NCBI GenBank assembly: GCA_023435705.1 | Contig: JAEYRH010000003.1 | Coordinates: forward strand, 202,737 to 266,736 | Reading direction: 5' to 3' | DNA length: 64,000 nt | From: Bacillota bacterium | GTDB lineage: Bacteria; Bacillota; Clostridia; Christensenellales; UMGS416 | Part shown: piece after piece, positions 1 to 64,000 of the stretch | Layout: each line of letters begins with the position of its first letter | How positions within the stretch are numbered: position 1 is the first letter of the stretch | Made by a program: the position numbers and the translations under genes | The notes under the pieces: generated by a model | The model's input: the letters and a program-made list of their open reading frames with translations, nothing else | What the model was told of the DNA's origin: nothing | Database searches by the model: none

Positions 1-715
1 CTCCCACCACCAGCAGCGAAAAATCCGAAGCCATCTTTGCCGTTGCCTGCAGCAGCAGGTTCACGTTTTTCTGCTCCACCAACCGGCCCACGAACAGCAG
101 CAGCGGCCTATCAGGCAAGCCGTATTGCCGCAGGATATCTGCCCTGTTGTCCGCGGTGCGCTCGGTTGGGCCAAAGTCACAGCCATTGGGCATCACGGTG
201 ATCGGCCCGCGATAACCGTATTCCCGCAGCGTTTGGGCAGTGCCGTTGCTCACGGCCCACACCTCATCCACTTGTGAGAAGAACTTGGCCGTATACCAGG
301 CGGCCAGCTTGCCGGCGTTTTCAGAATTGAGGCGCTGGGCAAAGTCGTCGGCATATTTGGAGTGGAATGTTGCCACCAGCGGGATGTCCTTTTTTCTGGC
401 TGTCATCAGCGCCAGCGTGCCGGAGGCAAAGGGGCAGTGGGTGTGCACCAGGTCCAGCGGCATGGTGTCCAGCGTATGGAAAGTCTTAAATGCGATTTCC
501 GGCAAACCCAGCATGTATTCCTTTTCTACCGACATCGGCATCGACGCGAACCGGTAGACTGGGAATTCCGCGTGATCATCCGCCATTGGGTGATTGGGTG
601 TGACCACGCAGCAGCTGCCATGCTTGCGGTTGAGCCATAAGGCGTAGTTGTGCATCACCATCGCCACGCCGTCAGTGACGGGTGGATAGGAATCATTGAA
701 TTGTGCCAGATGCAT
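1..715 (-). CDS. GT4-family glycosyltransferase, N-terminal part only (gene runs off the left edge); tandem paralog of 745..2121
   Basis: My translation of the minus strand from ATG 715..713 (RBS AAGGAGGA 6 nt upstream) gives MHLAQFNDSYPPVTDGVAMVMHNYALWLNRKHGSCCVV...VHTHCPFASGTLAL...LLLFVGRLVEQKN. This is collinear with the first ~240 aa of the neighbouring 458-aa ORF. It is absent from the ORF track because it is open at the window edge. Confidence 0.8.
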   Translation of the reverse strand, partial: MHLAQFNDSYPPVTDGVAMVMHNYALWLNRKHGSCCVVTPNHPMADDHAEFPVYRFASMPMSVEKEYMLGLPEIAFKTFHTLDTMPLDLVHTHCPFASGTLALMTARKKDIPLVATFHSKYADDFAQRLNSENAGKLAAWYTAKFFSQVDEVWAVSNGTAQTLREYGYRGPITVMPNGCDFGPTERTADNRADILRQYGLPDRPLLLFVGRLVEQKNVNLLLQATAKMASDFSLLVVG

Positions 716-744
716 AAGGCATCCTCCTTGGTGCGCCTGCTCTG

Positions 745-2121
745 TCAGCGGTCTTGCCTTTTCACGCCCTGTAGTATCCTGGCTCGGATCACATCCAAAC
801 GCTGCCGGTTTATGGCCTTCAGCGCGGCGGAGCGGCGGTGCGCCAGCCTGTCCAGGCTCTTGGTGGTGAACTTGATGCGCACTACCTGCTTGTTGAAGAT
901 TTCCTGCGCCAGCGCCGCCGGGATGGAATACCGTTTCCTGAGACCCTTTGCTGAAGATTTCTTATCGTGATACTCTGCGATGATGCGCTGGTATTCCACC
1001 GCCACCCGGTCTACGATTTTTTCCCAGGACACATAAACTGTTTCGCGGGCGTTGTCTCCAGCGGCCCGGATGGCGTGAGGATTGGCCAAAAGGTCCTTGA
1101 TCATGTTGCCATAAGCCGCCGGATCCAGCGCAGAGGTGAAACCGTTCACACCGTCGGTGATGCCTTCAGCGGCATTGGTTCCTGTGATCAACGCCGAGGG
1201 GCAGCCACAGGCAGCGGCCTCACGCACCACCAACGGGGCGTTATCATACACAGAGGGCAGCACAAACAGGTCTGCCGCCGCATAGATGCCCCGTAAAGGC
1301 TCCCGCTCGCGGATTGCTCCGGCGAACTTCACACGGTCAGCGATGCCCAACTCATGAGCCAGCTTCTGATAAGGCACAACTCCTTCGCCATCGCCGATAA
1401 TCAACAGGTTGAACTCGGCACCAGCTTTGATCTGCCCCAGAGCCTGCAGCAGGAAAGGCATGTTTTTCTGCTCCACCACCCGGCCCACGAAAAGCAAGAG
1501 CGGTTTGTCAGTCAGGCCAAACTGCCGGAGCACCGCCCTGCGGTTTTCTGCCGTGCGGGTCATGGGTTCAAAATCGCAGCCATTGGGCATTACGGTGATC
1601 GGGCCGCGATATCCATATTCCCGCAGCGTTTGTGCGGTGCTGTTGTTCACAGCCCAGGCTTCGTCGGCCATGGAAAAGAACTTGGCGGTGTAGCGTGCTG
1701 CGATCTTCCCGGCGTTTTCCATCTTGAGCCGCTGGGCAAAGTCGTCAGCAAACTTGGAGTGGAACGTGGCCACCAGAGGCACGTCCTTTTTCACAGCTGT
1801 TTTCATCGCCAGCGTGCCGGAGGCGAAGGGGCAATGGGCATGCACCAGGTCGATGGGCAGCTCGCTTAGCTTTTGGGAAGTGCGGAACGCGATCTGGGGG
1901 AGGCCCAGGCTGTATTCCTTGACCACAAACAGCGGCATGGACGCAAACCGGATCACCGGGAATTCCTCATCATATTCATGGCCCGCGGCCAATGCGTGCT
2001 GGGGGGCGGCCACACAACAACCGCCATGCTTGCGGTTGAGCCATACGGCATAGTTGCGCGTTGTCTGGGCCACACCGTCGGTTTGCGGCGGATATGACTC
2101 ATTGAACATTGCATAATACAT
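745..2121 (-). CDS. GT4-family (group 1) glycosyltransferase, probably a diacylglycerol glycolipid synthase type, with a basic C-terminal tail
   Basis: 458-aa ORF. N-terminus reads NESYPPQTDGVAQTTRNY, with the GT-B features HAHCPFASG, LLLFVGRVVEQKN and LPSVYDNAPLVVREAAACG. RBS AGGAAAGGA lies upstream. Confidence 0.85.
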   Translation of the reverse strand: MYYAMFNESYPPQTDGVAQTTRNYAVWLNRKHGGCCVAAPQHALAAGHEYDEEFPVIRFASMPLFVVKEYSLGLPQIAFRTSQKLSELPIDLVHAHCPFASGTLAMKTAVKKDVPLVATFHSKFADDFAQRLKMENAGKIAARYTAKFFSMADEAWAVNNSTAQTLREYGYRGPITVMPNGCDFEPMTRTAENRRAVLRQFGLTDKPLLLFVGRVVEQKNMPFLLQALGQIKAGAEFNLLIIGDGEGVVPYQKLAHELGIADRVKFAGAIREREPLRGIYAAADLFVLPSVYDNAPLVVREAAACGCPSALITGTNAAEGITDGVNGFTSALDPAAYGNMIKDLLANPHAIRAAGDNARETVYVSWEKIVDRVAVEYQRIIAEYHDKKSSAKGLRKRYSIPAALAQEIFNKQVVRIKFTTKSLDRLAHRRSAALKAINRQRLDVIRARILQGVKRQDR

Positions 2122-2342
2122 TGCGTTTCCTTTCCTGTCGGTCCAAGCTTGGGCACACGGATTAAGGTATGACGCTTGTGACGTTATTATCCAAACTAAT
2201 CATATAACGGAAAAGGGGATTTGAGTATGCTTTTATGACGTTATGAATATCAGCATCATTATTATAATGCGCTTGTGGGAAAATGCAAGAAGGCCACAAG
2301 ACGGAGGACTGCGCGAAAGATGCCGATTTTGCGGCAAGCATG

Positions 2343-2374
2343 AAAAAGCCGCACCGGAGTACCCAGTGCGGCTT
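2343..2374 (-). terminator. Rho-independent terminator after the oxidoreductase fusion gene
   Basis: Stem AAGCCGCAC / GTGCGGCTT with an 11-nt loop. The A-run on the plus strand gives a U-run on the minus-strand transcript. Confidence 0.7.
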
Positions 2375-2385
2375 AGTGCTGCTGG

Positions 2386-4830
2386 CTAAATGAACAGGTT
2401 TGTGTCGGCTGTTTCAGCGGCTGCCAGATAACTGGCAACACCTGCCACCTCCACACCATCGATGAATTCCTCTTTGCGCAGGCTCATCACATCCATGCTC
2501 ATCGTGCAGGCGATGATCCGCACCCCGTTGTGCAGCGCCTGCTGGATGAAGTCTTCCAATGAGGACACATTCTTCTTGCCCATCATGTAGCGGATCATCC
2601 TGGGCCCGATGCCGGCCATGTTCATCTTGGAGATGCCCAACCGCCCCGATCCCCGTGGCATCATCATGCCAAACATTTTGCCCAGCAGATCCTTGCCCAC
2701 CTTCACGCGCTTGGGCTTGCGCAAGGCATTGAGCCCCCAGAATGTGAAGAACATCGTGACCTTCCGGCCCATTGCCGCAGCACCATTGGCGATCACAAAG
2801 GCAGCAAGCACCTTGTCCAGATCCTGGGAAAACACAATGATCGTCTTGTCATTGCCGGTGGCTGTCACCGGTTCGCTGCTGTCCTTTACAGCGCCCTTGC
2901 GGATCACGGCGGTGTAGGCACCGTTCTGATACTCATTGCTCACCAGCGTGTTGCCTGTGCGGGAGCACCAGGGGCCGATGTCGGAGGAAAAGCCCGGGTC
3001 GGTCGCCATTACCTTGACCAGTTCACCGGGTTTTGCAGTTTCCAGCGCCTGGAAGGTGGACATGATCGGGCCGGGGCACTGCAACCCCCTGGCATCAATC
3101 TCCAATATGTGATCACCTTCGGAGTTTTCTGCTTTCACCTGCTCCTTATCCGCGCCGCAGGGCAGGGGAGCCCGCTTGGGCGCGGCAGGGGCCGGTGCTG
3201 TGGCCGTGCGCCAGGTCTTGTAGCCGCCGGTCAGGTTGCGGGCGCGGAACCCATGCTGCAGCAGCATCCGTGTGGCCACATGGCCCCTCAGGCCCACCTG
3301 GCAGATCACCCAGATTTCCTTGTCCTTCGGCAACCGGTCAAGCTGCCCGCGCAGGCTGTCCACCGGGATGTTGATGGCATCCTCGATGGTACCGGCGGCG
3401 TATTCGGCGGTTGTGCGCACATCCAGCAGGAAGGTTTCCTGTTTGTCACGGTCTGCAAAGTCATGCCATTGCACCATCGGCATATCGCCCCGCAGGTGAT
3501 TGGCGGCCACAAAGCCAGCCACGTTCACCGGATCCTTGGCTGAGGAGAAGGGTGGCGCGTAAGTAAGCTCCAGGTGCTCCAGGTCAAACACGGTCATGCC
3601 GGCCCGGATGGCTGTGGCGATCACGTCGATGCGTTTGTCCACCCCTTCAATGCCCACTGCTTGCGCGCCCAGGATTTTGCCGGAGGGCTTCTCGAACAGC
3701 AGCTTCAGCGATAGCGGCGTGGCGCCAGGGTAGTATCCGGCATGGGAGCCGCTGTGGGTATAGACCTTGTCATAATCAACCTTGCGGGCGATCAGCTGGC
3801 GCTCATTGTTGCCCACCATCGCGGCGGCCCAGTCAAACACCTTGATCACCGAGGCGCCCAGCGTGTCGCGATACTCGATGGAGCGGCCTGTGATGTTGTC
3901 TGCCGCGATGCGGCCCTGGCGGTTGGCCGGCCCTGCCAGCGGGATGCGGGCGGCATCGCCGGACATGAAGTCTTTCACTTCCACCGCGTCACCCACAGCA
4001 TAGATGTGCTCGTCGCTGGTGCGCATGCGGCTGTCCACGGCAATTCCGCCGGTAACACCCAGCTTAAGGCCTGCGGAAACGGCAAGCTTGGTCTCGGGCT
4101 TCACGCCGATGCCCAGCACGGCGAAGTCTGCCTCAATGACCAGGCCGCTCGCAAGCTGGATTGCCACACCACAATCGATGTCTTTGGCTCCGGAAATACC
4201 GTCGGAAAGGTGTACAGCCACATTGTTTGCGCTCAGGATAGGGTTCAGCAGCGCAGCCATTTCGCGATCCAGAGGCCCGATGATGTGATCGGCCAGCTCC
4301 ACCACGTCCACCTGCATGCCCAGGTGGGCCAGGTTTTCGGCCACTTCGATGCCAATGTAGCCCGCGCCGATCACCACGGCCCGCTTGGCGCCTTTTGTTG
4401 CCTCAATGATTTTTTGCATATCCGGGATGTTGCGCAGCGTAAAAATCCGCTTGCTGTCCAGGCCGGGCAGCGGCGGGCGGATGGGCTCGGCGCCGGGGGC
4501 CAGCACCAGATAATCATAGCCCTCCTCATATTGCCTGCCGCTTTGCAGGTCGGTGAGCTTCACGGTCTTTGCTGCGGCATCCACAGCCGTGGCCTCTGTG
4601 TTGACGCGCACATCGATGTGGAAGCGGTTGTTGAGGCTTTCCGGTGTCTGCAGCAGCAGATCGTCTTCTTCTTTAATGACTCCGCTGATATGATAAGGTA
4701 AGCCGCAGTTGGCGAACGAAACGAAACTGCCGCGCTCGATCAGGATGATCTGGGCATGCTCGTCAAGCCGCCGCAGCCTCGCCGCAGCAGAGGCACCGCC
4801 GGCCACGCCGCCAATGATTAAAACTTTCAT
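2386..4830 (-). CDS. Four-domain fusion: CoA-disulfide reductase-like FAD/NAD(P) oxidoreductase + rhodanese + TusA/SirA-like + DsrE/DrsE-like
   Basis: Start taken at MKVLIIGGVAGGASAA (GGGGG RBS), not the longer ORF start at 4929. Motifs seen: SFANCGLPYH (redox Cys), ICQVGLRGH (rhodanese Cys loop), GLQCPGPIM (TusA CPxP), MFFTFWGLNAL and IACTMSMD (DsrE/DrsE-like). Confidence 0.85.
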   Translation of the reverse strand: MKVLIIGGVAGGASAAARLRRLDEHAQIILIERGSFVSFANCGLPYHISGVIKEEDDLLLQTPESLNNRFHIDVRVNTEATAVDAAAKTVKLTDLQSGRQYEEGYDYLVLAPGAEPIRPPLPGLDSKRIFTLRNIPDMQKIIEATKGAKRAVVIGAGYIGIEVAENLAHLGMQVDVVELADHIIGPLDREMAALLNPILSANNVAVHLSDGISGAKDIDCGVAIQLASGLVIEADFAVLGIGVKPETKLAVSAGLKLGVTGGIAVDSRMRTSDEHIYAVGDAVEVKDFMSGDAARIPLAGPANRQGRIAADNITGRSIEYRDTLGASVIKVFDWAAAMVGNNERQLIARKVDYDKVYTHSGSHAGYYPGATPLSLKLLFEKPSGKILGAQAVGIEGVDKRIDVIATAIRAGMTVFDLEHLELTYAPPFSSAKDPVNVAGFVAANHLRGDMPMVQWHDFADRDKQETFLLDVRTTAEYAAGTIEDAINIPVDSLRGQLDRLPKDKEIWVICQVGLRGHVATRMLLQHGFRARNLTGGYKTWRTATAPAPAAPKRAPLPCGADKEQVKAENSEGDHILEIDARGLQCPGPIMSTFQALETAKPGELVKVMATDPGFSSDIGPWCSRTGNTLVSNEYQNGAYTAVIRKGAVKDSSEPVTATGNDKTIIVFSQDLDKVLAAFVIANGAAAMGRKVTMFFTFWGLNALRKPKRVKVGKDLLGKMFGMMMPRGSGRLGISKMNMAGIGPRMIRYMMGKKNVSSLEDFIQQALHNGVRIIACTMSMDVMSLRKEEFIDGVEVAGVASYLAAAETADTNLFI

Positions 4831-5088
4831 ATGAGAACCCCCTATATCAACTAGTATGAACGAACCCAATGTTAATGATTTATCAATGTGGATTATGTGA
4901 CCGGGGTTACACTGTGCAGCAGTTTTCATTTCAATTGAGATATTGGGTTCTCAAATATGGGTTTTATCGGTTAATCTGGAACTTTTGGCTTGTTTTCTTG
5001 CTTTTTCATGACTGAATGATTGCAATAACATGAAGAATAAGATAAAATAAACAACTGCAAAACAGATGATATAAAGCGGAGGGATTCG

Positions 5089-5829
5089 ATGTCTGGCCAT
5101 TCCAAATGGGCTACGATGCACAGGAAAAAGGAAAAGATAGACGCAGCAAAGGGCAAGGTTTTCACCAAGCTTGGGCGCGAGATCATGGTGGCGGTGAAAG
5201 AGGGCGGCGGGCCCAATGTGGACGCCAACATGCGCCTGAAGGAGTGCATCAACAAGGCCAAGGCGGCCAACATGCCCAACGACAACATCAAGCGCCTGAT
5301 CGAAAAGGCAGCTGGAGCCGCGGATGGCGCCGGTTATGAAGAGATTTCCTATGAGGGCTACGGCCCCGGTGGCATTGCTGTGATCGTGGAAGTGCTCACA
5401 GACAACCGCAACCGCACCGCGCCTGAAATCCGCCACAGCTTTGACCGGTCCGGCGGTTCGCTGGGCGCGACCGGCTGCGTGGGCTGGATGTTTGACCGCA
5501 AGGGAGTCATCATTGTGGAAGAGCTGGGCAAACTCTCCGAGGATGATTTGATGATGACGGCGCTGGATGCCGGCGCCGAGGATATCTCCGGTGAAGAGGG
5601 CATTTATGAGATATTGACCGCACCGGCGGATATCACCGTGGTGCAGGAAGCGCTGGAAAAAGCCGGCGTTGCGATCGCTTCTTCTGAGGTGATGATGGTG
5701 CCGCAAAACACCACGGCAGTAGAGGGCGAGACGGCTGAGAAGCTGGTAAGGCTGGTGGAGCTGCTGGAGGATAATGATGACGTGCAAAACGTTTATCACA
5801 ACGCCGACATTCCGGAGGAACTGGCATAA
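5089..5829 (+). CDS. yebC: YebC/PmpR-family transcriptional regulator
   Basis: MSGHSKWATMHRKKEKIDAAKGKVFTKLGREI is the hallmark N-terminus of the family. 246 aa. RBS GGAGGGA. Confidence 0.9.
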   Translation: MSGHSKWATMHRKKEKIDAAKGKVFTKLGREIMVAVKEGGGPNVDANMRLKECINKAKAANMPNDNIKRLIEKAAGAADGAGYEEISYEGYGPGGIAVIVEVLTDNRNRTAPEIRHSFDRSGGSLGATGCVGWMFDRKGVIIVEELGKLSEDDLMMTALDAGAEDISGEEGIYEILTAPADITVVQEALEKAGVAIASSEVMMVPQNTTAVEGETAEKLVRLVELLEDNDDVQNVYHNADIPEELA

Positions 5830-5864
5830 GGCAGATGCTTCCAGGGATTTGATCCGTCATATGC

Positions 5865-5897
5865 AAAAAGCCGGGGCGACCCGGCTTTTGTGTTTTT
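5865..5897. terminator. Bidirectional rho-independent terminator between the convergent yebC and 3D-domain genes
   Basis: AAAAA-GCCGGG-gcga-CCCGGC-TTTTGTGTTTTT: a GC stem flanked by an A-run and a T-run. Confidence 0.8.
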
Positions 5898-5940
5898 CAT
5901 CTCACTAAATGAATTGACCTGGCTGTGGGTTGCAGCTGGC

Positions 5941-7329
5941 TTAAGGCCGCGTGTAATTGTATTTCACAATGAACACTTCCACGTTTCTGCGGCGGCCCCA
6001 TTTGTAGCATTCATCCCTGGTGTTCATAAACACGTCGCCCATCATTGAGCTGTCACCTTCGTTTGATCCGGTGTCTTCAGCTACGCAGTATCCATAGCCG
6101 GTCACATACAGCAGTGTGTTGCGCGGGATCGATTTAAAGCTTACGGCAATGGTGCCCGGCTTTTGCAGCGTGCGGGTGAATTGCGGCCACCTTCCCAGCG
6201 CTACCTTGCGGCCGGTGTGGGTATAGGCGGTAATCGTCATATACCGCACTTCCTCAAAGGTGTTGGGCTTCGCCGGGATGACCATGTCTTCCGGTTTTAC
6301 ATGGGCATAAATGCCGGAATACTGGCTGCCGTTGTCATTGTCGCCGGAGCCGCCGGAGTTACCGCCAGATGATCCGCCGGAGTTACCGCCTGAATGGCCT
6401 CCTGAGTTGCCTCCAGAGTTACCACTGGAACTGCCGCCGGAACTGCCGCCGGATGGTTTCGTTACCACACCTGTGCCCTTGAGTATGATCCTGTCCACCG
6501 GGGCCTCTTTGGTAATGGTCTTGATGATGGTGCGGCTGACTTCGATGCCGTTTTTATAGATCACTTCCACCATCTTCTGCCGCACACCCTGCTTGCCGTT
6601 TTGCTTGACTTGCGTTTTACCCTTCAGCAAAGAGCTGCTATTTTGATAAACTGTTTTGTACTTTTCATTTTGGAGCTCGGTTTCGACAACTGTCTCCACC
6701 TTGACATGCTTCACCCGCAAGCCTGCCGTCAGCGCTGTCTCCAATGGCGGGCTGATCTCATCATCCTGATCAAAGCTGATTTTTGCCTGTGCCAGCGCGT
6801 CTTCCACGGAGCCACCCACGATGTATAAAGGTTGCAGCGTTTCACCGCCGCTGTTGATATACACCAGCATCGCGCGGTTTACCACCACAACCATTCCATC
6901 AGACAGCCTGGTGTTTCTGGCGGGCATGACTTCGTCTTTAGGCCCAAGGCGCACATTGTTCTGCTCCAGCAAGTCGCCCACGGTGCGGGCGGTTGTCTTC
7001 ACTGCCATCTTGATGGGGCCGTTCTCAATCCGCACGCTCATTTCCTTGGATTTCGCATACACCATCACGCCCAGAAGGATGCCCACTGACGCGAACAATA
7101 TCAGGCACATCGCCAGCACAATCTTGGCAATGGGCAGGTTGGATGCCATTACCCGGGCAGCCTGCGCCATGTTGCCTGCGGGCAACTGGATCTGGCGGGT
7201 GCGCACTTTCATGCGCTCAGCCAGCCCTGTGCGGCGTCGCAGCAGCATGCCGGGGTCGCTCAAGCGTTTGTGAGCCACCCTGGCGCCGTTGTTGGCCCGT
7301 TTGATCCTGCCTGTTCTGGAGTAATCCAC
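5941..7329 (-). CDS. YabE/RpfB-like cell-wall protein: membrane anchor, DUF348 repeats, G5 domain, Gly/Ser linker, C-terminal 3D domain
   Basis: GTG start with TAGGAG RBS. One TM segment (IAKIVLAMCLILFASVGILLGVMVY). G5-like segment (YKTVYQNSSSLLKGKTQVKQNGKQGVRQKMVEVIYKNG). 3D-like end (ITAYTHTGRKVALG...VAEDTG...DVFM). Confidence 0.8.
   Translation of the reverse strand: MDYSRTGRIKRANNGARVAHKRLSDPGMLLRRRTGLAERMKVRTRQIQLPAGNMAQAARVMASNLPIAKIVLAMCLILFASVGILLGVMVYAKSKEMSVRIENGPIKMAVKTTARTVGDLLEQNNVRLGPKDEVMPARNTRLSDGMVVVVNRAMLVYINSGGETLQPLYIVGGSVEDALAQAKISFDQDDEISPPLETALTAGLRVKHVKVETVVETELQNEKYKTVYQNSSSLLKGKTQVKQNGKQGVRQKMVEVIYKNGIEVSRTIIKTITKEAPVDRIILKGTGVVTKPSGGSSGGSSSGNSGGNSGGHSGGNSGGSSGGNSGGSGDNDNGSQYSGIYAHVKPEDMVIPAKPNTFEEVRYMTITAYTHTGRKVALGRWPQFTRTLQKPGTIAVSFKSIPRNTLLYVTGYGYCVAEDTGSNEGDSSMMGDVFMNTRDECYKWGRRRNVEVFIVKYNYTRP
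6341..6456 (-). repeat. In-frame tandem repeat with ~15-nt period encoding (G/S)-N-S-G-G units inside the 3D-domain gene
   Basis: The plus strand reads ccgccggagttaccgcc... repeatedly. The protein reads SGGSSGGSSSGNSGGNSGGHSGGNSGGSSGGNSGGSG. Confidence 0.85.
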
Positions 7330-7363
7330 GTGTAGCTCCTATTGGTCCGGTGCGTGATACTGT

Positions 7364-7393
7364 ATTATAGTATAGGCCTGTTTATACTGTCAA
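7364..7393 (-). promoter_or_regulatory. Sigma-A type promoter of the 3D-domain gene
   Basis: The minus strand reads TTGACA - 18 nt - TATAAT, about 30 nt upstream of the GTG start. Confidence 0.6.
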
Positions 7394-7600
7394 ATATTGT
7401 GTAGACCCCATGTATCATGCATGCCATCCTCTGGAAATGCAGGAAATAAGCAGCAATCTGTTATGCAGTGCTCTCAAATGAGATGATATGATAAACGCAA
7501 ATGAATGGAATTTTGTAAACTATTTGTAAAGATCACGAGATGATACCAAGCGCGCGGCCAGTGAATTCCGGTCTGGGGTTGCGAAGAAGTGCCGTGCGGT

Positions 7601-8941
7601 TCAATCCGTTTCCATCAACCACAGATAACCCTTTGCAACTGCGTCTGCCATCAGCTGTTCGGTATTGGCAAGTGACTTTTTTGCCTGGTTGAGATAGGCT
7701 TTGGTGTTCAAGCCGTATTGCTCCGGGGAAGCGATCGCCCTGGCCAGCGGCAATATGGTGAAATGGCGTCCGCCGGTCGTATACATATAGGTCCATGTCG
7801 GCAGGTACTGAACCGATTCGATGGTCGCTGTGCCGCCATAGGGCTTGGTGAGGTTCAGCCGCAGGATCATGCTATCCTCAGAGTATTTGAAGCTATAGCC
7901 GGTGCCTTTGAACTCATCCCGCTGGCAGGAGAAAAAGTTGCCCAGGGAATAGGCCACGATCGTCTTGCCGCCGGTCAGGCCATTGGGCAGCAGGTCCACC
8001 TCCTGTAGCCAGTGGGGATGACTGCCGATCACCACATCCACACCGGCTTTGGCCAGCCCGGCTGCCAATTTCTTCTGGTTGGCGTCTGGCGGGCGGCGGT
8101 ATTCCGCACCCCAATGCATGCAGAAGACCACCAGCTCCGCGCCATCTTCGCGCATATGGCGGGCCATAGCGGCCATTTCCTGCAGGTCTGCGTCGATGGT
8201 CTGATTGGAGAATACATTCACAAGGCCCTTCACATCATCGCCCAACTTCTGGTAATCCAGCTTGATGCTTCCATCCTTTGTGCGGGTGCACCACGTGTAG
8301 GCTGCAATTCCGATCTTCACACCCTTTACATCTGCAATCAGATAGGGCTTGTCTTCCGCCTTCTCTCGGATTCCCGTGCAGGCGATCCCCTTGCTTTCAA
8401 GCAAGTCCAGCGTGTGAAAAATGCCTGTGCCCCAGGTGTTGTTGGCATGGTTGTTGGCAGTCTGCAATACGTCAAAACCTGCCAGCTGCAGCGTGTCTGC
8501 CACCTCATCCGGTGCGTTGAAGATCAGGCTTTTCCGCTGGGAATATGGGGGCTTGCCGCCCAGCGTACACTCGAAATTGCCCATAGTCAGGTCGGCGCTG
8601 CCCAGAATTTCGTTGATGTATTGGAAACTGTAGTTGAAATCATAGGTCTTGGTTTTTTTGTCATAAGCCGATAGGATCTCAAAATACTGAAACATGATGT
8701 CGCCCACAGCCATCAGGCTCACGTGTGTGGGCTCCGGTGTTGGGGTTGGTTCCGCTGTCGTGGGCAAGGGGGAGGGGGTGGGCGTTGGCGTGGGTTCCGC
8801 TGTGGCCGTCTGTGCCGCTATAGTTGCGGTTGCCTGTGGTGGGGGCGTGGTTGGCATGGTCGTTTGACCGCTCAACCCATCGCAGCCTGTTAGCAAAACG
8901 CAAAGCGCCACAATCATCATTTTCCGAATCAGCATGTGCAT
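7601..8941 (-). CDS. CapA-family (PGA_cap metallophosphatase-like) lipoprotein
   Basis: Signal peptide with lipobox LLTGC, then a Pro/Thr-rich linker. Then LMAVGDIMFQ..., NFECT, LQTANNHANN and GSHPHWLQE, all typical of the CapA family. Confidence 0.8.
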   Translation of the reverse strand: MHMLIRKMMIVALCVLLTGCDGLSGQTTMPTTPPPQATATIAAQTATAEPTPTPTPSPLPTTAEPTPTPEPTHVSLMAVGDIMFQYFEILSAYDKKTKTYDFNYSFQYINEILGSADLTMGNFECTLGGKPPYSQRKSLIFNAPDEVADTLQLAGFDVLQTANNHANNTWGTGIFHTLDLLESKGIACTGIREKAEDKPYLIADVKGVKIGIAAYTWCTRTKDGSIKLDYQKLGDDVKGLVNVFSNQTIDADLQEMAAMARHMREDGAELVVFCMHWGAEYRRPPDANQKKLAAGLAKAGVDVVIGSHPHWLQEVDLLPNGLTGGKTIVAYSLGNFFSCQRDEFKGTGYSFKYSEDSMILRLNLTKPYGGTATIESVQYLPTWTYMYTTGGRHFTILPLARAIASPEQYGLNTKAYLNQAKKSLANTEQLMADAVAKGYLWLMETD

Positions 8942-9141
8942 CGCCCCGCCTATTTTTGACAGTATATGACAAGAATGTTATAATTATATCATATTCTAAG
9001 AACTTTGCATCCAGTGAATGACAATAACAAAGTCTAAAAATCAATCGCATAACAAAAACATTTGTTCCTGCCAAACCATGACAACCATCTGTCTTGTTTG
9101 AAGTTGTATACTGGGCTCATCAAACAACAGGAGGGTTTCCC

Positions 9142-9414
9142 ATGAGCGAACCGATGATGATTTGTCAGAGCTGCTCGATGCCTTTGACCGATGAAGTGCT
9201 GGGCACAGAGCAAGACGGCAGCAAAAACCATGATTATTGCATGTATTGCTACAAGGACGGCGCCTTTACCGGCGAGCAGACGATGGAAGAGCATATTGAA
9301 ACCTGTGTGCCGTTCGTCTCCAACGGCGATCCGTGGCCGGATGCCGACACTGCCCGCGCGGAAATGAGAAAGCTGTTTCCCACACTAAAACGCTGGAAGG
9401 GTGAGGCAAAATGA
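9142..9414 (+). CDS. Small zinc-ribbon domain protein
   Basis: Start at MSEPMMICQSCSMPL (GGAGGG RBS). It has a CxxC...YCxYC arrangement: CQSCSMPLTDEVLGTEQDGSKNHDYCMYCYKDGAF. Its stop overlaps the next gene's start (ATGA). Confidence 0.7.
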   Translation: MSEPMMICQSCSMPLTDEVLGTEQDGSKNHDYCMYCYKDGAFTGEQTMEEHIETCVPFVSNGDPWPDADTARAEMRKLFPTLKRWKGEAK

Positions 9415-10259
9415 TCGAGATCCCCGAGGCTGCCGTGCTGGCCCGCCAATTGAATGCTGCCGTGCGGGGCAGGGCAATCCTGTCTGCAGAAGCCAACCAC
9501 TCCCCCCACCGGTTCGCATGGTATACCGGCGACCCTGCCGGATATGGCGTGATGCTTTCGGGCCGGCAGATTCTGGGCGCTGTGGGCAGCGGCGGGGCGC
9601 TTGAGCTGAAGCTCTCTGGCGGGCTCACGTTGTTTTTCAATGACGGCCCTACGCTTCGCCTGCACAAGGCCGGCGCCAAGCTGCCGGACAAACACCAACT
9701 GCTGCTGATGCTGGACGACGGCAGTGCGCTCACCGCCTCCATCCAAATGTATGGCGGCGTGACGGCGTTCCCGGACGACCATGTGGAGAATGTCTATTTG
9801 CAAGGTGGCAGGGAGAAGCCCAACCCACTGACAGAAGCGTTTGACCGTGCTTGGTTCGATCGCCTGCTGGCTGGTGAAGGTGTTGGCAACCTGAGCGCTA
9901 AGGCGTTTCTGGCAACCGAGCAGCGGGTCCCAGGCCTGGGCAATGGCGTGCTGCAGGACATACTCTACAACGCACAAATCCATCCCCGCCGCAAGATGGA
10001 AACGCTGAACCCTGATGATCTGGACCGGCTTTATCACAGTGTCAAAAGCACTCTGGCCGAGATGGACTCGGGTGGTGGCCGTGACACAGAGACGGGCCTT
10101 TATGGCTTGCCTGGTGGCTATCAGACGAAGCTCAGCCGTAACACTGTGGGCACTGCTTGCCCCCGATGCGGTTCCACGATCAAAAAGGAGCCTTATCTGG
10201 GCGGCGCCATCTATTGGTGCCCTGGCTGCCAGGCGGAGCCTGCGAAGAAAGGGAAGTGA
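9411..10259 (+). CDS. Fpg/Nei-family DNA glycosylase homolog with Ile in place of the catalytic Pro2
   Basis: N-terminus MIEIPEAAVL, compared with the canonical MPELPEVE. H2TH-like segment AFLATEQRVPGLGNGVLQDILYNAQIHPRRK. C-terminal zinc finger CPRCGSTIKKEPYLGGAIYWCPGCQ. Confidence 0.75.
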   Translation: MIEIPEAAVLARQLNAAVRGRAILSAEANHSPHRFAWYTGDPAGYGVMLSGRQILGAVGSGGALELKLSGGLTLFFNDGPTLRLHKAGAKLPDKHQLLLMLDDGSALTASIQMYGGVTAFPDDHVENVYLQGGREKPNPLTEAFDRAWFDRLLAGEGVGNLSAKAFLATEQRVPGLGNGVLQDILYNAQIHPRRKMETLNPDDLDRLYHSVKSTLAEMDSGGGRDTETGLYGLPGGYQTKLSRNTVGTACPRCGSTIKKEPYLGGAIYWCPGCQAEPAKKGK

Positions 10260-10548
10260 TCCGGCTCCTCATCCCCATCACCTTGTGAAGCGACCACCTC
10301 CCAGCCCCGCTGATAACCCTCATTCTCAACACTGTCTCCCTTGAACAGAACCACTCCCAGCCCTTCTCCCTCATGGGGGGAGGGTTATATTTGTTATATT
10401 GATCGTATTTCCTTCATCATACCTAACCCTATGAGGGTCACGGGGAGAAAAACCGGACAAAATTCTTCGCATTTCCCAAACTTCTTGCAGTCCACTGCCC
10501 ATACAGGTAAAATGATAGATCAGTGATCCGTTGATGGGAGGAAAGACA

Positions 10549-11244
10549 TTGGTCACACTGGAAGGCATTAAGCAGAACGAAGTGATCATGGCCTTGATCC
10601 GCGAGGCAAACAATGTGTTGGCCGCCATCGGCTACACCGAGCACGGCCAACGGCATGTGGGCTTTGTGAGCAATACGGCCTCGGCCATTCTGAAAAAACT
10701 GGATTACCCTGAGCGCACCGTGGAGTTGGCCGCCATCGCCGGTTGGGTGCACGACGTGGGCAACGTGATCAACCGCAAGCATCATGGCATCAATGGCGCC
10801 ACGCTATTGTTCCCGCTGCTGCGCGAAATGGGCATGGAGATGGCGGAGATCGCGAAGATCCTTTCTGCAGTCGGCAACCATGAGGAGGAAAACGGCATGC
10901 CGGTTTCCGACGTTTCCGCTGCGCTGATCATCGCGGACAAGTCTGACGCCCACCGCACCAGGGTGCGCAAGGGCAAGTATGACCCGTATGATATTCATGA
11001 CAGGGTGAACTACTCCATCAAAAAGAATTGGGTGGATGTGGACCCGGTCAAGCGCGTGATCACCTATGCCATGACGATGGACAATTCCTCCTCAGTGATG
11101 GAATTTATGCAGATCTTTCTGCGGCGCATGACAATGTGCGAAAAGGCAGCGGAGTTTCTGGAATGCCGGTTCGACCTGGTTGTCAACGGCGTGGTGATCA
11201 ACAACCAGAGAGCCAATGGCAAGGATGGCCCGGTTGTTAACTAA
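10549..11244 (+). CDS. HD-domain phosphohydrolase
   Basis: H...HD metal motif (GQRHVGFV ... WVHDVGN). I prefer the TTG at 10549, 7 nt after GGGAGG. The ORF track starts at 10531 and an ATG lies at 10534, so the start is uncertain. Confidence 0.7.
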   Translation: MVTLEGIKQNEVIMALIREANNVLAAIGYTEHGQRHVGFVSNTASAILKKLDYPERTVELAAIAGWVHDVGNVINRKHHGINGATLLFPLLREMGMEMAEIAKILSAVGNHEEENGMPVSDVSAALIIADKSDAHRTRVRKGKYDPYDIHDRVNYSIKKNWVDVDPVKRVITYAMTMDNSSSVMEFMQIFLRRMTMCEKAAEFLECRFDLVVNGVVINNQRANGKDGPVVN

Positions 11245-11279
11245 CAGGCAGATGAGATCGCAAGCGGGAGCAGATGCAG

Positions 11280-11951
11280 ATGTTTGGTATTATCGAGAGT
11301 ATCATCAACAATTTCGGGAATTGGATCTTACAACTCCTGTATTGGTTACCGGGGATGTTAATCGGATTTACAGTCCATGAGTTTTCCCATGCACTGGCGG
11401 CTGACCGGCTTGGAGACCCAACACCCCGAATGATGGGCAGGCTTACGCTGAACCCCGTCGCACACATCGATCCAGTGGGCTTCATTACATTGATTGTGGC
11501 ACACTTTGGCTGGGCCAAGCCTGTGATGACAAACCCATCGCGTTACAAGATTAAGCGATATGGATTCGCAATCGTTGGATTTGCTGGTCCATTCTCCAAT
11601 CTTGTACTTGGTATCTTCTTCATGACGATATATTACCTGCTTGCTTTTAATGGCTTGCTCATCGAAGACGGGCCTATCACGATGATACTCTATTATGCCG
11701 CGCTGGTTAATTTCTCCCTGATGGCGTTCAATCTTATTCCGATCCCCCCGCTGGATGGATACAATATCTTGAAGGATATTGTGTTAGTGCGGTTTGTTCG
11801 GTCGCAGACCCTGTGGTCATTTGAGCGGTATGGTACATTGATCCTGCTGGCATTGATTTTTATAGGGCCAACATCCTATATCATTTCAGCTGTCACTACA
11901 TTCTTCTTTAACACCGGATTTCAACTGTTTACGTTGATATTCGGTTATTGA
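11280..11951 (+). CDS. Site-2 protease (M50) family membrane metalloprotease
   Basis: HEFSHALAADRLGD (HExxH) and NLIPIPPLDG motifs, and a multi-TM protein. The ATG at 11280 has better spacing from GGGAG than the ATG at 11274. Confidence 0.8.
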   Translation: MFGIIESIINNFGNWILQLLYWLPGMLIGFTVHEFSHALAADRLGDPTPRMMGRLTLNPVAHIDPVGFITLIVAHFGWAKPVMTNPSRYKIKRYGFAIVGFAGPFSNLVLGIFFMTIYYLLAFNGLLIEDGPITMILYYAALVNFSLMAFNLIPIPPLDGYNILKDIVLVRFVRSQTLWSFERYGTLILLALIFIGPTSYIISAVTTFFFNTGFQLFTLIFGY

Positions 11952-11960
11952 CGAAACGCT

Positions 11961-12710
11961 ATGGCATATCATGTATCGCTTGCCATGTTCGACGGCCCGC
12001 TGGATCTGCTGCTCTACCTGATTTCCAGGGCGCAGGTGGATATCCGCGACATCTTCATTTCAGAAATTACAGACCAATTCCTGGACTACATGGCCGGGCT
12101 GGACGAGCTTGACATGGATCGCGCCAGCGAGTTTTTGGAGATGGCCGCAAGGCTGCTGGAGATCAAGTCCCGCCGGTTGCTGCCCGGTGAGCCTGAGGCG
12201 GAAAAGGATGAGGAAGACCCGGAGCAGCTGCTGATCCGGCAGCTGGAGGAATACAAGCTCATCAAGGCTGCCAGCGCCTCCTTGCAGGAAAAGGCAAAGC
12301 AAGCAGCCAACGTGTATTACCGCCTGCCCATGGAGATTGTGAAGGGCACTGACTTTGACATCACAAATGCCGATGCAGCTTTGCTGGGCCGTGCTTTTGC
12401 GATGCTGCTGGCCAGGGTGCAGGAGGAAGAGGAAGACAAGCCCGAGCGGCACATTGAGCGGGAGAGCTTCACGGTGCAGCAGATGATTTTCCGCATCCAG
12501 GGCATCCTTGCGGAAAGCCGGGCACCGGTTAGCTTCCGGGCCCTGTTTCTTGAGCGGCCAGGCAGGGAAGAGGTCATCACGGCGTTCTTCGCACTGTTGG
12601 AGCTTTTGAAGCTCAACCGCATTGGTATCCGGCAGGACAGCCTGTATGGCGGGATCACCATTGAACCCAGGCAAAAAACCACCGAGGAGGCGGAGCATGG
12701 AGAGGAATGA
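11961..12710 (+). CDS. scpA: Segregation and condensation protein A
   Basis: FDGPLDLLLYLISRAQVDIRDIFISEITDQFL is the hallmark ScpA N-terminus. It is followed by scpB. Confidence 0.9.
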   Translation: MAYHVSLAMFDGPLDLLLYLISRAQVDIRDIFISEITDQFLDYMAGLDELDMDRASEFLEMAARLLEIKSRRLLPGEPEAEKDEEDPEQLLIRQLEEYKLIKAASASLQEKAKQAANVYYRLPMEIVKGTDFDITNADAALLGRAFAMLLARVQEEEEDKPERHIERESFTVQQMIFRIQGILAESRAPVSFRALFLERPGREEVITAFFALLELLKLNRIGIRQDSLYGGITIEPRQKTTEEAEHGEE

Positions 12711-13272
12711 AATACAGGCGGCCATCGAGGCCATCCTGTTTGCGTCTGGTGGCCCCGTGCCCGCATCGGTGCTGGCGGATGCCCTTGGAGTGACTGAGTT
12801 GGAGCTCAGGCCGGCGCTGGAGGAATTGATTGACCGGCTGCGGTTTGATCGCCGGGGCATTCAGATTGTGCGGGTGGAGGATGGCTTGCAGATGGCCACC
12901 AATGCCCTCTACGGTGACTTCGTGCAGGCTGCGCTGGCCCCCCGTCAGAGCAGGCCGCTGTCGCAGTCGGCACTGGAAACGCTGTCTGTGATCGCCTACC
13001 GTCAACCAGTGACTCGCCGCGACATTGAGGAAATCCGCGGTGTAAGCTCCGACTACAGCCTGGAGGTGCTATTGAAGCGCGGCCTCATCTGCGAGGCAGG
13101 CCATGCCGACCGGCTGGGCAGGCCTGTGCAGTTTGCCACCACAGAGGAGTTTTTGCGGTGTTTTGCGTTGGAATCGTTGGAGCAGCTGCCAAGGCTGGAG
13201 CAGCTCAAGCCACCGGATGGCGATCAGGCAGTTGAGCCGGCGGGGGATGAAGACGATTCCGCCAGTGACTGA
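12697..13272 (+). CDS. scpB: Segregation and condensation protein B
   Basis: Start at MERNEIQAAIEAILFASGGPV (GGAGG RBS), overlapping the scpA end by 14 nt. Contains LETLSVIAYRQPVTRRDIEEIRGV. Confidence 0.9.
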   Translation: MERNEIQAAIEAILFASGGPVPASVLADALGVTELELRPALEELIDRLRFDRRGIQIVRVEDGLQMATNALYGDFVQAALAPRQSRPLSQSALETLSVIAYRQPVTRRDIEEIRGVSSDYSLEVLLKRGLICEAGHADRLGRPVQFATTEEFLRCFALESLEQLPRLEQLKPPDGDQAVEPAGDEDDSASD

Positions 13273-13334
13273 ATTCCTCAAGCATGACTCGCCCTGCCAC
13301 TTCGTGGCATCCCCTACAGGAGGGAGTAAATTGC

Positions 13335-13904
13335 ATGATCACTGTCCGTCAGGCAATTGATGCGTTGGAAAACGCACCGGTCATCGCAGCAATCAAATCA
13401 CAGGAGTGTGCGCAAGCCGCTGCACGGTCGCCTGTTTCTGTGGCCTTTGTGCTTGGCGGCAGCATCCTGACCATGGATCGCATTATGGAGGAGCTGACCG
13501 GTGCCGGCAAGCTTGTCTTTTTGCACATGGATTTGATAGAGGGCATCGGCCGGGATGAAGCTGGGCTGATATTCGCTGCGCGGCATTGGCGGCCAACGGG
13601 CATCATCTCCACACGGGCGCAACTGGTAAAGGCAGCCCGAGAGCATGGGCTACTGGCTATCCAACGGGTTTTTCTGCTGGACTCAGGATCGATCAAGAGC
13701 GGAATCCAGCTGATCAGCCAGTGCAGCCCCGACTTTGTGGAGGTCATGCCCGGCGTGATTCCCAAGGCCATAGGCCAGTTCAAAGCTGCCGGCCGGCCGG
13801 TGATCGCCGGAGGGATGGTGACGGAGCGGGCCGAGGTGATTGATGCGCTGGCTGCCGGCGCTCTGGCGGTGTCTACCAGCAGCCGGGAGTTATGGAATGA
13901 GTAG
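13335..13904 (+). CDS. glpP: GlpP-family glycerol-3-phosphate responsive antiterminator homolog
   Basis: MITVRQAIDALENAPVIAAIKS..., FLHMDLIEGIGRDEAG and ISTR are typical of GlpP. RBS GGAGGGAG. No glp genes are nearby. Confidence 0.7.
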   Translation: MITVRQAIDALENAPVIAAIKSQECAQAAARSPVSVAFVLGGSILTMDRIMEELTGAGKLVFLHMDLIEGIGRDEAGLIFAARHWRPTGIISTRAQLVKAAREHGLLAIQRVFLLDSGSIKSGIQLISQCSPDFVEVMPGVIPKAIGQFKAAGRPVIAGGMVTERAEVIDALAAGALAVSTSSRELWNE

Positions 13905-13929
13905 GATAATTTTGGCACAGGAGTGAATT

Positions 13930-14262
13930 ATGGCGCTTGATTTCTCTTCACCATCACCGGAGGGCTATCTCCAAGGTGCGCCCGGTATCCGCCGGAAAAC
14001 GCTGGTCTTTGGCCAGAAGGAGCTTCTCTGTGAGTTCCGCCTGGAAGCCGGCAACCCGTTGCCCCGCCACAGCCACCCGGAGGAGCAGGCCGGTTATCTG
14101 GTGAGCGGCCACATCGTGCTTCACTATAACAATGAGGCCCATGACGTTCTGCCTGGGGCAGCCTGGTGCATCCCCGGCGGCGTTGAGCATTGGGCTGATG
14201 TGCTGGAAGACAGCGTGGCCATTGAGGTCTTCGCGCCGGTGCGGCAGGATTATTTGCCATGA
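13930..14262 (+). CDS. Cupin-domain protein
   Basis: 110 aa, with cupin motifs HSHPEEQAGYLVSG and PGGVEHWA. Confidence 0.7.
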   Translation: MALDFSSPSPEGYLQGAPGIRRKTLVFGQKELLCEFRLEAGNPLPRHSHPEEQAGYLVSGHIVLHYNNEAHDVLPGAAWCIPGGVEHWADVLEDSVAIEVFAPVRQDYLP

Positions 14263-14412
14263 TTACTTGAGAGGAATACAACTTGAAACAGGCAATTGAA
14301 ATTTTGCCGGATACTTTTGGGCTGAGGATCATTTTTCTATTGTTTACTCTTTACTCTGCCGTTAGGGAAGCCTGTATATTTAAAACTATTATATTGTCAA
14401 GGAGGCTTTCCA

Positions 14413-15357
14413 ATGAACGAGTTGGTCAAGATTAAAGACGTATCGTTCCAGTATGACATATCCGCCCGCACACTCCGCTACTACGAGGATATGGGGCTGA
14501 TTACCAGTACACGCAGTGATGATTATGCATACCGCCTGTACGATGAAGCCGCTGTCAAGCGGCTGGAGCAGATTTTGATTCTGCGCAAGCTGAATGTCAG
14601 CATCAAGGACATTCGGCGTGTGTTCGACACCTCCGGCTCCGAGGTGGTGCTGGAAGTACTGGGCAAAAAAGTTGCCGATATTGACAATGAAGTCGCCCTA
14701 TTGCATGAACTGAAAGAGATTGTGCTGGAGTTTATCAGTCAAATTCAAAAGGCGGATTTCCACAAGGACAGCGACGTGAAGCTGCTGTATGAAAAGGCAA
14801 AAGATATTGAAGCACAGATCGTTAATGTTGACTACAATGGCAATCCATCCAACGTGGAACGTTTGCTTGAAGTGACCAAAAAACTGGAGAAAAAGGCGGA
14901 CATACGGATCGTCGAGTTGCCGCCGTGCAGAATGGCGACTTCCGGAGTGAAAAATGGCGACAACCATAAGAGATTTGAAAAAATGTGGAGCAGACTTGAT
15001 AAAAACCGTAAGGATAAGTTCTTCCCGAGGGATTTCATGTGGTATGACGAGGATTCAGGAAAAACGGTTTGGTGGTATGCCATTGAGGAATGGGTAACAG
15101 AGGCGGATACGGCGGGTTTTGAAATTGTTGATTTTGAGGGTGGCTTGTATGCAACCGTGATCGTACCGGACTTTGACTACAGCGAGGCCAAGCGGGCGTA
15201 TGACAGCTTGACAGCATGGATCGCCGAGCACGATAACTTTGCTCTTGATCAACGTCACGGTCACAAAGCGTTGTGGCATGTCACCAGTCCAGACACCCGA
15301 AAACTCTTGGGATACAGGCAAGTCGAGTATTTTTTCGCGATTCGCGTCATCAAGTAA
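14413..15357 (+). CDS. MerR-family transcriptional regulator with a C-terminal GyrI-like effector-binding domain
   Basis: IKDVSFQYDISARTLRYYEDMGLI is a MerR HTH. It is followed by a coiled-coil and a ~150-aa effector-binding-like C-terminus. RBS AGGAGG. Confidence 0.8.
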   Translation: MNELVKIKDVSFQYDISARTLRYYEDMGLITSTRSDDYAYRLYDEAAVKRLEQILILRKLNVSIKDIRRVFDTSGSEVVLEVLGKKVADIDNEVALLHELKEIVLEFISQIQKADFHKDSDVKLLYEKAKDIEAQIVNVDYNGNPSNVERLLEVTKKLEKKADIRIVELPPCRMATSGVKNGDNHKRFEKMWSRLDKNRKDKFFPRDFMWYDEDSGKTVWWYAIEEWVTEADTAGFEIVDFEGGLYATVIVPDFDYSEAKRAYDSLTAWIAEHDNFALDQRHGHKALWHVTSPDTRKLLGYRQVEYFFAIRVIK

Positions 15358-15563
15358 CTGTACCAAATAAGTATAATTCCAAGTAGCCAATTTCCTAATT
15401 TCCTGACACGAATGGTGTATAAACATCCGCATCTTGCCGGGCAATCCCCGACCTTGATGCCAATGCCGCGCATCCACCCATCCGGTGTATTCATGCTATT
15501 TTCCAATTGTGTTTTGTCAGTATGAATGATACCATTATCCAAACCATTGCGGAGGAATCATCT

Positions 15564-15833
15564 GTGAGAGCGATTATTACCGTAGTCGGCCAAGACATGA
15601 TGGGCATCATCGCCCGTGTGTCAGCCATTTTGGCCGCCAATAATGTAAACATCCTTGATATCAGCCAATCGGTGCTGCAGGAGTTTTTCGCGATGGTGAT
15701 GCTGGTGGATCTGGCCAAGTGCGAAGCACCCTTTGCCGATTTACAAGCCAAACTGGAAGAGGGAGGCCGCGAGCTTGGCATGACGGTGCGCATCCAGCAT
15801 GAAGCGGTCTTCCAGGCGATGCACCGGATATAA
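15564..15833 (+). CDS. ACT-domain protein of the UPF0237 family
   Basis: GTG start 7 nt after GGAGGA gives (M)[37 protein letters not shown], about 89 aa. It is paired with the UPF0210 gene downstream. Confidence 0.75.
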
Positions 15834-15861
15834 GGATGCCGCAGAGCGGCAGGGGGAGTTT

Positions 15862-17220
15862 ATGTTAACCCATACCGAAATATTGCAGACCATCCGCATG
15901 ATCGAGCAGGAGAACCTGGACATCCGCACGATCACAATGGGGATATCCCTGCGGGACTGCGCCGATTCTGATGCCAGGGCCTCGCAGCAGAAGGTTTATG
16001 ACAAGATCTGCCGCATGGCAAAGGATCTGGTCGCTGTGGGTGAAGCCATCGAAAGAGAATATGGCATCCCGATTGTGAACAAGCGCATCAGTGTGACGCC
16101 GATCGCTTTGGTCGCGGAAAGCTCCCGTGAAAGCGACATGACCCCGTGGGCCCATGCGATGGACCGGGCAGCCCGCGAGGTGGGTGTGAATTTCATCGGA
16201 GGCTTCAGCGCGCTGGTGCATAAAGGCTATACGGTTGGCGACAGGGCGCTGGTCAACAGCATTCCGGAGGCGCTTGCCCAAACCGAGCGGGTGTGCGCAT
16301 CGGTCAATGTGGCCACAATCCGCGCCGGCATCAATATGGACGCCGTGGCTGAAATGGGCCGCGTGGTGAAGCGATGCGCGGAGCTCACGGCTGACCGGGG
16401 CGCAGTGGCTTGCTCAAAGCTTGTGGTGTTTGCCAACGCCGTGGAGGACAACCCCTTCATGGCCGGTGCGTTCCACGGCGTGGGAGAGCCGGAGTGCGCA
16501 ATCCATGTGGGTGTGTCCGGCCCCGGTGTGGTCAAGCACGCATTGGAGCAGGTGCGTGGCGAGAAATTTGACGTTGTGGCCGAGACGATCAAGCGCACGG
16601 CCTTCAAGATCACACGAATGGGTCAGTTGGTGGCCGAGGAAGCCTCCAGGCGGCTGGGTGTGGAGTTTGGAATTGTGGATCTTTCACTTGCCCCCACGCC
16701 GGCCATTGGCGACTCGGTGGCCGCGATCCTGGAAGAAATGGGTCTTGAGCGCACCGGGGCCCCCGGCACCACAGCGGCGCTGGCGATGCTCAACGATGCG
16801 GTGAAAAAGGGTGGCGTGATGGCCTCCAGCCATGTGGGCGGGTTGTCCGGCGCGTTCATCCCGGTGAGTGAGGATGAAGGCATGGTCAATGCCGTTCTGG
16901 CCGGTGCGCTCACGTTGGAGAAGCTGGAGGCGATGACCTGTGTGTGCTCGGTGGGGCTGGATATGATCGCCATCCCCGGAGACACACCGGCGGAAACCAT
17001 CGCTGCCATCATCGCCGATGAGGCGGCTATCGGTGTGGTGAACCAAAAAACCACTGCTGTGCGCATACTCCCCATCCCTGGCGGCAAGCCCGGCGACATC
17101 GTGGAGTATGGCGGGCTGTTTGGCCGGGCGCCGGTGATGCCGGTGAGCCAGTTTTCCAGCAAGGCATTCATTGACCGCGGGGGAAGGATCCCCGCGCCGC
17201 TGCACAGTTTGAAAAACTGA
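15862..17220 (+). CDS. PFL-like UPF0210 (DUF711) family protein
   Basis: [33 protein letters not shown] matches the typical UPF0210 N-terminus. 452 aa. RBS GGGGGAG. Confidence 0.8.
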
Positions 17221-17261
17221 TTGTATCCATTCTCATCTCCACCCCTTGTTGACCCAACTAG

Positions 17262-17298
17262 CCGCCATTATCAGGATTGTGTCCTGCATGGCGGTTTT
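17262..17298 (+). terminator. Rho-independent terminator after the UPF0210 gene
   Basis: CCGCCAT ... ATGGCGG with an inner CAGGA/TCCTG stem, followed by TTTTCTTGTTGTT. Confidence 0.7.
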
Positions 17299-17393
17299 CT
17301 TGTTGTTCAGCCTGAAGCAGCATAGTGGCTCCGCCCGGGATGCTTTATTGTTGTGCAAATACAGTGCGATAGAATCTGTATCTTAACTACGAT

Positions 17394-17413
17394 TTGTCGA
17401 ATATTGTCGAATA
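17394..17413 (+). repeat. Perfect 2 x 10-bp direct repeat TTGTCGAATA upstream of the first chemoreceptor gene
   Basis: Read directly from the sequence: gatTTGTCGAATATTGTCGAATAtagg, about 165 nt upstream of the ATG at 17579. Confidence 0.6.
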
Positions 17414-17578
17414 TAGGAAATATTTGTTACAACCAATTGAAATCAGGGTATTAAATTTGCAGTAGTAATGAATCGCGGCTCCAATGAATGTTTAGGCACC
17501 AATACCAGTTTGGCAGTTCTGGCAGTCTTCGGCAGCAATCGAACCCGGCACTACAACCGAAAAGTGGAGGATGAAACA

Positions 17579-19933
17579 ATGAAGTTTCTGTTGAACATGA
17601 AGATCATGCCCAAACTGATCGCCGCTTTCCTATTGGTGGCAGCGATCGCTGCGGCTGTGGGCGCTGTTGGTATATTCAACATATCTGATATCAACAGTGA
17701 TTACACAAAAATGTATTACAACACCACAGTTCCGCTCAACGATATGGTCACGCTGTCCGGGATGTGGCAACGATCCAGGCTGGTCATGCGAGACGTCATT
17801 TTGAAAGATGACACGGAGAGCATGAAGGATGAGCTTGAAAGCCTGCAAGCCAAGTTTGATAATGTGGTTGCTGCGCATGATAAACTTGGCAAATCCATAA
17901 CTGACGCTGAAGCCAAGCAGCTATTGCAGGACTTCAAAGCGAAATATGACATCTATCTGCCGCTCAAAGACCGTGTTGTCGCTTTGGCAGTGGAAAACAA
18001 GGATGGAGAGGCCGAACAGCTGATGCAGAGCCCCGAAGTGGATGGGGCTGCCGGGGATGTCACTGATGCGATCTCTGCATTGGGTGATAAGCTCTCCGAG
18101 TTGGGCAGCAAAACAATGGCATCGAACACGTCCGGGGCGAATACTGCTACCTGGATCATGTGGGCGTTGATCGCTGTGGCTGCTTTGCTCTCAGTGGGGC
18201 TCGGGCTGTTGGTCGCGGTTTCAATCAGCAACCCGATCCGCAGGGTGGTGAAAAGCGCCCAAGATATTGTGATGGGTGATTTCAGCACCAATGAGGGTTT
18301 TGGTATAGACAACGGCACTGAAATCGGCCAACTGGCCAAAGCTTTTCAAGATGTAAAAGACGCGATCGGCAGTCTGATTACCGACATCAATCTGCTGGTG
18401 CAGGCCTCAGAAGAGGGCAGGCTGGAAACCCGTGTGGACTCGAAAAAGTACAGCGGTGAATACAGGCGGATCATCGATGGCTTCAACAACAGCCTGGAGG
18501 CCATCCACATGCCTGTGAAGGAAATCACTGTGGTGCTGGACAAAATGTCTGTGAACGACCTGACCATGAAGGTAAACGGCGTATATCGCGGTGATTTCCA
18601 GACAATGATTGACGCAATGAACGGTGTAACGGAGCGGCTTGTCTCCATTCAGACCATATTCATCAATATGGCAAAAGGCGACCTGTCACAATTGGAAGGC
18701 TTCGAGAAAATCGGAAAACGCAGCGAGAATGACCGGATGCTTCCGTCGGTCATCCGGTTCATGCGCATTCTTGAGAACCTTACAGAAGATATCCGCAAAC
18801 TGACTGTGGAAGCATCAAACGGCAATCTGGACGTGCGCGGTGATGCTTCTGAATATGAGGGGAAATATGCGCAATTGCTGCTGGGAATCAACGGTATCAT
18901 CAACGCGATGGCAGAACCCCTGCGTGAATCGGTGTCTGTATTGGGGTCGATGGCTGGCAATGATTTCTCCCAGAGCATAGATGGGGATTATAGAGGTGCG
19001 TTCCTCGAGTTGGCTGAGTCGGTGAATAGTGTAACCGATACCCTGAACCAAACGCTCCACGAAATCAACATCGCGTCTGAGCAGGTGGCATCAGGCACCA
19101 ACCAGGTGGCGGCCGGCAGCCAGGCGCTCAGCCAGGGCGCAACCGAGCAAGCCAGCGCCATCGAGCAGCTCACAGCGTCGCTCAATGAGATCGCCGGCCA
19201 GACCAGGCAGAACGCACTGAACGCCAGCCAGGCAAGCGAACTTTCGAATACGGCCAGAAGCAACGCGATCTCCGGCAATGAGCAGATGCGCAACATGCAG
19301 CAGGCGATGTCTGCGATCAACGAGGCGTCCAACAACATCTCGAAGATCATCAAGGTGATAGACGAAATTGCCTTCCAGACCAACCTGTTGGCACTGAACG
19401 CGGCGGTGGAAGCCGCCCGAGCCGGGCAGCATGGCAAGGGTTTTGCAGTGGTAGCCGAAGAAGTGAGGAGCCTGGCCCAGCGGAGTGCCAATGCTGCAAA
19501 GGAAACCACAGCCATGATCGAGGAGGCCATTCGCCGGGTGAAGGAAGGCTCGAAGATGGCTGACAACACGGCCACGGCATTGAACCGCATTGTGCAGGAT
19601 GTGGAAAAGGCAACGGAGCTGGTGGGTGGCATCGCCAAGGCCAGTAACGACCAGGCTTCCGCTATTGCCCAGGTAAACAAGGGAATCGAGCAGGTGAGCC
19701 AGGTCACGCAAACCAACTCAGCCACCGCTGAGGAGAGCGCCGCCGCCAGTGAGGAGCTCTCCAGCCAGGCGGCCTTGGTCAAGGAAATGGTTGGTCGGTT
19801 CAACTTGAAGCAGCACAACAGGCTCGCCTCGCAGAAGAGCACCAGCCAGGGTAAGCCATCCGCAACTCAAGTTGGTCGGCTTACCGGTAAGCCGCAGATC
19901 GCTCTGAATGATCGTGAGTTTGGCAAGTACTAA
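17579..19933 (+). CDS. Methyl-accepting chemotaxis protein (four-helix-bundle sensor, HAMP plus extra HAMP-like repeats)
   Basis: Start at [14 protein letters not shown] (GGAGGA RBS). Two TM segments. The conserved signalling core is [38 protein letters not shown]. Confidence 0.9.
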
Positions 19934-19960
19934 GCACGATTGGATTCAACAAGCATTCCG

Positions 19961-19986
19961 AGGCCCCGCAGTGCGGGGCCTTTTTC
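19961..19986 (+). terminator. Rho-independent terminator after the first chemoreceptor gene
   Basis: GGCCCCGC-agt-GCGGGGCC followed by TTTTT. Confidence 0.85.
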
Positions 19987-20126
19987 GATTCTGATGAATT
20001 GCCCGCTGGTTCTTTTAGAAGGCACAGGTATTCCTGGTTAAATCGCGTTATTCTTATATATTTGGTTTGTGATCCGTCAATTTTGGGCATTATTTATTTG
20101 AAAGCCTAAGCAAAGGGGAGAAATGA

Positions 20127-22703
20127 ATGAAAAGACGTAAGGGCATTACCATTGCTGTGAAGTTCGCGCTGGTGATTACCGTTGTATTGATGATTTGCAG
20201 CGCGTCCATCGGCGTTCTTGCATATCTTTCGGCCAGTAATGAATCGATGGAGGCGCTGCGGCAGAGACTGCAGAACAAGGTGACGGACAGCGCGGCGCAG
20301 ATCAAGCTTCAGATCCATGAGTACTTTACGTCTCTGGAGGGAATTGCGTTGCGCCCCGATATCGTGGGCATGGACTGGGACACACAAAAGCCTGTGTTGG
20401 AAAAGGAAGCAGCAAGGCTCGGGTTTATGAAAATGGGCGTTTCCAACCTGGATGGCGAAGCAGTCTATAGCAATGGGTCTTCTACCAACATTTCCAAACG
20501 CCAATACTTCCAGCTGGCGGTTGCGGGGAGCACCAACATATCTGACCCGCTGATGAGCACTGCGGAAAACAAGATGGTGCTGGTCATCGCCACACCCATC
20601 AAGGATTCCACCGGTAAGATAACCGGTGTGCTGCTGGCCACATCGGATGACCGATTCCTGAGCAACCTGGTCGGCAGCGTAAAGGAGGGCTCCACAGGTT
20701 ATGCCTTCATGCTCAACAAAAGTGGCACAGTGATTGCCCATCCGCAGCAACAGCTTGTGCTTGAGGCAAACAACAATGCCGACAAGCTGAAAGAGAACGG
20801 CGATTTGGCCTCATTGGTGACCGTGGAGAAGAAGATGATTGCCGGCGAAGATGGATTTGACACGTTTGTGAGCAAAGGTGTGCCATACTTCAGCAGCTTC
20901 ACTGGCATAGAGGGACTGGGTTGGTCAATGGCCGTTGCTGTGACCCAGCAGGAGGTTCTGGAGCCAATGGTGCGCTTGCGTGCAAGCATTGTTATGGCTA
21001 CTTTGATTTCTCTGTTGGCTGGTGTGTTCGCGGCGATCCTGTTCGCCCGTATGCTGGTTATCAAGCCAATTCAAGCAATCACCGCAGCGGCCAGAAAGCT
21101 TGCTTTGGGAGATATTGACGTGACGTTCCAGACTCGCTCAGGCGATGAAATCGGGCAGATGTCAGAGGCATTTGAGTCTATCATAAGGGGCATCCGGCAG
21201 CAGTCAGAAGCAGCGGAGAAAATTGCAAATGGAGAAATGGATGCTGATGTGACCGTGCGATCTGATAAGGATGTGCTGAACAACAGCCTGGAGTCAATGA
21301 TCCGAACGCAGCGGCAACTTTCCAGCCAGTTTGAGACGTTGATCCAAGCATCTTCCGCCGGAGATTTTTCACAACGCGGTGAAGCCGGTATGCTCAGCGG
21401 TCAATATGCGCGCATGCTCTCTGGAGTGAACTCCATCCTCGACGAGGTGGAGGGAGCTCTTGCCAAGATCAAATCGGCGCAGCTTGTGGCTCAAAAGCAG
21501 GCATCATATCAGCAGGCAGAGGTTGGGAAGCTGGTTAGGAATCTGGAGCGGTTGGCTGAGGGCAGCCTTGATTGCGACATGCAGGCCGCACAGCCGGATG
21601 CGGATACGCAGGAGCTTTATGAGGTCTATGACGGCATCAGCCACAACCTGCATCAGAGCGTCAACGCCATCCGTGGTTATATCTCAGACATCACCCATAC
21701 ACTGGGCATGATGTCACAGGGCAATCTGGATGTGCAGATCACGGGTCAATACAAGGGCGATTTTGTGCGCATCAAGGAATCGATCAATGAGATCATCTTG
21801 TCCCTCAACGATACATTGCATGAGATCAACACCTCTGCCGAGCAGGTGGCTGCCGGAACCCAGCAGGTTGCCGCCGGCAGTCAGGCCCTTTCACAAGGCG
21901 CGACTGAGCAAGCCAGCGCCATCGAGCAGCTCACCGCATCACTGATGGAGATTGCTGCGCAGACCCGCCAGAACGCCTTGAGCGCCGCTGAGGCAAGCGC
22001 ACTGGCCCAGACTGCCAAGCAGGACGCAGTCGAGGGTGATGATCGGATGGATCAACTGCAGCGGGCGATGGGCGAAATCAATGAATCGTCTACGAGCATT
22101 TCCCGGATCATCAAGGTCATTGATGAAATCGCATTCCAGACCAACCTGCTCGCGCTGAATGCGGCGGTGGAGGCCGCCCGTGCCGGACAGCATGGAAAAG
22201 GGTTTGCAGTGGTGGCTGAAGAGGTGCGCAACCTGGCGCAGCGCAGCGCCAACGCAGCCAAGGAAACGACCGCTATGATTGAGGGGTCCATCCGCAAGGT
22301 GAAAGAGGGAACGCGCATTGCCAATGACACGGCCCAGGCATTGAACCGGATTGTGGGCGGCGTGCAAAAGGCGTCAGTGCTGGTAGGCGGAATCGCCGAG
22401 GCCAGCGGCAGCCAGGCGCAGGCCGTGGCACAGGTGAACACCGGCATCGATCAAGTGAGTATGGTCACGCAAACCAACTCCGCCACGGCCGAAGAGAGCG
22501 CCGCTGCCAGCGAAGAGCTCTCCAGCCAGGCTGTGATCCTGAAAGACATGGTGGGGCGGTTCACTCTGAGGGGCCAAGCGCCCATCAGCGGTCAGCGAGG
22601 GACTGTTCTGCAAGCCGGTGACGGTAAACACAAATCCAGCGTCACGAGCAACCTGACCAAGCCCAGGATATCATTGGCAGACACGGAATTTGGGAAATAT
22701 TGA
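20127..22703 (+). CDS. Methyl-accepting chemotaxis protein with a dCache-type periplasmic sensor
   Basis: 858 aa. The periplasmic region has Cache-like motifs ([31 protein letters not shown]). It also has HAMP and the same signalling core, [38 protein letters not shown]. Confidence 0.9.
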
Positions 22704-22716
22704 ACGAATTTTTGCT

Positions 22717-22748
22717 GTGGCCCCGAAGAGATGAGTCTTCGGGGCCAC
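22717..22748 (+). terminator. Stem-loop after the second chemoreceptor gene (no clear U-tract)
   Basis: GTGGCCCCGAAG-agatgagt-CTTCGGGGCCAC, a 12-bp perfect stem. Confidence 0.55.
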
Positions 22749-22802
22749 TACTAATTCTTAGTATATACGAAAAACAATACAAGTTTTCTGGTGCTTCAGT
22801 AT

Positions 22803-22831
22803 TTGACAAACAGGCCATCATGCCGTATCCT
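22803..22831 (+). promoter_or_regulatory. Candidate sigma-A promoter of the SulP gene
   Basis: TTGACA - 17 nt - TATCCT, about 40 nt upstream of the ATG at 22872. Confidence 0.45.
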
Positions 22832-22871
22832 ACTGAAAGTTTGCAATAATACATATTTTCCGGAGCGTTAT

Positions 22872-24542
22872 ATGGGAAAAACAGGGTTGACAAGTCTTTT
22901 TCGGCGGGAATTTCAAGGTTATAACGGGCGAACGTTCGCCCAGGACGCGCTGGCTGGCCTCACCGTGACGGCCGTGGCGCTGCCGCTGGCGTTGGCCTTC
23001 GGCGTTGCCTCAGGTGCCACAGCCTCGGCGGGGCTGATCACGGCGATCGTCGCTGGTCTGGTGATCGGCTTGCTCTCCGGTGCGCCATATCAAATCTCCG
23101 GCCCCACCGGCGCGATGAGCGCAATCCTGATCTTGCTTGTGCAAAAATATGGATTGCCCGGTGTGTGGGTGGCAGGGCTCATATCCGGGGCGATCCTGTT
23201 GGTACTGGGCCTGCTCAAGCTTGGAAAACTGATCAGCTATATTCCTTCACCGGTGATTACCGGATTCACATCGGGCATCGCGCTCATCATCGCCATCGGC
23301 CAGATTGATAATTTCCTGGGGATTACAACGCCGGGCTCGGAATCAGCCGCACTGAAGCTGTTTGGCTATTTCAAAGGCGGGTTTATGCCCGATTGGCATG
23401 CGGCAGTGTTTGGCGCCGCGGTGATTGCGATCATGGTGTTGTGGCCGAAGAAATGGCAAGCCCGCTTCCCATCGTCGTTGGCGGCCATCGTGGTGGTGTT
23501 GGCGGCCAATGCGCTGCTCAACTGGACGGTTCCCATGGTGGGCGACATCCCCCGCACGCTGCTGCCGCAGGAAAGACTTGTGTTTTCGTCGATCCCATGG
23601 GCTGATCTTGGAGACCTGGTCGCCCCGGCAATCACGATTGCTGTGTTGGGCATGGTGGAAAGCCTCCTGTGCGGCGCGGTGGCCGGCAACATGACCGGCA
23701 AACTGCTGAAAGCCGACCAGGAGTTGATCGCCCAGGGTGTGGGCAATATGCTGGTCCCATTTTTGGGCGGCGTGCCGGCCACGGCGGCCATCGCCCGCAC
23801 CAGCGTGGGAATCAAGTCTGGTGGGCAGACCCGCATGGTCAGTGTGATCCATTCTGTCGGGCTGCTGGCTTCCATGTTTCTGCTGGCCCCGGTGATGTCG
23901 CGCATCCCGCTGTCGGCACTGGCTGGTGTGCTGATGGTCACCGCCTTTCGGATGAATGAATGGGAAAGCATCCGGTTCATGCTGCACAAGCGCTTCAAGG
24001 CCGCAATCCTTGCCTTTGCCGTGACCATGGTTTGCACGGTGGCGCTGGATCTCACGCAGGCGATTTTGGTGGGCGTGGGCGTATCGGCGGTGTTGTTTCT
24101 CAAGAGCATATCAGACCTGGAGGTGCAGGTGCTGGATGTGGATCCGGAGCGCCTCAGAGAGAAGGGTATTCAAAATGCCGGACTGTGCCGCAATGCAAAG
24201 GTGGCCTATTTGACAGGTCCGGTGTTCTTTGCCGCGGTGGACACGATGAACACTGCGCTCCAGCACCTGGAGGGCACTCACACACTGATCTTGTCAATGC
24301 GCGGTGTGCCGTTGCTGGACATCTGTGGCCTGCAGGCGATGGTCAAGCTGACGGAGAGGATGCAAGGCAGCGGCTGCACGCTGATGTTGGCAAGTGTGCA
24401 GCCACAGGTGATGAAGATGATGGAGCGCGGAGGCCTGCTGGGCATGATCCAGCAGGAGAACATTTTCTGGAGTGCTGATCAGGCCATTGTGGAAGCTGAG
24501 CGGCGGGGCTGCCTATGCTCCCCAATCGCAGAAGGGGCTTAA
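22872..24542 (+). CDS. SulP-family anion transporter with a C-terminal STAS domain
   Basis: Start at MGKTGLTSLFRREFQGYNG. Contains LAGLTVTAVALPLALAFGVASG and multiple TM segments. The STAS-like end reads AKVAYLTGPVFFAAVD...LILSMRGVPLLDICGL. Confidence 0.85.
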   Translation: MGKTGLTSLFRREFQGYNGRTFAQDALAGLTVTAVALPLALAFGVASGATASAGLITAIVAGLVIGLLSGAPYQISGPTGAMSAILILLVQKYGLPGVWVAGLISGAILLVLGLLKLGKLISYIPSPVITGFTSGIALIIAIGQIDNFLGITTPGSESAALKLFGYFKGGFMPDWHAAVFGAAVIAIMVLWPKKWQARFPSSLAAIVVVLAANALLNWTVPMVGDIPRTLLPQERLVFSSIPWADLGDLVAPAITIAVLGMVESLLCGAVAGNMTGKLLKADQELIAQGVGNMLVPFLGGVPATAAIARTSVGIKSGGQTRMVSVIHSVGLLASMFLLAPVMSRIPLSALAGVLMVTAFRMNEWESIRFMLHKRFKAAILAFAVTMVCTVALDLTQAILVGVGVSAVLFLKSISDLEVQVLDVDPERLREKGIQNAGLCRNAKVAYLTGPVFFAAVDTMNTALQHLEGTHTLILSMRGVPLLDICGLQAMVKLTERMQGSGCTLMLASVQPQVMKMMERGGLLGMIQQENIFWSADQAIVEAERRGCLCSPIAEGA

Positions 24543-24874
24543 TCCAAGCCGTTCAGGATGGCAGCTTTGCAATCCGCAGCGACCAACCGGTGCTTCAGGA
24601 TCGCCTGATAATCCGGCGATCGATACCACCGCAGCAGTTCATCCCTGCTCGGAAATTCAATTAGAACGATCCGCCCTGCACCGGGAGCACCCTCCAGTGT
24701 CTCCGGTGATGAATCAACCGCCAGGTATTTTCCGTTGAATCTCGCAAACACCTCGTCCACCTGGGCGAGGTATTTTTCATATTCCGGCTGATCATGGATG
24801 TTGATGCATGCAATAAAATAACAGCTCAGCGCAATCCCTCCCAAACAAAACACGGGTATGCCCGGTTCATGCAT
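24539..24874 (-). CDS. DUF1330-domain protein
   Basis: Start at MHEPG. Contains CYFIACINIHDQPEYEKYLAQVDEVFARFNGKYLAV...ELLRWYRSPDYQAILKHR. Its stop codon overlaps the convergent SulP stop. Confidence 0.65.
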   Translation of the reverse strand: MHEPGIPVFCLGGIALSCYFIACINIHDQPEYEKYLAQVDEVFARFNGKYLAVDSSPETLEGAPGAGRIVLIEFPSRDELLRWYRSPDYQAILKHRLVAADCKAAILNGLD

Positions 24875-24915
24875 CGTATCACCTTTCAATGACCGTTTCA
24901 ATTCCGGCATAGGAA

Positions 24916-24944
24916 ATGCCCTCCCGGCATTGCCGGGAGGGCAT
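24916..24944. terminator. 13-bp perfect stem-loop between secF and the DUF1330 gene
   Basis: ATGCCCTCCCGGC-att-GCCGGGAGGGCAT, directly downstream of the secF stop. Confidence 0.55.
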
Positions 24945-24965
24945 AAAGGCACTCTACTCTTTGGG

Positions 24966-25910
24966 CTACGCGTTCTGTTTGACGTGCTTGAGGCGGTTAT
25001 CCCTCTTGCGGAGTTGCCACATCGCCCACAGGGGCCCGGCGATGCACACGGTGGAATAACAGCCGCTGATCGTGCCGATGGCCATCGGCAGCGCGAAGCG
25101 CTGGATGGAGTCGATGCCGTTGCCGAACGCGAAGATCCACACCAGCGAGATGGACAGGAACACTGCCAGGTTGGTGTTGACCGAGCGGCTCAGTGACTGG
25201 GTGACCGAGCGGTTCACCAGTTGGTCCACCGGCATCTTGGAGTCCAGGCGCGCGTTTTCACGGATGCGGTCATAAATGACAATCGTGTCGTTGATGGAGT
25301 AACCGATGATGGTGAGCGCTACGGCCACAAAGCTGTCGCCGATCGGGATCTTGAACAGCACGCAGGTGAAGAACACCACCAGCAAGTCATGCAGCAATGC
25401 TACCAGCGCCATCACGCCGGCGGAGAGGCCGGAGATCCTGCGGAAGCTGTACCACACATAAAATACGATCAGAATGCTTGCCAGCACGATTGCCAGCATG
25501 CCGTTGCGCAGGAATTGCTTGCCGAAGAAGGGCTCCACCAGGATCGTCTCGGACACAGCCAGGCTGGCGTTTGGGAATTCGGCCTTCAGTGCGTCGTCCA
25601 GCTTCTGCTGCGCGTCGGCATCCAGGCCTTCGTTACCGGCCAGATTTAGCACCAGGCGCTCCTGCTTGGTGAGCAGATCGGTGGTTACCTGGGCATCCAC
25701 CAGACGGTTCAATGTGGTGCCGGCCACCTCGGCAGCGCGCTCGGCATCCACTGTGGTGGTCATGGTGTACTTGAGGATTGCGCCGCCTTTGAACTGGATG
25801 TCCAACTGTACGCCGTTGACAATGATCCCCACGATGCCAGCCAGCATGATCAGGCCGGAAATGATGAAATAAATGTATCGCTTTTCGTAAAACGGGATGA
25901 TTCTCTTCAT
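24966..25910 (-). CDS. secF: Protein translocase subunit SecF
   Basis: MKRIIPFYEKRYIYFIISGLIML..., with the start overlapping the secD stop (ATGA). An alternative start lies at 25922. Typical SecF TM pattern. Confidence 0.88.
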   Translation of the reverse strand: MKRIIPFYEKRYIYFIISGLIMLAGIVGIIVNGVQLDIQFKGGAILKYTMTTTVDAERAAEVAGTTLNRLVDAQVTTDLLTKQERLVLNLAGNEGLDADAQQKLDDALKAEFPNASLAVSETILVEPFFGKQFLRNGMLAIVLASILIVFYVWYSFRRISGLSAGVMALVALLHDLLVVFFTCVLFKIPIGDSFVAVALTIIGYSINDTIVIYDRIRENARLDSKMPVDQLVNRSVTQSLSRSVNTNLAVFLSISLVWIFAFGNGIDSIQRFALPMAIGTISGCYSTVCIAGPLWAMWQLRKRDNRLKHVKQNA

Positions 25911-27184
25911 GCCTTTGACCATCCTTTCGTGTAGAGTCCAGGCTTACGCAGGAACTCAAAGCGGCTCAGCGACTTGATCATGAGCCTGGAAGAGAACACG
26001 CCAGCCAGGAAGTTCATCGCAACACCGATCGCCAGCGTGATCGCGAATGACTGTATCGATCCGGAGCCAAGGAAATAGAGGATTGCGGCTACGATCCACA
26101 CCGTGATGTTTCCGTCAAACACCGAGCTGAATGCCCGCTTGAAGCCCGCGGCAATGGCGGCGTCCAATGTGCGGCCGGCTTTGATTTCCTCGCTGATGCG
26201 CTCAGAAATGATGATGTTGGCGTCCACACCCATGCCGATGGAGAGGATGACGCCGGCTATACCCGGAAGTGTCAGCGTGAGCTGCGGCAGTGAGAGTGCC
26301 AGCAGCTGGCCGGCCAGCTGCATCAGCAGCGCCAGACAAGCCACGAAACCGGGCAGCTTGTAGTATAGCAAGAGGAACAGGCAGATGACGCCGAAGGCCA
26401 ACGCGCCAGCGATCACCATCGTATCCAGTGCGCCGGTGCCCAGCGTGGGGCTGATCGTGGAGTTGTTCTTCGTCTCCAGCGAGAAGGGCAGCGCGCCTGC
26501 GGCGATTTTGTCCGCCAGATTTTTTGCCTCATCATAATTGGCCATGTTATCGATATAGGCTCTGCCGCCTGAAATCTGCGTACGGACGCTTGGGCTGGAA
26601 ATCTCGGTCTCATCCATGTAAATGGACATTATCTGGCCGATCATCTTGCCTGTCGCGTCTGAAAATAGCTTAGCGCCTTCACTGTCAAATTCCAGGTTTA
26701 CCACAAAGCCGCCGGTGTCTGGGTTGGTGCCCGGTTTGCTCAGTGTCACATGGGTGCCGTCCAGCAAGATGTTGCCGCTGGAATCGCGGAAGGTGAGCTT
26801 CGCTGTTTCGCCAAGCTCCTTAATGGCCTTCTGGGGGTCGAAATCTTTCTCGCCCGACTTCCAGGGGAAGCGCACGATGATGTATCCGAATTCCTTGTTG
26901 ACCGTCACATCCCGGTCGAAGATGTTCTTCTGATCCAGGCGGGTCTCAATGACAGACCGTGCTGCTTCCAATTCTTCGGCGGTGGGCAGCCTGCCCAGAT
27001 TCTTCGGCTGGAACACGGCGTCCACACCGCCGCGGATGTCAATGCCGTATCGCATATCAGGTGCGCCTTGCAGCGTGAAGTCATACACACCGAGGGGGAT
27101 CTTCACACCAAACAGCGCGACAGATGCCATCAGCAGGATCACGGCGGCCATGATAAAGAAATGATATCTCTTTACCTTCTTCAT
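25907..27184 (-). CDS. secD: Protein translocase subunit SecD
   Basis: Start at MKKVKRYHFFIMAAVILL (GAGGAG RBS). Contains GIDIRGGVDAVF and LPGIAGVILSIGMGVDANIIISERI. Confidence 0.88.
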   Translation of the reverse strand: MKKVKRYHFFIMAAVILLMASVALFGVKIPLGVYDFTLQGAPDMRYGIDIRGGVDAVFQPKNLGRLPTAEELEAARSVIETRLDQKNIFDRDVTVNKEFGYIIVRFPWKSGEKDFDPQKAIKELGETAKLTFRDSSGNILLDGTHVTLSKPGTNPDTGGFVVNLEFDSEGAKLFSDATGKMIGQIMSIYMDETEISSPSVRTQISGGRAYIDNMANYDEAKNLADKIAAGALPFSLETKNNSTISPTLGTGALDTMVIAGALAFGVICLFLLLYYKLPGFVACLALLMQLAGQLLALSLPQLTLTLPGIAGVILSIGMGVDANIIISERISEEIKAGRTLDAAIAAGFKRAFSSVFDGNITVWIVAAILYFLGSGSIQSFAITLAIGVAMNFLAGVFSSRLMIKSLSRFEFLRKPGLYTKGWSKA

Positions 27185-27286
27185 AATCGCTTTCTCCTCA
27201 CTATCTTTTCGGTTTCGAGTGACTCGGCGGCGCAGCCTGACAGGCACATAACCATGCACGATCTCACCGGAAACCGGGGTTGTTGA

Positions 27287-27706
27287 TCAGATAACGTGCG
27301 GGTTGAGCCAAGGAGGCGCGCGGCAGCTCAGAGCCACGCCTGTCAGGCGGGTCTTGACGGAAGTGGAGGTTGTTGCTGTCAAAAAGTAGAAATTGCAGGT
27401 GATGGAATCACTTGTGGAGATGATCGCTCTTGACGAGTTGCTTGTGGTTTGAGTGGTGCCTTGAAACGCAGGGCTGGCGCAGGTCAGGATCAACCGGCCC
27501 AACCCGGTCAACCCGGAATCTGCCAAGCCGGCGTCTGTGGTGGCCGGGAATCGATCCAGGGCTGTCTGAAGCTGAGTGGTGTGTGCTGCAATGCCGGTAT
27601 CGATATTTGGTTGCACGGCAGCAGTGGGCAGCATCAGCATCAACGCCGCGCTCACCGCCAGGAGAACCATCCACCGTTTCCGATTTGAACCGGTCATCGC
27701 TTGCAT
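27287..27706 (-). CDS. Hypothetical small secreted protein (weak call)
   Basis: MQAMTGSNRKRWMVLLAVSAALMLMLPTAAV looks like a signal peptide. The rest is Thr/Ser-rich and I recognise no family. A plus-strand ORF of similar size overlaps it. Confidence 0.35.
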   Translation of the reverse strand: MQAMTGSNRKRWMVLLAVSAALMLMLPTAAVQPNIDTGIAAHTTQLQTALDRFPATTDAGLADSGLTGLGRLILTCASPAFQGTTQTTSNSSRAIISTSDSITCNFYFLTATTSTSVKTRLTGVALSCRAPPWLNPHVI

Positions 27707-27818
27707 CCGCCGACCTTTCCAGACAAACAAATACAACACATTATAAGGGAATGCAAACAACCGTGTCAAACGCAATAAAAGGAACGAAGAGGTTCTTTTG
27801 ACAAGTCAAATAACTTCG

Positions 27819-28697
27819 TCAATATTTATCTGTGTTTCTGACGGAGTTGGGCGATTTGCCGTAGCAGGCGGTGAAGCAGCGCGTGAAATAGGTGGGGTCA
27901 TTGTAACCCACATGCCGGGAGATTTCAGAGATTTGCATGTTTGTATAGTTCAGCAGATGCCAGGCGGTGTTGAGCCGCTGCCAGGTGATGAACCGCGATG
28001 GCGCCTTGCCGCAGGCTTCTGTGAATATCTTATAAAAATAGGAGCGATTCAACCCCAGGTGGGCTGCCACATCAGATGTGGTGATGTCGCGGGAAATGTT
28101 CTCCCGGATAAAGTCCTTGGCCCGCTCCACATATTGCTCGGTGGAGAGCTTTGGCTGTGTGGGTTCGGTTTGCGGTGCCTTGCTGCTTTCACGGGCCAGG
28201 TGTGACATAAACTGCAAAAACAGCCCATAGCTTTCGATCACGTTCTCTGTGCCGCCTGATTTTGTGGTTTCGATGATCTGGCTCAGGAGGTCACGCTCCC
28301 GCTCGAACTGCTCCACAAACGCAATCACAGGCAAAGTGGGGGACAACGCGGTTTTGGCAATCATGCGCGGCACCGACTGGCCGGTGAAGCCCACCCAGAT
28401 GTACTCCCAGGGCGCTTCATGATCGGCGATATAGTGCACCGGCGTCTCCGGAAACAGCAGGAACCCCTGCCGTTCAGACAGGTTGAACTCCTTGCCGCCG
28501 GTCCGGAGCTTGCCCTTGCCAGACAGAATCAAATGGAATACGTAATGGCCGCGCATGTCTGGCCCCCAGGCATGACCGGGCTTGCACTTTTCATGGCCGC
28601 AAAAGAGCAGCTTGAGGTCGCACAGCTCAAAGTCCTGCACGTCAAACTCGATATCGGCATCACATGGGTTGCGCGGCTGGTTCATTTCATGCTCCAA
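27819..28697 (-). CDS. AraC-family transcriptional regulator (cupin-type sensor plus two HTH)
   Basis: The C-terminus reads ITTSDVAAHLGLNRSYFYKIFTEACGKAPSRFITWQRLNTAWHLLNYTNMQISEISRHVGYNDPTYFTRCF. It is divergent from the GH4 gene. Confidence 0.85.
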   Translation of the reverse strand: MEHEMNQPRNPCDADIEFDVQDFELCDLKLLFCGHEKCKPGHAWGPDMRGHYVFHLILSGKGKLRTGGKEFNLSERQGFLLFPETPVHYIADHEAPWEYIWVGFTGQSVPRMIAKTALSPTLPVIAFVEQFERERDLLSQIIETTKSGGTENVIESYGLFLQFMSHLARESSKAPQTEPTQPKLSTEQYVERAKDFIRENISRDITTSDVAAHLGLNRSYFYKIFTEACGKAPSRFITWQRLNTAWHLLNYTNMQISEISRHVGYNDPTYFTRCFTACYGKSPNSVRNTDKY

Positions 28698-28735
28698 TGC
28701 CTGTGGATCGTAAGTAGTTTAAGGTTCATGTTCAA

Positions 28736-28756
28736 TACTGACTACTGGTTACTGGT
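28736..28756 (-). repeat. Three tandem heptamers (TACTGRY on plus, CAGTANN on minus) in the araC/GH4 divergent region
   Basis: Read directly: TACTGAC TACTGGT TACTGGT. The same unit forms the array at 49953..49994. Confidence 0.6.
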
Positions 28757-28856
28757 TATTATGCAACAAAAGTGCAGCATCTGGCAACAGACGCCACTTC
28801 ACCTCTGCCGCTTTTGGGGTATAATGGTCTGGTATTAGGAATGGGGAGGAAATGTA

Positions 28857-30167
28857 ATGGTCAAGATCGCGTTTATGGGCGCCGGCAGCACGGTGTTTTC
28901 CAAGAATGTGCTGGGGGATTCGATGCTATCCCCGGCGATGCATGACTGTGAGATCGCGCTGTATGACATTGACAGCGCCCGCCTGGACGAAAGCTTCACG
29001 ATGCTGCAGGCGATAAACAAAAACTGCAATGAGAACCGCGCCACGATCCGGAAGTATCTGGGGGTGGCTAGCCGACGGGATGCTTTAAAAGACGCCAACT
29101 TTGTGGTGAACGCCATTCAGGTGGGCGGTTATGACCCCTGCACGATCACCGACTTCGAGATCCCGAAAAAGTTTGGCCTCAGGCAGACCATCGCCGACAC
29201 GCTGGGCATCGGCGGCATCTTCCGCACGTTGCGCACGCTGCCGGTAATGTTTGATTTTGCCACCGACATGGAGGCCGTGTGCCCCAAGGCATGGCTTTTA
29301 AACTACACCAACCCGATGGCGATGCTGACCGGGGCGATGCTGCGGGCCACAAAGGTCAAGACGGTGGGCCTGTGCCACAGCGTGCAGATCTGTGCTTCCA
29401 GCCTTTTGAACGGTGTGGATCTGGAGTATGACGACCAGGTGCAGTGGAAGATCGCCGGCATCAACCACATGGCCTGGCTGCTGGAGATCACGAAGAACGG
29501 TGTGGATCTGTATCCGGAGATCAAGCGCAGGAGCAAAGAAAAGGGCGCCCCTGAGTGGGACAAGGTCCGCCATGAGATCATGCACACCTTCGGCTACTAT
29601 GTGACCGAATCGAGCGAGCACAACGCCGAATATATGCCTTACTTTATTAAGGAGAAGTATCCGGAGCTCATTGAGCGCTACAACATCCCGCTGGATGAAT
29701 ACCCACGCCGCTGTGTCAACCAGATCGAAGGCTGGAAGCGCATGCGCGACAGCCTGGTGAACAACCCCGATCTGGAGCACCAGCGCTCCCATGAATATGC
29801 CTCCTACATCATGGAGGCCATGGTGACCAATAAGCCCTACAAGATCGGCGGCAATGTGCTGAACACCGGCTTGATCACCAACCTGCCGGCCAAGGCTTGT
29901 GTGGAAGTGCCCTGCCTGGTGGATGCCAGCGGCATCGCACCTTGCCACATCGGCGAGTTGCCGGAGCAGTTGGCGGCCTTGAACCGCAGCAATATCAACG
30001 TGCAGCTGCTCACGATCGAGGCAGCACTCACCCGCAAAAAGGAATATATCTACTACGCCGCGATGAACGACCCGCACACCGCCGCTGAGCTTTCCCTTGA
30101 TGATATCAAGGCCATGTGCGATGAGCTGATCGAGGCCCACGGGGATTGGCTGCCAGAGTATAAGTAA
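28857..30167 (+). CDS. Glycoside hydrolase family 4 alpha-glucosidase/alpha-galactosidase (NAD+/Mn2+ dependent type)
   Basis: MVKIAFMGAGSTVFSKNVLGD (Rossmann N-terminus), NYTNPMAMLT, VGLCHSVQ, GINHMAW. 436 aa. RBS GGGGAGGAA. Confidence 0.85.
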   Translation: MVKIAFMGAGSTVFSKNVLGDSMLSPAMHDCEIALYDIDSARLDESFTMLQAINKNCNENRATIRKYLGVASRRDALKDANFVVNAIQVGGYDPCTITDFEIPKKFGLRQTIADTLGIGGIFRTLRTLPVMFDFATDMEAVCPKAWLLNYTNPMAMLTGAMLRATKVKTVGLCHSVQICASSLLNGVDLEYDDQVQWKIAGINHMAWLLEITKNGVDLYPEIKRRSKEKGAPEWDKVRHEIMHTFGYYVTESSEHNAEYMPYFIKEKYPELIERYNIPLDEYPRRCVNQIEGWKRMRDSLVNNPDLEHQRSHEYASYIMEAMVTNKPYKIGGNVLNTGLITNLPAKACVEVPCLVDASGIAPCHIGELPEQLAALNRSNINVQLLTIEAALTRKKEYIYYAAMNDPHTAAELSLDDIKAMCDELIEAHGDWLPEYK

Positions 30168-30230
30168 TCCCCCTCTGTCGCTGTTGCGGCATCCCCCCCT
30201 GCTAAGGGAGGGTGGGGAGGTTGCTTGATC
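30168..30230 (+). repeat. Copy of the module-1 double-hairpin intergenic repeat
   Basis: CCCCTCT-GTCGC-tgtt-GCGGC-ATCCCCCCCT-gcta-AGGGAGGGTGGGGAGGTTGCTTGATC aligns with 33071..33127, 45042..45095 and 47217..47272. Confidence 0.75.
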
Positions 30231-30244
30231 TTGATGTCAATGTA

Positions 30245-30268
30245 GGGGCCGGGCTCAGTACCGGCCCC
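30245..30268 (+). repeat. GGGGCCGG hairpin repeat (one of three copies)
   Basis: GTAGGGGCCGGgctcagtaCCGGCCCC. Near-identical copies lie at 46014..46036 and 49930..49952 in inverted orientation. Confidence 0.75.
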
Positions 30269-30397
30269 TTAACATAAGTACCATTTGCCAATACTTACCG
30301 CTTCAGCAACCCCAATCGCTTCTTCTGTCATATTGTGATATACACCCATGAATAATATAATGATGTATTGGTATTCAATCCATTCCGGAGGCAATCC

Positions 30398-31432
30398 ATG
30401 AAGACCATGCAAGCCATTGTGAAGCAGCAGCCCGGCCTGGGCGTTGTATTGACTAAAGTGCCGGTGCCGGAGGCGCGCGCCGGCGAGGTGCTGATCCGCA
30501 TCAAAAAGACTGCCATCTGCGGCACCGATCTGCACATCTATAACTGGGACCCCTGGTCGCAGCAGACAATCAAAACACCAATGGTAATCGGCCATGAGTA
30601 TGTGGGCGTGATCGAGCAAGTGGGAGACGGTGTGCACGACCTGAAGCCCGGCATGCTGGTGAGCGGCGAGGGCCACATTGTGTGCGGCCGCTGCCGCAAC
30701 TGCCTTGCCGGCCGCCGGCACCTCTGCCCCAACACCGTGGGTGTGGGTGTGAACCGCAATGGAGCCTTTGCCGAATATCTGTGCCTGCCCGCAACCAACG
30801 TGTGGGTGTGTGATCCGAAGATTTCTGAGGAGCTCTACAGTATTTTTGACCCCTTCGGCAATGCCGTGCACACGGCACTCTCCTTCGACGTGCTTGGCGA
30901 GGATGTTTTGATCACTGGCGCCGGGCCTATCGGCTTGATGGCCTGCGCGGTCGTGAAGCACGCCGGGGCCCGCAACATTGTGATCACCGATGTGAACCCT
31001 ACCCGCCTCAAACTGGCCGAACAAATGGGCGCCACCGTGGCGCTGGATGTCTCAAAGAGCACTGTGCGCGACGCGATGAAGGCGCTGGGCATGAAGGAAG
31101 GCTTCGATGTGGGTCTGGAAATGTCCGGCAACGGAGCGGCTTTTTCCGACATGGTGGACAACATGTTCAACGGCGGGCGAATCGCGCTGCTGGGCATCCA
31201 CAAGCCGGACACGCAGGTGGACTGGAACAAGATCGTGTTCAAGGGCTTGCACATCAAGGGCATTTATGGCCGGGAAATGTTTGAGACGTGGTACAAAATG
31301 ACCACACTTTTACAAAGCGGCCTTGATATCTCGCCGGTGATTACGCACCGCTTCGCCTACACCGATTTCGCCAAGGGTTTCGCGGCGATGCTGGGCGGCG
31401 AGTGCGGCAAGGTTGTGCTGGAGTGGGATTGA
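30398..31432 (+). CDS. tdh: L-threonine 3-dehydrogenase (zinc-dependent MDR family)
   Basis: Start at MKTMQAIVK (GGAGG RBS). Contains [40 protein letters not shown]. It is paired with kbl downstream. Confidence 0.88.
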
Positions 31433-31681
31433 TTTTTTGCTTCTCCGGTATCCTTCGGGGGTTCCGGGGGTTTGCAAGTTTCCCCTCGGATTTGCGGAAA
31501 TCAGGGCGTATAAGCCGAGGGACTGTTTGAGGAGGGCGAAGCCCGACGAGTTGTCCGAGGCTAGCCCTGATGATGGTAAATCCGAGGTCTTAGGAACTTG
31601 CCTCCCCCGGGGCTTTTGTTTACTTTTGGCCGCCAAAAGTAACATGCATCAAGTGGGTAAGTTGATTATCAGGAGGTATCC
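31433..31681 (+). repeat. Hairpin-rich GC-rich spacer between tdh and kbl, with partial similarity to the module-2 repeat
   Basis: Contains CCCTCGG...CCGAGGG, GGGC-gaa-GCCC, CCGAGG three times, CTTGCCTCCC (the module-2 start), and the palindrome CTTTTGGC/GCCAAAAG. Confidence 0.55.
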
Positions 31682-32866
31682 ATGAACCACGCATACGAAA
31701 TCTACACCCAGCAACTCGAAGAAATCAAAGCCTCCGGCCTCTGGAAGACCGAGCGCATAATCGAAAGCCCGCAGAATACTTGGATCTCTGTGGGCGGCCG
31801 GCGGGTTTTGAACCTGTGCGCCAACAATTACCTTGGATTGTCAGACCATCCGCGCCTGATCGAAGCCGCAAAAAGCAGCTATGAGCAATGGGGCCACGGC
31901 CTTTCCTCTGTGCGGTTCATCTGCGGCACGCAGGCGCTGCACAGGCAGCTGGAGGAAAAGCTTGCCGCTTTCTTGGGTATGGAGGATGCCATACTCTACT
32001 CCTCCTGCTTCGACGCCAACGGCGGCCTGTTTGAGACACTTCTCACCGAGCAGGACGCAGTGATCTCCGACGCGCTGAACCATGCCAGCATCATCGACGG
32101 CATCCGCCTGTGCAAGGCCCAACGCTATCGGTATGCGAACAATGACATGGGAGACCTGGAGGCAAAGCTCAGGGAGGCTGACTCTGCTGGCGCACGCATC
32201 AAGCTGATCGCCACCGACGGCGTGTTCTCGATGGATGGCTTCATTGCCAATCTAAAGGGTATCTGTAACCTGGCAGACCGTTATGGGGCGCTTGTGATGG
32301 TGGACGACTCCCACGCCGTGGGTTTTATGGGCAGGCAGGGCAGGGGGACTCCCGAATACTGCGGCGTGACGGGCCGGGTGGATATCCTCACCGGCACCTT
32401 CGGCAAGGCGCTGGGCGGTGCTTCAGGCGGCTATACGGCGGCTAAAAAGACCGTGGTGGACTTGCTACGGCAGCGCAGCCGGCCCTATCTGTTTTCCAAC
32501 ACGTTGGCCCCGGCCATCGCCGCCGCCACGCTGGAGACGCTGAACCTGCTCACTGAATCCACCGGGCTTCGCGACCGGCTGGAGGAAAACACCCGCTATT
32601 TCCGCGTCGGCATGAAGGCATTGGGCTTTGACATTCCTGAAAGCGAGCACCCCATTGCGCCGATCATGCTTTATGATGCGCAGCTTGCGCAGGCCATGGC
32701 TGCCCGCATGCTGGAAAAGGGTGTGTATGTGGTTGGCTTCTTCTTCCCGGTGGTGCCCAAGGGCAAGGCCCGCATCCGCACGCAGATATCAGCCGCGCAC
32801 AGCATAGAGGATTTGGATTTTGCGATGAAGGCGTTTGAGGAGTGCAAGCGTGAGATAGGGATATAG
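31682..32866 (+). CDS. kbl: Glycine C-acetyltransferase (2-amino-3-ketobutyrate CoA ligase)
   Basis: 394 aa, alpha-oxoamine synthase family. Contains [50 protein letters not shown]. Confidence 0.88.
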
Positions 32867-33250
32867 TTACCCCATCCCCTTACCCCTTCCCCGAATTACA
32901 ATACGGCAACCGTCGGGCTTTCGGAGGGGAAGGGGAGTATCAGCAGGGCTTCGCCCTGCACCCACTGTCCCGTAGTGGTTGGGCTCCAGGTCGCAGGGGC
33001 GAGCAGCATTCGCAGAATGCATCCAGCCCGTCCTAGCCCGTCGTTCCAACCCGTCCCCGGCCCTGAAACTCCCCCTGTCGCCTCCGGCGACATCCCCCTC
33101 AATAGAGGGACAAGTATAGCTTGATCGGAGCTTCCTTGCCTCCCTCTATATCACCCCTTCTAGGGGTGACACCGCCGAAGGCGGTGGGGGTCAATGAGGG
33201 AGGTGGCGGCGAAGCCGCCGGAGGGAGTTTTCCGGTTTACATCTTCCCCC
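32867..33250 (+). repeat. Composite hairpin-dense repeat block between kbl and recJ (modules 3, 1 and 2 with a nested insert)
   Basis: At least eight perfect GC-rich stems. Examples: CCCCTTCCCC/GGGGAAGGGG, CAGGGC-ttc-GCCCTG, GTCGCC-tcc-GGCGAC, TCACCCC/GGGGTGA, CACCGCC-gaa-GGCGGTG, GGCGGC-gaa-GCCGCC. Homologous to 47160..47390. Confidence 0.8.
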
Positions 33251-33320
33251 GCATTTGGTATATTGTTTTCAATTCTTCGAGTCCTTTCACCTGTTTTCCC
33301 TTCGGGGAGAGGGAGCCGTT

Positions 33321-35828
33321 TTGCTGTTCCGATACCTGAAACGAAACCTGGGCGCCGAGCCGCAAGAGGCGGAGGCGCTTGCCCGCGAGCTGGGCGTGAT
33401 GAAGCCCACGGCGGAGATCCTGATCGGCCGGGGTGTGACCACGACTCAAGCTGGCCGCGCCTTCTTCGACCCCGGCATGGAGCGCCTGCGCGACCCGTTG
33501 GGCCTGATGGGCATGGGTGACGCAGTGAAGCGGATCAAAAGGGCCATCGCGGCCCATGAGAAGATCATCGTTTACGGCGATTATGACGTGGACGGCGTGT
33601 GTGCAACTTCCATTTTGGTTGAATATCTGACAGGCCTGGGAGCAGATTGCGACTATTACATCCCCAACCGCCATACAGAGGGTTATGGCCTGAACCGGGC
33701 GGCAGTGGAGTCATTCGCCGGGGCAGGGCTATTGGTGACGGTGGATTGCGGCGTGACCAACGGTGCGGAGGTAGCCCGCGCCCGCGAGCTGGGCATGGAT
33801 GTGATCGTGACCGACCACCACGAATGCCCCGATGTGCTGCCGGACTGCACAGCTGTCGTGAACCCCAAGCGGCCAGGTCAGGCATATGGCTTCTCCGGGC
33901 TTTGCGGTGCGGGCACGGCGCTGAAGCTGGTGCAGGCGCTGGGCAGGCGGGAGGCGGTGGAGCAGGTGCTGGACCTTGCGGCGCTGGCCACCGTGGCCGA
34001 CATTGTGCCGCTCACCGATGAAAACCGCGCCATCGTGCGCATGGGAATTGACCGCATCCAAGACGGAGAAAGGCCTGGCATCCAGGCGCTGAAGGAAGTC
34101 TCCGGGCTTGCCGGCAAGCCGGTGAAGGCCGGTAACATCGCGTTCATGCTGGCCCCGCGCATCAATGCCGGCGGGCGGATGGATTTCTCCCGCAAGTCGG
34201 TGGAACTGATGCTGACTCAAGACGCAGCAAGGGCCAGAGAGATTGCGGCGGAGCTCAACGACGACAATGCCGACCGTGTGCGTGTGGAAGAGGGCATTTT
34301 GGAGCAAGCCGTTGCGATGATTGAGCGTGGCTACTCTTTTTCGAAGCGCAGGGCCATTGTGCTCTATCAGCCCCATTGGAACACCGGCGTTACCGGAATT
34401 GTGGCCTCCAGGATTGTGGAGCGTTACCACCGGCCCACGTTCCTCTTTGGCGACGGTGAGGGGGCCTGTTACGGCTCCGGCCGCAGCGTGCCGGGCGTGC
34501 ACCTGTTTCAGGCGATGAAGGCCTGCTCTCAGTGGTTCCTGCGCTACGGTGGCCACGAGCAGGCTGCGGGCTGCGCTTTGCTGCCGGAGCATGTGGAGTT
34601 GTTTGCTGCCGAACTGGACAGATTCCTTACAGAGACTTATTCAGAGGACGTGTTCCTGCCGCTCCGGCAATATGACGCCCAACTTGCGGTTACTGAGCTA
34701 ACCATTGGCTTGGCGGAGGATATGGACAAACTGGAGCCCTGCGGCTTCGGCAACCCCCGCCCGGTCTTTTTGCTGAGGGATGTTGAGCTTGCCGGGCTGG
34801 CCCGCACCAAGGATGAAAAGCACCTGCGGATGCGCTTCGGAGGCGGATCCGGTGTGGAGGGCATTGCCTTCCGGCAGGGCGGCATGTTTGAAGCGCTCCA
34901 AGGTGCCTCAGCCTGCGACGCGCTGGTGGTGCCCGATGTGAACGACTGGATGGGCCGGCAGCGGGTGCAGGCTGTGGTGGAGCACATCCGCCCCGCTCAA
35001 GGGGAGGCCGGCGCAAGGGCTTTGATCGGTCAGGCCAGAGGAGCAGCGCAGGCGGCGCTGTTGAGGTTGCCAGAAGGGAATGTGCCTGCGGCGCCGCTTG
35101 ATTGGCAAACTGGTGTGTCCGCATTTTTGGATGCAGTGCGATGCTCTTGCTGGGGCGCCATGGCCCTTTGCCTGACTGAGACAAGCGCCACAGGCTTGCT
35201 GGAGGCGCTGCGGCATAGCGGGCTGTTGGAGCGGGTGTATGCCGGTGTGGGCGCTGCCCATCAGGCTGCCCGCCGTGAAAACGCGCTGGTGCTCGCGCCT
35301 GACCTAAAGGCTGTCCCTCTGGAGGGGTATGACCGTGTTTTCCTGTTTGACGGCCCCATTACCGGCGGATTGGCAAGTCATATCACCGGAAGATTGAACA
35401 ATGCCGGAAACTGCATTATAATTAGCGGTAACTCTGGTGGCGGCCTGCTGCCCGGTGATTTCTGCCGGGAAGAATTGCTCCGGGTTTTCCGGCTGATGAA
35501 GGTGGCTTTGCTCTCAAAGGTAGGCCCGGCAGGCCCCGCCGATTGGCGTTGGCTGGAGCGGGATGGCATTCCGCCGTGGCGTGCAGAGGTTTCGGCCCGG
35601 ATATTTACCGAGCTGGGGCTTTTGCTGGAACTGGACAAACCCATTTGGCTGCGGCCGGCGGAACCGGCTGCAAAGGCAGACCTCAACGACAGCTTGATTT
35701 ACAGGCGGTTGACCGAAACGATCAGGAGGTGCGGCGATGAATCTGAAGGACAAAGTGCGCTTGATACAGGACTTCCCGATGCCCGGCATCCGTTACCGGG
35801 ATATCACGACGCTGCTGAAGGACGGTGA
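33321..35828 (+). CDS. recJ: Single-stranded-DNA-specific exonuclease RecJ with a long C-terminal extension
   Basis: DHH motifs: IIVYGDYDVDGV, VTVDCG, VIVTDHH, and DHHA1 GGHEQAAG. Start uncertain: I chose TTG 33321 after GGGAGAGGGA, while the ORF track starts at 33255. Confidence 0.8.
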   Translation: MLFRYLKRNLGAEPQEAEALARELGVMKPTAEILIGRGVTTTQAGRAFFDPGMERLRDPLGLMGMGDAVKRIKRAIAAHEKIIVYGDYDVDGVCATSILVEYLTGLGADCDYYIPNRHTEGYGLNRAAVESFAGAGLLVTVDCGVTNGAEVARARELGMDVIVTDHHECPDVLPDCTAVVNPKRPGQAYGFSGLCGAGTALKLVQALGRREAVEQVLDLAALATVADIVPLTDENRAIVRMGIDRIQDGERPGIQALKEVSGLAGKPVKAGNIAFMLAPRINAGGRMDFSRKSVELMLTQDAARAREIAAELNDDNADRVRVEEGILEQAVAMIERGYSFSKRRAIVLYQPHWNTGVTGIVASRIVERYHRPTFLFGDGEGACYGSGRSVPGVHLFQAMKACSQWFLRYGGHEQAAGCALLPEHVELFAAELDRFLTETYSEDVFLPLRQYDAQLAVTELTIGLAEDMDKLEPCGFGNPRPVFLLRDVELAGLARTKDEKHLRMRFGGGSGVEGIAFRQGGMFEALQGASACDALVVPDVNDWMGRQRVQAVVEHIRPAQGEAGARALIGQARGAAQAALLRLPEGNVPAAPLDWQTGVSAFLDAVRCSCWGAMALCLTETSATGLLEALRHSGLLERVYAGVGAAHQAARRENALVLAPDLKAVPLEGYDRVFLFDGPITGGLASHITGRLNNAGNCIIISGNSGGGLLPGDFCREELLRVFRLMKVALLSKVGPAGPADWRWLERDGIPPWRAEVSARIFTELGLLLELDKPIWLRPAEPAAKADLNDSLIYRRLTETIRRCGDESEGQSALDTGLPDARHPLPGYHDAAEGR

Positions 35829-36252
35829 GGCCTTCGCAACACTCCTGGACAGGATGCATGAGCACCTGAAGGACAAGCGGATTGACATCGTGGCCGGCCC
35901 CGAAGCCCGCGGATTTATGATCGGTGCGCCGCTGGCCTATCTTCTGAAGGCCGGCTTTGTGCCGGTGCGACGCCCTGGCAAGCTGCCGGCAGAGGTGTTC
36001 CGCTATGAATACCAGATTGAGCAGGGTCGCAGTGACACACTGGAAGTGCACAGAGACGCCGTGCAGCCCGGCCAGCGTGTGGTCGTGGTGGATGACTTGC
36101 TCGCCACCGGCAGCACCGCCCTTGCCACCTGCCAGCTGCTGGAGAAGATGGGCGCGGAGATTGTGTGTGTGTGCTTCGCGATGGAGATGACGATGTATTC
36201 CGGCAAAGAGATCCTGCAGGGGTATGATGTCTTCTCTGCGATTAAGTTCTAG
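35737..36252 (+). CDS. apt: Adenine phosphoribosyltransferase
   Basis: MNLKDKVRLIQDFPMPGIRYRDITTLL and VVVVDDLLATGST (PRPP motif). RBS AGGAGGTG. The start lies 92 nt inside the recJ reading frame. Confidence 0.9.
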   Translation: MNLKDKVRLIQDFPMPGIRYRDITTLLKDGEAFATLLDRMHEHLKDKRIDIVAGPEARGFMIGAPLAYLLKAGFVPVRRPGKLPAEVFRYEYQIEQGRSDTLEVHRDAVQPGQRVVVVDDLLATGSTALATCQLLEKMGAEIVCVCFAMEMTMYSGKEILQGYDVFSAIKF

Positions 36253-36269
36253 AGCAGACGAAATGAGGC

Positions 36270-36297
36270 AAGGCGGGGATGCTCCCCGCCTTGTTGC
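36270..36297 (+). terminator. Rho-independent terminator after apt
   Basis: AAGGCGGGGA-tgc-TCCCCGCCTT followed by GTTG. Confidence 0.65.
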
Positions 36298-36373
36298 GAA
36301 TCACCGGGAGTTTCTCACCCCTGGATCATGGGAATAATACAATAAAAGCATCCATCCCCCAAAGGAGATTTCA

Positions 36374-38524
36374 GTGAACGGGTTCATCGACAGAATTCGA
36401 AAGGAAGCAGCAGGCAAGCTGGACGTCAGCCTGATCGAACGGGCTTATGAATTTGCCGGGGCAGCCCATGAGGGGCAGGCCCGCCAGACTGGCGAGCCTT
36501 ATTTCATCCACCCCTGCCAGGTCGCCACGATCCTTTTGGATATGGAAATGGACGCCACGACGATCGCGGCCGGCCTCCTGCATGACACTGTGGAAGACAC
36601 AATTGTTACGCTGGATCAGATCAAAGAAAAATTCGGGCCGGAAATTGCCCTGATTGTGGACGGCCTGACCAAGATCAGCAAGGTGGAGTTCAGCAGCAAT
36701 GAGGAGCGGCAGGCCGAGAGCATCCGCAAGATGCTGCTGGCAATGTCGCAGGATATCCGCGTGATCATGATCAAGCTGGCCGACCGCCTGCACAACATGC
36801 GCACTCTTGATGCCTGCCCCCGGGAGAAGCAAGTTGCTGTGGCCCGCGAGACCCGCGACATTTATGCGCCACTGGCCCACCGCCTTGGTATCTTTAAGAT
36901 CAAGATAGAGCTGGAAGACCTGGCGCTTCGCTATTTGGATCCTGAAGGTTATGCCGAGGTGGCTCGTGAGTTGGAGGCAACGGTGGCCAACCGGCGGGCG
37001 GAGATCGACCTGGTGATCGCGCAGATCCGCGAGCGGCTGGTAGATGCGGAAATCACTGCCACCATCGAGGGCCGCCTCAAGCATTACGCCAGCATCTATC
37101 GCAAGATGAAGGAGCAGCACAAAACGCTGGAGCAGATTTACGACCTTTCTGCTGTGCGTGTGATTGTGGACTCTGTGAAGGACTGCTATGGCGTGCTGGG
37201 CATTGTGCACACGCTGTGGCGGCCGTTGCCGGGCCGGTTTAAGGACTACATCGCCGTGCCCAAGGCCAACCTCTACCAGTCGCTGCACACCACGGTGATT
37301 GGCCGGGCCGGTGCGCCGTTTGAGGTGCAGATCCGCACCTGGGAGATGCACCGCACCGCTGAATACGGCATCGCGGCCCACTGGAAATATAAGGAAGACG
37401 GCACAGACAACACATTTGACAATAAGCTCGCATGGCTGCGCCAAATCCTGGAGTGGCAAAACGAAACGCGGGACGCTCATGAGTTCATGGACTCGTTGAA
37501 GCTCGACCTGTTTTCCACCGAGGTGTTTGTGTTCACGCCCAAGGGCGATGTGGTGGATCTGCCCAAGGGTGCCACGCCGGTGGATTTCGCCTATATGATC
37601 CACAGTGCGGTGGGCAACAAGTGCGTGGGCGCCAAGGTCAACGGCAAGATGGCCATGCTCAACGCTGAGCTCAAAACCGGCGACATCGTGGAAATCATCA
37701 CCTCCAACACCAGCCGGGGGCCAAGCCGCGACTGGCTTAATATCGTGAAAACACCCCAGGCCCGCAACAAGATCCGCGCCTGGTTCAAAAAGGAATACAA
37801 GGACGAAAACATCGAAAAGGGCCAGGACATGCTGGAGGAGGCTGCCAAGCGCTCCGGCGTTCTTCTGGGCGACCTTTTGAAGCCCGAATGGCTGCAGAAG
37901 CTATATAAAAAGTTTACGCTAAGCTCCGTGGAGGATATGTACGCCGCAGTGGGTTATGGGGGCCTCACCACCGGGCAGGTGCTGCAGCGATTGCTGGCCG
38001 AGCACCGCCGCGAGCAGAAGGCCAAGCAAGCAGAAACGGCGCCTGCCACTGAAAGCAAGGCGCAGAGAAAGCCACCGTCCAGCAGGGGCATTATTGTGAA
38101 GGGGCACAAAAACATGCTGGTGCGCTTCGCCCAGTGCTGCAACCCGGTGCCTCACGATGAGATCGTGGGCTTCATCACCCGGGGTCGGGGTGTGTCTGTG
38201 CACCGCCGCGACTGCCCCAGCATCATTGACCTGATGAACGACCCCAGCCGGTTCATTGACGTGGCCTGGGAGGATGATGCCAGCTCGGCCTACCGCGCCC
38301 GCCTGCACCTGAGTGCCTATGACCGCCCGGCGCTCATTGTAGACATCTACAAGGCCATCGACACCGTGGATGCTCACATGATCGAGGTAAACGCCAAAGT
38401 GACCGCCAAAGGGGTGGCCAACATGGCGATGCTCATTCAGATTAAAGATAAGGTGCAGCTGGAGGCATTGATTCGGGCCTTCCGCAAGATACCCGAGATG
38501 ATTGATGTGTATCGGGGGACGTGA
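36374..38524 (+). CDS. relA: Bifunctional (p)ppGpp synthetase/hydrolase (RelA/SpoT homolog)
   Basis: 716 aa. GTG start after AAAGGAGA. HD hydrolase motif (HDTVEDT), synthetase motif (YQSLHTTV), then TGS and ACT-like C-terminal regions. Confidence 0.92.
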   Translation: MNGFIDRIRKEAAGKLDVSLIERAYEFAGAAHEGQARQTGEPYFIHPCQVATILLDMEMDATTIAAGLLHDTVEDTIVTLDQIKEKFGPEIALIVDGLTKISKVEFSSNEERQAESIRKMLLAMSQDIRVIMIKLADRLHNMRTLDACPREKQVAVARETRDIYAPLAHRLGIFKIKIELEDLALRYLDPEGYAEVARELEATVANRRAEIDLVIAQIRERLVDAEITATIEGRLKHYASIYRKMKEQHKTLEQIYDLSAVRVIVDSVKDCYGVLGIVHTLWRPLPGRFKDYIAVPKANLYQSLHTTVIGRAGAPFEVQIRTWEMHRTAEYGIAAHWKYKEDGTDNTFDNKLAWLRQILEWQNETRDAHEFMDSLKLDLFSTEVFVFTPKGDVVDLPKGATPVDFAYMIHSAVGNKCVGAKVNGKMAMLNAELKTGDIVEIITSNTSRGPSRDWLNIVKTPQARNKIRAWFKKEYKDENIEKGQDMLEEAAKRSGVLLGDLLKPEWLQKLYKKFTLSSVEDMYAAVGYGGLTTGQVLQRLLAEHRREQKAKQAETAPATESKAQRKPPSSRGIIVKGHKNMLVRFAQCCNPVPHDEIVGFITRGRGVSVHRRDCPSIIDLMNDPSRFIDVAWEDDASSAYRARLHLSAYDRPALIVDIYKAIDTVDAHMIEVNAKVTAKGVANMAMLIQIKDKVQLEALIRAFRKIPEMIDVYRGT

Positions 38525-38557
38525 GCTTTCGGTCAAAACTGTGATTTATGATACAGA

Positions 38558-38587
38558 GAATGCCCCTCCCGCTCGGGAGGGGCATTC
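38558..38587. terminator. Bidirectional 14-bp perfect stem-loop between the convergent relA and propeller-lipoprotein genes
   Basis: GAATGCCCCTCCCG-ct-CGGGAGGGGCATTC. Confidence 0.75.
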
Positions 38588-38600
38588 TTCAACTGTTTAA

Positions 38601-39731
38601 CTATTTCAACTTTGTTGTCGCAAGGCCTTTCCAACCTTCCACCTCGCAGGCTCCTTCTTCATTACTTCCGGTTGAAACTGCAGTGCCATCTGCTTTCAGG
38701 CCAACCACATGGCCTGACCCGGCTGTGATGGCGATGATGTTTGTCCAATCCTGTATGTTGCCTTCCCCAAACATGTTCTGCCCGGCGGCCACCACTGTGC
38801 CGTCTGCTTTCAGCCCATAGGAGCAGTACCCTCCGACGGCGATGGCGATGATGTCGCTCCAGGATTCCACATTGCACTCACCATCGTTGTTGTATCCGGT
38901 GGCAACCACGGTGCCGTCAGCCCTGAGCCCCAGCACGGTTCTTTCATTCGCCGCGATGGCTACAATTTTTGTCCACTTGCTCACGTTGCATTGCCCATAT
39001 TGATTGTTTCCTGTGGCAACCACTTTGCCATCCTTTTTCAAGCCAACTCCGAATCGTTCGCCGGCTGCGATGGCTATAATGCCCTTCCAGTTTTTTACCT
39101 TGTTGGGGTCAGAGCTCTTGTAATCGATGCCGTTTGACAAGACTGTTCCGGCAGCTTTCAACCCTATCACGGTATCATTTCCACCGGTTGATACCGCGAT
39201 GATTTTCTTCCACTTTTTCAGCGTGCGGCTCAAATAGCTTCTCTGCGATCCTGAGACCACAACGGTGCCATTGGATTGCAAGCCCACGACGTGAACATAT
39301 CCGGCTGATATTGCGACAATCTTGTTCCATTTGGCTGTGTTGATCCCATACTCCTTGTTGTTACCCGCTTGGACAACTTTCCCATTCTTGGTGATGGCAA
39401 ACGAGAAGTTCCCTGCGGCAATATTGCCCGCAAGCAGCCGGCGCGAGGCCTGCAATTTTGCCAAATCTGGTTTTGCCGTGGGTGTGGGTGTTGGCGCAAG
39501 CGTTGGAGATGCGGTGGGCTCCTGTGTCATTTCCAGCGTTTTGGTTGGAGCCACAGTGGGCAATAAGCTGGGAGCAGCCGTGTGTGAAGCGGTGGGAGAG
39601 GGGCCCATAGTTGCCGTTGGGGTGGGCTTCGCCACAGCGGGTTGGCACGCCGAAAGGAAGCAGGCGGCCAGCAGCAGAAATGCCGTCAATGCTGATGTTA
39701 GCATGGTGGATCTCTTTGACTTTGCACTCAT
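38601..39731 (-). CDS. Lipoprotein with about seven RCC1-like (RCC1_2-type) beta-propeller repeats
   Basis: Signal peptide plus lipobox (FLLLAAC), then a Pro/Thr-rich linker. Seven ~38-aa repeats follow, of the form W-x-x-I-[IV]-A-I-[AS]-x-G...GL[KR]xDGTVVxxG. It is full-length homologous to the C-terminal half of 39788..41869. Confidence 0.8.
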   Translation of the reverse strand: MSAKSKRSTMLTSALTAFLLLAACFLSACQPAVAKPTPTATMGPSPTASHTAAPSLLPTVAPTKTLEMTQEPTASPTLAPTPTPTAKPDLAKLQASRRLLAGNIAAGNFSFAITKNGKVVQAGNNKEYGINTAKWNKIVAISAGYVHVVGLQSNGTVVVSGSQRSYLSRTLKKWKKIIAVSTGGNDTVIGLKAAGTVLSNGIDYKSSDPNKVKNWKGIIAIAAGERFGVGLKKDGKVVATGNNQYGQCNVSKWTKIVAIAANERTVLGLRADGTVVATGYNNDGECNVESWSDIIAIAVGGYCSYGLKADGTVVAAGQNMFGEGNIQDWTNIIAITAGSGHVVGLKADGTAVSTGSNEEGACEVEGWKGLATTKLK

Positions 39732-39787
39732 GATTTCACCTCATATTCTTCTAGACTGTCTGGGCATTGGTGAGAAGTCAATTTGAT

Positions 39788-41869
39788 TTATTTCAGCCTT
39801 GTCGTTGCGAGTTTATTCCAACCGTCCACTTCACAGGCCCCTTCTTCGTTTGACCCGACTGCTACCGCGGCGCCATCGTGCCGCAGGCCAACCACATGCC
39901 CTGATCCGGCTGAGATGGCGATGATATCGGTCCATTTGTCTGTGTTGCGCTGGCCTAAATGGCCATCGCCCGCGGATATGACCGTGCCATCTGCCTTCAA
40001 CCCATAAGAACTGAAGTCACCCACGGCAACTGCTACGATGTCACGCCAGGCTTCCACGCTGCACTCTCCGTCGATGTTGTAACCTGTGGCCACCACCGTT
40101 CCGTCAGCCTTTAATCCTAGCACCGTCCTCGAGCTTGCCGCGATGGCAACGATATCTTTCCACTCGCCTACGTTGCATTGTCCATATTCATTGTTGCCTG
40201 TGGCCACCACCGTTCCGTCTGCCTTTAGCCCTATTCCAAACCCTTCACCGGCTGCGATGGCGACAATGTCTTTCCAGTTCTTTACTTTGTTTGGATCCGC
40301 GCTATCATAAAATATCCCGGTGGATACTACGGTGCCATCTGCTTTCAGGCCCATGATCACATCGTTGCCGCCAGCAGCTATTTCAACGATATTTTTCCAC
40401 TCTTTGGTATTCCTCTCAAAATCTGGCCTGCCGTGCCCGCCGGTTACGACTACGGTGCCATCGGAGCGCAATCCGGCAACGTGTACGAATCCTGTGGATA
40501 TAGCTACCATCTTGCTCCACTTGCTTGTATCGATTTGGTATTCCTTGATATTCCCAGCCTGGTGGACCTTCCCGTCTTTTGTGACGGCAAACGTGCAAAT
40601 CCCTGCAGCGATATTTCCTGCGATTAACCGACAGTTGGCTTGTAATTGGGATATGTCGGGATTCACCGTTGGTGCAGGGGTCGGGGTGGGTTCCGATGTT
40701 GGGGTGGGTGCGGCAGTTTGCGCAGGCGATGCTGTTGGTGTTGGCTTTGCCGATGCGACCAACTCCAGATCGGCAGAAGCCGGCTGCGCAGTGGTGGGTT
40801 GGCAGGCTGTGGTGAAGCAAGCCACAAGCAGGAGAATTGCCGTGATCACTGCAGCCAGCCGCGTAGAGGTGCTGGATTTTTCGCTCATAAAAACACCCCT
40901 TATTCTTTTTTCTGCGCTGGTCCTGTTGTGTTCCATTCCCATACCCATTACAGGCTTTACGCTTCCTGGCTGGCTGAAGAGCATCAGCAGTGTTGAGGCA
41001 TACTGCCTTTTTTCGTCATTGCCCATCTTTTTGACCACAGTGCTGTCACAAGACACTTCCATGTCCTGCTGCATTTGATGGGCAGCGAGCCAAACAACCG
41101 GGTTGAACCAATACACACATCTCAATACCATCAGCAACAAGGAAATGATGTGATCACCCCTTTTGTAGTGGGATAGCTCATGGCGGAAGATATGCTCCAA
41201 TGTCTCGGGATTGCGATGGCTCTCGCTTGGCAGCAACAGTATCGGTGCAACGCTGATGGAAAGAGCCGGTGTGGAGATGCCATTCAAGATTACAGGCCTT
41301 GGCCCATGGCGAATCCCCAACTCCAGCTTGAGCCTCTCAAACAGGCGCCGCTCTGCGGAGGGCAATGGCTGCTTGTTGCGCAGGATCGATGCGGAGAGCC
41401 TGAGGTGAACAAACGCGAACCAAGCGCATACCGAGATGATACCGACAAACCATATGGCTGGCAGCACATGCTCCAGATCCCGGGACCACCAACCTGGATC
41501 CGTATTGCGATTAACTTGTGGTATTGCCGGAGCATTCACCGGCATCGACTCATCTTTCGTAACGTTTTTCATTGTATTGGTGGCGGTTTCTTGTGAATTG
41601 GCAACTGGCAGAGCGTTGTTATGATTGGTGTGCTCGCTGCCAGCCTGCAACAATTGAGTGACTTGTTGTGTTTGTTGTGGCAGAGTGATCAGGTGGAACC
41701 CACCTTCGATGGTAACGGGCATTAACAACCGCAACAGCAGAAGGAACCACACTCCATATTGCATCGCGGCTGACATCTTGTTGCGAAACAGCGTGCGAAA
41801 GAGCAGGATTGCCAGATAAAGAACGGCAGAATAGACAGTAATCTCGGCAAGCGCCTCAAGAACCCTCAT
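39788..41869 (-). CDS. M56-family (BlaR1/MecR1-like) membrane zinc metalloprotease fused to an extracellular RCC1-like seven-repeat propeller
   Basis: Start at MRVLEALAEIT (GGGAG RBS), overlapping the blaI-like stop by 14 nt. Multi-TM N-terminus with FRHELSHYKRGDH (HExxH) and YWFNPVVW. Then a TM/lipobox-like segment (LLLVAC), a PT linker and seven propeller repeats. Confidence 0.85.
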   Translation of the reverse strand: MRVLEALAEITVYSAVLYLAILLFRTLFRNKMSAAMQYGVWFLLLLRLLMPVTIEGGFHLITLPQQTQQVTQLLQAGSEHTNHNNALPVANSQETATNTMKNVTKDESMPVNAPAIPQVNRNTDPGWWSRDLEHVLPAIWFVGIISVCAWFAFVHLRLSASILRNKQPLPSAERRLFERLKLELGIRHGPRPVILNGISTPALSISVAPILLLPSESHRNPETLEHIFRHELSHYKRGDHIISLLLMVLRCVYWFNPVVWLAAHQMQQDMEVSCDSTVVKKMGNDEKRQYASTLLMLFSQPGSVKPVMGMGMEHNRTSAEKRIRGVFMSEKSSTSTRLAAVITAILLLVACFTTACQPTTAQPASADLELVASAKPTPTASPAQTAAPTPTSEPTPTPAPTVNPDISQLQANCRLIAGNIAAGICTFAVTKDGKVHQAGNIKEYQIDTSKWSKMVAISTGFVHVAGLRSDGTVVVTGGHGRPDFERNTKEWKNIVEIAAGGNDVIMGLKADGTVVSTGIFYDSADPNKVKNWKDIVAIAAGEGFGIGLKADGTVVATGNNEYGQCNVGEWKDIVAIAASSRTVLGLKADGTVVATGYNIDGECSVEAWRDIVAVAVGDFSSYGLKADGTVISAGDGHLGQRNTDKWTDIIAISAGSGHVVGLRHDGAAVAVGSNEEGACEVDGWNKLATTRLK

Positions 41870-42248
41870 TTTGCTCTCCCTTCTTGGCCAGCTGCTCCAG
41901 CAGCTTCGCCAACTCCTCCTGGTCTTTGCTGGATAGCCCACTTTCTTTGATCATGCACACCAACAGCTCTTTTGTGGAAGTTTCGGTAACCTTTTGCAGC
42001 AAGCCTCTGCTCTCGTTGAGGATGCACTGATCCTTTTCCACCAGAGGGAAATAGTAGTTGTCTCTGCCTCTGGTTTCAAAGCCAACAAACCCTTTTTCGT
42101 TGAGCTTCCGCAAATAGGAGGCATAAGTGCGGTAGCTCCAGTTCAGAGACCCTTTCATCGTTTCGATCACGCCGGAAAGTGTCTGTGGAGACTTTTCCCA
42201 CAGGGCAGACATCACGGCCCATTCGGATTTGGTGAGCGTATCAGGCAT
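41856..42248 (-). CDS. BlaI/MecI/CopY-family winged-helix transcriptional repressor
   Basis: MPDTLTKSEWAVMSALWEKSPQTLSGVIETMKGSLNWSYRTYASYLRKLNEKGFVGFETRGRDNYYFPLV. ATG at 42248 lies 6 nt after GAGGTG. The ORF track starts at the in-frame GTG 42257. Confidence 0.85.
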   Translation of the reverse strand: MPDTLTKSEWAVMSALWEKSPQTLSGVIETMKGSLNWSYRTYASYLRKLNEKGFVGFETRGRDNYYFPLVEKDQCILNESRGLLQKVTETSTKELLVCMIKESGLSSKDQEELAKLLEQLAKKGEQNEGS

Positions 42249-42302
42249 GCATTTCACCTCTTTGCCAGCATGCGAAAGCTGTTTGTGATTGTTGGAATAA
42301 TC

Positions 42303-42342
42303 CTATGATTGTAAGTATAATCATAGCAGATGGCGTTGTCAA
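42303..42342 (-). promoter_or_regulatory. Promoter of the blaI-like operon, overlapped by a perfect inverted repeat (candidate operator)
   Basis: The minus strand reads TTGACA (42342..42337) - 17 nt - TATACT (42319..42314). The inverted repeat CTATGATT-N8-AATCATAG (42303..42326) covers the -10 box and the predicted start site. Confidence 0.65.
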
Positions 42343-42466
42343 TAGCGCTTTTTTTATTTCTACCCAAATGGTCGGTGTTCTTTTTGCTGGCGGAAAAGCC
42401 TCTTTCCTTCCTGGCAGATGTTGGTGTATGATGTGTTCACAACAAGCTTGAGCAAACGGAGCTCCC

Positions 42467-42916
42467 ATGCGCGCAGTGATCCAGCGTGTCAAATCCGCCA
42501 GAGTGGACGTAGCAGCCCAGACCATCGGCCAGATCGGCCACGGCCTGCTGGTCTTTCTTGGCGTGGAGATGGGAGACGGTGAGAAGGACCTGGAATACAT
42601 CTGCACCAAGCTCATTGGCCTGCGCATCTTCGAAGACGATGAGGGCAAGATGAATCTGGCTTTGGGCGATGTGGACGGCAGCGCATTGGTGGTCTCACAG
42701 TTCACGCTGTTGGGTGACGCACGCCATGGCCGCCGGCCCAGCTTTTCCAATGCCGCAGCGCCCGAGGAGGGTGAGCGGTGGTATCTGGCCGCGGTGGATT
42801 TCCTCCGCCGTGCTGGCATTGAGGTGCAGACCGGGCAATTCCGGGCCGATATGGAGGTTCACCTCGTCAACGATGGGCCTGTCACCATTCTACTGGATAG
42901 CAGGAGGGCCTTTTGA
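42467..42916 (+). CDS. dtd: D-aminoacyl-tRNA deacylase
   Basis: MRAVIQRVKSARVDV...VSQFTLLGD...RPSF...MEVHLVNDGPVTILLDS. 149 aa. Confidence 0.92.
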   Translation: MRAVIQRVKSARVDVAAQTIGQIGHGLLVFLGVEMGDGEKDLEYICTKLIGLRIFEDDEGKMNLALGDVDGSALVVSQFTLLGDARHGRRPSFSNAAAPEEGERWYLAAVDFLRRAGIEVQTGQFRADMEVHLVNDGPVTILLDSRRAF

Positions 42917-43545
42917 TGGCCGTAAGTAAAATTATCCCTGTGCCCACCGGTCGCAACGATGGCCGCAGCTATCTATTGGTCTGCAAGGAGACCGGCACCG
43001 CTGCTGCCGTCGATGTGGACATCAACGTGGAGCAATTGCTGCAAGCTGCAGCGGCGGAAGGCGCCGCAATTCGCCACATTCTGCTGACCCATTGCCACTT
43101 TGACCATGTGTCAGGTTCTGACGAGTTGAGGGAGCGCACTGGTGCGCAGGTATCGATCCACAGCCTGGACCGGCCTGGTCTCAACGATCCGATGCGCAAC
43201 ATGTCCGGCCCTTTCCGGCAGAAGCCCATCACCGGGCGGCATGTGGATTTGGAGCTGGACGAGTGCAGCACAATTGCGATTGGCAACCTTGTTGTGAAGG
43301 TGCTGCACACACCTGGGCACACGCCGGGCTCCTGCTGCTTTTGGGTGGGGGACGACCTTTTCACCGGTGATACATTGTTTCGAGGCGGTTACGGCAACAC
43401 CGGGTTCCCCGGTGGTGACATGCAGGCGCTGATGCTTTCGATGGCGCGGCTGTTGTCTATGGATGAGCACATCGCCATTTACCCCGGACACGGTCAGCCC
43501 AGCACCATTGGCCGGGAGCGGGTGATGAACCCGATCAGCATATGA
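42913..43545 (+). CDS. MBL-fold metallo-hydrolase (glyoxalase II-like)
   Basis: LLTHCHFDHVSG (HxHxDH motif) and LHTPGHTPGS. Start and stop overlap the neighbouring genes by 4 nt each. Confidence 0.85.
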   Translation: MMAVSKIIPVPTGRNDGRSYLLVCKETGTAAAVDVDINVEQLLQAAAAEGAAIRHILLTHCHFDHVSGSDELRERTGAQVSIHSLDRPGLNDPMRNMSGPFRQKPITGRHVDLELDECSTIAIGNLVVKVLHTPGHTPGSCCFWVGDDLFTGDTLFRGGYGNTGFPGGDMQALMLSMARLLSMDEHIAIYPGHGQPSTIGRERVMNPISI

Positions 43546-45005
43546 TCCAGTTTACGACGAACCAACCGGGCTTTTACAACGACATGGCCGATGTGATCCG
43601 GCTCTTCTTCGGCATGGAGAAGGTCTCAGCCGAGGAATCCGGCGTGGAGCTTGCCATTGACCACCGCTTTGAGGAGCGGCAGGGGCAATGGGTCGAGCGA
43701 TGCGAGCTCATCCGGCTCGGCCAAGCCTCCATCGCCCGGGAAATGTCCTTCGATGCGGTGCAGAGCGCTGACAGCTTGCTGGTGGAGCGGCTGAAGAAGC
43801 GCAATGCCAAGTTGTGCCTTTATGCGCTGTTGAAGCAGGATCGAGGTTTCTCCCCGCCATGGGGATCACTCACCGGCATCCGGCCTACCAAGCTGGCCCG
43901 GCAGCTGCTGGATGAGATGGGGCAGGGCAGCCTGCCCGCAGTGGTGGAAGCGCTGCAGACTATATTTGATGTATCGGAACCCAAAGCCCGCTTGGTGGGT
44001 AACATCCTCAGCGCGCAGCAAGGCATCCATACCTGGGGTGACAGCGCCCATTACGATGTCTATATCGGCATCCCGTTCTGCCGCACCCGCTGCCTCTACT
44101 GCTCGTTCTTCAGCGCCGACATGCGCAAACCCAAGCTGGCCGATGCTTATGTGGAGGCGCTGCTTCGTGAAATCGCCGCATTTGGCGCAGTGATGGGCGA
44201 GCAGGGCAGGCGCTGCCGAGCCATCTATGTGGGGGGCGGCACACCTGTGGCCATCCCCACCGAGCAGCTGCGGCGGGTGCTGGACAGTGCGCAGCATGCC
44301 TTCCCCGGTGCAATGGAATTCACTGTGGAGGCCGGCAGGCCGGACAGCGTGACTGCTGAAACCATGGCCATGCTCAAAGCTATGGGTGTAGGAAGGGTGA
44401 GCATCAACCCGCAGACGATGAACACCCGCACGCTCCGGGCTATTGGCCGCGACCACACGCCGGAGGAAGTGCTGGAAGCCTTCGCCATGGCTCGTGCCGC
44501 CGGAATCAGACAGATCAACATGGATCTCATTGCTGGCTTGCCCGGTGAAAATGCCGATGGCATGGCCGCCACACTGGATGCGCTGGCGCCCCTTGATATG
44601 GACAATCTGACAGTGCACACCCTGGCGATCAAGCACTCCTCCCGCCTGAATGAGCGTTTGGGCGAATACCCGCTGCCCGCCGATGTGGAGGCCGCCCGCA
44701 TGGTGGAGCTGGCCCACACATTTGCAGCAGGGCGAGGGATGGTGCCCTACTACATGTATCGCCAGAAGTATATGGCCGGCAACCTGGAAAATGTGGGATA
44801 TGCCCTGCCCGGTACGGCGTGTGTTTATAACATTGACATGATGGAGGAGACCCACGATATCGTGGCACTGGGGGCCGGGGCTGTGTCAAAACGCATGTTT
44901 TATGAGCAGACCCGCCATGAGCGCTTCCCCAATCCAAAGAACATTGAGTACTATATCGGTAAGATTGATGAGATTATACGAGATAAAGCAGAGTTTTTCC
45001 TGTAG
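43542..45005 (+). CDS. hemZ: Radical SAM coproporphyrinogen dehydrogenase-like protein (HemZ type)
   Basis: YIGIPFCRTRCLYCSF (CxxxCxxC radical SAM cluster) and the HemN-like C-terminal region. 487 aa. Confidence 0.8.
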   Translation: MIQFTTNQPGFYNDMADVIRLFFGMEKVSAEESGVELAIDHRFEERQGQWVERCELIRLGQASIAREMSFDAVQSADSLLVERLKKRNAKLCLYALLKQDRGFSPPWGSLTGIRPTKLARQLLDEMGQGSLPAVVEALQTIFDVSEPKARLVGNILSAQQGIHTWGDSAHYDVYIGIPFCRTRCLYCSFFSADMRKPKLADAYVEALLREIAAFGAVMGEQGRRCRAIYVGGGTPVAIPTEQLRRVLDSAQHAFPGAMEFTVEAGRPDSVTAETMAMLKAMGVGRVSINPQTMNTRTLRAIGRDHTPEEVLEAFAMARAAGIRQINMDLIAGLPGENADGMAATLDALAPLDMDNLTVHTLAIKHSSRLNERLGEYPLPADVEAARMVELAHTFAAGRGMVPYYMYRQKYMAGNLENVGYALPGTACVYNIDMMEETHDIVALGAGAVSKRMFYEQTRHERFPNPKNIEYYIGKIDEIIRDKAEFFL

Positions 45006-45041
45006 CCCATCCAGAGAGACTCCTCTCTGCTCCTAAAGAAA

Positions 45042-45095
45042 TCCCCCCTGCCCCTATGGGGGCATCCCCCCTTATCAAGGGAGGGTTGGGATTAG
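45042..45095 (+). repeat. Copy of the module-1 double-hairpin intergenic repeat
   Basis: CCCCCC-TGCCCC-tat-GGGGCA-TCCCCCCTT-atc-AAGGGAGGGTTGGG aligns with the copies at 30168, 33071 and 47217. Confidence 0.7.
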
Positions 45096-45128
45096 GCACT
45101 ATCTGACTACTATTGAAGGTGAATCAAT

Positions 45129-45938
45129 ATGCCCAATCAACTCGAATACACTTATGCCAAGTTGATCCAACTAGCTTCCACCCTGCCCGGTGTGCAGTCC
45201 ATCGGCCGAAGCGGCGGAAGGGCGCTGCCGGCATCTCCAACTGATGGCGACATTGACATCTTCCTGTATTGCGATGAAATTCCATCGCGTGACGCCCGGA
45301 AAGCCATACTTGACAGCGTGAGCGCTGAACTTGACACCGCTGCAAAAGTCGGCGTGTTCAGCGGCGGCCGCTGGGGCGTTGGTGACTTTGCCAGCATCCA
45401 GGGTGTGGAGACATGGCTCATGTATTTCACCTTGGAGCAGGCTGCCGCCGAGGTGGATGCTGTGCTGCGTGGAGAGCAGCCGGACCGGGAGGGCGGCTTC
45501 TATCCTACGGGCCGCTGCGCGATGTACTTGGGCATGGAGGTGCTGCTTGACCGGAGTGGGTTCCTGCGAGGAATGAAAGAGAAGATCGCTCATTATCCGG
45601 AGGCGCTTGCCGAAAAGCTTGTGCGGCACCATTTATCTGCACTAAACGACACCGAAGACCTTGAGCGCGCTGTGGCCCGCAAAGACCCGCTGCTCTACCA
45701 CTTTGCTCTGGATATTGCCTTGGATCATTTCCTGCAGGCGCTGTTTGCCCGGAACCGTGTGTTTTTCCCCAGCCGGAAACGGTCACTGGAGCATATCGCC
45801 GGTTTTGCGTCCAAGCCAGCGGATTGTGAGCAAAGGATCCTGGATGTGATCCGTCTTGGGAGCACCGCAGAGGGGATTGGGCAATCCTGCGACATGTGGA
45901 GCGGTTTGACAAGCGACCTCAAGGTATTGTGCCATTGA
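45129..45938 (+). CDS. Nucleotidyltransferase-fold (Pol-beta superfamily) protein, possibly DUF4037-like
   Basis: GRSGGRALPASPTDGDIDIFLY fits the G[SG]-x(9-13)-DxD NTase signature. The C-terminal half is helical. The family assignment is tentative. Confidence 0.5.
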   Translation: MPNQLEYTYAKLIQLASTLPGVQSIGRSGGRALPASPTDGDIDIFLYCDEIPSRDARKAILDSVSAELDTAAKVGVFSGGRWGVGDFASIQGVETWLMYFTLEQAAAEVDAVLRGEQPDREGGFYPTGRCAMYLGMEVLLDRSGFLRGMKEKIAHYPEALAEKLVRHHLSALNDTEDLERAVARKDPLLYHFALDIALDHFLQALFARNRVFFPSRKRSLEHIAGFASKPADCEQRILDVIRLGSTAEGIGQSCDMWSGLTSDLKVLCH

Positions 45939-46013
45939 TGATAGGCTGCGCCTGAGCCACCAGATAATGGCCCCGATCAATAAAATGTGGCCGAGATGAA
46001 GATATCAGGTAGC

Positions 46014-46036
46014 GGGCCGGGACGGAGCCCGGCCCC
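46014..46036 (-). repeat. GGGGCCGG hairpin repeat (copy co-oriented with the upstream coat F gene)
   Basis: The minus strand reads CAGTAGGGGCCGGGCTCCGTCCCGGCCCGC, nearly identical to the minus-strand reading at 49930..49955. Confidence 0.75.
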
Positions 46037-46065
46037 TACTGTTTTGTGGTCCGCGACCGGATATG

Positions 46066-46530
46066 TTACTGCGCGTTGTACATGCCGTGGCTTTGCATAT
46101 AATTGAAGAGCCCCTCGCCGTGCTGTTGTTCTTCCTTCTGGATGTGGTTGAGGGCGTTGCGCATATCGGCGTTCTTGAATTCGAAGATCGCAGTGTCATA
46201 TGCGCCGGACACAAACTTTTCGGTCATCAGCATGTCATTGCAGAGGGCAGCGTCATCCTTGTTGTTCATGCCGTTTGTTGCGGTGGGTTGTGGGGCGGGC
46301 TGGGCGTTCTGCTGGCCTTGCTGGTTCATCGCGGGCACGTTGCCGGAGAGCATTTGATTGACCGAGTTCAGGTGTGTCTGCTCCTGGCTTGCATAATTGT
46401 TGAACAGCTGCTTTAGCTGCGCATCCTTGGCCTGGTTGGCGTAGGCGCTGTATTTGTCCACGCAGAGCTGCTCGTGCTTTTGCTGGTCCTGCAACAACGA
46501 TCTTTCTTTTTGTGTTAAACTTACTGCCAT
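46066..46530 (-). CDS. Spore coat protein F-like (Coat_F domain)
   Basis: LTQKERSLLQDQQKHEQLCVDKYSAYANQAKDAQLKQLFNNYASQEQTHLNSVNQML. RBS GGAGGT. Confidence 0.75.
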   Translation of the reverse strand: MAVSLTQKERSLLQDQQKHEQLCVDKYSAYANQAKDAQLKQLFNNYASQEQTHLNSVNQMLSGNVPAMNQQGQQNAQPAPQPTATNGMNNKDDAALCNDMLMTEKFVSGAYDTAIFEFKNADMRNALNHIQKEEQQHGEGLFNYMQSHGMYNAQ

Positions 46531-46604
46531 ATTCCATTACCTCCTGCCGATAGGGTTGGCAGAAGGTGGGGGGATTATGCGAGGATTAGGAGAGGAGCAA
46601 ACGT

Positions 46605-47117
46605 ATGGTGATAGAAACTGAGAGACTGATCATCCGGCCGTTTGAGGAATCCGATCTTGAGGAATTCATGAGGCTTCTGGACATCCCGGAGGTGGAGGGC
46701 TGGCGGATGCAGAAGCCCCGGGCAAAAGAATTCCTGGACTGGCAAATATCAAACTATCAGGCGATGGACATTGTGCATGGCGCAGTTTGCATGGGCGTGT
46801 TTGACAAGGCCACCGGCAGGGTGCTTGGTGCTGCAGGCGCCGGGGAGCATGATGATCTGCATGAGCCAGAGCTGTTCTACAACATGTTGCCTGAAGCAAG
46901 GGGTAGGGGGTATGCCAAGGAGGCCGCGCGGGCGGTCACGGAGTGGGCTTTTGCCAATTACGATATACCCCGCCTGATCGCAACGGTGGAAGTGGGGAAT
47001 GTGGCGTCTCAGAGGGTTGTGGAAAGCTGTGGGTTTGAGTTTGTGGAGGAGAGGGAGTTGCTGGTGCATATCACGGGGGAGAAGTATGTATTCCGGTATT
47101 ATATAAAGTATCAGTGA
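46605..47117 (+). CDS. GNAT-family N-acetyltransferase (RimJ/RimL-like)
   Basis: MVIETERLIIRPFEESDLEEF... and RGRGYAKEAARAVTEWAF (acetyl-CoA motif A). Confidence 0.8.
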   Translation: MVIETERLIIRPFEESDLEEFMRLLDIPEVEGWRMQKPRAKEFLDWQISNYQAMDIVHGAVCMGVFDKATGRVLGAAGAGEHDDLHEPELFYNMLPEARGRGYAKEAARAVTEWAFANYDIPRLIATVEVGNVASQRVVESCGFEFVEERELLVHITGEKYVFRYYIKYQ

Positions 47118-47159
47118 AACATGGATCAGGTTGGACAACTACAGTTGGATAGGGGACTA

Positions 47160-47390
47160 CTTGCCTCCCTCTTGAGGGAGGTGCCGCCAAAAGCGGTGGA
47201 GGGAGTTTCACGAACTCACCCTGTCATCTTCGATGACATCCCCCTCAGGAGGGGGACAAGTGTAGCTCGATCAATCTGTTCGTTGACGAGCTTGCTTCCC
47301 TCTTGGCCCCCCTTGCTGCATCCGCAGCTGTCCCCCCACAAGTGTGTGGGGGGAAGGGTAGGTGGCAACAAAGCCGCCGCAGGGAGTAAA
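47160..47390 (+). repeat. Composite repeat: module 2 + module 1 + a second, diverged module 2
   Basis: 47160..47208 reads CTTGCCTCCCTC-tt-GAGGGAGG...GGAGGGAGTTT. 47217..47272 is module 1. 47283..47390 is collinear with 33128..33232 and includes the stem CCCCCCACA-agtg-TGTGGGGGG. Confidence 0.8.
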
Positions 47391-47425
47391 CAAAAGAACA
47401 GCCACGTTGAAGCGCAGCTGTTCTT
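47388..47425 (-). terminator. Rho-independent terminator after gpmI
   Basis: Minus strand: AAGAACAGC-loop-GCTGTTCTT followed by TTTGTTT. Confidence 0.75.
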
Positions 47426-47439
47426 GAAACCTAACAAGG

Positions 47440-48981
47440 CTATTTGACGACCAAGCTCTCCCCGCTCATCTCCTGGGGCTTCTCCATCCCCATCACATCC
47501 ATGAGCGTCGGCACAATATCACTCAGCCTTCCATTCTCCTTGAGCTTCGCATTTTTGTTCTGCTCGCTCACCAGGATGAACGGCACCGGCCCGGTGGTGT
47601 GCGCCGTGAACGGCTCGCCGGTAATGGGATCTACCATCATCTCGGCGTTGCCGTGGTCAGCCGTCACAATGGCCTGGCCGCCGGTGGCGAGGATCGCGGA
47701 GATGACTTTGCCCACGCACTCATCCACGGCATGCACGGCCTTCCACGCGGCGTCGAAGAACCCGGTGTGGCCCACCATGTCGCAGTTGGCGAAGTTCAAT
47801 ATCATCACATCATACTTGCCGGACTGCACCCGCTTCACAGCCTCGTCGGCCACCTCATAGGCGCTCATCTCCGGCTTCAGGTCATAGGTTGCCACTTTGG
47901 GGGAGGCGATCAGCGCCCGGTCTTCGCCGGGGAAGGGCTCTTCCACGCCGCCGTTGAAGAAGAACGTGACATGGGCGTACTTCTCCGTCTCGGCGATCCT
48001 GAGCTGGGTCATACCCCGGTCTGCCAGCACCTTGCCGAACACATTATCCAGGCTCTGAGGGAAGAACGCGATCTCCAGGTTTGTGAACGTGGCGTCATAC
48101 TGCGTCATGGAAACGTAGTGCACCGGCTTGTAGCCGCCGTCACGCTCGAAAGCGGCGAAGTCCGGCTCAATGAAGGCGCGGGTGATTTCGCGGGCGCGGT
48201 CCGGCCGGAAGTTGAAGAAGATGATCGAGTCGCCAGCTTCCACGGTCGCCACGGGCTTGCCACCTTGCATGATCACGGTGGGCTGCACAAACTCATCGTT
48301 TTCGCCCTTGTCATAGCTCTGCTGCATGGCTTTCACCGCGGATACGGCAGTGCTGCCCACACCGGCTGCCATGGCATCGTAACCGCGCTTCACGCGGTCC
48401 CAGCGGTTGTCGCGGTCCATGGACCAATAGCGGCCCATCACCGTGGCAATCTTGCCCGTGCCAAGCTTCGCCATGCGGGCTTCCAGGTCTTCAATGTAAC
48501 CCTTGCCCGAAGCCGGGGGCGTGTCGCGGCCATCCATCAGGCAATGCACAAACACATCTGCCAGGCCGTTGCGGCGGGCAAGCTCCAGCAGGCCCTCCAG
48601 GTGGTCAATGTGGCTATGCACGCCGCCGTCGGAGACCAGGCCGATCAGGTGCAGCTTGGTGCCGCGGTTTAGCGCGTTTTTCACCGCTCCCAGCAGGGCG
48701 GGGTTTTGAAAGAACGTGCCCTCGCGGATCTCCTTGGTGATGCGTGTGAGCTCCTGATAAACCACGCGGCCTGCGCCGATGTTGGTGTGGCCCACCTCGC
48801 TGTTGCCCATCTGGCCGTCGGGCAGGCCCACGTTCATGCCGCTGGCGCCGATCTGCGTGAAGGGGTATTCGGCCATGAGCCGACCCACGTTGGGGATGTT
48901 CTCCGGCACGATGCAGTTGCCATTGCGCTCAGCGCGCAGGCCGAAGCCGTCCATAATGATAATCGCGTTGGTTTTTTTCAT
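47440..48981 (-). CDS. gpmI: 2,3-bisphosphoglycerate-independent phosphoglycerate mutase
   Basis: 513 aa. Contains IIMDGFG, GNSEVGHTNIGAGR, LIGLVSDGGVHSH, ADHGNAE. Confidence 0.93.
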   Translation of the reverse strand: MKKTNAIIIMDGFGLRAERNGNCIVPENIPNVGRLMAEYPFTQIGASGMNVGLPDGQMGNSEVGHTNIGAGRVVYQELTRITKEIREGTFFQNPALLGAVKNALNRGTKLHLIGLVSDGGVHSHIDHLEGLLELARRNGLADVFVHCLMDGRDTPPASGKGYIEDLEARMAKLGTGKIATVMGRYWSMDRDNRWDRVKRGYDAMAAGVGSTAVSAVKAMQQSYDKGENDEFVQPTVIMQGGKPVATVEAGDSIIFFNFRPDRAREITRAFIEPDFAAFERDGGYKPVHYVSMTQYDATFTNLEIAFFPQSLDNVFGKVLADRGMTQLRIAETEKYAHVTFFFNGGVEEPFPGEDRALIASPKVATYDLKPEMSAYEVADEAVKRVQSGKYDVMILNFANCDMVGHTGFFDAAWKAVHAVDECVGKVISAILATGGQAIVTADHGNAEMMVDPITGEPFTAHTTGPVPFILVSEQNKNAKLKENGRLSDIVPTLMDVMGMEKPQEMSGESLVVK

Positions 48982-48990
48982 GTTATCCTC

Positions 48991-49737
48991 TCAGAAATGC
49001 ACCACGGCATTGAAATCGGCGGCTTTCAGGCTGGCTCCGCCGATGAGGCCGCCGTCGATGTGCTCCATTGCCATGAGCTCTTTGGCGTTGGCGGGGTTCA
49101 TGCTGCCGCCGTATTGAATGCAGACAGCCTCGGCCACTTCCGCTCCAAACTGCCGCTTCACCTCATCGCGGATGATGCCGTTGACCTCGTTGGCCTGCTC
49201 TTTGGTGGCGGTCTTGCCGGTGCCGATGGCCCAAATTGGCTCATAGGCGATCACGACGGTCTTCACCTGCTCGGCGGTGAGACCCTCCAACGCGGCTTTG
49301 GTCTGGCCGCGCACCAGCGATTCGGTGACGCCCTGTTCGCGCTGCTCCAGTGACTCGCCCACGCACACGATCGGGATCAGGCCCGCTTCCAACGCGGCTT
49401 TGGTCTTCAGGTTCACGGTCTCGTCGGTTTCGGCGAAATACTGCCGCCGCTCCGAGTGGCCCAGGATCACATATTCCACGCCCACGGCCTTGAGCATGGC
49501 TGCTGAGATTTCGCCGGTGTAGGCACCGCTTTGTTTGAAATGCATGTTCTGCGCGCCCAGGCGGATGTTGGTGCCCTTAAGGGCGGCAGCCGCAGCAGGC
49601 AGGCACACGAAGGGCGTGCATACCACCACGGTGCATGGGGCGTCCTTGACCAGGGGGATTAACTCATTGATGAGCTGAGTGGCTTCTTCAGGGGTTTTAT
49701 TCATTTTCCAGTTGCCGGCGATGATCGGTGTACGCAT
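48991..49737 (-). CDS. tpiA: Triosephosphate isomerase
   Basis: [33 protein letters not shown]. Confidence 0.93.
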
Positions 49738-49796
49738 GGGGTTTTATCTCCAATCAAGTCGAAATTTCGATACACAGTATACACTCTCCCAGTTCC

Positions 49797-49994
49797 GTTG
49801 GGAACTAGTAGCGGGTGGGTATGGGCTGGATGCACACTGCGTATGGCTTGGCGTGGCCTTCGGCCACTGCCTGCCCAAGCAACCCGGCTGCTCATATATG
49901 CATCCAAAAACTCTGCCCTAATAGGAAACGGGCCGGGACTGAGCCCGGCCCCTACTGATTACTGACTACTTGGTACTGACTACTGTTTACTTGC
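49797..49994 (-). repeat. Repeat block in the pgk-tpiA spacer: heptamer array, GGGGCCGG hairpin and a module-3-like segment
   Basis: 49953..49994 holds six tandem heptamers, TACTGAT TACTGAC TACTTGG TACTGAC TACTGTT TACTTGC, the last running into the pgk stop. 49930..49952 is the hairpin GGGCCGGG-actgag-CCCGGCCC. 49797..49844 shares TGCATCCAGCCC plus flanks with 33008..33051. Confidence 0.75.
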
Positions 49995-51177
49995 TCATCA
50001 GCACGGCCACGCCGGGAAGCTCACGGCCTTCCAGGAACTCCAGCGACGCGCCGCCTCCGGTGGAAACATGGGTCATCTTGTCAGCCAGGCCAAAACCTTC
50101 TACTGCTGCTGCCGTATCGCCGCCGCCAACAATGGTGACGCCGGGGTTGTTTGCCATTGCCTTGGCAACCTCGCGCGAGCCAACTGCAAAATGGGAGAAT
50201 TCATTTACGCCCATGGTTCCGTTCCAGATGATGGTCCGGGCTTTTTTGATCTCTTCGACAAAGATGGCCTGCGTCTCGGGCCCGATGTCCATTCCTTCCC
50301 AGCCATCGGGGATCTCGCGGCTGTGGAATGTGGCGCGCAGGGCATCGTTACTGAATTCCTGGCTGGCCTCGTTGTCGACGGGAAGCAGTAGCTTCACACC
50401 TTTCTTCTCAGCGGTCGCCATCACTTCCTTGGCATACTCAATCCGGCTCTCGTCCAGCAGCGACTTACCGATGGAGCCGCCCAGCGCCTTCTGGAACGTA
50501 TAGGCCATGCCGCCGCCAATGATGAGTGTATCCACTTTATCCAGCAGGTTGGATACGACGCCGATCTTGTCCTTGACCTTGGCGCCGCCCAAAATTGCGA
50601 CGAAGGGATGGGCCGGGTTTTCCAGCGCGCCGCCCATCACTTCGATTTCCTTCTTCATCAGGAAACCGGCCACGGCGGGCAGATAAGCCGCCACACCGGC
50701 GGTGGAGGCGTGGGCGCGGTGGGCCGTGCCGAACGCGTCATTCACATAAATTTCTGCGAGAGAGGCCAATTGCCTGGCAAACTCCGGATCGTTCTTTTCT
50801 TCACCGGGCTCAAAGCGCACATTTTCGATCATCATCACCTGGCCGTCTTTGAGCTCAGCGGCCATCTTCTGCGCGTTGGGGCCTACCACATCGGAAGCCA
50901 GCGGCACAGGCTTGCCCAGAAGCTCAGAGAGGCGATCTGCGCAGGGCTTTAATGTGAACTCCGGCTCCACCTTGGCCTTCGGGCGGCCCAGGTGTGTGCA
51001 GAGGATGAGCCTGGCGCCGTTGTCCAGCAGGTACTTGATCGTCGGCAGCGCACCTTGAATGCGGTTGTCGTCGGTGATCTCGCCCTTTTCGTTCTGCGGC
51101 ACGTTGAAGTCAACGCGCGCGAGCACTTTTTTGCCCTTTACCTGGATGTCTTCAATCGTCTTCTTGTTCAGCGCCAT
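49987..51177 (-). CDS. pgk: Phosphoglycerate kinase
   Basis: Start at [27 protein letters not shown] (AAGGAGAG RBS). Contains HLGRPK and [13 protein letters not shown]. Confidence 0.93.
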
Positions 51178-51230
51178 AGCTTTCTCTCCTTGCAATTATT
51201 CAAACAGGCATTGCCTGTTTTTAAACTATG

Positions 51231-52262
51231 TTATTGTTTGGAATCGAGCAGAACGCATACACCGGAAGCCACGGCCTCGTCCAGTATCATTGCCGTGGGC
51301 TTGCAGCCCCTGGCAACAGCCAGCACTGCTTCGGCCTTGATAGAGCCACCGGCTACCAACACCCGTTTTTTCACCGCTTGCAGGCTTTCGAGCTCCAAAC
51401 CCAGGCCGCTGGCCGCGTAGACCATGTTGCCCCTTCGGTCGAAGTAATAACCAAGCGCCTCAGCAACTGCGCCTCTGGCCCGGATTCGGGCCATCACGTC
51501 TTGCGGCAGGTTGCGCCTGCGGGCCATCTCGTCGGAGCGGCCCACGCCAAACAGCAGCACATCGGCGCGGCGCACGCTGTCCAGCCACTCGTTGAAGCGC
51601 CCGTCTGCCATCACTGGCAACGCGTCGCTGGGCATGTCGTCGGGCCAGTGCAGCAGTTTGTGCCGGGCACCCATGCCGCGGGCAAGCCGCGCGGCTACGG
51701 TGTTGGCTTGGATCTCCATTTCCTCACCCAAGCCTCCCCTAGCCGGCACCACCATCAAGTTTGGCAAACCACGGCCCGTCATTTGCGCCTGTGAGGCCAC
51801 GCCGGCCATGGTGGATCCGCCCATAACTGCCAATGTCATACCGTCCTTTAACAGAATGGATAAGTATTGGATTGTCTTGCGGTAAAGCGCCCTGCGGCTG
51901 ACCTGGTCGCTCACTGAGTCTCCAGACACCACCATCACGCTGGGGATGCCGGTCTCAGTGTGGATGCGCACAGCCAAAGGCTCGGCAAAGAGCAGATCCA
52001 GACCACTGCGGATCTCATTGAGCACGTCAGTGCCCTCTTCAGTCAGATGCATGCCGTCTGGTGCGAAGAGAATGAGGCCGAGGTCTTTCAGGCGGTCAGC
52101 TTCACCACGCACGGCCCGCTCAGGCAGGTCCAAGTGGCTTGCCAGCGCCCGGCGGCCCACCGGGGCCATCAACGCCACGGCTTCCAGGATTTCGAAACGG
52201 GTTCTGGCGGTGTCCACCATCTCCGGAACCAGCCGCCGGAATTGCGACAACACGGTGTTCAA
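51231..52262 (-). CDS. cggR: SorC/CggR-family sugar-binding transcriptional regulator (central glycolytic genes regulator type)
   Basis: TTG start after GGAAGGTGGTGA. Winged-helix N-terminus plus sugar-phosphate-binding domain (VMGGSTMAGV, VVPARGG). It sits directly upstream of pgk-tpiA-gpmI. Confidence 0.8.
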   Translation of the reverse strand: MNTVLSQFRRLVPEMVDTARTRFEILEAVALMAPVGRRALASHLDLPERAVRGEADRLKDLGLILFAPDGMHLTEEGTDVLNEIRSGLDLLFAEPLAVRIHTETGIPSVMVVSGDSVSDQVSRRALYRKTIQYLSILLKDGMTLAVMGGSTMAGVASQAQMTGRGLPNLMVVPARGGLGEEMEIQANTVAARLARGMGARHKLLHWPDDMPSDALPVMADGRFNEWLDSVRRADVLLFGVGRSDEMARRRNLPQDVMARIRARGAVAEALGYYFDRRGNMVYAASGLGLELESLQAVKKRVLVAGGSIKAEAVLAVARGCKPTAMILDEAVASGVCVLLDSKQ

Positions 52263-52279
52263 AGATAGGTCACCACCTT

Positions 52280-52318
52280 CCGGGACGTTTTACGCCCAGT
52301 GCCAACTTTTCGTCCCGG
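52280..52318 (-). promoter_or_regulatory. Candidate CggR operator in the cggR leader
   Basis: The minus strand reads CCGGGACG-aaaagttggcactgggcgtaaaa-CGTCCCGG: 8-bp inverted arms, each carrying the CGGGAC hexamer found in the B. subtilis CggR operator. Confidence 0.5.
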
Positions 52319-52322
52319 ATAA

Positions 52323-52351
52323 ATTTTACCATACTGAAGTGTATCTGGCAA
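52323..52351 (-). promoter_or_regulatory. Sigma-A promoter of the cggR operon
   Basis: The minus strand reads TTGCCA - 17 nt - TAAAAT, with TGG immediately upstream of the -10 box (extended -10). Confidence 0.55.
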
Positions 52352-52373
52352 CGGGAATGTTATCAGAAAGTAA

Positions 52374-52400
52374 AGAAGCGGAAATGAGCAATCCGCTTCC
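52374..52400 (-). terminator. Rho-independent terminator after the S41 peptidase gene
   Basis: Minus strand: GGAAGCGGA-ttgctcat-TTCCGCTTC followed by TTTACTTT. Confidence 0.7.
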
Positions 52401-52419
52401 TTACGATGACGATGCCCTG

Positions 52420-53748
52420 TTAATCTGCAGCAACCTGATAGAGCTTCTCCATCACTCCGTCTCCCGTCTCTGTGATTTCAGTGGGGTAATCGGGTTGCAA
52501 TGCGCTTACGTCATCCTGTGTTTGGTCTGGCCGAGAAAACTGCTTGTATGTGACTGAGAACGCCAAAGCTGAGTTTGGCATCTGAAAAAGCAACACATCG
52601 CCATAGGCACTGGGTCGGTTGCCCGGCGGCTGGCCGATCACTTGGCACAAGCCATTGTCTCTGAGGATGACTGCGAACCACATTGCCGAGCTGAATGTGC
52701 CACGGCTCGTTAATACATATACGTCGCCATCGAACTCCAGATCGCCGATTCGAGGGTTTTCCGTTTTCTGCGGTTTGCTGTCTGTCAGAAACGGCCCCAT
52801 GCGCATCCGGGCCCCAAAACTGGTAAAGCTGTTTACCGGTAAATAACGCAAAAACTCATTTGCAACACCGGAGTTGCCGCCCCCGTTGTTGCGCAGATCC
52901 ACAGCGATGGAATGCACACCGGCTGCCTTCACATCGGTGAAGAATTGCCTGACCACATCCTTGTAGTGCTGATTCAGGTTGCATTGGTTCAGTGTCAGGA
53001 TACCGAGGCTGCGATCCCGATCAATTTCATAACGCACAAAGTCCGGTGCGGTATCACCACTCTCAGGAGGCTCAACGAAAGGAAGGTCTATCGGTTTGTC
53101 ATCTCCCTCAAAAAGCACCGGCACAACGCCATTGGTCTGTACGCCAAGCCAGGCAAGCTTCTCAGCAGACCGTATGTAGGCGGGGAAGTTATGGTCAGCC
53201 CACAGAATATTCTCATAGGAATACATCGCCAGGAATCGGTCATAAAGATCTTCCACATCTATGCCCCCGATGGACACAGGCCTTCGGCCGGCATAAGGCT
53301 CTGTCTGGCAAACCAATGTTCCAGTGGAAGTAACAATGAATTGTTGTTCCAACCGCTTGGTAGATTCTGCTGTGGAATAAAAGCTGACCGATGTGTGCGC
53401 GTCACCAAGATGCTTCACAATCCGGCTGCCAGCTTGCCAAACATCCAGCACTGTCGGCGACTGCGGCAAGCTATCAAGCTCTTTTGCCAACTGCTGCTTC
53501 ACAGTATCCGGCAGGCCGTGGATTGCCGCTACATGCCTCTCCTCAACCCTCGCCGCCAGAAAGCGCAAGTCCTCCTGCGCCTGTTCCCGTGTGAGTGTTT
53601 GACCGATGGGCAGTGTCTGCGCAAGCGATGCCCTGCTTTTTGTGCCCCGATATGGATCAAGCAGCAGATACCAAACGGCTGCCAGCACAGCAAGGGCTCC
53701 TGCGGTGATGGCGATACCAATGAGCAGTCTTCTGACAAAACGTTTCAT
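52420..53748 (-). CDS. S41-family (tail-specific/C-terminal processing type) serine peptidase, membrane anchored
   Basis: N-terminal TM segment (LLIGIAITAGALAVLAAVWYLL). Contains AVDLRNNGGGNSGVANEFL and YVLTSRGTFSSAMWFA, both S41-like. Confidence 0.7.
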   Translation of the reverse strand: MKRFVRRLLIGIAITAGALAVLAAVWYLLLDPYRGTKSRASLAQTLPIGQTLTREQAQEDLRFLAARVEERHVAAIHGLPDTVKQQLAKELDSLPQSPTVLDVWQAGSRIVKHLGDAHTSVSFYSTAESTKRLEQQFIVTSTGTLVCQTEPYAGRRPVSIGGIDVEDLYDRFLAMYSYENILWADHNFPAYIRSAEKLAWLGVQTNGVVPVLFEGDDKPIDLPFVEPPESGDTAPDFVRYEIDRDRSLGILTLNQCNLNQHYKDVVRQFFTDVKAAGVHSIAVDLRNNGGGNSGVANEFLRYLPVNSFTSFGARMRMGPFLTDSKPQKTENPRIGDLEFDGDVYVLTSRGTFSSAMWFAVILRDNGLCQVIGQPPGNRPSAYGDVLLFQMPNSALAFSVTYKQFSRPDQTQDDVSALQPDYPTEITETGDGVMEKLYQVAAD

Positions 53749-53878
53749 ATAATCTCCTCTGAGTGATCGGTATATCCAGATTTTAGCATTGTCATATTGG
53801 TAAATCCAGACTGCACTTGTCTAAAGCACCGCCGCCCATGGTATAATCCCGGCATGACATCTTAATTGAGGAGATATC

Positions 53879-54733
53879 ATGACTCAACGGATTACGCTGC
53901 AAGCCCCTGCCAAGCTGAACCTCACGCTGGACATCACCGGCATTGCTCCCAACGGCTATCACACGCTGGATATGGTGATGCACACGGTGTCTCTCTGTGA
54001 CACGGTGACAGTGGAGCCGGCGGATGAAATCAAGCTGGTCTGCCCCGATTGGCTGCCCAACGGCCCGAAGAACCTTGCATGGCGGGCGGTGGAGCTCTTG
54101 CGGGAGCACGCGGGGGTGAGGCGGGGGGCGCTGATCACCTTGGAAAAGCGCATCCCGGCTCAGGCCGGCATGGGTGGCGGCAGTGCTGATGCGGCGGCGG
54201 TGCTGAAGGGCATGAACGAGCTCTGGGGGCTGGGCCTGACCGTTGGTGAGTTGTGTAAAATTGGCCTTGCCCTGGGTTCTGATGTGCCATTTGCGGTGGC
54301 AGGCGGCACGGCGAGGGTCAGCGGAGTGGGGGAGGAGATCGAGCCGATCGTTGGAATTAAGCCACTTTGGTTCCTGCTGGCAAAGCCTGATGGCGGTGTG
54401 GACACGGCGGAAGCCTACCGCTTGTATGATGAGCTTGGCGCGGCGGTCAGGCCGGACAATGACCGGCTGATTGATGCAATGCGGTGTGGAGATCTTCGGG
54501 GCATGGCGCGATTTGGCGGCAACGCACTGCAAAAAGCCGCCATCAAGTTGTTGCCTCCCGTCGGTGATTTGCTCAACCGGTTAGGCGAAACTGGTACTGC
54601 ATATGCCGCGATGACAGGCAGCGGTGCAGCAGTGTTTGCTGTGTTTGAAACGGAAGGGGAGGCCCAAGCGGCTTGTGCGCAGCTGCACGGCGCTGCGTGG
54701 AAGGCAGTTGCCCGCTCATTGGATGTGATGTGA
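53879..54733 (+). CDS. ispE: 4-(cytidine 5'-diphospho)-2-C-methyl-D-erythritol kinase
   Basis: APAKLNLTLDITG..., IPAQAGMGGGSADAAAVL (GHMP kinase motif). 284 aa. Confidence 0.9.
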   Translation: MTQRITLQAPAKLNLTLDITGIAPNGYHTLDMVMHTVSLCDTVTVEPADEIKLVCPDWLPNGPKNLAWRAVELLREHAGVRRGALITLEKRIPAQAGMGGGSADAAAVLKGMNELWGLGLTVGELCKIGLALGSDVPFAVAGGTARVSGVGEEIEPIVGIKPLWFLLAKPDGGVDTAEAYRLYDELGAAVRPDNDRLIDAMRCGDLRGMARFGGNALQKAAIKLLPPVGDLLNRLGETGTAYAAMTGSGAAVFAVFETEGEAQAACAQLHGAAWKAVARSLDVM

Positions 54734-55293
54734 TGGAAGGATGTCTTATCATCCACCCGATGGATTCCGTATGCGCGAGTGAAATCATGCAGTGGGCATA
54801 TGATGGGCCTTATTCCCGGTATAACCTGGGCAGCGGAGACATGGATGAACTGCTGAACGGCTCCTATTTCGCTGCCTTTGACCATCTGGAGAAACTTATC
54901 GGCTTTTTTTGCTTCGGCATGGCTGCTCAAGTGCCTGCCGGCAATCGGCTCGGTCACTACTACGAGGATAGCCTGCTGGACATCGGTCTTGGTATGGCCC
55001 CTCCGTTATGCGGCCAAGGCAGGGGGCTCGCGTTTCTGCGGGATGGGATGAAATGGGCATATCATAAATTCCGGCCAAAAGGATTCCGGCTCACGGTGGC
55101 TGCCTTTAACCACAGAGCGATACTCGTGTATGAACGGGCGGGATTTGAGAAGGCATCGCTGTTTGAATGCGACACCGGTGGGCAAGTGACTGAATTCTGG
55201 GTAATGCGGTGCCAAGAGTATAATCAGAAGGATCAACACACTGGATCATCCACCTCATATACCGTCGCGCCTACTAACCCCGGCCCGCCATAG
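54733..55293 (+). CDS. GNAT-family N-acetyltransferase
   Basis: The start ATG shares one base with the ispE stop (TGATG). Contains CGQGRGLAFLRDGMKWAY (motif A) and AILVYERAGF. The last 61 nt overlap the 3' end of the convergent DegV gene. Confidence 0.7.
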   Translation: MEGCLIIHPMDSVCASEIMQWAYDGPYSRYNLGSGDMDELLNGSYFAAFDHLEKLIGFFCFGMAAQVPAGNRLGHYYEDSLLDIGLGMAPPLCGQGRGLAFLRDGMKWAYHKFRPKGFRLTVAAFNHRAILVYERAGFEKASLFECDTGGQVTEFWVMRCQEYNQKDQHTGSSTSYTVAPTNPGPP

Positions 55294-56096
55294 ATGCTCA
55301 GAGCCGGACACAGGTGTGATACATAAGACTCACAGACTGTGGCAATTTTCTTAATGTTTTCCAGCAGCTCATTTGCGTCTTCCGCCGCAGCGGCATGCAC
55401 CACAGCGATATTGATGCGCTTGCCGGCGTATTTTTCTTGAAAAGTCGAAACCATTTTCTGAACGGTTCGCTTGAAGCCCTTTGCTTTGGACACAGTGTGG
55501 CAGAGGCCATCCATGCCGAAGGTGATGATGGGTTTGATGTCCAGCAGGCTGCCCATGGCGCCTTCCACAAAGCCCAGCCTGCCGCCGCGCACCAGGAAAT
55601 CCAGGTTTTTGATCACAAACATTGTGTCCATACGGCTGCGGATCTGCGTGACTCTCTCCACAATGGCCTTGAGGTTACCGGATCGCTCGGCCTCACGGGC
55701 AGCTTCCAGCACCAGAAACCCCAGCGGCACAGAGACAGTGCTCGTATCCACCACCTCGATGCACATTCCCTCATATTGTTGGGCCAACAAGCGCACGAAG
55801 TTGCAGGAGCCGGACAGGCCGCCGGATATGGACAGATACACAGCGTCTGTATACCCCTCCGCTTTGAGACTGTCAAACACGGCATGCACATCATCCGCCA
55901 AAGGCAGCGTGGTTTTTGGCACTTCGTCAGCAAAGCGGTCGATCACCTGCTCGGCGGTGATGTCGATGCGGTCACGGTACTCATGAGTCTTATATACAAT
56001 CCGCAGCGGCACAAACCGGATGCGGTGCTGCTCCAGAAGGCCATTGGGAAGGTCACAGGTGGAATCGGTTACGATCGCGATTCTCCTGTCCGGCAT
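55233..56096 (-). CDS. DegV-family fatty-acid-binding protein (FakB-like)
   Basis: IAIVTDSTCDLP..., VYLSISGGLSGS. 287 aa. Tandem paralog of 56148..57011. Confidence 0.88.
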   Translation of the reverse strand: MPDRRIAIVTDSTCDLPNGLLEQHRIRFVPLRIVYKTHEYRDRIDITAEQVIDRFADEVPKTTLPLADDVHAVFDSLKAEGYTDAVYLSISGGLSGSCNFVRLLAQQYEGMCIEVVDTSTVSVPLGFLVLEAAREAERSGNLKAIVERVTQIRSRMDTMFVIKNLDFLVRGGRLGFVEGAMGSLLDIKPIITFGMDGLCHTVSKAKGFKRTVQKMVSTFQEKYAGKRINIAVVHAAAAEDANELLENIKKIATVCESYVSHLCPALSIYGGPGLVGATVYEVDDPVC

Positions 56097-56147
56097 GTTA
56101 CCACCACTTTCTTACTTAAGGTTTATACCTTGGTTAGCGTAATCAGG

Positions 56148-57011
56148 TTATGCTTTTGATTCCATGATTTCATAAGTGATGATCCCCAACAACCCCGGGC
56201 CTGTGTGGATGCCAAGCGCCGGGCTAACCTGTGTGACCAAGGATTCGCACACCGTCGCGAACTGCCGCACTTCATCCAGCAGGGCATTTGCCTCAGGCAG
56301 TGAGGAGCCATGCACAACGGCCACATTGATGCTCTTTCCGTTGTATTTCTCCTTGACCATAGACAGCATCTTTTGCACAGAGTTCTTGAATCCGCGCACC
56401 TTCGCCATGGAGTGGTAAACGCCGTCCAGCCCTACGCCTATGATGGGCTTGAGGTCTATCAGCATACCCAGTGTGCCTTCCACTTTGCCGATACGCCCGC
56501 CCTTTCTCAGATATTCCAGCGTTTTTATTACAAATAGGGCATCCATTCTGGAGCGAATTTTTTCAATCTTTGCAAGCACGGCTTGCGGGTCACCTGTGCG
56601 GTTGGCCTCCCGTGCGGCCTCCAGCACGAGGAAGCCAAGCCCCATGGACAGTGTGCGGGTGTCCACCACTTCGATGTGGAAGCCGGTGTATTGCTGGACG
56701 AGAAGCCTTATGAGGTTGTATGAGCCGGATAACCCTGCTGAGATTGATAGATAGACCACATCGGTGTAGCCTTCCGCCATCAGGCCATCCAGAATTTCCA
56801 TAACGTCCTGCGGGAGCGGCAGCGATGTCTTCGGCACCTCCTGCGCCAGCAGTTCATAAACCTTTTCGGCGGTGATCTCCACCCTGTCACGATATTCGCG
56901 GGTTTTGTACACAATGCGCAGTGGCACCACATGGATGTGGTTCTCCAGCAACAGGCTGTCCGGCAGGTCACAGCTGGAATCGGTTACAATCGCGATTTTG
57001 CGATTTGCCAT
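56148..57011 (-). CDS. DegV-family fatty-acid-binding protein (FakB-like)
   Basis: IAIVTDSSCDLP..., VYLSISAGLSGS. 287 aa. Confidence 0.88.
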   Translation of the reverse strand: MANRKIAIVTDSSCDLPDSLLLENHIHVVPLRIVYKTREYRDRVEITAEKVYELLAQEVPKTSLPLPQDVMEILDGLMAEGYTDVVYLSISAGLSGSYNLIRLLVQQYTGFHIEVVDTRTLSMGLGFLVLEAAREANRTGDPQAVLAKIEKIRSRMDALFVIKTLEYLRKGGRIGKVEGTLGMLIDLKPIIGVGLDGVYHSMAKVRGFKNSVQKMLSMVKEKYNGKSINVAVVHGSSLPEANALLDEVRQFATVCESLVTQVSPALGIHTGPGLLGIITYEIMESKA

Positions 57012-57029
57012 GGATTTTCCTCTATTCTC

Positions 57030-57096
57030 TTACGCAATTTGTATATTTGCGTAATGTGGTATTTAAAACTATATTATCGTCTCATAATACCACATT
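57030..57096. promoter_or_regulatory. Two perfect inverted repeats in the DegV / DUF1836 divergent region (candidate operators)
   Basis: TTACGCAA-N9-TTGCGTAA (57030..57054), immediately followed by AATGTGGTATT-N22-AATACCACATT (57053..57096). Confidence 0.55.
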
Positions 57097-57141
57097 CAAC
57101 GGTCAGGTTCAAGTTGAGACACCGCCATTTCCTGTTAATAA

Positions 57142-57170
57142 TTGAAATATGGTTTTGATTACAATATAAT
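57142..57170 (+). promoter_or_regulatory. Candidate sigma-A promoter of the DUF1836-smpB transcription unit
   Basis: TTGAAA - 17 nt - TATAAT, 25 nt upstream of the ATG at 57195. Confidence 0.55.
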
Positions 57171-57194
57171 AGCTTGTGAGGAGTGTTATCATTC

Positions 57195-57806
57195 ATGGAT
57201 CATAAAGACAAAATCCTCGAACTGGCCGAATCAGCGTTTGAATGGAACCTCATCCAGCTCAAGGACATTCCCCGCATCCCTTTGTATATGGAGCAGCTCA
57301 CATCCTTCTTTGATGAAGCGCTGGCAGGAGCCCGCCGGGATGAGGCTGATAAAATCCTCACCAAGACCATGATCAACAACTACACCAAGGAAGGCACGCT
57401 GCCCCGGCCAAACGGCAAGAAATACAGCCGTGAACATATGATCAGGCTCATGTATATCTTCATGCTCAAACAGGTGCTGAGCCTGCAGGACATTAAGCGT
57501 ATGTTTGACCTGATGGAGTCGGACAACAACATCGAAACGATCTATGGCACCTATCTGGAGATGGTGGGAGATTACCGCGAGCAACATCTTGAAAACCTCA
57601 AAGCCAGAATGGCTAATGTGGAATCCAAACTTGTGGAAAAGGGCATCTATACCGACGAGAATTTCGAGATGATGCTGATGCTGCTCACGATCACTGAGGC
57701 CACTGCGGGCAAGATGCTCGTGTGGCGCATACTGGACCAGCTTTCCGAGCAGCTTCAGCTGGAGAAGGAAGCGGCCAAAGACAGAGAAAAGGAAACCAGG
57801 AAATAG
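57195..57806 (+). CDS. DUF1836-like protein
   Basis: Contains [45 protein letters not shown], which I recognise as DUF1836-like. Start at MDHKDK; the ORF track begins at GTG 57183. Confidence 0.65.
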
Positions 57807-57808
57807 CA

Positions 57809-58276
57809 ATGGCGGAACATCTGGAAAAAACCTTGGTGCACAACCGGCGGGCGCGCCATGAATATTTCTTCGAGGAGCTCTTCGAGACCGGCATCGAGCT
57901 GTCTGGCACCGAGGTGAAGGCACTGCGCCTTGGCCAGGCCAACATGGGTGACAGTTACGCTCAGGTGAAAGACGGCGAGCTGTGGCTCCACAGCATGCAC
58001 ATTAGCCCATATGAAAAGGGCAACATTTACAACCGCGAGCCTTTGCGCAGCCGCAAGCTGCTGATGCACAAGCGGGAGATCCGCCGCCTGGGCGGGCAGG
58101 TGCAGAAGCAGGGCTATTCGTTGATCCCGGTGAGGTTGTATTTGAAAGCCAACCGCGTGAAGGTGGAGCTTGCGCTGGCAAAGGGTAAAAAGCTTTATGA
58201 CAAGCGCGAGGACGATGCGGATCGCGATGCCAAGAGGGATATGGAGCGGGCGCTCGCGCGGCGAAATGACGGATAA
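57809..58276 (+). CDS. smpB: SsrA-binding protein SmpB
   Basis: Start at [23 protein letters not shown]. Contains [13 protein letters not shown] and [10 protein letters not shown]. Confidence 0.92.
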
Positions 58277-58294
58277 ACTCAGACTTCCATGACA

Positions 58295-58328
58295 GGGCGG
58301 TTCCACGAACCGCCCGTTGCATTTCATT
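58295..58328 (+). terminator. Rho-independent terminator after smpB
   Basis: GGGCGGTTC-cac-GAACCGCCC followed by GTTGCATTTCATT. Confidence 0.7.
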
Positions 58329-58389
58329 GATTGAAATTGTTCATCAAAGATACATCTCGCGAATCCTTGGGTGTTTCCCTAATTTACTC

Positions 58390-58418
58390 TTGTATTCATT
58401 TATATTCTCCGATATAAT
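58390..58418 (+). promoter_or_regulatory. Candidate sigma-A promoter of the TrpB-like gene
   Basis: TTGTAT - 17 nt - TATAAT, leaving a leader of about 77 nt before the ATG at 58502. Confidence 0.55.
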
Positions 58419-58501
58419 ATTCACTACCCCATGAAAGGCGAAGCTCCGCATAGGCGGCGCTTGCCAGGGGAAAATGAGATGAGCAGAGGAGAGCTGAGAC
58501 C

Positions 58502-59869
58502 ATGTCTAAAAACCAGATTCCCAATGTCACCTATTTAACCGAAGACGAACTTCCCAGAAATTATTACAACATCGTGGCCGACATGCCCAATAAACCCCAG
58601 CCGCCGCTGAATCCTGCGACGATGCAGCCGATCGGGCCAGAGGATCTTGCCGCCATCTTTCCAATGGGCCTGATCGAGCAGCTGGTTACGCCGGAGCGCT
58701 ACGTGCCCATCCCCGACGAGGTGCTGGAAGCCTATAAGACCTATCGCCCCTCGCCGCTGATTCGTGCCTACCGCCTGGAGAAGGCGCTTGGCACGCCGGC
58801 GCACATCTACTACAAGTATGAAGGCGTTTCCCCCAGCGGCAGCCACAAATTGAACTCGGCATTGCCACAGGTGTATTACAACAAAAAGGCCGGCATCAAG
58901 CGGCTCACCACTGAGACCGGTGCCGGCCAATGGGGCACAGCGCTCTCTATCGCCTGCAAGATGATGGATTTGCCCTGCGAGGTCTATATGGTGAAGTGCT
59001 CTGCCCAGCAGAAGCCTTACCGCAAGCTCATCATGGAGACCTATGGCGCCAAGGTTTATGAAAGCCCCACAAACCTCACCAATACTGGCCGAGCCATCCT
59101 GGCTGAAGACCCGGAATGCACCGGCAGCCTGGGCATCGCGATCTCAGAGGCGGTGGAAGTTGCAGCGACCAATGCTGACACGAATTATTCTCTGGGCAGC
59201 GTGCTCGACTTTGTGTGCCTGCACCAGACGATCATCGGCCAGGAGGCCATCAAGCAGATGGAAAAGGTGGGGGAATACCCCGATGTCGTGATTGCCTGCT
59301 GCGGTGGCGGCAGCAACTTTGCTGGCATTTCGTTCCCCTTCCTGAAGGAAAAGCTGGAGGGGAAGCGTGACACCCGCTTCATCGCCGTGGAGCCCACTGC
59401 CTGCCCCACATTGACCCGTGGCACCTATGCCTACGACTTTGGCGACACCGGCAAGCTCACGCCCATGGTGCAGATGTATACGCTGGGCAATGGGTTCCTG
59501 CCCGAGAGCATCCATGCCGGCGGCCTGCGGTATCATGGTGATTCGGGCCTGGTCAGCCAGCTGTACCACGAGGGATATATCGAAGCTGTCGCGGTGGATC
59601 AAAACCCTGTGTTTGAGGCGGCTACGTTCTTCGCCCACCACGAGGCGATCCTGCCGGCTCCCGAATCGTCCCACGCGATCCGCGCTGCCATCGACGAGGC
59701 GCTGAAGTGCAAGGAAACCGGTGAGGAAAAGGTGATCCTCTTCAACCTGAGCGGCCACGGTTATTTCGACCTGGCAGCCTATGACATGTACAACAGCGGC
59801 AAACTCAAGGATATCCCGCTTTCCGAGCAGACGTTGAATGACGGGTTGGCGACGATCCCACAGGTTTGA
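58502..59869 (+). CDS. TrpB-like PLP-dependent enzyme (long TrpB2-type tryptophan synthase beta homolog)
   Basis: 455 aa. Contains YKYEGVSPSGSHKLNSALPQ (PLP lysine), TETGAGQWGTALS, CCGGGSNFAG. No other trp genes lie in the window. Confidence 0.85.
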   Translation: MSKNQIPNVTYLTEDELPRNYYNIVADMPNKPQPPLNPATMQPIGPEDLAAIFPMGLIEQLVTPERYVPIPDEVLEAYKTYRPSPLIRAYRLEKALGTPAHIYYKYEGVSPSGSHKLNSALPQVYYNKKAGIKRLTTETGAGQWGTALSIACKMMDLPCEVYMVKCSAQQKPYRKLIMETYGAKVYESPTNLTNTGRAILAEDPECTGSLGIAISEAVEVAATNADTNYSLGSVLDFVCLHQTIIGQEAIKQMEKVGEYPDVVIACCGGGSNFAGISFPFLKEKLEGKRDTRFIAVEPTACPTLTRGTYAYDFGDTGKLTPMVQMYTLGNGFLPESIHAGGLRYHGDSGLVSQLYHEGYIEAVAVDQNPVFEAATFFAHHEAILPAPESSHAIRAAIDEALKCKETGEEKVILFNLSGHGYFDLAAYDMYNSGKLKDIPLSEQTLNDGLATIPQV

Positions 59870-59892
59870 TTCAGAGTTTCAACCAGACGTTG

Positions 59893-59929
59893 TGGCAGGG
59901 GTGCGGTAAGATGGGCCCCTGCCATTTTT
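59893..59929 (+). terminator. Rho-independent terminator after the TrpB-like gene
   Basis: TGGCAGGGG-loop-CCCCTGCCA followed by TTTTTGTG. Confidence 0.8.
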
Positions 59930-60004
59930 GTGATTATGCTTCTTCCCGGTATGCCAAAATGGCCCCAACCATTGTTGGAGCCACTTCAATCCGTATGATG
60001 GGAT

Positions 60005-60262
60005 TTATGCCTTCGCGAGTTGTTTGGCAAGCCGCGCCTTTTTGCGGTTGGCAGCGTTCTTGTGGATCACACCCTTGGAGGCAGCCCTGTCCACGGCGCT
60101 GGCGGCATTGGCAAGCATGACATTGGCATTGGCGTCTTTATTGGCGACAGCGGCGTCAAATTTCTTCAGCACCGTCTTGACACCAGACTTCACGATGCGG
60201 TTGCGTAGATTGTTCCTCTCGCCAACGAGCACCCTCTTTTCTGCGGACTTGATGTTCGGCAA
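60005..60262 (-). CDS. rpsT: 30S ribosomal protein S20
   Basis: TTG start 7 nt after AAGGAGGTG gives (M)PNIKSAEKRVLVGERNNLRNRIVKSGVKT...AANRKKARLAKQL. The longer ORF in the track (to 60385) is an artefact. Confidence 0.9.
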   Translation of the reverse strand: MPNIKSAEKRVLVGERNNLRNRIVKSGVKTVLKKFDAAVANKDANANVMLANAASAVDRAASKGVIHKNAANRKKARLAKQLAKA

Positions 60263-60300
60263 GAATCTCACCTCCTTTGGGTTTTGTTGCAAGCTGTGAT

Positions 60301-60329
60301 ATTTTAGCATGATATTGGGCTCTATGCAA
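60301..60329 (-). promoter_or_regulatory. Sigma-A promoter of rpsT
   Basis: The minus strand reads TTGCAT - 17 nt - TAAAAT, with TGC just upstream of the -10 box (extended -10). Confidence 0.55.
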
Positions 60330-60492
60330 GCAAATATCGAGAAAATTTGGTTTAACGGTGCAAAATAAAGGCACATGGCAAACAAGTGGAAAATCCGGGC
60401 AATGGGATCGTTTCCTTTTAGCTGCTGGTGTGTATAATGGTATCAAAATTTCATTACGCAATCATTCATCATTCATAGGAGGGTTCTCATCT

Positions 60493-61005
60493 ATGCAAGG
60501 TAAGCTGACAAGGAAACTGGTGTTGAGTGGGCTCTTTGCCGCGCTGATCTGCGTGGTGACATTGTTTGTTAAGTTCCCGGTGCCGGGGCCTTCCGGCGCT
60601 TATGTGAACGCTGGAGACGGTGTAATCTATGCTTCGGCGTTGGCGCTGGGCGGGCCATGGGCTGCCGCAGCTGCCGGTATCGGTTCAATGCTCGCGGACT
60701 TCTTGGTTGGGTATCCCATCTATGCTCCGGCAACGCTGATCATCAAAGGGTTGATGGGTCTGGTGGTTGGCGCGGCGCTGCATGGCCGCAAAGCAGGCTT
60801 TGCCCGGATGCTGCTGTTTATGGTGCTGGGCTCGGTGATGATGACTGCGGGTTATGGTCTCTATGAGCTGATTGTGTATGACTACACGGTGGCGCTGGCC
60901 AACCTGCCCTATAACCTGATCCAGGCCGGTGGTGGCGTGGCCATCGGGTTGTTGCTGGCCCTGGTGGTGAAGCGGGTGGTCCCGGATTCTTGGATTGATG
61001 CCTAA
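60493..61005 (+). CDS. ECF-transporter S (substrate-capture) component-like membrane protein
   Basis: Start at MQGKLTRKLVLSGLFAALICVVTLFVKFPVPG (GGAGGG RBS). About five TM segments. Contains VNAGDGVIY and MLADFLVGYPIYAPATLIIKGLMG. Substrate unknown. Confidence 0.7.
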   Translation: MQGKLTRKLVLSGLFAALICVVTLFVKFPVPGPSGAYVNAGDGVIYASALALGGPWAAAAAGIGSMLADFLVGYPIYAPATLIIKGLMGLVVGAALHGRKAGFARMLLFMVLGSVMMTAGYGLYELIVYDYTVALANLPYNLIQAGGGVAIGLLLALVVKRVVPDSWIDA

Positions 61006-61031
61006 CAGGAAGAGTTAAAGGATCGAACACA

Positions 61032-61064
61032 GCCCGGTAGCCGGTCTCGGTTTACCGGGCTTTT
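61032..61064 (+). terminator. Rho-independent terminator after the ECF S-component gene
   Basis: GCCCGGTA-loop-TACCGGGC followed by TTTT. Confidence 0.8.
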
Positions 61065-61145
61065 CATTTATGTTACAATCCAATTACCACTATGGAACAA
61101 TTTAGCATTCTCCTGAGTCCAATGCAATGAATGGGGTGGGGAGAT

Positions 61146-62951
61146 ATGAAACTACATCAGTTTGCGCCCATGCTTTTGATCGCGGCATTGATCCTGTTGG
61201 CATCCTGCTCCGGGCAGACGCAACTGCCATCAGCACCAGCGACGGCTGTGGGCTCTCTGGAGCCGTCTGTTGTGGTTTCTGCAGCGTCCAGCTTGCCAAC
61301 AACGCCAGAGGAGAGCGAAAGCCCCACTGCGGAGCCTACGCCCACCATATGGGAGATGGCGACGCCGGGGCCGGTGCCAACGGAAAGGGCGAAGGATGCC
61401 CCGCTCACAAAAGATGATTATTTCATCATCGACAAGAACTGGGTTAATGTCATTGGTGACTGGAACAATGACTTTTTTATAGATGAACTGGAAGGTTATC
61501 GATATGGTGTGATCGATATTCATGGCAACATCATTGTGCCATTCACCTCATTCAACATAGACCCAATTGTGTTATCTCCTGTGAAAAACGAGCCTGGAAA
61601 TGAGAAGCTCTTCTTCTTTGCCCTTGACTTCATTTCGGTAAACGGTAAGGCTATCCGTGATTCCGGTTATTTGTATTTGCCCAATGGGAGTAAGGCTTCA
61701 CCGGATCGTTACAATTGGCTAGATACATACCAGAAGAACCGCATTGTTGCCGAGCGAACCGATACTGGACTATGTGGCATCATGGATGCAAACATGAACC
61801 AGATCGTTCAATTTAAGTATCTGGACATGGTCGTGTTTGCGGACTGGATTGCAGCCACGAAAAAGAAAGCTGACGGCAGCTATTGGATTGATTTTTTTGA
61901 TAAAAAGTGCAAGGTAGTCAAGTCACTCCATGTGGGCAGCGACAATATTGAATACCTGGATCAAGATCTCCTGATGGCCAAAGGCCAAAACGGTAAGTGG
62001 GGCTTCATAGACAAGAGCTTCACTTGGTGTGCCGAACCGAAATGGGATGGAATTGATATTGAGTCGTCCTGGGATGAAGACTTTGGGCCTGGCTATGCCA
62101 TGACTCGAAATGGAAGGAGGTACAACGTCAATAAGTATGGGAAGCAGTTTATTCCTGATGGTTATAAACCGGAAGACTGTTATATGCTTTGGCCGATTAA
62201 CACATACCAAGATCATTACGTTTATATGTGCGAATCTACGGATGAAATCGGTAATAGGACAAAGGGTGTTGTTTTTGATGATACAGGCAGGATACTTTAT
62301 GTACCAGCCCAGAATGATTACGGCTTATCTCTTTATGAGAATGGCATATTAGAAGATGGCTCTGTTCTATATGATTTGAAAAGTAAACAAGTAATATATC
62401 ATAACAAGTATCCAGGCAGTGCTTTGGATGTAGCTGATGGTATCTTTGTTGATGATGGATGTGCTTATGACTTAACTGGGAAACGTTTGTATTCAACCAT
62501 CAAAGATATTCTTAGTATAGACCTAAAGAACAAAGTGATCTTATGTGATGATGGCAATACCGTCTATACTATGGACGGTAAAAAACTGCCATTACCCACG
62601 TGCGAGAGAATTGAATGTATTAGCCCAGAGCGCTTTATCGTTCACCTTCAGAATGGTTTAACGGGAATTTGTAATGAGGAAGGAAAATGGATCACTGCAC
62701 CCAATGGTTATTATACCGATTTTAGTTCGTGGTTATGTTGGCCTGTTTTCACTTTCCCACAGGATAACACATCCGGGCAATGTGGTGTTTACAGCCTTGA
62801 CGGACAGATCATATACGATGCGATCTTTACCTACATTGAACCAATCCGTGATCGTTATTATGAAGTGTATTACCAAGGTATCCATGGAGTCATCGATGAT
62901 AAAGGGAATTGGATTTGGCATCATGACATTCTCAATACAATAGAAGGCTAA
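61146..62951 (+). CDS. Lipoprotein with WG-type (KWG-like) beta repeats
   Basis: Start at MKLHQFAPMLLIAALILLASC (lipobox LLASC), then a PT-rich linker. Repeats include YRYGVIDIHGNIIVPF, GLCGIMDANMNQIVQFKY, GKWGFIDKSFTWCAEPKWD, GLTGICNEEGKWI, GIHGVIDDKGNWIW. Confidence 0.75.
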   Translation: MKLHQFAPMLLIAALILLASCSGQTQLPSAPATAVGSLEPSVVVSAASSLPTTPEESESPTAEPTPTIWEMATPGPVPTERAKDAPLTKDDYFIIDKNWVNVIGDWNNDFFIDELEGYRYGVIDIHGNIIVPFTSFNIDPIVLSPVKNEPGNEKLFFFALDFISVNGKAIRDSGYLYLPNGSKASPDRYNWLDTYQKNRIVAERTDTGLCGIMDANMNQIVQFKYLDMVVFADWIAATKKKADGSYWIDFFDKKCKVVKSLHVGSDNIEYLDQDLLMAKGQNGKWGFIDKSFTWCAEPKWDGIDIESSWDEDFGPGYAMTRNGRRYNVNKYGKQFIPDGYKPEDCYMLWPINTYQDHYVYMCESTDEIGNRTKGVVFDDTGRILYVPAQNDYGLSLYENGILEDGSVLYDLKSKQVIYHNKYPGSALDVADGIFVDDGCAYDLTGKRLYSTIKDILSIDLKNKVILCDDGNTVYTMDGKKLPLPTCERIECISPERFIVHLQNGLTGICNEEGKWITAPNGYYTDFSSWLCWPVFTFPQDNTSGQCGVYSLDGQIIYDAIFTYIEPIRDRYYEVYYQGIHGVIDDKGNWIWHHDILNTIEG

Positions 62952-62967
62952 TAAAGAGGTGGAATCT

Positions 62968-64000
62968 GTGAAACATATCAAGTTATGGGTTATTATGCTT
63001 TCAATGGTACTCTTGCTTGCTGCATGTTCTTCAGCTGCAATCCCAACACAGGCAAGCTCATCGTCAGCAACCACCGCAGCGACTCCCAGCCAGATTGTGA
63101 CGATAGCACCAACGCAACAATCCATAGAGCCAGAAACTACGGAGGCGCTGACAATAACATCTTCACCCGCTCCGACTCTGATCCCGGTGCCGACAACAAG
63201 TATCATTGACGGCTTGCCGGATCCAGTTGAGTTTTGGTCTTCATTGAATTTTGACTTAAAACAATACCCCAGAGTAGACGGCTCCACGGCAAACCTACCA
63301 TTGGGAGTTTACATCCGGGCAGTAACCACCGGTCAGTCTCTTGAGGCTTGTGAAAAAGTTACAAAATTCACAACTACAGGGCCGTCGTACATTGCGCTGG
63401 CGAGATGGGAGACTGATTTGATCCTGGCATATGAGGCACCGGAAGAAGTCAAGGAAGATTTGGCGCAAATGGGAGCAAAGCTTACCATGAAACCCATCGG
63501 CATGGATGCGCTTGTATTCCTTACCAACAATAGTAATCCTGTCAAGAGCCTGACCCACAAGCAAATTGTTGATATCTATACAGGAAGGATCAAGAAGTGG
63601 AATCGGGTCGGTGGAGATAACATAGATATCATTCCATATCAACGGATATCCAACTCCGGCAGTCAGGCACTCATGCTCAAACTCGTGATGAAGGGCACGC
63701 AGATCATGGATGCTCCCACTACATTGCAGCCTGGCTCCATGAGCGGCCTTGTTGATGCCATCGCCTCTTACGACAACACCCGCAACGCTCTGGGTTACTC
63801 CGTCTACTACTACGTGCGAAACATGTATCAAATGCCGGGGATCAAGCTGCTTGCCGTGGATGGCGTGGCCCCCACCAATGAGACCATCGCCAGTGGCAAA
63901 TATCCCTACATCAACCCTTTCTATGCTGTGATCCGTGTAGATGAGCCAAAGGGCTCGCCAGCCCACCAGTTGTTTGATTGGCTGACCGGTGAGGAAGGGA
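62968..64000 (+). CDS. PstS-family (PBP-like 2) substrate-binding lipoprotein, 3' end beyond the window
   Basis: My translation from GTG 62968 (RBS AGAGGTGG) gives VKHIKLWVIMLSMVLLLAACSS (lipobox), then a Ser/Thr/Pro linker. It continues with RVDGSTANLPLG, LTHKQIVDIYTGRIKKWNRVGG, YQRISNSGSQ, ALGYSVYYYV, LLAVDGVAPTNETIASGKYPY. It is absent from the ORF track because it is open at the right edge. Confidence 0.75.
   Translation, partial: MKHIKLWVIMLSMVLLLAACSSAAIPTQASSSSATTAATPSQIVTIAPTQQSIEPETTEALTITSSPAPTLIPVPTTSIIDGLPDPVEFWSSLNFDLKQYPRVDGSTANLPLGVYIRAVTTGQSLEACEKVTKFTTTGPSYIALARWETDLILAYEAPEEVKEDLAQMGAKLTMKPIGMDALVFLTNNSNPVKSLTHKQIVDIYTGRIKKWNRVGGDNIDIIPYQRISNSGSQALMLKLVMKGTQIMDAPTTLQPGSMSGLVDAIASYDNTRNALGYSVYYYVRNMYQMPGIKLLAVDGVAPTNETIASGKYPYINPFYAVIRVDEPKGSPAHQLFDWLTGEEG

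Follow-up and report, generated by a model that had tools for sequence, protein, structure and literature searches.

Organization of the operon

The window, by which we mean the whole 64,000-nt stretch of DNA that was analysed, carries on its minus strand a putative operon in the order promoter/operator, blaI, M56-propeller gene, propeller lipoprotein gene and hairpin. Its features are as follows:

42314..42342, minus strand: putative sigma-70-like promoter (TTGACA, 17-nt spacer, TATACT), assigned by consensus match only (11/12)
42303..42326, no strand assigned: candidate BlaI-type operator, an 11-nt inverted repeat (CTATGATTGTA/TATAATCATAG) over the -10 box
41856..42248, minus strand: BlaI/MecI-type repressor gene (Pfam Penicillinase_R, 92.6 bits)
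39788..41869, minus strand: sensor gene, an M56 (BlaR1-like) sensor-protease fused to an RCC1/BLIP-II-like propeller, 693 aa (Pfam, Foldseek)
41168..41182, minus strand: HELSH zinc-binding motif (H230, E231, H234) of HExxH type, its columns invariant in a 66-sequence alignment (A2)
40889..40909, minus strand: KRIRGVF codons (AAA AGA ATA AGG GGT GTT TTT), end of the M56 domain and homologue of the free gene's leader
40886..40888, minus strand: internal in-frame ATG, Met328 of 693 aa (Met352 in the 717-aa frame)
40811..40870, minus strand: TM4, the fourth transmembrane helix of the sensor (AF2 helix 334-353)
40802..40819, minus strand: CFTTAC motif at the outer end of TM4, its second Cys in the lipobox-compatible context FTTAC
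39791..40621, minus strand: RCC1_2-repeat propeller of the sensor, extracytoplasmic (Pfam; BLIP-II sequence match, E 2e-8)
39732..39787, minus strand: intergenic spacer of 56 nt between the sensor gene and the free lipoprotein gene
38601..39731, minus strand: free lipoprotein gene, 376 aa (homology to the sensor's C-terminal part, AF2, G+LPP pattern)
39648..39731, minus strand: signal peptide of the free lipoprotein, followed by a PT-rich linker and the propeller
38604..39434, minus strand: seven-bladed propeller of the free lipoprotein (RCC1_2 repeats, AF2)
38558..38587, minus strand: GC-rich hairpin (GAATGCCCCTCCC...GGGAGGGGCATTC) 3' of the free gene, read from the sequence

The likely start of blaI is the ATG at 42248, which is preceded by GAGGTGAAATGC and is consistent with a 130-aa gene call on an identical Logan contig (L169); the repressor ORF overlaps the start of the M56 gene. 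From its position, we infer that the inverted repeat at 42303..42326 acts as the operator. The hairpin probably marks the end of the operon, although it was not flagged by the terminator scan because its T-tract is weak. The sensor gene and the free lipoprotein gene would lie in one BlaI-repressed operon.

The M56-propeller sensor and the free lipoprotein

The ORF of the sensor gene spans 39788..41941 (minus strand), a frame of 717 aa. Homology places the real start at the ATG at 41869, giving 693 aa, and the N-terminus so defined, MRVLEALAEITVYS, agrees with those of homologues. The protein matches Pfam Peptidase_M56 with 172.1 bits against a cut-off of 31, over profile positions 3-293 of 296, and RCC1_2 with 99 bits. 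Its best fold matches in Foldseek are the BlaR1 cryo-EM structures (8exp, E 5.5e-8, probability 1.0), and the AF2 model has helices at residues 2-27, 34-55, 127-165 and 334-353. Confidence in the M56 part is mostly high (pLDDT >88), falling to about 57 near residues 301-310, a loop just N-terminal of the segment discussed below. The first AF2 model had a poor propeller because its alignment contained no propeller homologues. The class-D-like penicillin-binding domain is absent and the C-terminal domain consists instead of RCC1_2 repeats; we therefore refer to the gene as encoding a BlaR1-like M56 sensor, neither BlaR1 nor MecR1 proper. The combination of M56 and RCC1 is rare, with two full-length clusters among 1.84 billion representatives. 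RCC1_2 propellers as such are common extracellular modules in Bacillota, where they also occur fused to kinases, TPR, TIR and LysM domains.

The free gene (38601..39731) encodes a putative lipoprotein that starts MSAKSKRSTMLTSALTAFLLLAACFLSACQP. Its lipidation and cleavage by Lsp are predicted from the match of the Gram-positive G+LPP pattern to MSAKSKRSTMLTSALTAFLLLAACFLSAC, with the lipobox LSAC. The AF2 model (pLDDT 87) has a helix at residues 6-28, a disordered stretch at 29-89 and seven three-stranded blades, in which Pfam finds RCC1_2 with 116.5 bits across five stretches. The best fold match of this propeller is BLIP-II (E 1.6e-19, TM 0.76, 27% identity), followed by UVR8 and RCC1.

The segment around Met328 in the sensor

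The earlier note on this DNA had singled out a stretch inside the sensor gene in which the ribosome-binding site, start codon and lipobox of the free lipoprotein appear in frame. On the alignments, this stretch is the normal juxtamembrane helix end, Met328, TM4 and CFTTAC of a BlaR1-type sensor. The residues KRIRGVF, whose codons include the SD-like AAGGGGTG, align with residues 293-299 (RRLINIK) of Staphylococcus aureus BlaR1, and the Pfam M56 match extends to profile position 293 of 296; R322 is invariant in A2. Met328 is followed by SEKSSTSTRLAAVITAILLLVACFTTACQP and TM4, the counterpart of the signal-peptide core in the free gene. Over TM4 the model is confident (ten-residue pLDDT blocks of 93 and 88 for residues 331-350), dropping to 61 for residues 351-360. 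At its end, C351, F352, T353, T354 and A355 are invariant in A2 (n=66) and C356 is >90% conserved, so that CFTTA is as invariant as the HExxH motif, and the G+LPP lipobox pattern also matches this segment. Conservation of CFTTAC as DNA, as a recombination site or RNA element, was ruled out, since synonymous sites vary freely.

The whole unit KRIRGVF-M-TM-CFTTACQP is present in M56 homologues whose C-terminal domain is DUF6034, VanW, NAGPA or NlpC/P60, or which have no extra domain. An invariant CFTTAC at the end of TM4 is an undescribed trait of a large group of BlaR1-like sensors from gut Clostridia; its second Cys occupies the place that the lipobox Cys has in free DUF6034 paralogues. Literature searches on DUF6034, and on BlaR1/M56 together with a lipobox, returned nothing relevant.

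Paralogy between the sensor and the free gene

Residues 1-376 of the free protein align in BLASTP with sensor residues 328-693 (352-717 in the 717-aa frame) at 60% identity (E 8e-152); estimates of the identity between the sensor's C-terminal part and the free protein are about 60-64%. The alignment has no gap at the N-terminus, where 19 of the first 31 residues are identical (counted from the BLASTP alignment). This bears out the earlier note in its observation that Met328, the residues after it and the lipobox align with the N-terminus of the free lipoprotein, for which it had also given the correct coordinates.

Its further observation, that the nucleotides upstream also align, holds as well: the final ~21 nt of the spacer are homologous to the KRIRGVF codons, with 14/21 nt identical when both are anchored on the ATG (binomial p about 6e-4), the caveat being that an unanchored local alignment of the 56-nt spacer with the sequence upstream in the sensor gene is marginal (p 0.058). 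In the same register, 5 nt before the ATG, the sensor gene has GGGGTG and the free gene GAGGTG, the latter being its SD (39737..39742). Since GAGGTGAAAT also precedes the start of blaI, it appears to be the usual ribosome-binding site of this organism, and the SD share of the leader match could therefore be partly convergent. The part of the leader outside the SD, positions -21 to -13, is identical at eight of nine positions (AGAAGAATA versus AAAAGAATA; p about 4e-4). A simple tandem duplication should also leave similarity in the 3' flanks, but this was not significant (p 0.13) and, with both unanchored flank alignments weak, the exact breakpoints cannot be placed. Between the two copies dN is 0.24 and dS 2.46 (dN/dS about 0.1), indicating that they are old and that both are under purifying selection.

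Fused, duplicated and split relatives

A contig scan with a single protein query gave no match, and relatives were recovered by alignment-based scans. In the closest orthologous operon (L001), blaI is accompanied by an M56-RCC1 fusion gene and by genes for two free propeller lipoproteins. The signal peptides of these lipoproteins are unrelated (MYYKTLKK...LVSC), and each of the two genes has a GGAGG ribosome-binding site of its own; in the L001 sensor, the second Cys of CFTTAC is replaced by Leu. Free DUF6034 lipoproteins adjoin M56-DUF6034 genes at three further loci (L007, L011 and L014). Their lipobox Cys coincides with the second Cys of CFTTAC and precedes a QPTPE-type sequence (for example LLTSC/QPTPE, LLAGC/QPTPE and LAAC/QKTPE). 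The DUF6034 query found one free-standing homologue only (P0241). The nearest free propeller lipoprotein (P0126) is encoded by a stand-alone gene with its own promoter-like region, outside M56 operons.

The earlier note had proposed to look among relatives for unfused arrangements of an M56 gene and a lipoprotein gene. Two lineages (L096/L097/L098 and L039) do have split genes: a TM4-less M56 gene is followed by separate TM4-CFTTAC-sensor genes, each lineage with its own SD and ATG. The split point, however, is not at the Met: it lies upstream of the Met position by 28-29 codons in L096/L097 and by 34 in L039.

Origin of the free gene

We consider it probable that the segment is native to the sensor and that the free gene was copied from the 3' 1.1 kb of the sensor gene, the two sharing a BlaI-repressed operon. 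The segment belongs to the M56 subfamily whatever the C-terminal domain, and the free gene therefore derives from the sensor gene; the same direction follows from the rarity of the M56-RCC1 architecture together with the finding of no other free ORF starting with a CFxxAC signal peptide among 165 fetched loci. The copied stretch would begin, at its 5' end, 20-35 nt before Met328. In the free gene, the codon of Met328 would have come to serve as start codon and AGG GGT G, from the Arg-Gly-Val codons of the sensor, as Shine-Dalgarno sequence (GAGGTG today), while TM4 would have turned into the lipoprotein signal peptide and TTAC into the canonical lipobox LSAC. The alternative put forward in the earlier note, in which the free gene arose as a duplicate and brought its ribosome-binding site along, is supported by gapless paralogy from the Met to the stop and by the leader match.

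The route may have been a partial tandem duplication or a gene conversion onto an older paralogue. Given the unrelated signal peptides of the L001 free paralogues, the layout of fusion plus free gene may predate the TM4-like 5' end, in which case gene conversion, and not a fresh duplication, would be the source of that end. Paralogues cluster by genome (64% identity within versus 55-58% across genomes), which fits either independent duplications or concerted evolution.

The opposite history, also raised in the earlier note, is a read-through fusion, in which a TM4-less M56 gene was recently joined to a lipoprotein gene, the free gene is ancestral, and what is left of the lipoprotein's start within the sensor is the Met, SD and lipobox. 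That split M56 and TM4-sensor genes exist in two lineages is in keeping with such a history, but these genes break about 28-34 codons farther upstream and have Ala or Ser at the Met position. RCC1 fusions moreover amount to the two clusters only, against >60 homologues that have the segment in front of C-terminal domains of unrelated kinds; RIRGVF is part of the M56 domain even in a protein as distant as S. aureus BlaR1, and no other free CFxxAC lipoprotein turned up among the 165 fetched loci. We regard this history as very improbable; in its recent version it is contradicted, and at this locus the proposal is unsupported, the segment preceding DUF6034, VanW, NAGPA and NlpC/P60 domains alike. 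Since the Met and lipobox occur together specifically in this M56 subfamily, a fusion at its base, long ago, is possible.

If the copy was made from the sensor gene as we favor, the locus is a clean, datable case of a new secreted-protein gene arising from inside a membrane-protein gene, displaying the conversion of a transmembrane helix into a signal peptide, of Arg-Gly-Val codons into a ribosome-binding site and of an internal Met into a start codon. The same module occurs in fused, duplicated and split gene versions.

Possible second products of the sensor gene

A copied origin is compatible with a present-day function of the segment, as would be added if ribosomes initiated at the ATG at 40888, with AAGGGGTG as SD, alongside the full-length sensor. 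The predicted product is a 366-aa pre-lipoprotein with TM4 as its signal peptide and Cys356 or Cys351 lipidated. The Met column is occupied by Met in 53/66 sequences of A2 and in 31 of 52 CFTTAC-type M56 ORFs against 6 of 130 other M56 ORFs, or 60-80% in the CFTTAC subfamily versus 5% elsewhere. In the other M56 ORFs the column is dominated by K, D and N, and the CFTTAC-type members without Met have almost any residue there (K, L, A, H, G, S). Upstream of the column, SD-likeness is -6.36 kcal/mol in members with Met and -3.56 in those without (Mann-Whitney p 0.002); the values expected from synonymous codons do not differ between these groups. AGG encodes the Arg in 8/17 members with Met and in 1/14 of those lacking it (background 12-17.5%), and all four IRGVF-M lineages use ATA AGG GGT GTT TTY ATG while IRGVF-S members use other codons. 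The SD-like GGGGTG 5 nt upstream of the ATG scores -7.4 kcal/mol, equal to true starts in the window (-6.9 for the free gene and -8.7 for the M56 gene), the duplicate survived on exactly this Met and SD position, and the split relatives show the TM4-sensor module as a polypeptide of its own.

Other results speak against such a start. Compared with synonymous resampling, the Met group is not significantly more SD-like (combined p 0.15), [RKE]-Gly windows of any kind in these genes score like the junction (-6.32), and AGG makes up 42% of Arg codons in the sensor ORF. Once related sequences are collapsed, the AGG association moves from p 0.005 to 0.013-0.11. In L001, the closest orthologue, the Met is retained, but the Arg-Gly codons are CGC GGC and so provide no SD. 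In the window, 4.9% of 345 internal in-frame ATGs score as well as this one. The predicted fold pairs the SD-like bases with a downstream CACCUCU, although RNA folding near the internal ATG does not exceed that of shuffled sequence in stability (z -0.44), and a second product would be less needed where the genome encodes separate free paralogues. As Arg/Lys/Glu-Gly codons are SD-like everywhere in these genes, we do not claim a conserved SD. The suggestion of the earlier note that Met328 could still initiate translation is, on these sequence comparisons, suggestive only, and we hold it to be possible but doubtful.

Another route to a lipid-anchored propeller would act on the full-length protein, with TM4 as an internal lipoprotein signal and Lgt lipidating the second Cys of CFTTAC; Lsp may then cut before this Cys. 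The propeller would in that event carry a lipid anchor and might be separated from the protease. In favor of this, the final Ala and Cys of CFTTAC are invariant and conserved at >90%, respectively, the sequence FTTAC agrees with the Gram-positive lipobox pattern, and the free DUF6034 lipoproteins place their lipobox Cys exactly there. CFTTAC is also kept in members without the Met, and other M56 proteins without it end TM4 in VAC, TGC or IGC. A working lipobox, however, normally tolerates L/V/I, A/S and G/A variation, and the strict conservation of C-F-T-T suggests that something else, or something more, constrains these residues. Thr is an unusual residue at -3 and -2, the free copies drift to canonical LSAC, LAAC or LAGC, the L001 sensor has Leu for this Cys, and in the literature we found no precedent for Lsp (signal peptidase II) cleaving a polytopic protein at an internal helix. 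We therefore judge this processing to be quite improbable.

Taken more broadly, CFTTAC and the Met/SD-like codons could both be functional, the sensor gene yielding a full-length protease and a lipid-anchored free sensor domain by either internal initiation or Lgt/Lsp processing of TM4, a reading that we think unlikely. If true, it would apply to this Christensenellales/Clostridia branch of the M56 family, and the free paralogues and naturally split genes would be hard-wired versions of the two-polypeptide design. Use of the lipobox or the internal start would mean that signalling involves a lipoprotein form of the sensor and, if so, BlaR1-type transduction would have to be pictured differently outside the beta-lactam paradigm.

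Comparison with known systems

The closest counterparts are the BlaR1/MecR1 and BlaI/MecI systems of Staphylococcus and Bacillus. They share with this locus the M56 zinc-protease membrane domain with its HExxH motif, a TM4 leading into an extracytoplasmic sensor (the BlaR1 cryo-EM structures being the best match by sequence and fold), and an adjoining BlaI-type repressor gene with translational overlap and a palindrome at the promoter. Sensor residues K321-R322 align with R293-R294 of BlaR1, the reported autocleavage site. Unlike those systems, the sensor described here has a seven-bladed RCC1/BLIP-II-like propeller in place of the class-D penicillin-binding domain, an invariant CFTTAC at the end of TM4 with a Met frequent before it, and a paralogue that the operon also encodes as a free lipoprotein. 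We infer a circuit in which a ligand on the sensor propeller would activate the M56 protease, leading to removal of the repressor and to more of the free ligand-binding lipoprotein; BlaR1 would offer a parallel, in that its sensor is paralogous to beta-lactamases that are secreted or lipidated.

BLIP-II, the beta-lactamase inhibitory protein II of Streptomyces exfoliatus (PDB 1jtd, 3qhy), is the closest solved structure to the propellers by both sequence and fold, and is likewise a compact propeller of three-stranded blades. BLIP-II itself is secreted, is not lipidated and is not linked to an M56 sensor, and nothing in the present sequences points to beta-lactamase binding.

In-frame internal starts are known to yield stand-alone C-terminal domains, as in Escherichia coli ArcB-C (bioRxiv 10.1101/520783), and internal in-frame translation starts also account for the genes-within-genes of the Rpn family (PMC10327210). 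The sensor gene resembles these in having an SD-like sequence and ATG at proper spacing inside a gene, at a domain boundary, but its start is a candidate from sequence alone and its product would be an exported lipoprotein. We know of no description of an exported lipoprotein made from an internal start.

As for lipoproteins processed by Lgt and Lsp, the free gene encodes the same n-region, h-region and LSAC/LAAC-type lipobox. OXA class-D enzymes also occur as lipoproteins (PMC12691667), and the pairing of the BlaR1 sensor with OXA enzymes is paralleled here by a sensor domain that is the paralogue of a free lipoprotein. What would set the present pair apart is that the signal peptide of the free protein derives from the sensor's own transmembrane helix.

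Operon Layout and Identity of the Two Proteins

The M56 (BlaR1-like)/RCC1 sensor gene and the free lipoprotein gene, a paralog of its 3' part, lie in a three-gene operon at 38558 to 42342 on the minus strand, with the features in the following order.

Features of the operon
Upstream end of the operon, minus: sigma-70-like promoter with an overlapping palindrome
41856..42248, minus: BlaI/MecI-type repressor gene
39788..41869, minus: M56/RCC1 gene, 693 aa
Between the M56/RCC1 and lipoprotein genes, minus: spacer, 56 nt
38601..39731, minus: lipoprotein gene, 376 aa
After the lipoprotein gene, minus: GC-rich hairpin

The operon is flanked (36374..42916) by relA/spoT (36374..38524, plus) on one side and dtd (42467..42916, plus) on the other. 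An identical layout occurs on an independent Logan contig (L169), and the related operon of L001, a MAG locus, has another neighborhood. GAGGTGAAAT is the RBS both of the blaI-like gene (42248..42260) and of the free lipoprotein gene (39732..39742), and is probably the local RBS optimum; the GTG start listed for the blaI-like gene (42257 in the ORF list) is likely three codons too early.

Over its N-terminal two-thirds the long protein is an M56 zinc protease of the BlaR1 type, with a Pfam Peptidase_M56 match of 172 bits, an HELSH motif and the cryo-EM structures of S. aureus BlaR1 as top match in sequence and fold alike. AF2 models most of this M56 part with confidence, including the ten-residue blocks of residues 331-350 (pLDDT 93 and 88), within which most of the last helix, TM4 (334-353), falls; confidence drops to about 57 in the loop 301-310 and to 61 beyond residue 350. 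RCC1_2 repeats (Pfam) form the C-terminal third of this protein and the entire mature free lipoprotein, whose AF2 model (pLDDT 87) begins with a signal-peptide helix, continues in a disordered Pro/Thr linker and ends in a propeller of seven blades. The nearest solved structure to that propeller is BLIP-II (E 1.6e-19, TM 0.76, 27% identity), which it also matches at the sequence level (E 2e-8). BLIP-II is a beta-lactamase inhibitor, and it is curious to find a BlaI/BlaR1-type operon around BLIP-II-like binders (38604..39434 and 39791..40621).

The Junction Is Part of the M56 Module

An earlier note described an in-frame ATG (40888..40886, Met328) in the sensor gene that opens a lipoprotein-like stretch, and indeed MSEKSSTSTRLAAVITAILLLVACFTTACQP aligns without gaps to the free N-terminus, MSAKSKRSTMLTSALTAFLLLAACFLSACQP. 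The residue-for-residue likeness it reported proved to run on to the C-terminus (60% identity, E 8e-152). The upstream nucleotides also align as it had stated, with 14/21 matching when the two are anchored on the ATG (p about 6e-4), among them 8/9 nucleotides outside the SD part, and the SD-like element that it saw before the internal ATG is present as GGGGTG in the fusion and GAGGTG in the free gene, in both cases 5 nt from the ATG.

The pattern (E/K)(K/R)R(I/V)RG(I/V)(F/Y)-M-[basic]-[TM]-CFTTACQP is present in homologs at 30-48% identity, and is kept whether the next domain is RCC1, DUF6034, VanW, NAGPA, NlpC/P60 or a short tail alone. In a 66-sequence alignment C351, F352, T353, T354 and A355 do not vary and C356 shows >90% conservation, equal to the catalytic HExxH; what is conserved is the protein sequence, since synonymous sites vary freely. 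The CFTTAC(QPTPE) motif (window 40802..40819; A2, the same alignment; L002-L103) is invariant throughout a large subfamily of M56 proteins from Christensenellaceae and other Clostridia, and our literature search found no mention of CFTTAC or DUF6034. M56 proteins outside this group (L043, L047, L062, L067, L080, L115) also have a lipobox-like VAC, TGC or IGC at the TM4 end, and, before TM4, N, D or S in place of Met. KRIRGVF falls where the Pfam M56 profile ends and aligns with BlaR1 residues 293-299 (RRLINIK), which places K321-R322 on BlaR1 R293-R294, the reported BlaR1 autocleavage site.

The M56-RCC1 architecture itself is very rare, with full-length matches only in clusters P0001 (the window gene) and P0002 among 1.84 billion representatives. 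As the segment is shared across M56 homologs, AGA ATA AGG GGT GTT TTT is therefore ancestral coding sequence. Judged from these comparisons, the leader of the free gene is derived from sensor codons and not the reverse, which speaks against the read-through fusion suggested earlier as one origin.

Origin of the Free Gene and Its Counterparts in Relatives

The fusion and free copies differ by dN 0.24 and dS 2.46, values that indicate an old copying event and purifying selection on both copies. A signal peptide of the CFxxAC type opens no other ORF among the 165 fetched loci. The second genome with the M56-RCC1 architecture, L001 (48% identity), has a like operon (8001..12342) with two free propeller lipoprotein genes after the M56-RCC1 gene. 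Neither their signal peptides (MYYKTLKK...LVSC) nor their GGAGG leaders are related to TM4, and the L001 sensor has CFTTAL (Leu for the second Cys) and no SD-like codons ahead of the Met. The paralogs are more similar within than between genomes. Duplication may have been independent in each lineage; alternatively, gene conversion may have homogenized an old fusion-plus-free layout, extending in the window over the 5' end as well. In either scenario the window's free gene owes its start codon, the position of its RBS and its signal peptide to the inside of the sensor gene. The breakpoints can be placed only approximately, as unanchored flank alignments reach no better than p 0.058 and 0.13. 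Tandem pairs of full-length M56 sensor genes are frequent (L006, L011, L013, L014, L021); the family duplicates readily.

Free lipoprotein paralogs of sensor domains recurrently adjoin M56 fusions. The QPTPE register is kept in L007 (MMKCSTVSFFIVILSFLLLLTSC followed by QPTPETP) and L011 (…LLAGC followed by QPTPEEP), and the L014 paralog has a different mature N-terminus. A free DUF6034 lipoprotein, P0241 (…LAAC followed by QKTPEKP), is found beside a two-component system, its gene (L166-L168) directly following the response regulator and histidine kinase pair; a DUF6034 sensor-type lipoprotein may thus serve a two-component system too. In all three lipoproteins of the QPTPE/QKTPE register, the lipobox Cys occupies the position of the second CFTTAC Cys of the fusions. 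Truly split genes exist in two lineages (L096/L097/L098 and L039).

Split systems
L097 2989..7558; L096; L098; L039 2406..2900: starts MKRLSTE..., MKIFDTKK...

In these systems one to three tandem genes come after the gene of an M56 protein of ~315 aa without TM4; each has its own SD and start, and their products read MK(R/I)...LGMAL...ERRVRGVF(A/S)-TM-CFTTAC-sensor (juxtamembrane helix, TM4, CFTTAC, sensor). The TM4-sensor module can therefore be a separate polypeptide, and the natural split point is not at the Met position but about 28-34 codons upstream of it.

Internal Start and Lipobox

We consider it rather doubtful that a start at Met328 is under selection. Consistent with selection, Met occupies its column in 53/66 sequences of the alignment and in 31/52 CFTTAC-type ORFs versus 6/130 other M56 ORFs, the residues replacing it are chemically unconstrained, and ATA AGG GGT GTT TTY ATG is common to four lineages. 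SD-likeness is -6.36 kcal/mol with Met and -3.56 without (p 0.002) at equal synonymous expectations; however, the Met group shows no excess over synonymous resampling (p 0.15), and any [RKE]-Gly window in the genes compared scores about the same. The Arg codon is AGG in 8/17 Met-bearing members against a background of 12-17.5%, but AGG already makes up 42% of Arg codons in the fusion ORF, the association weakens to p about 0.1 after related sequences are collapsed, and the closest ortholog (L001) has CGC GGC. Although the internal site has an SD score like those of real starts in the window, about 5% of internal ATGs there score equally well. None of these tests is properly corrected for phylogeny. 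In the predicted mRNA fold (40849..40928, minus) the SD-like AGGGGUGUU pairs with the anti-SD-like AGCACCUCU, 22 nt downstream in codons S-T-S; the fold around the internal ATG is no better than that of shuffled sequence.

The first CFTTAC Cys, preceded by any of A, T, V, L, I, C, G, S, M and F, is not a general lipobox. The second (FTTAC) matches the Gram-positive lipobox pattern and is the positional homolog of real lipobox cysteines in free paralogs. The strict invariance of C-F-T-T exceeds the needs of a lipobox, and free copies are relaxed to LSAC, LAAC, LAGC or LTSC. Lipidation or cleavage of TM4 in the full-length protein is quite improbable, and our literature search found no precedent for it. 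That either the internal start or the lipobox is functional seems unlikely overall.

Proposed Working and Comparison with Known Systems

Beyond the operon layout, the domain identities, the homology with its direction and the purifying selection shown above, we propose that the BlaI-like repressor would bind the palindrome over the -10 box and that ligand binding by the sensor propeller would activate the M56 protease. The repressor would then be inactivated and the operon, with the gene for the free ligand-binding lipoprotein in it, would be induced. There is precedent for BlaR1/BlaI-type systems, for lipoproteins, for RCC1 propellers and for partial gene duplication. New here are a propeller sensor on an M56 protease, found in two clusters worldwide; the demonstrable reuse of TM4 as a signal peptide and of coding codons as an RBS; and the previously undescribed CFTTAC/Met module, which occurs in fused, duplicated and split forms. 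The arrangement of the window operon is similar to that of the bla system, in which the sensor is a paralog of the exported effector.
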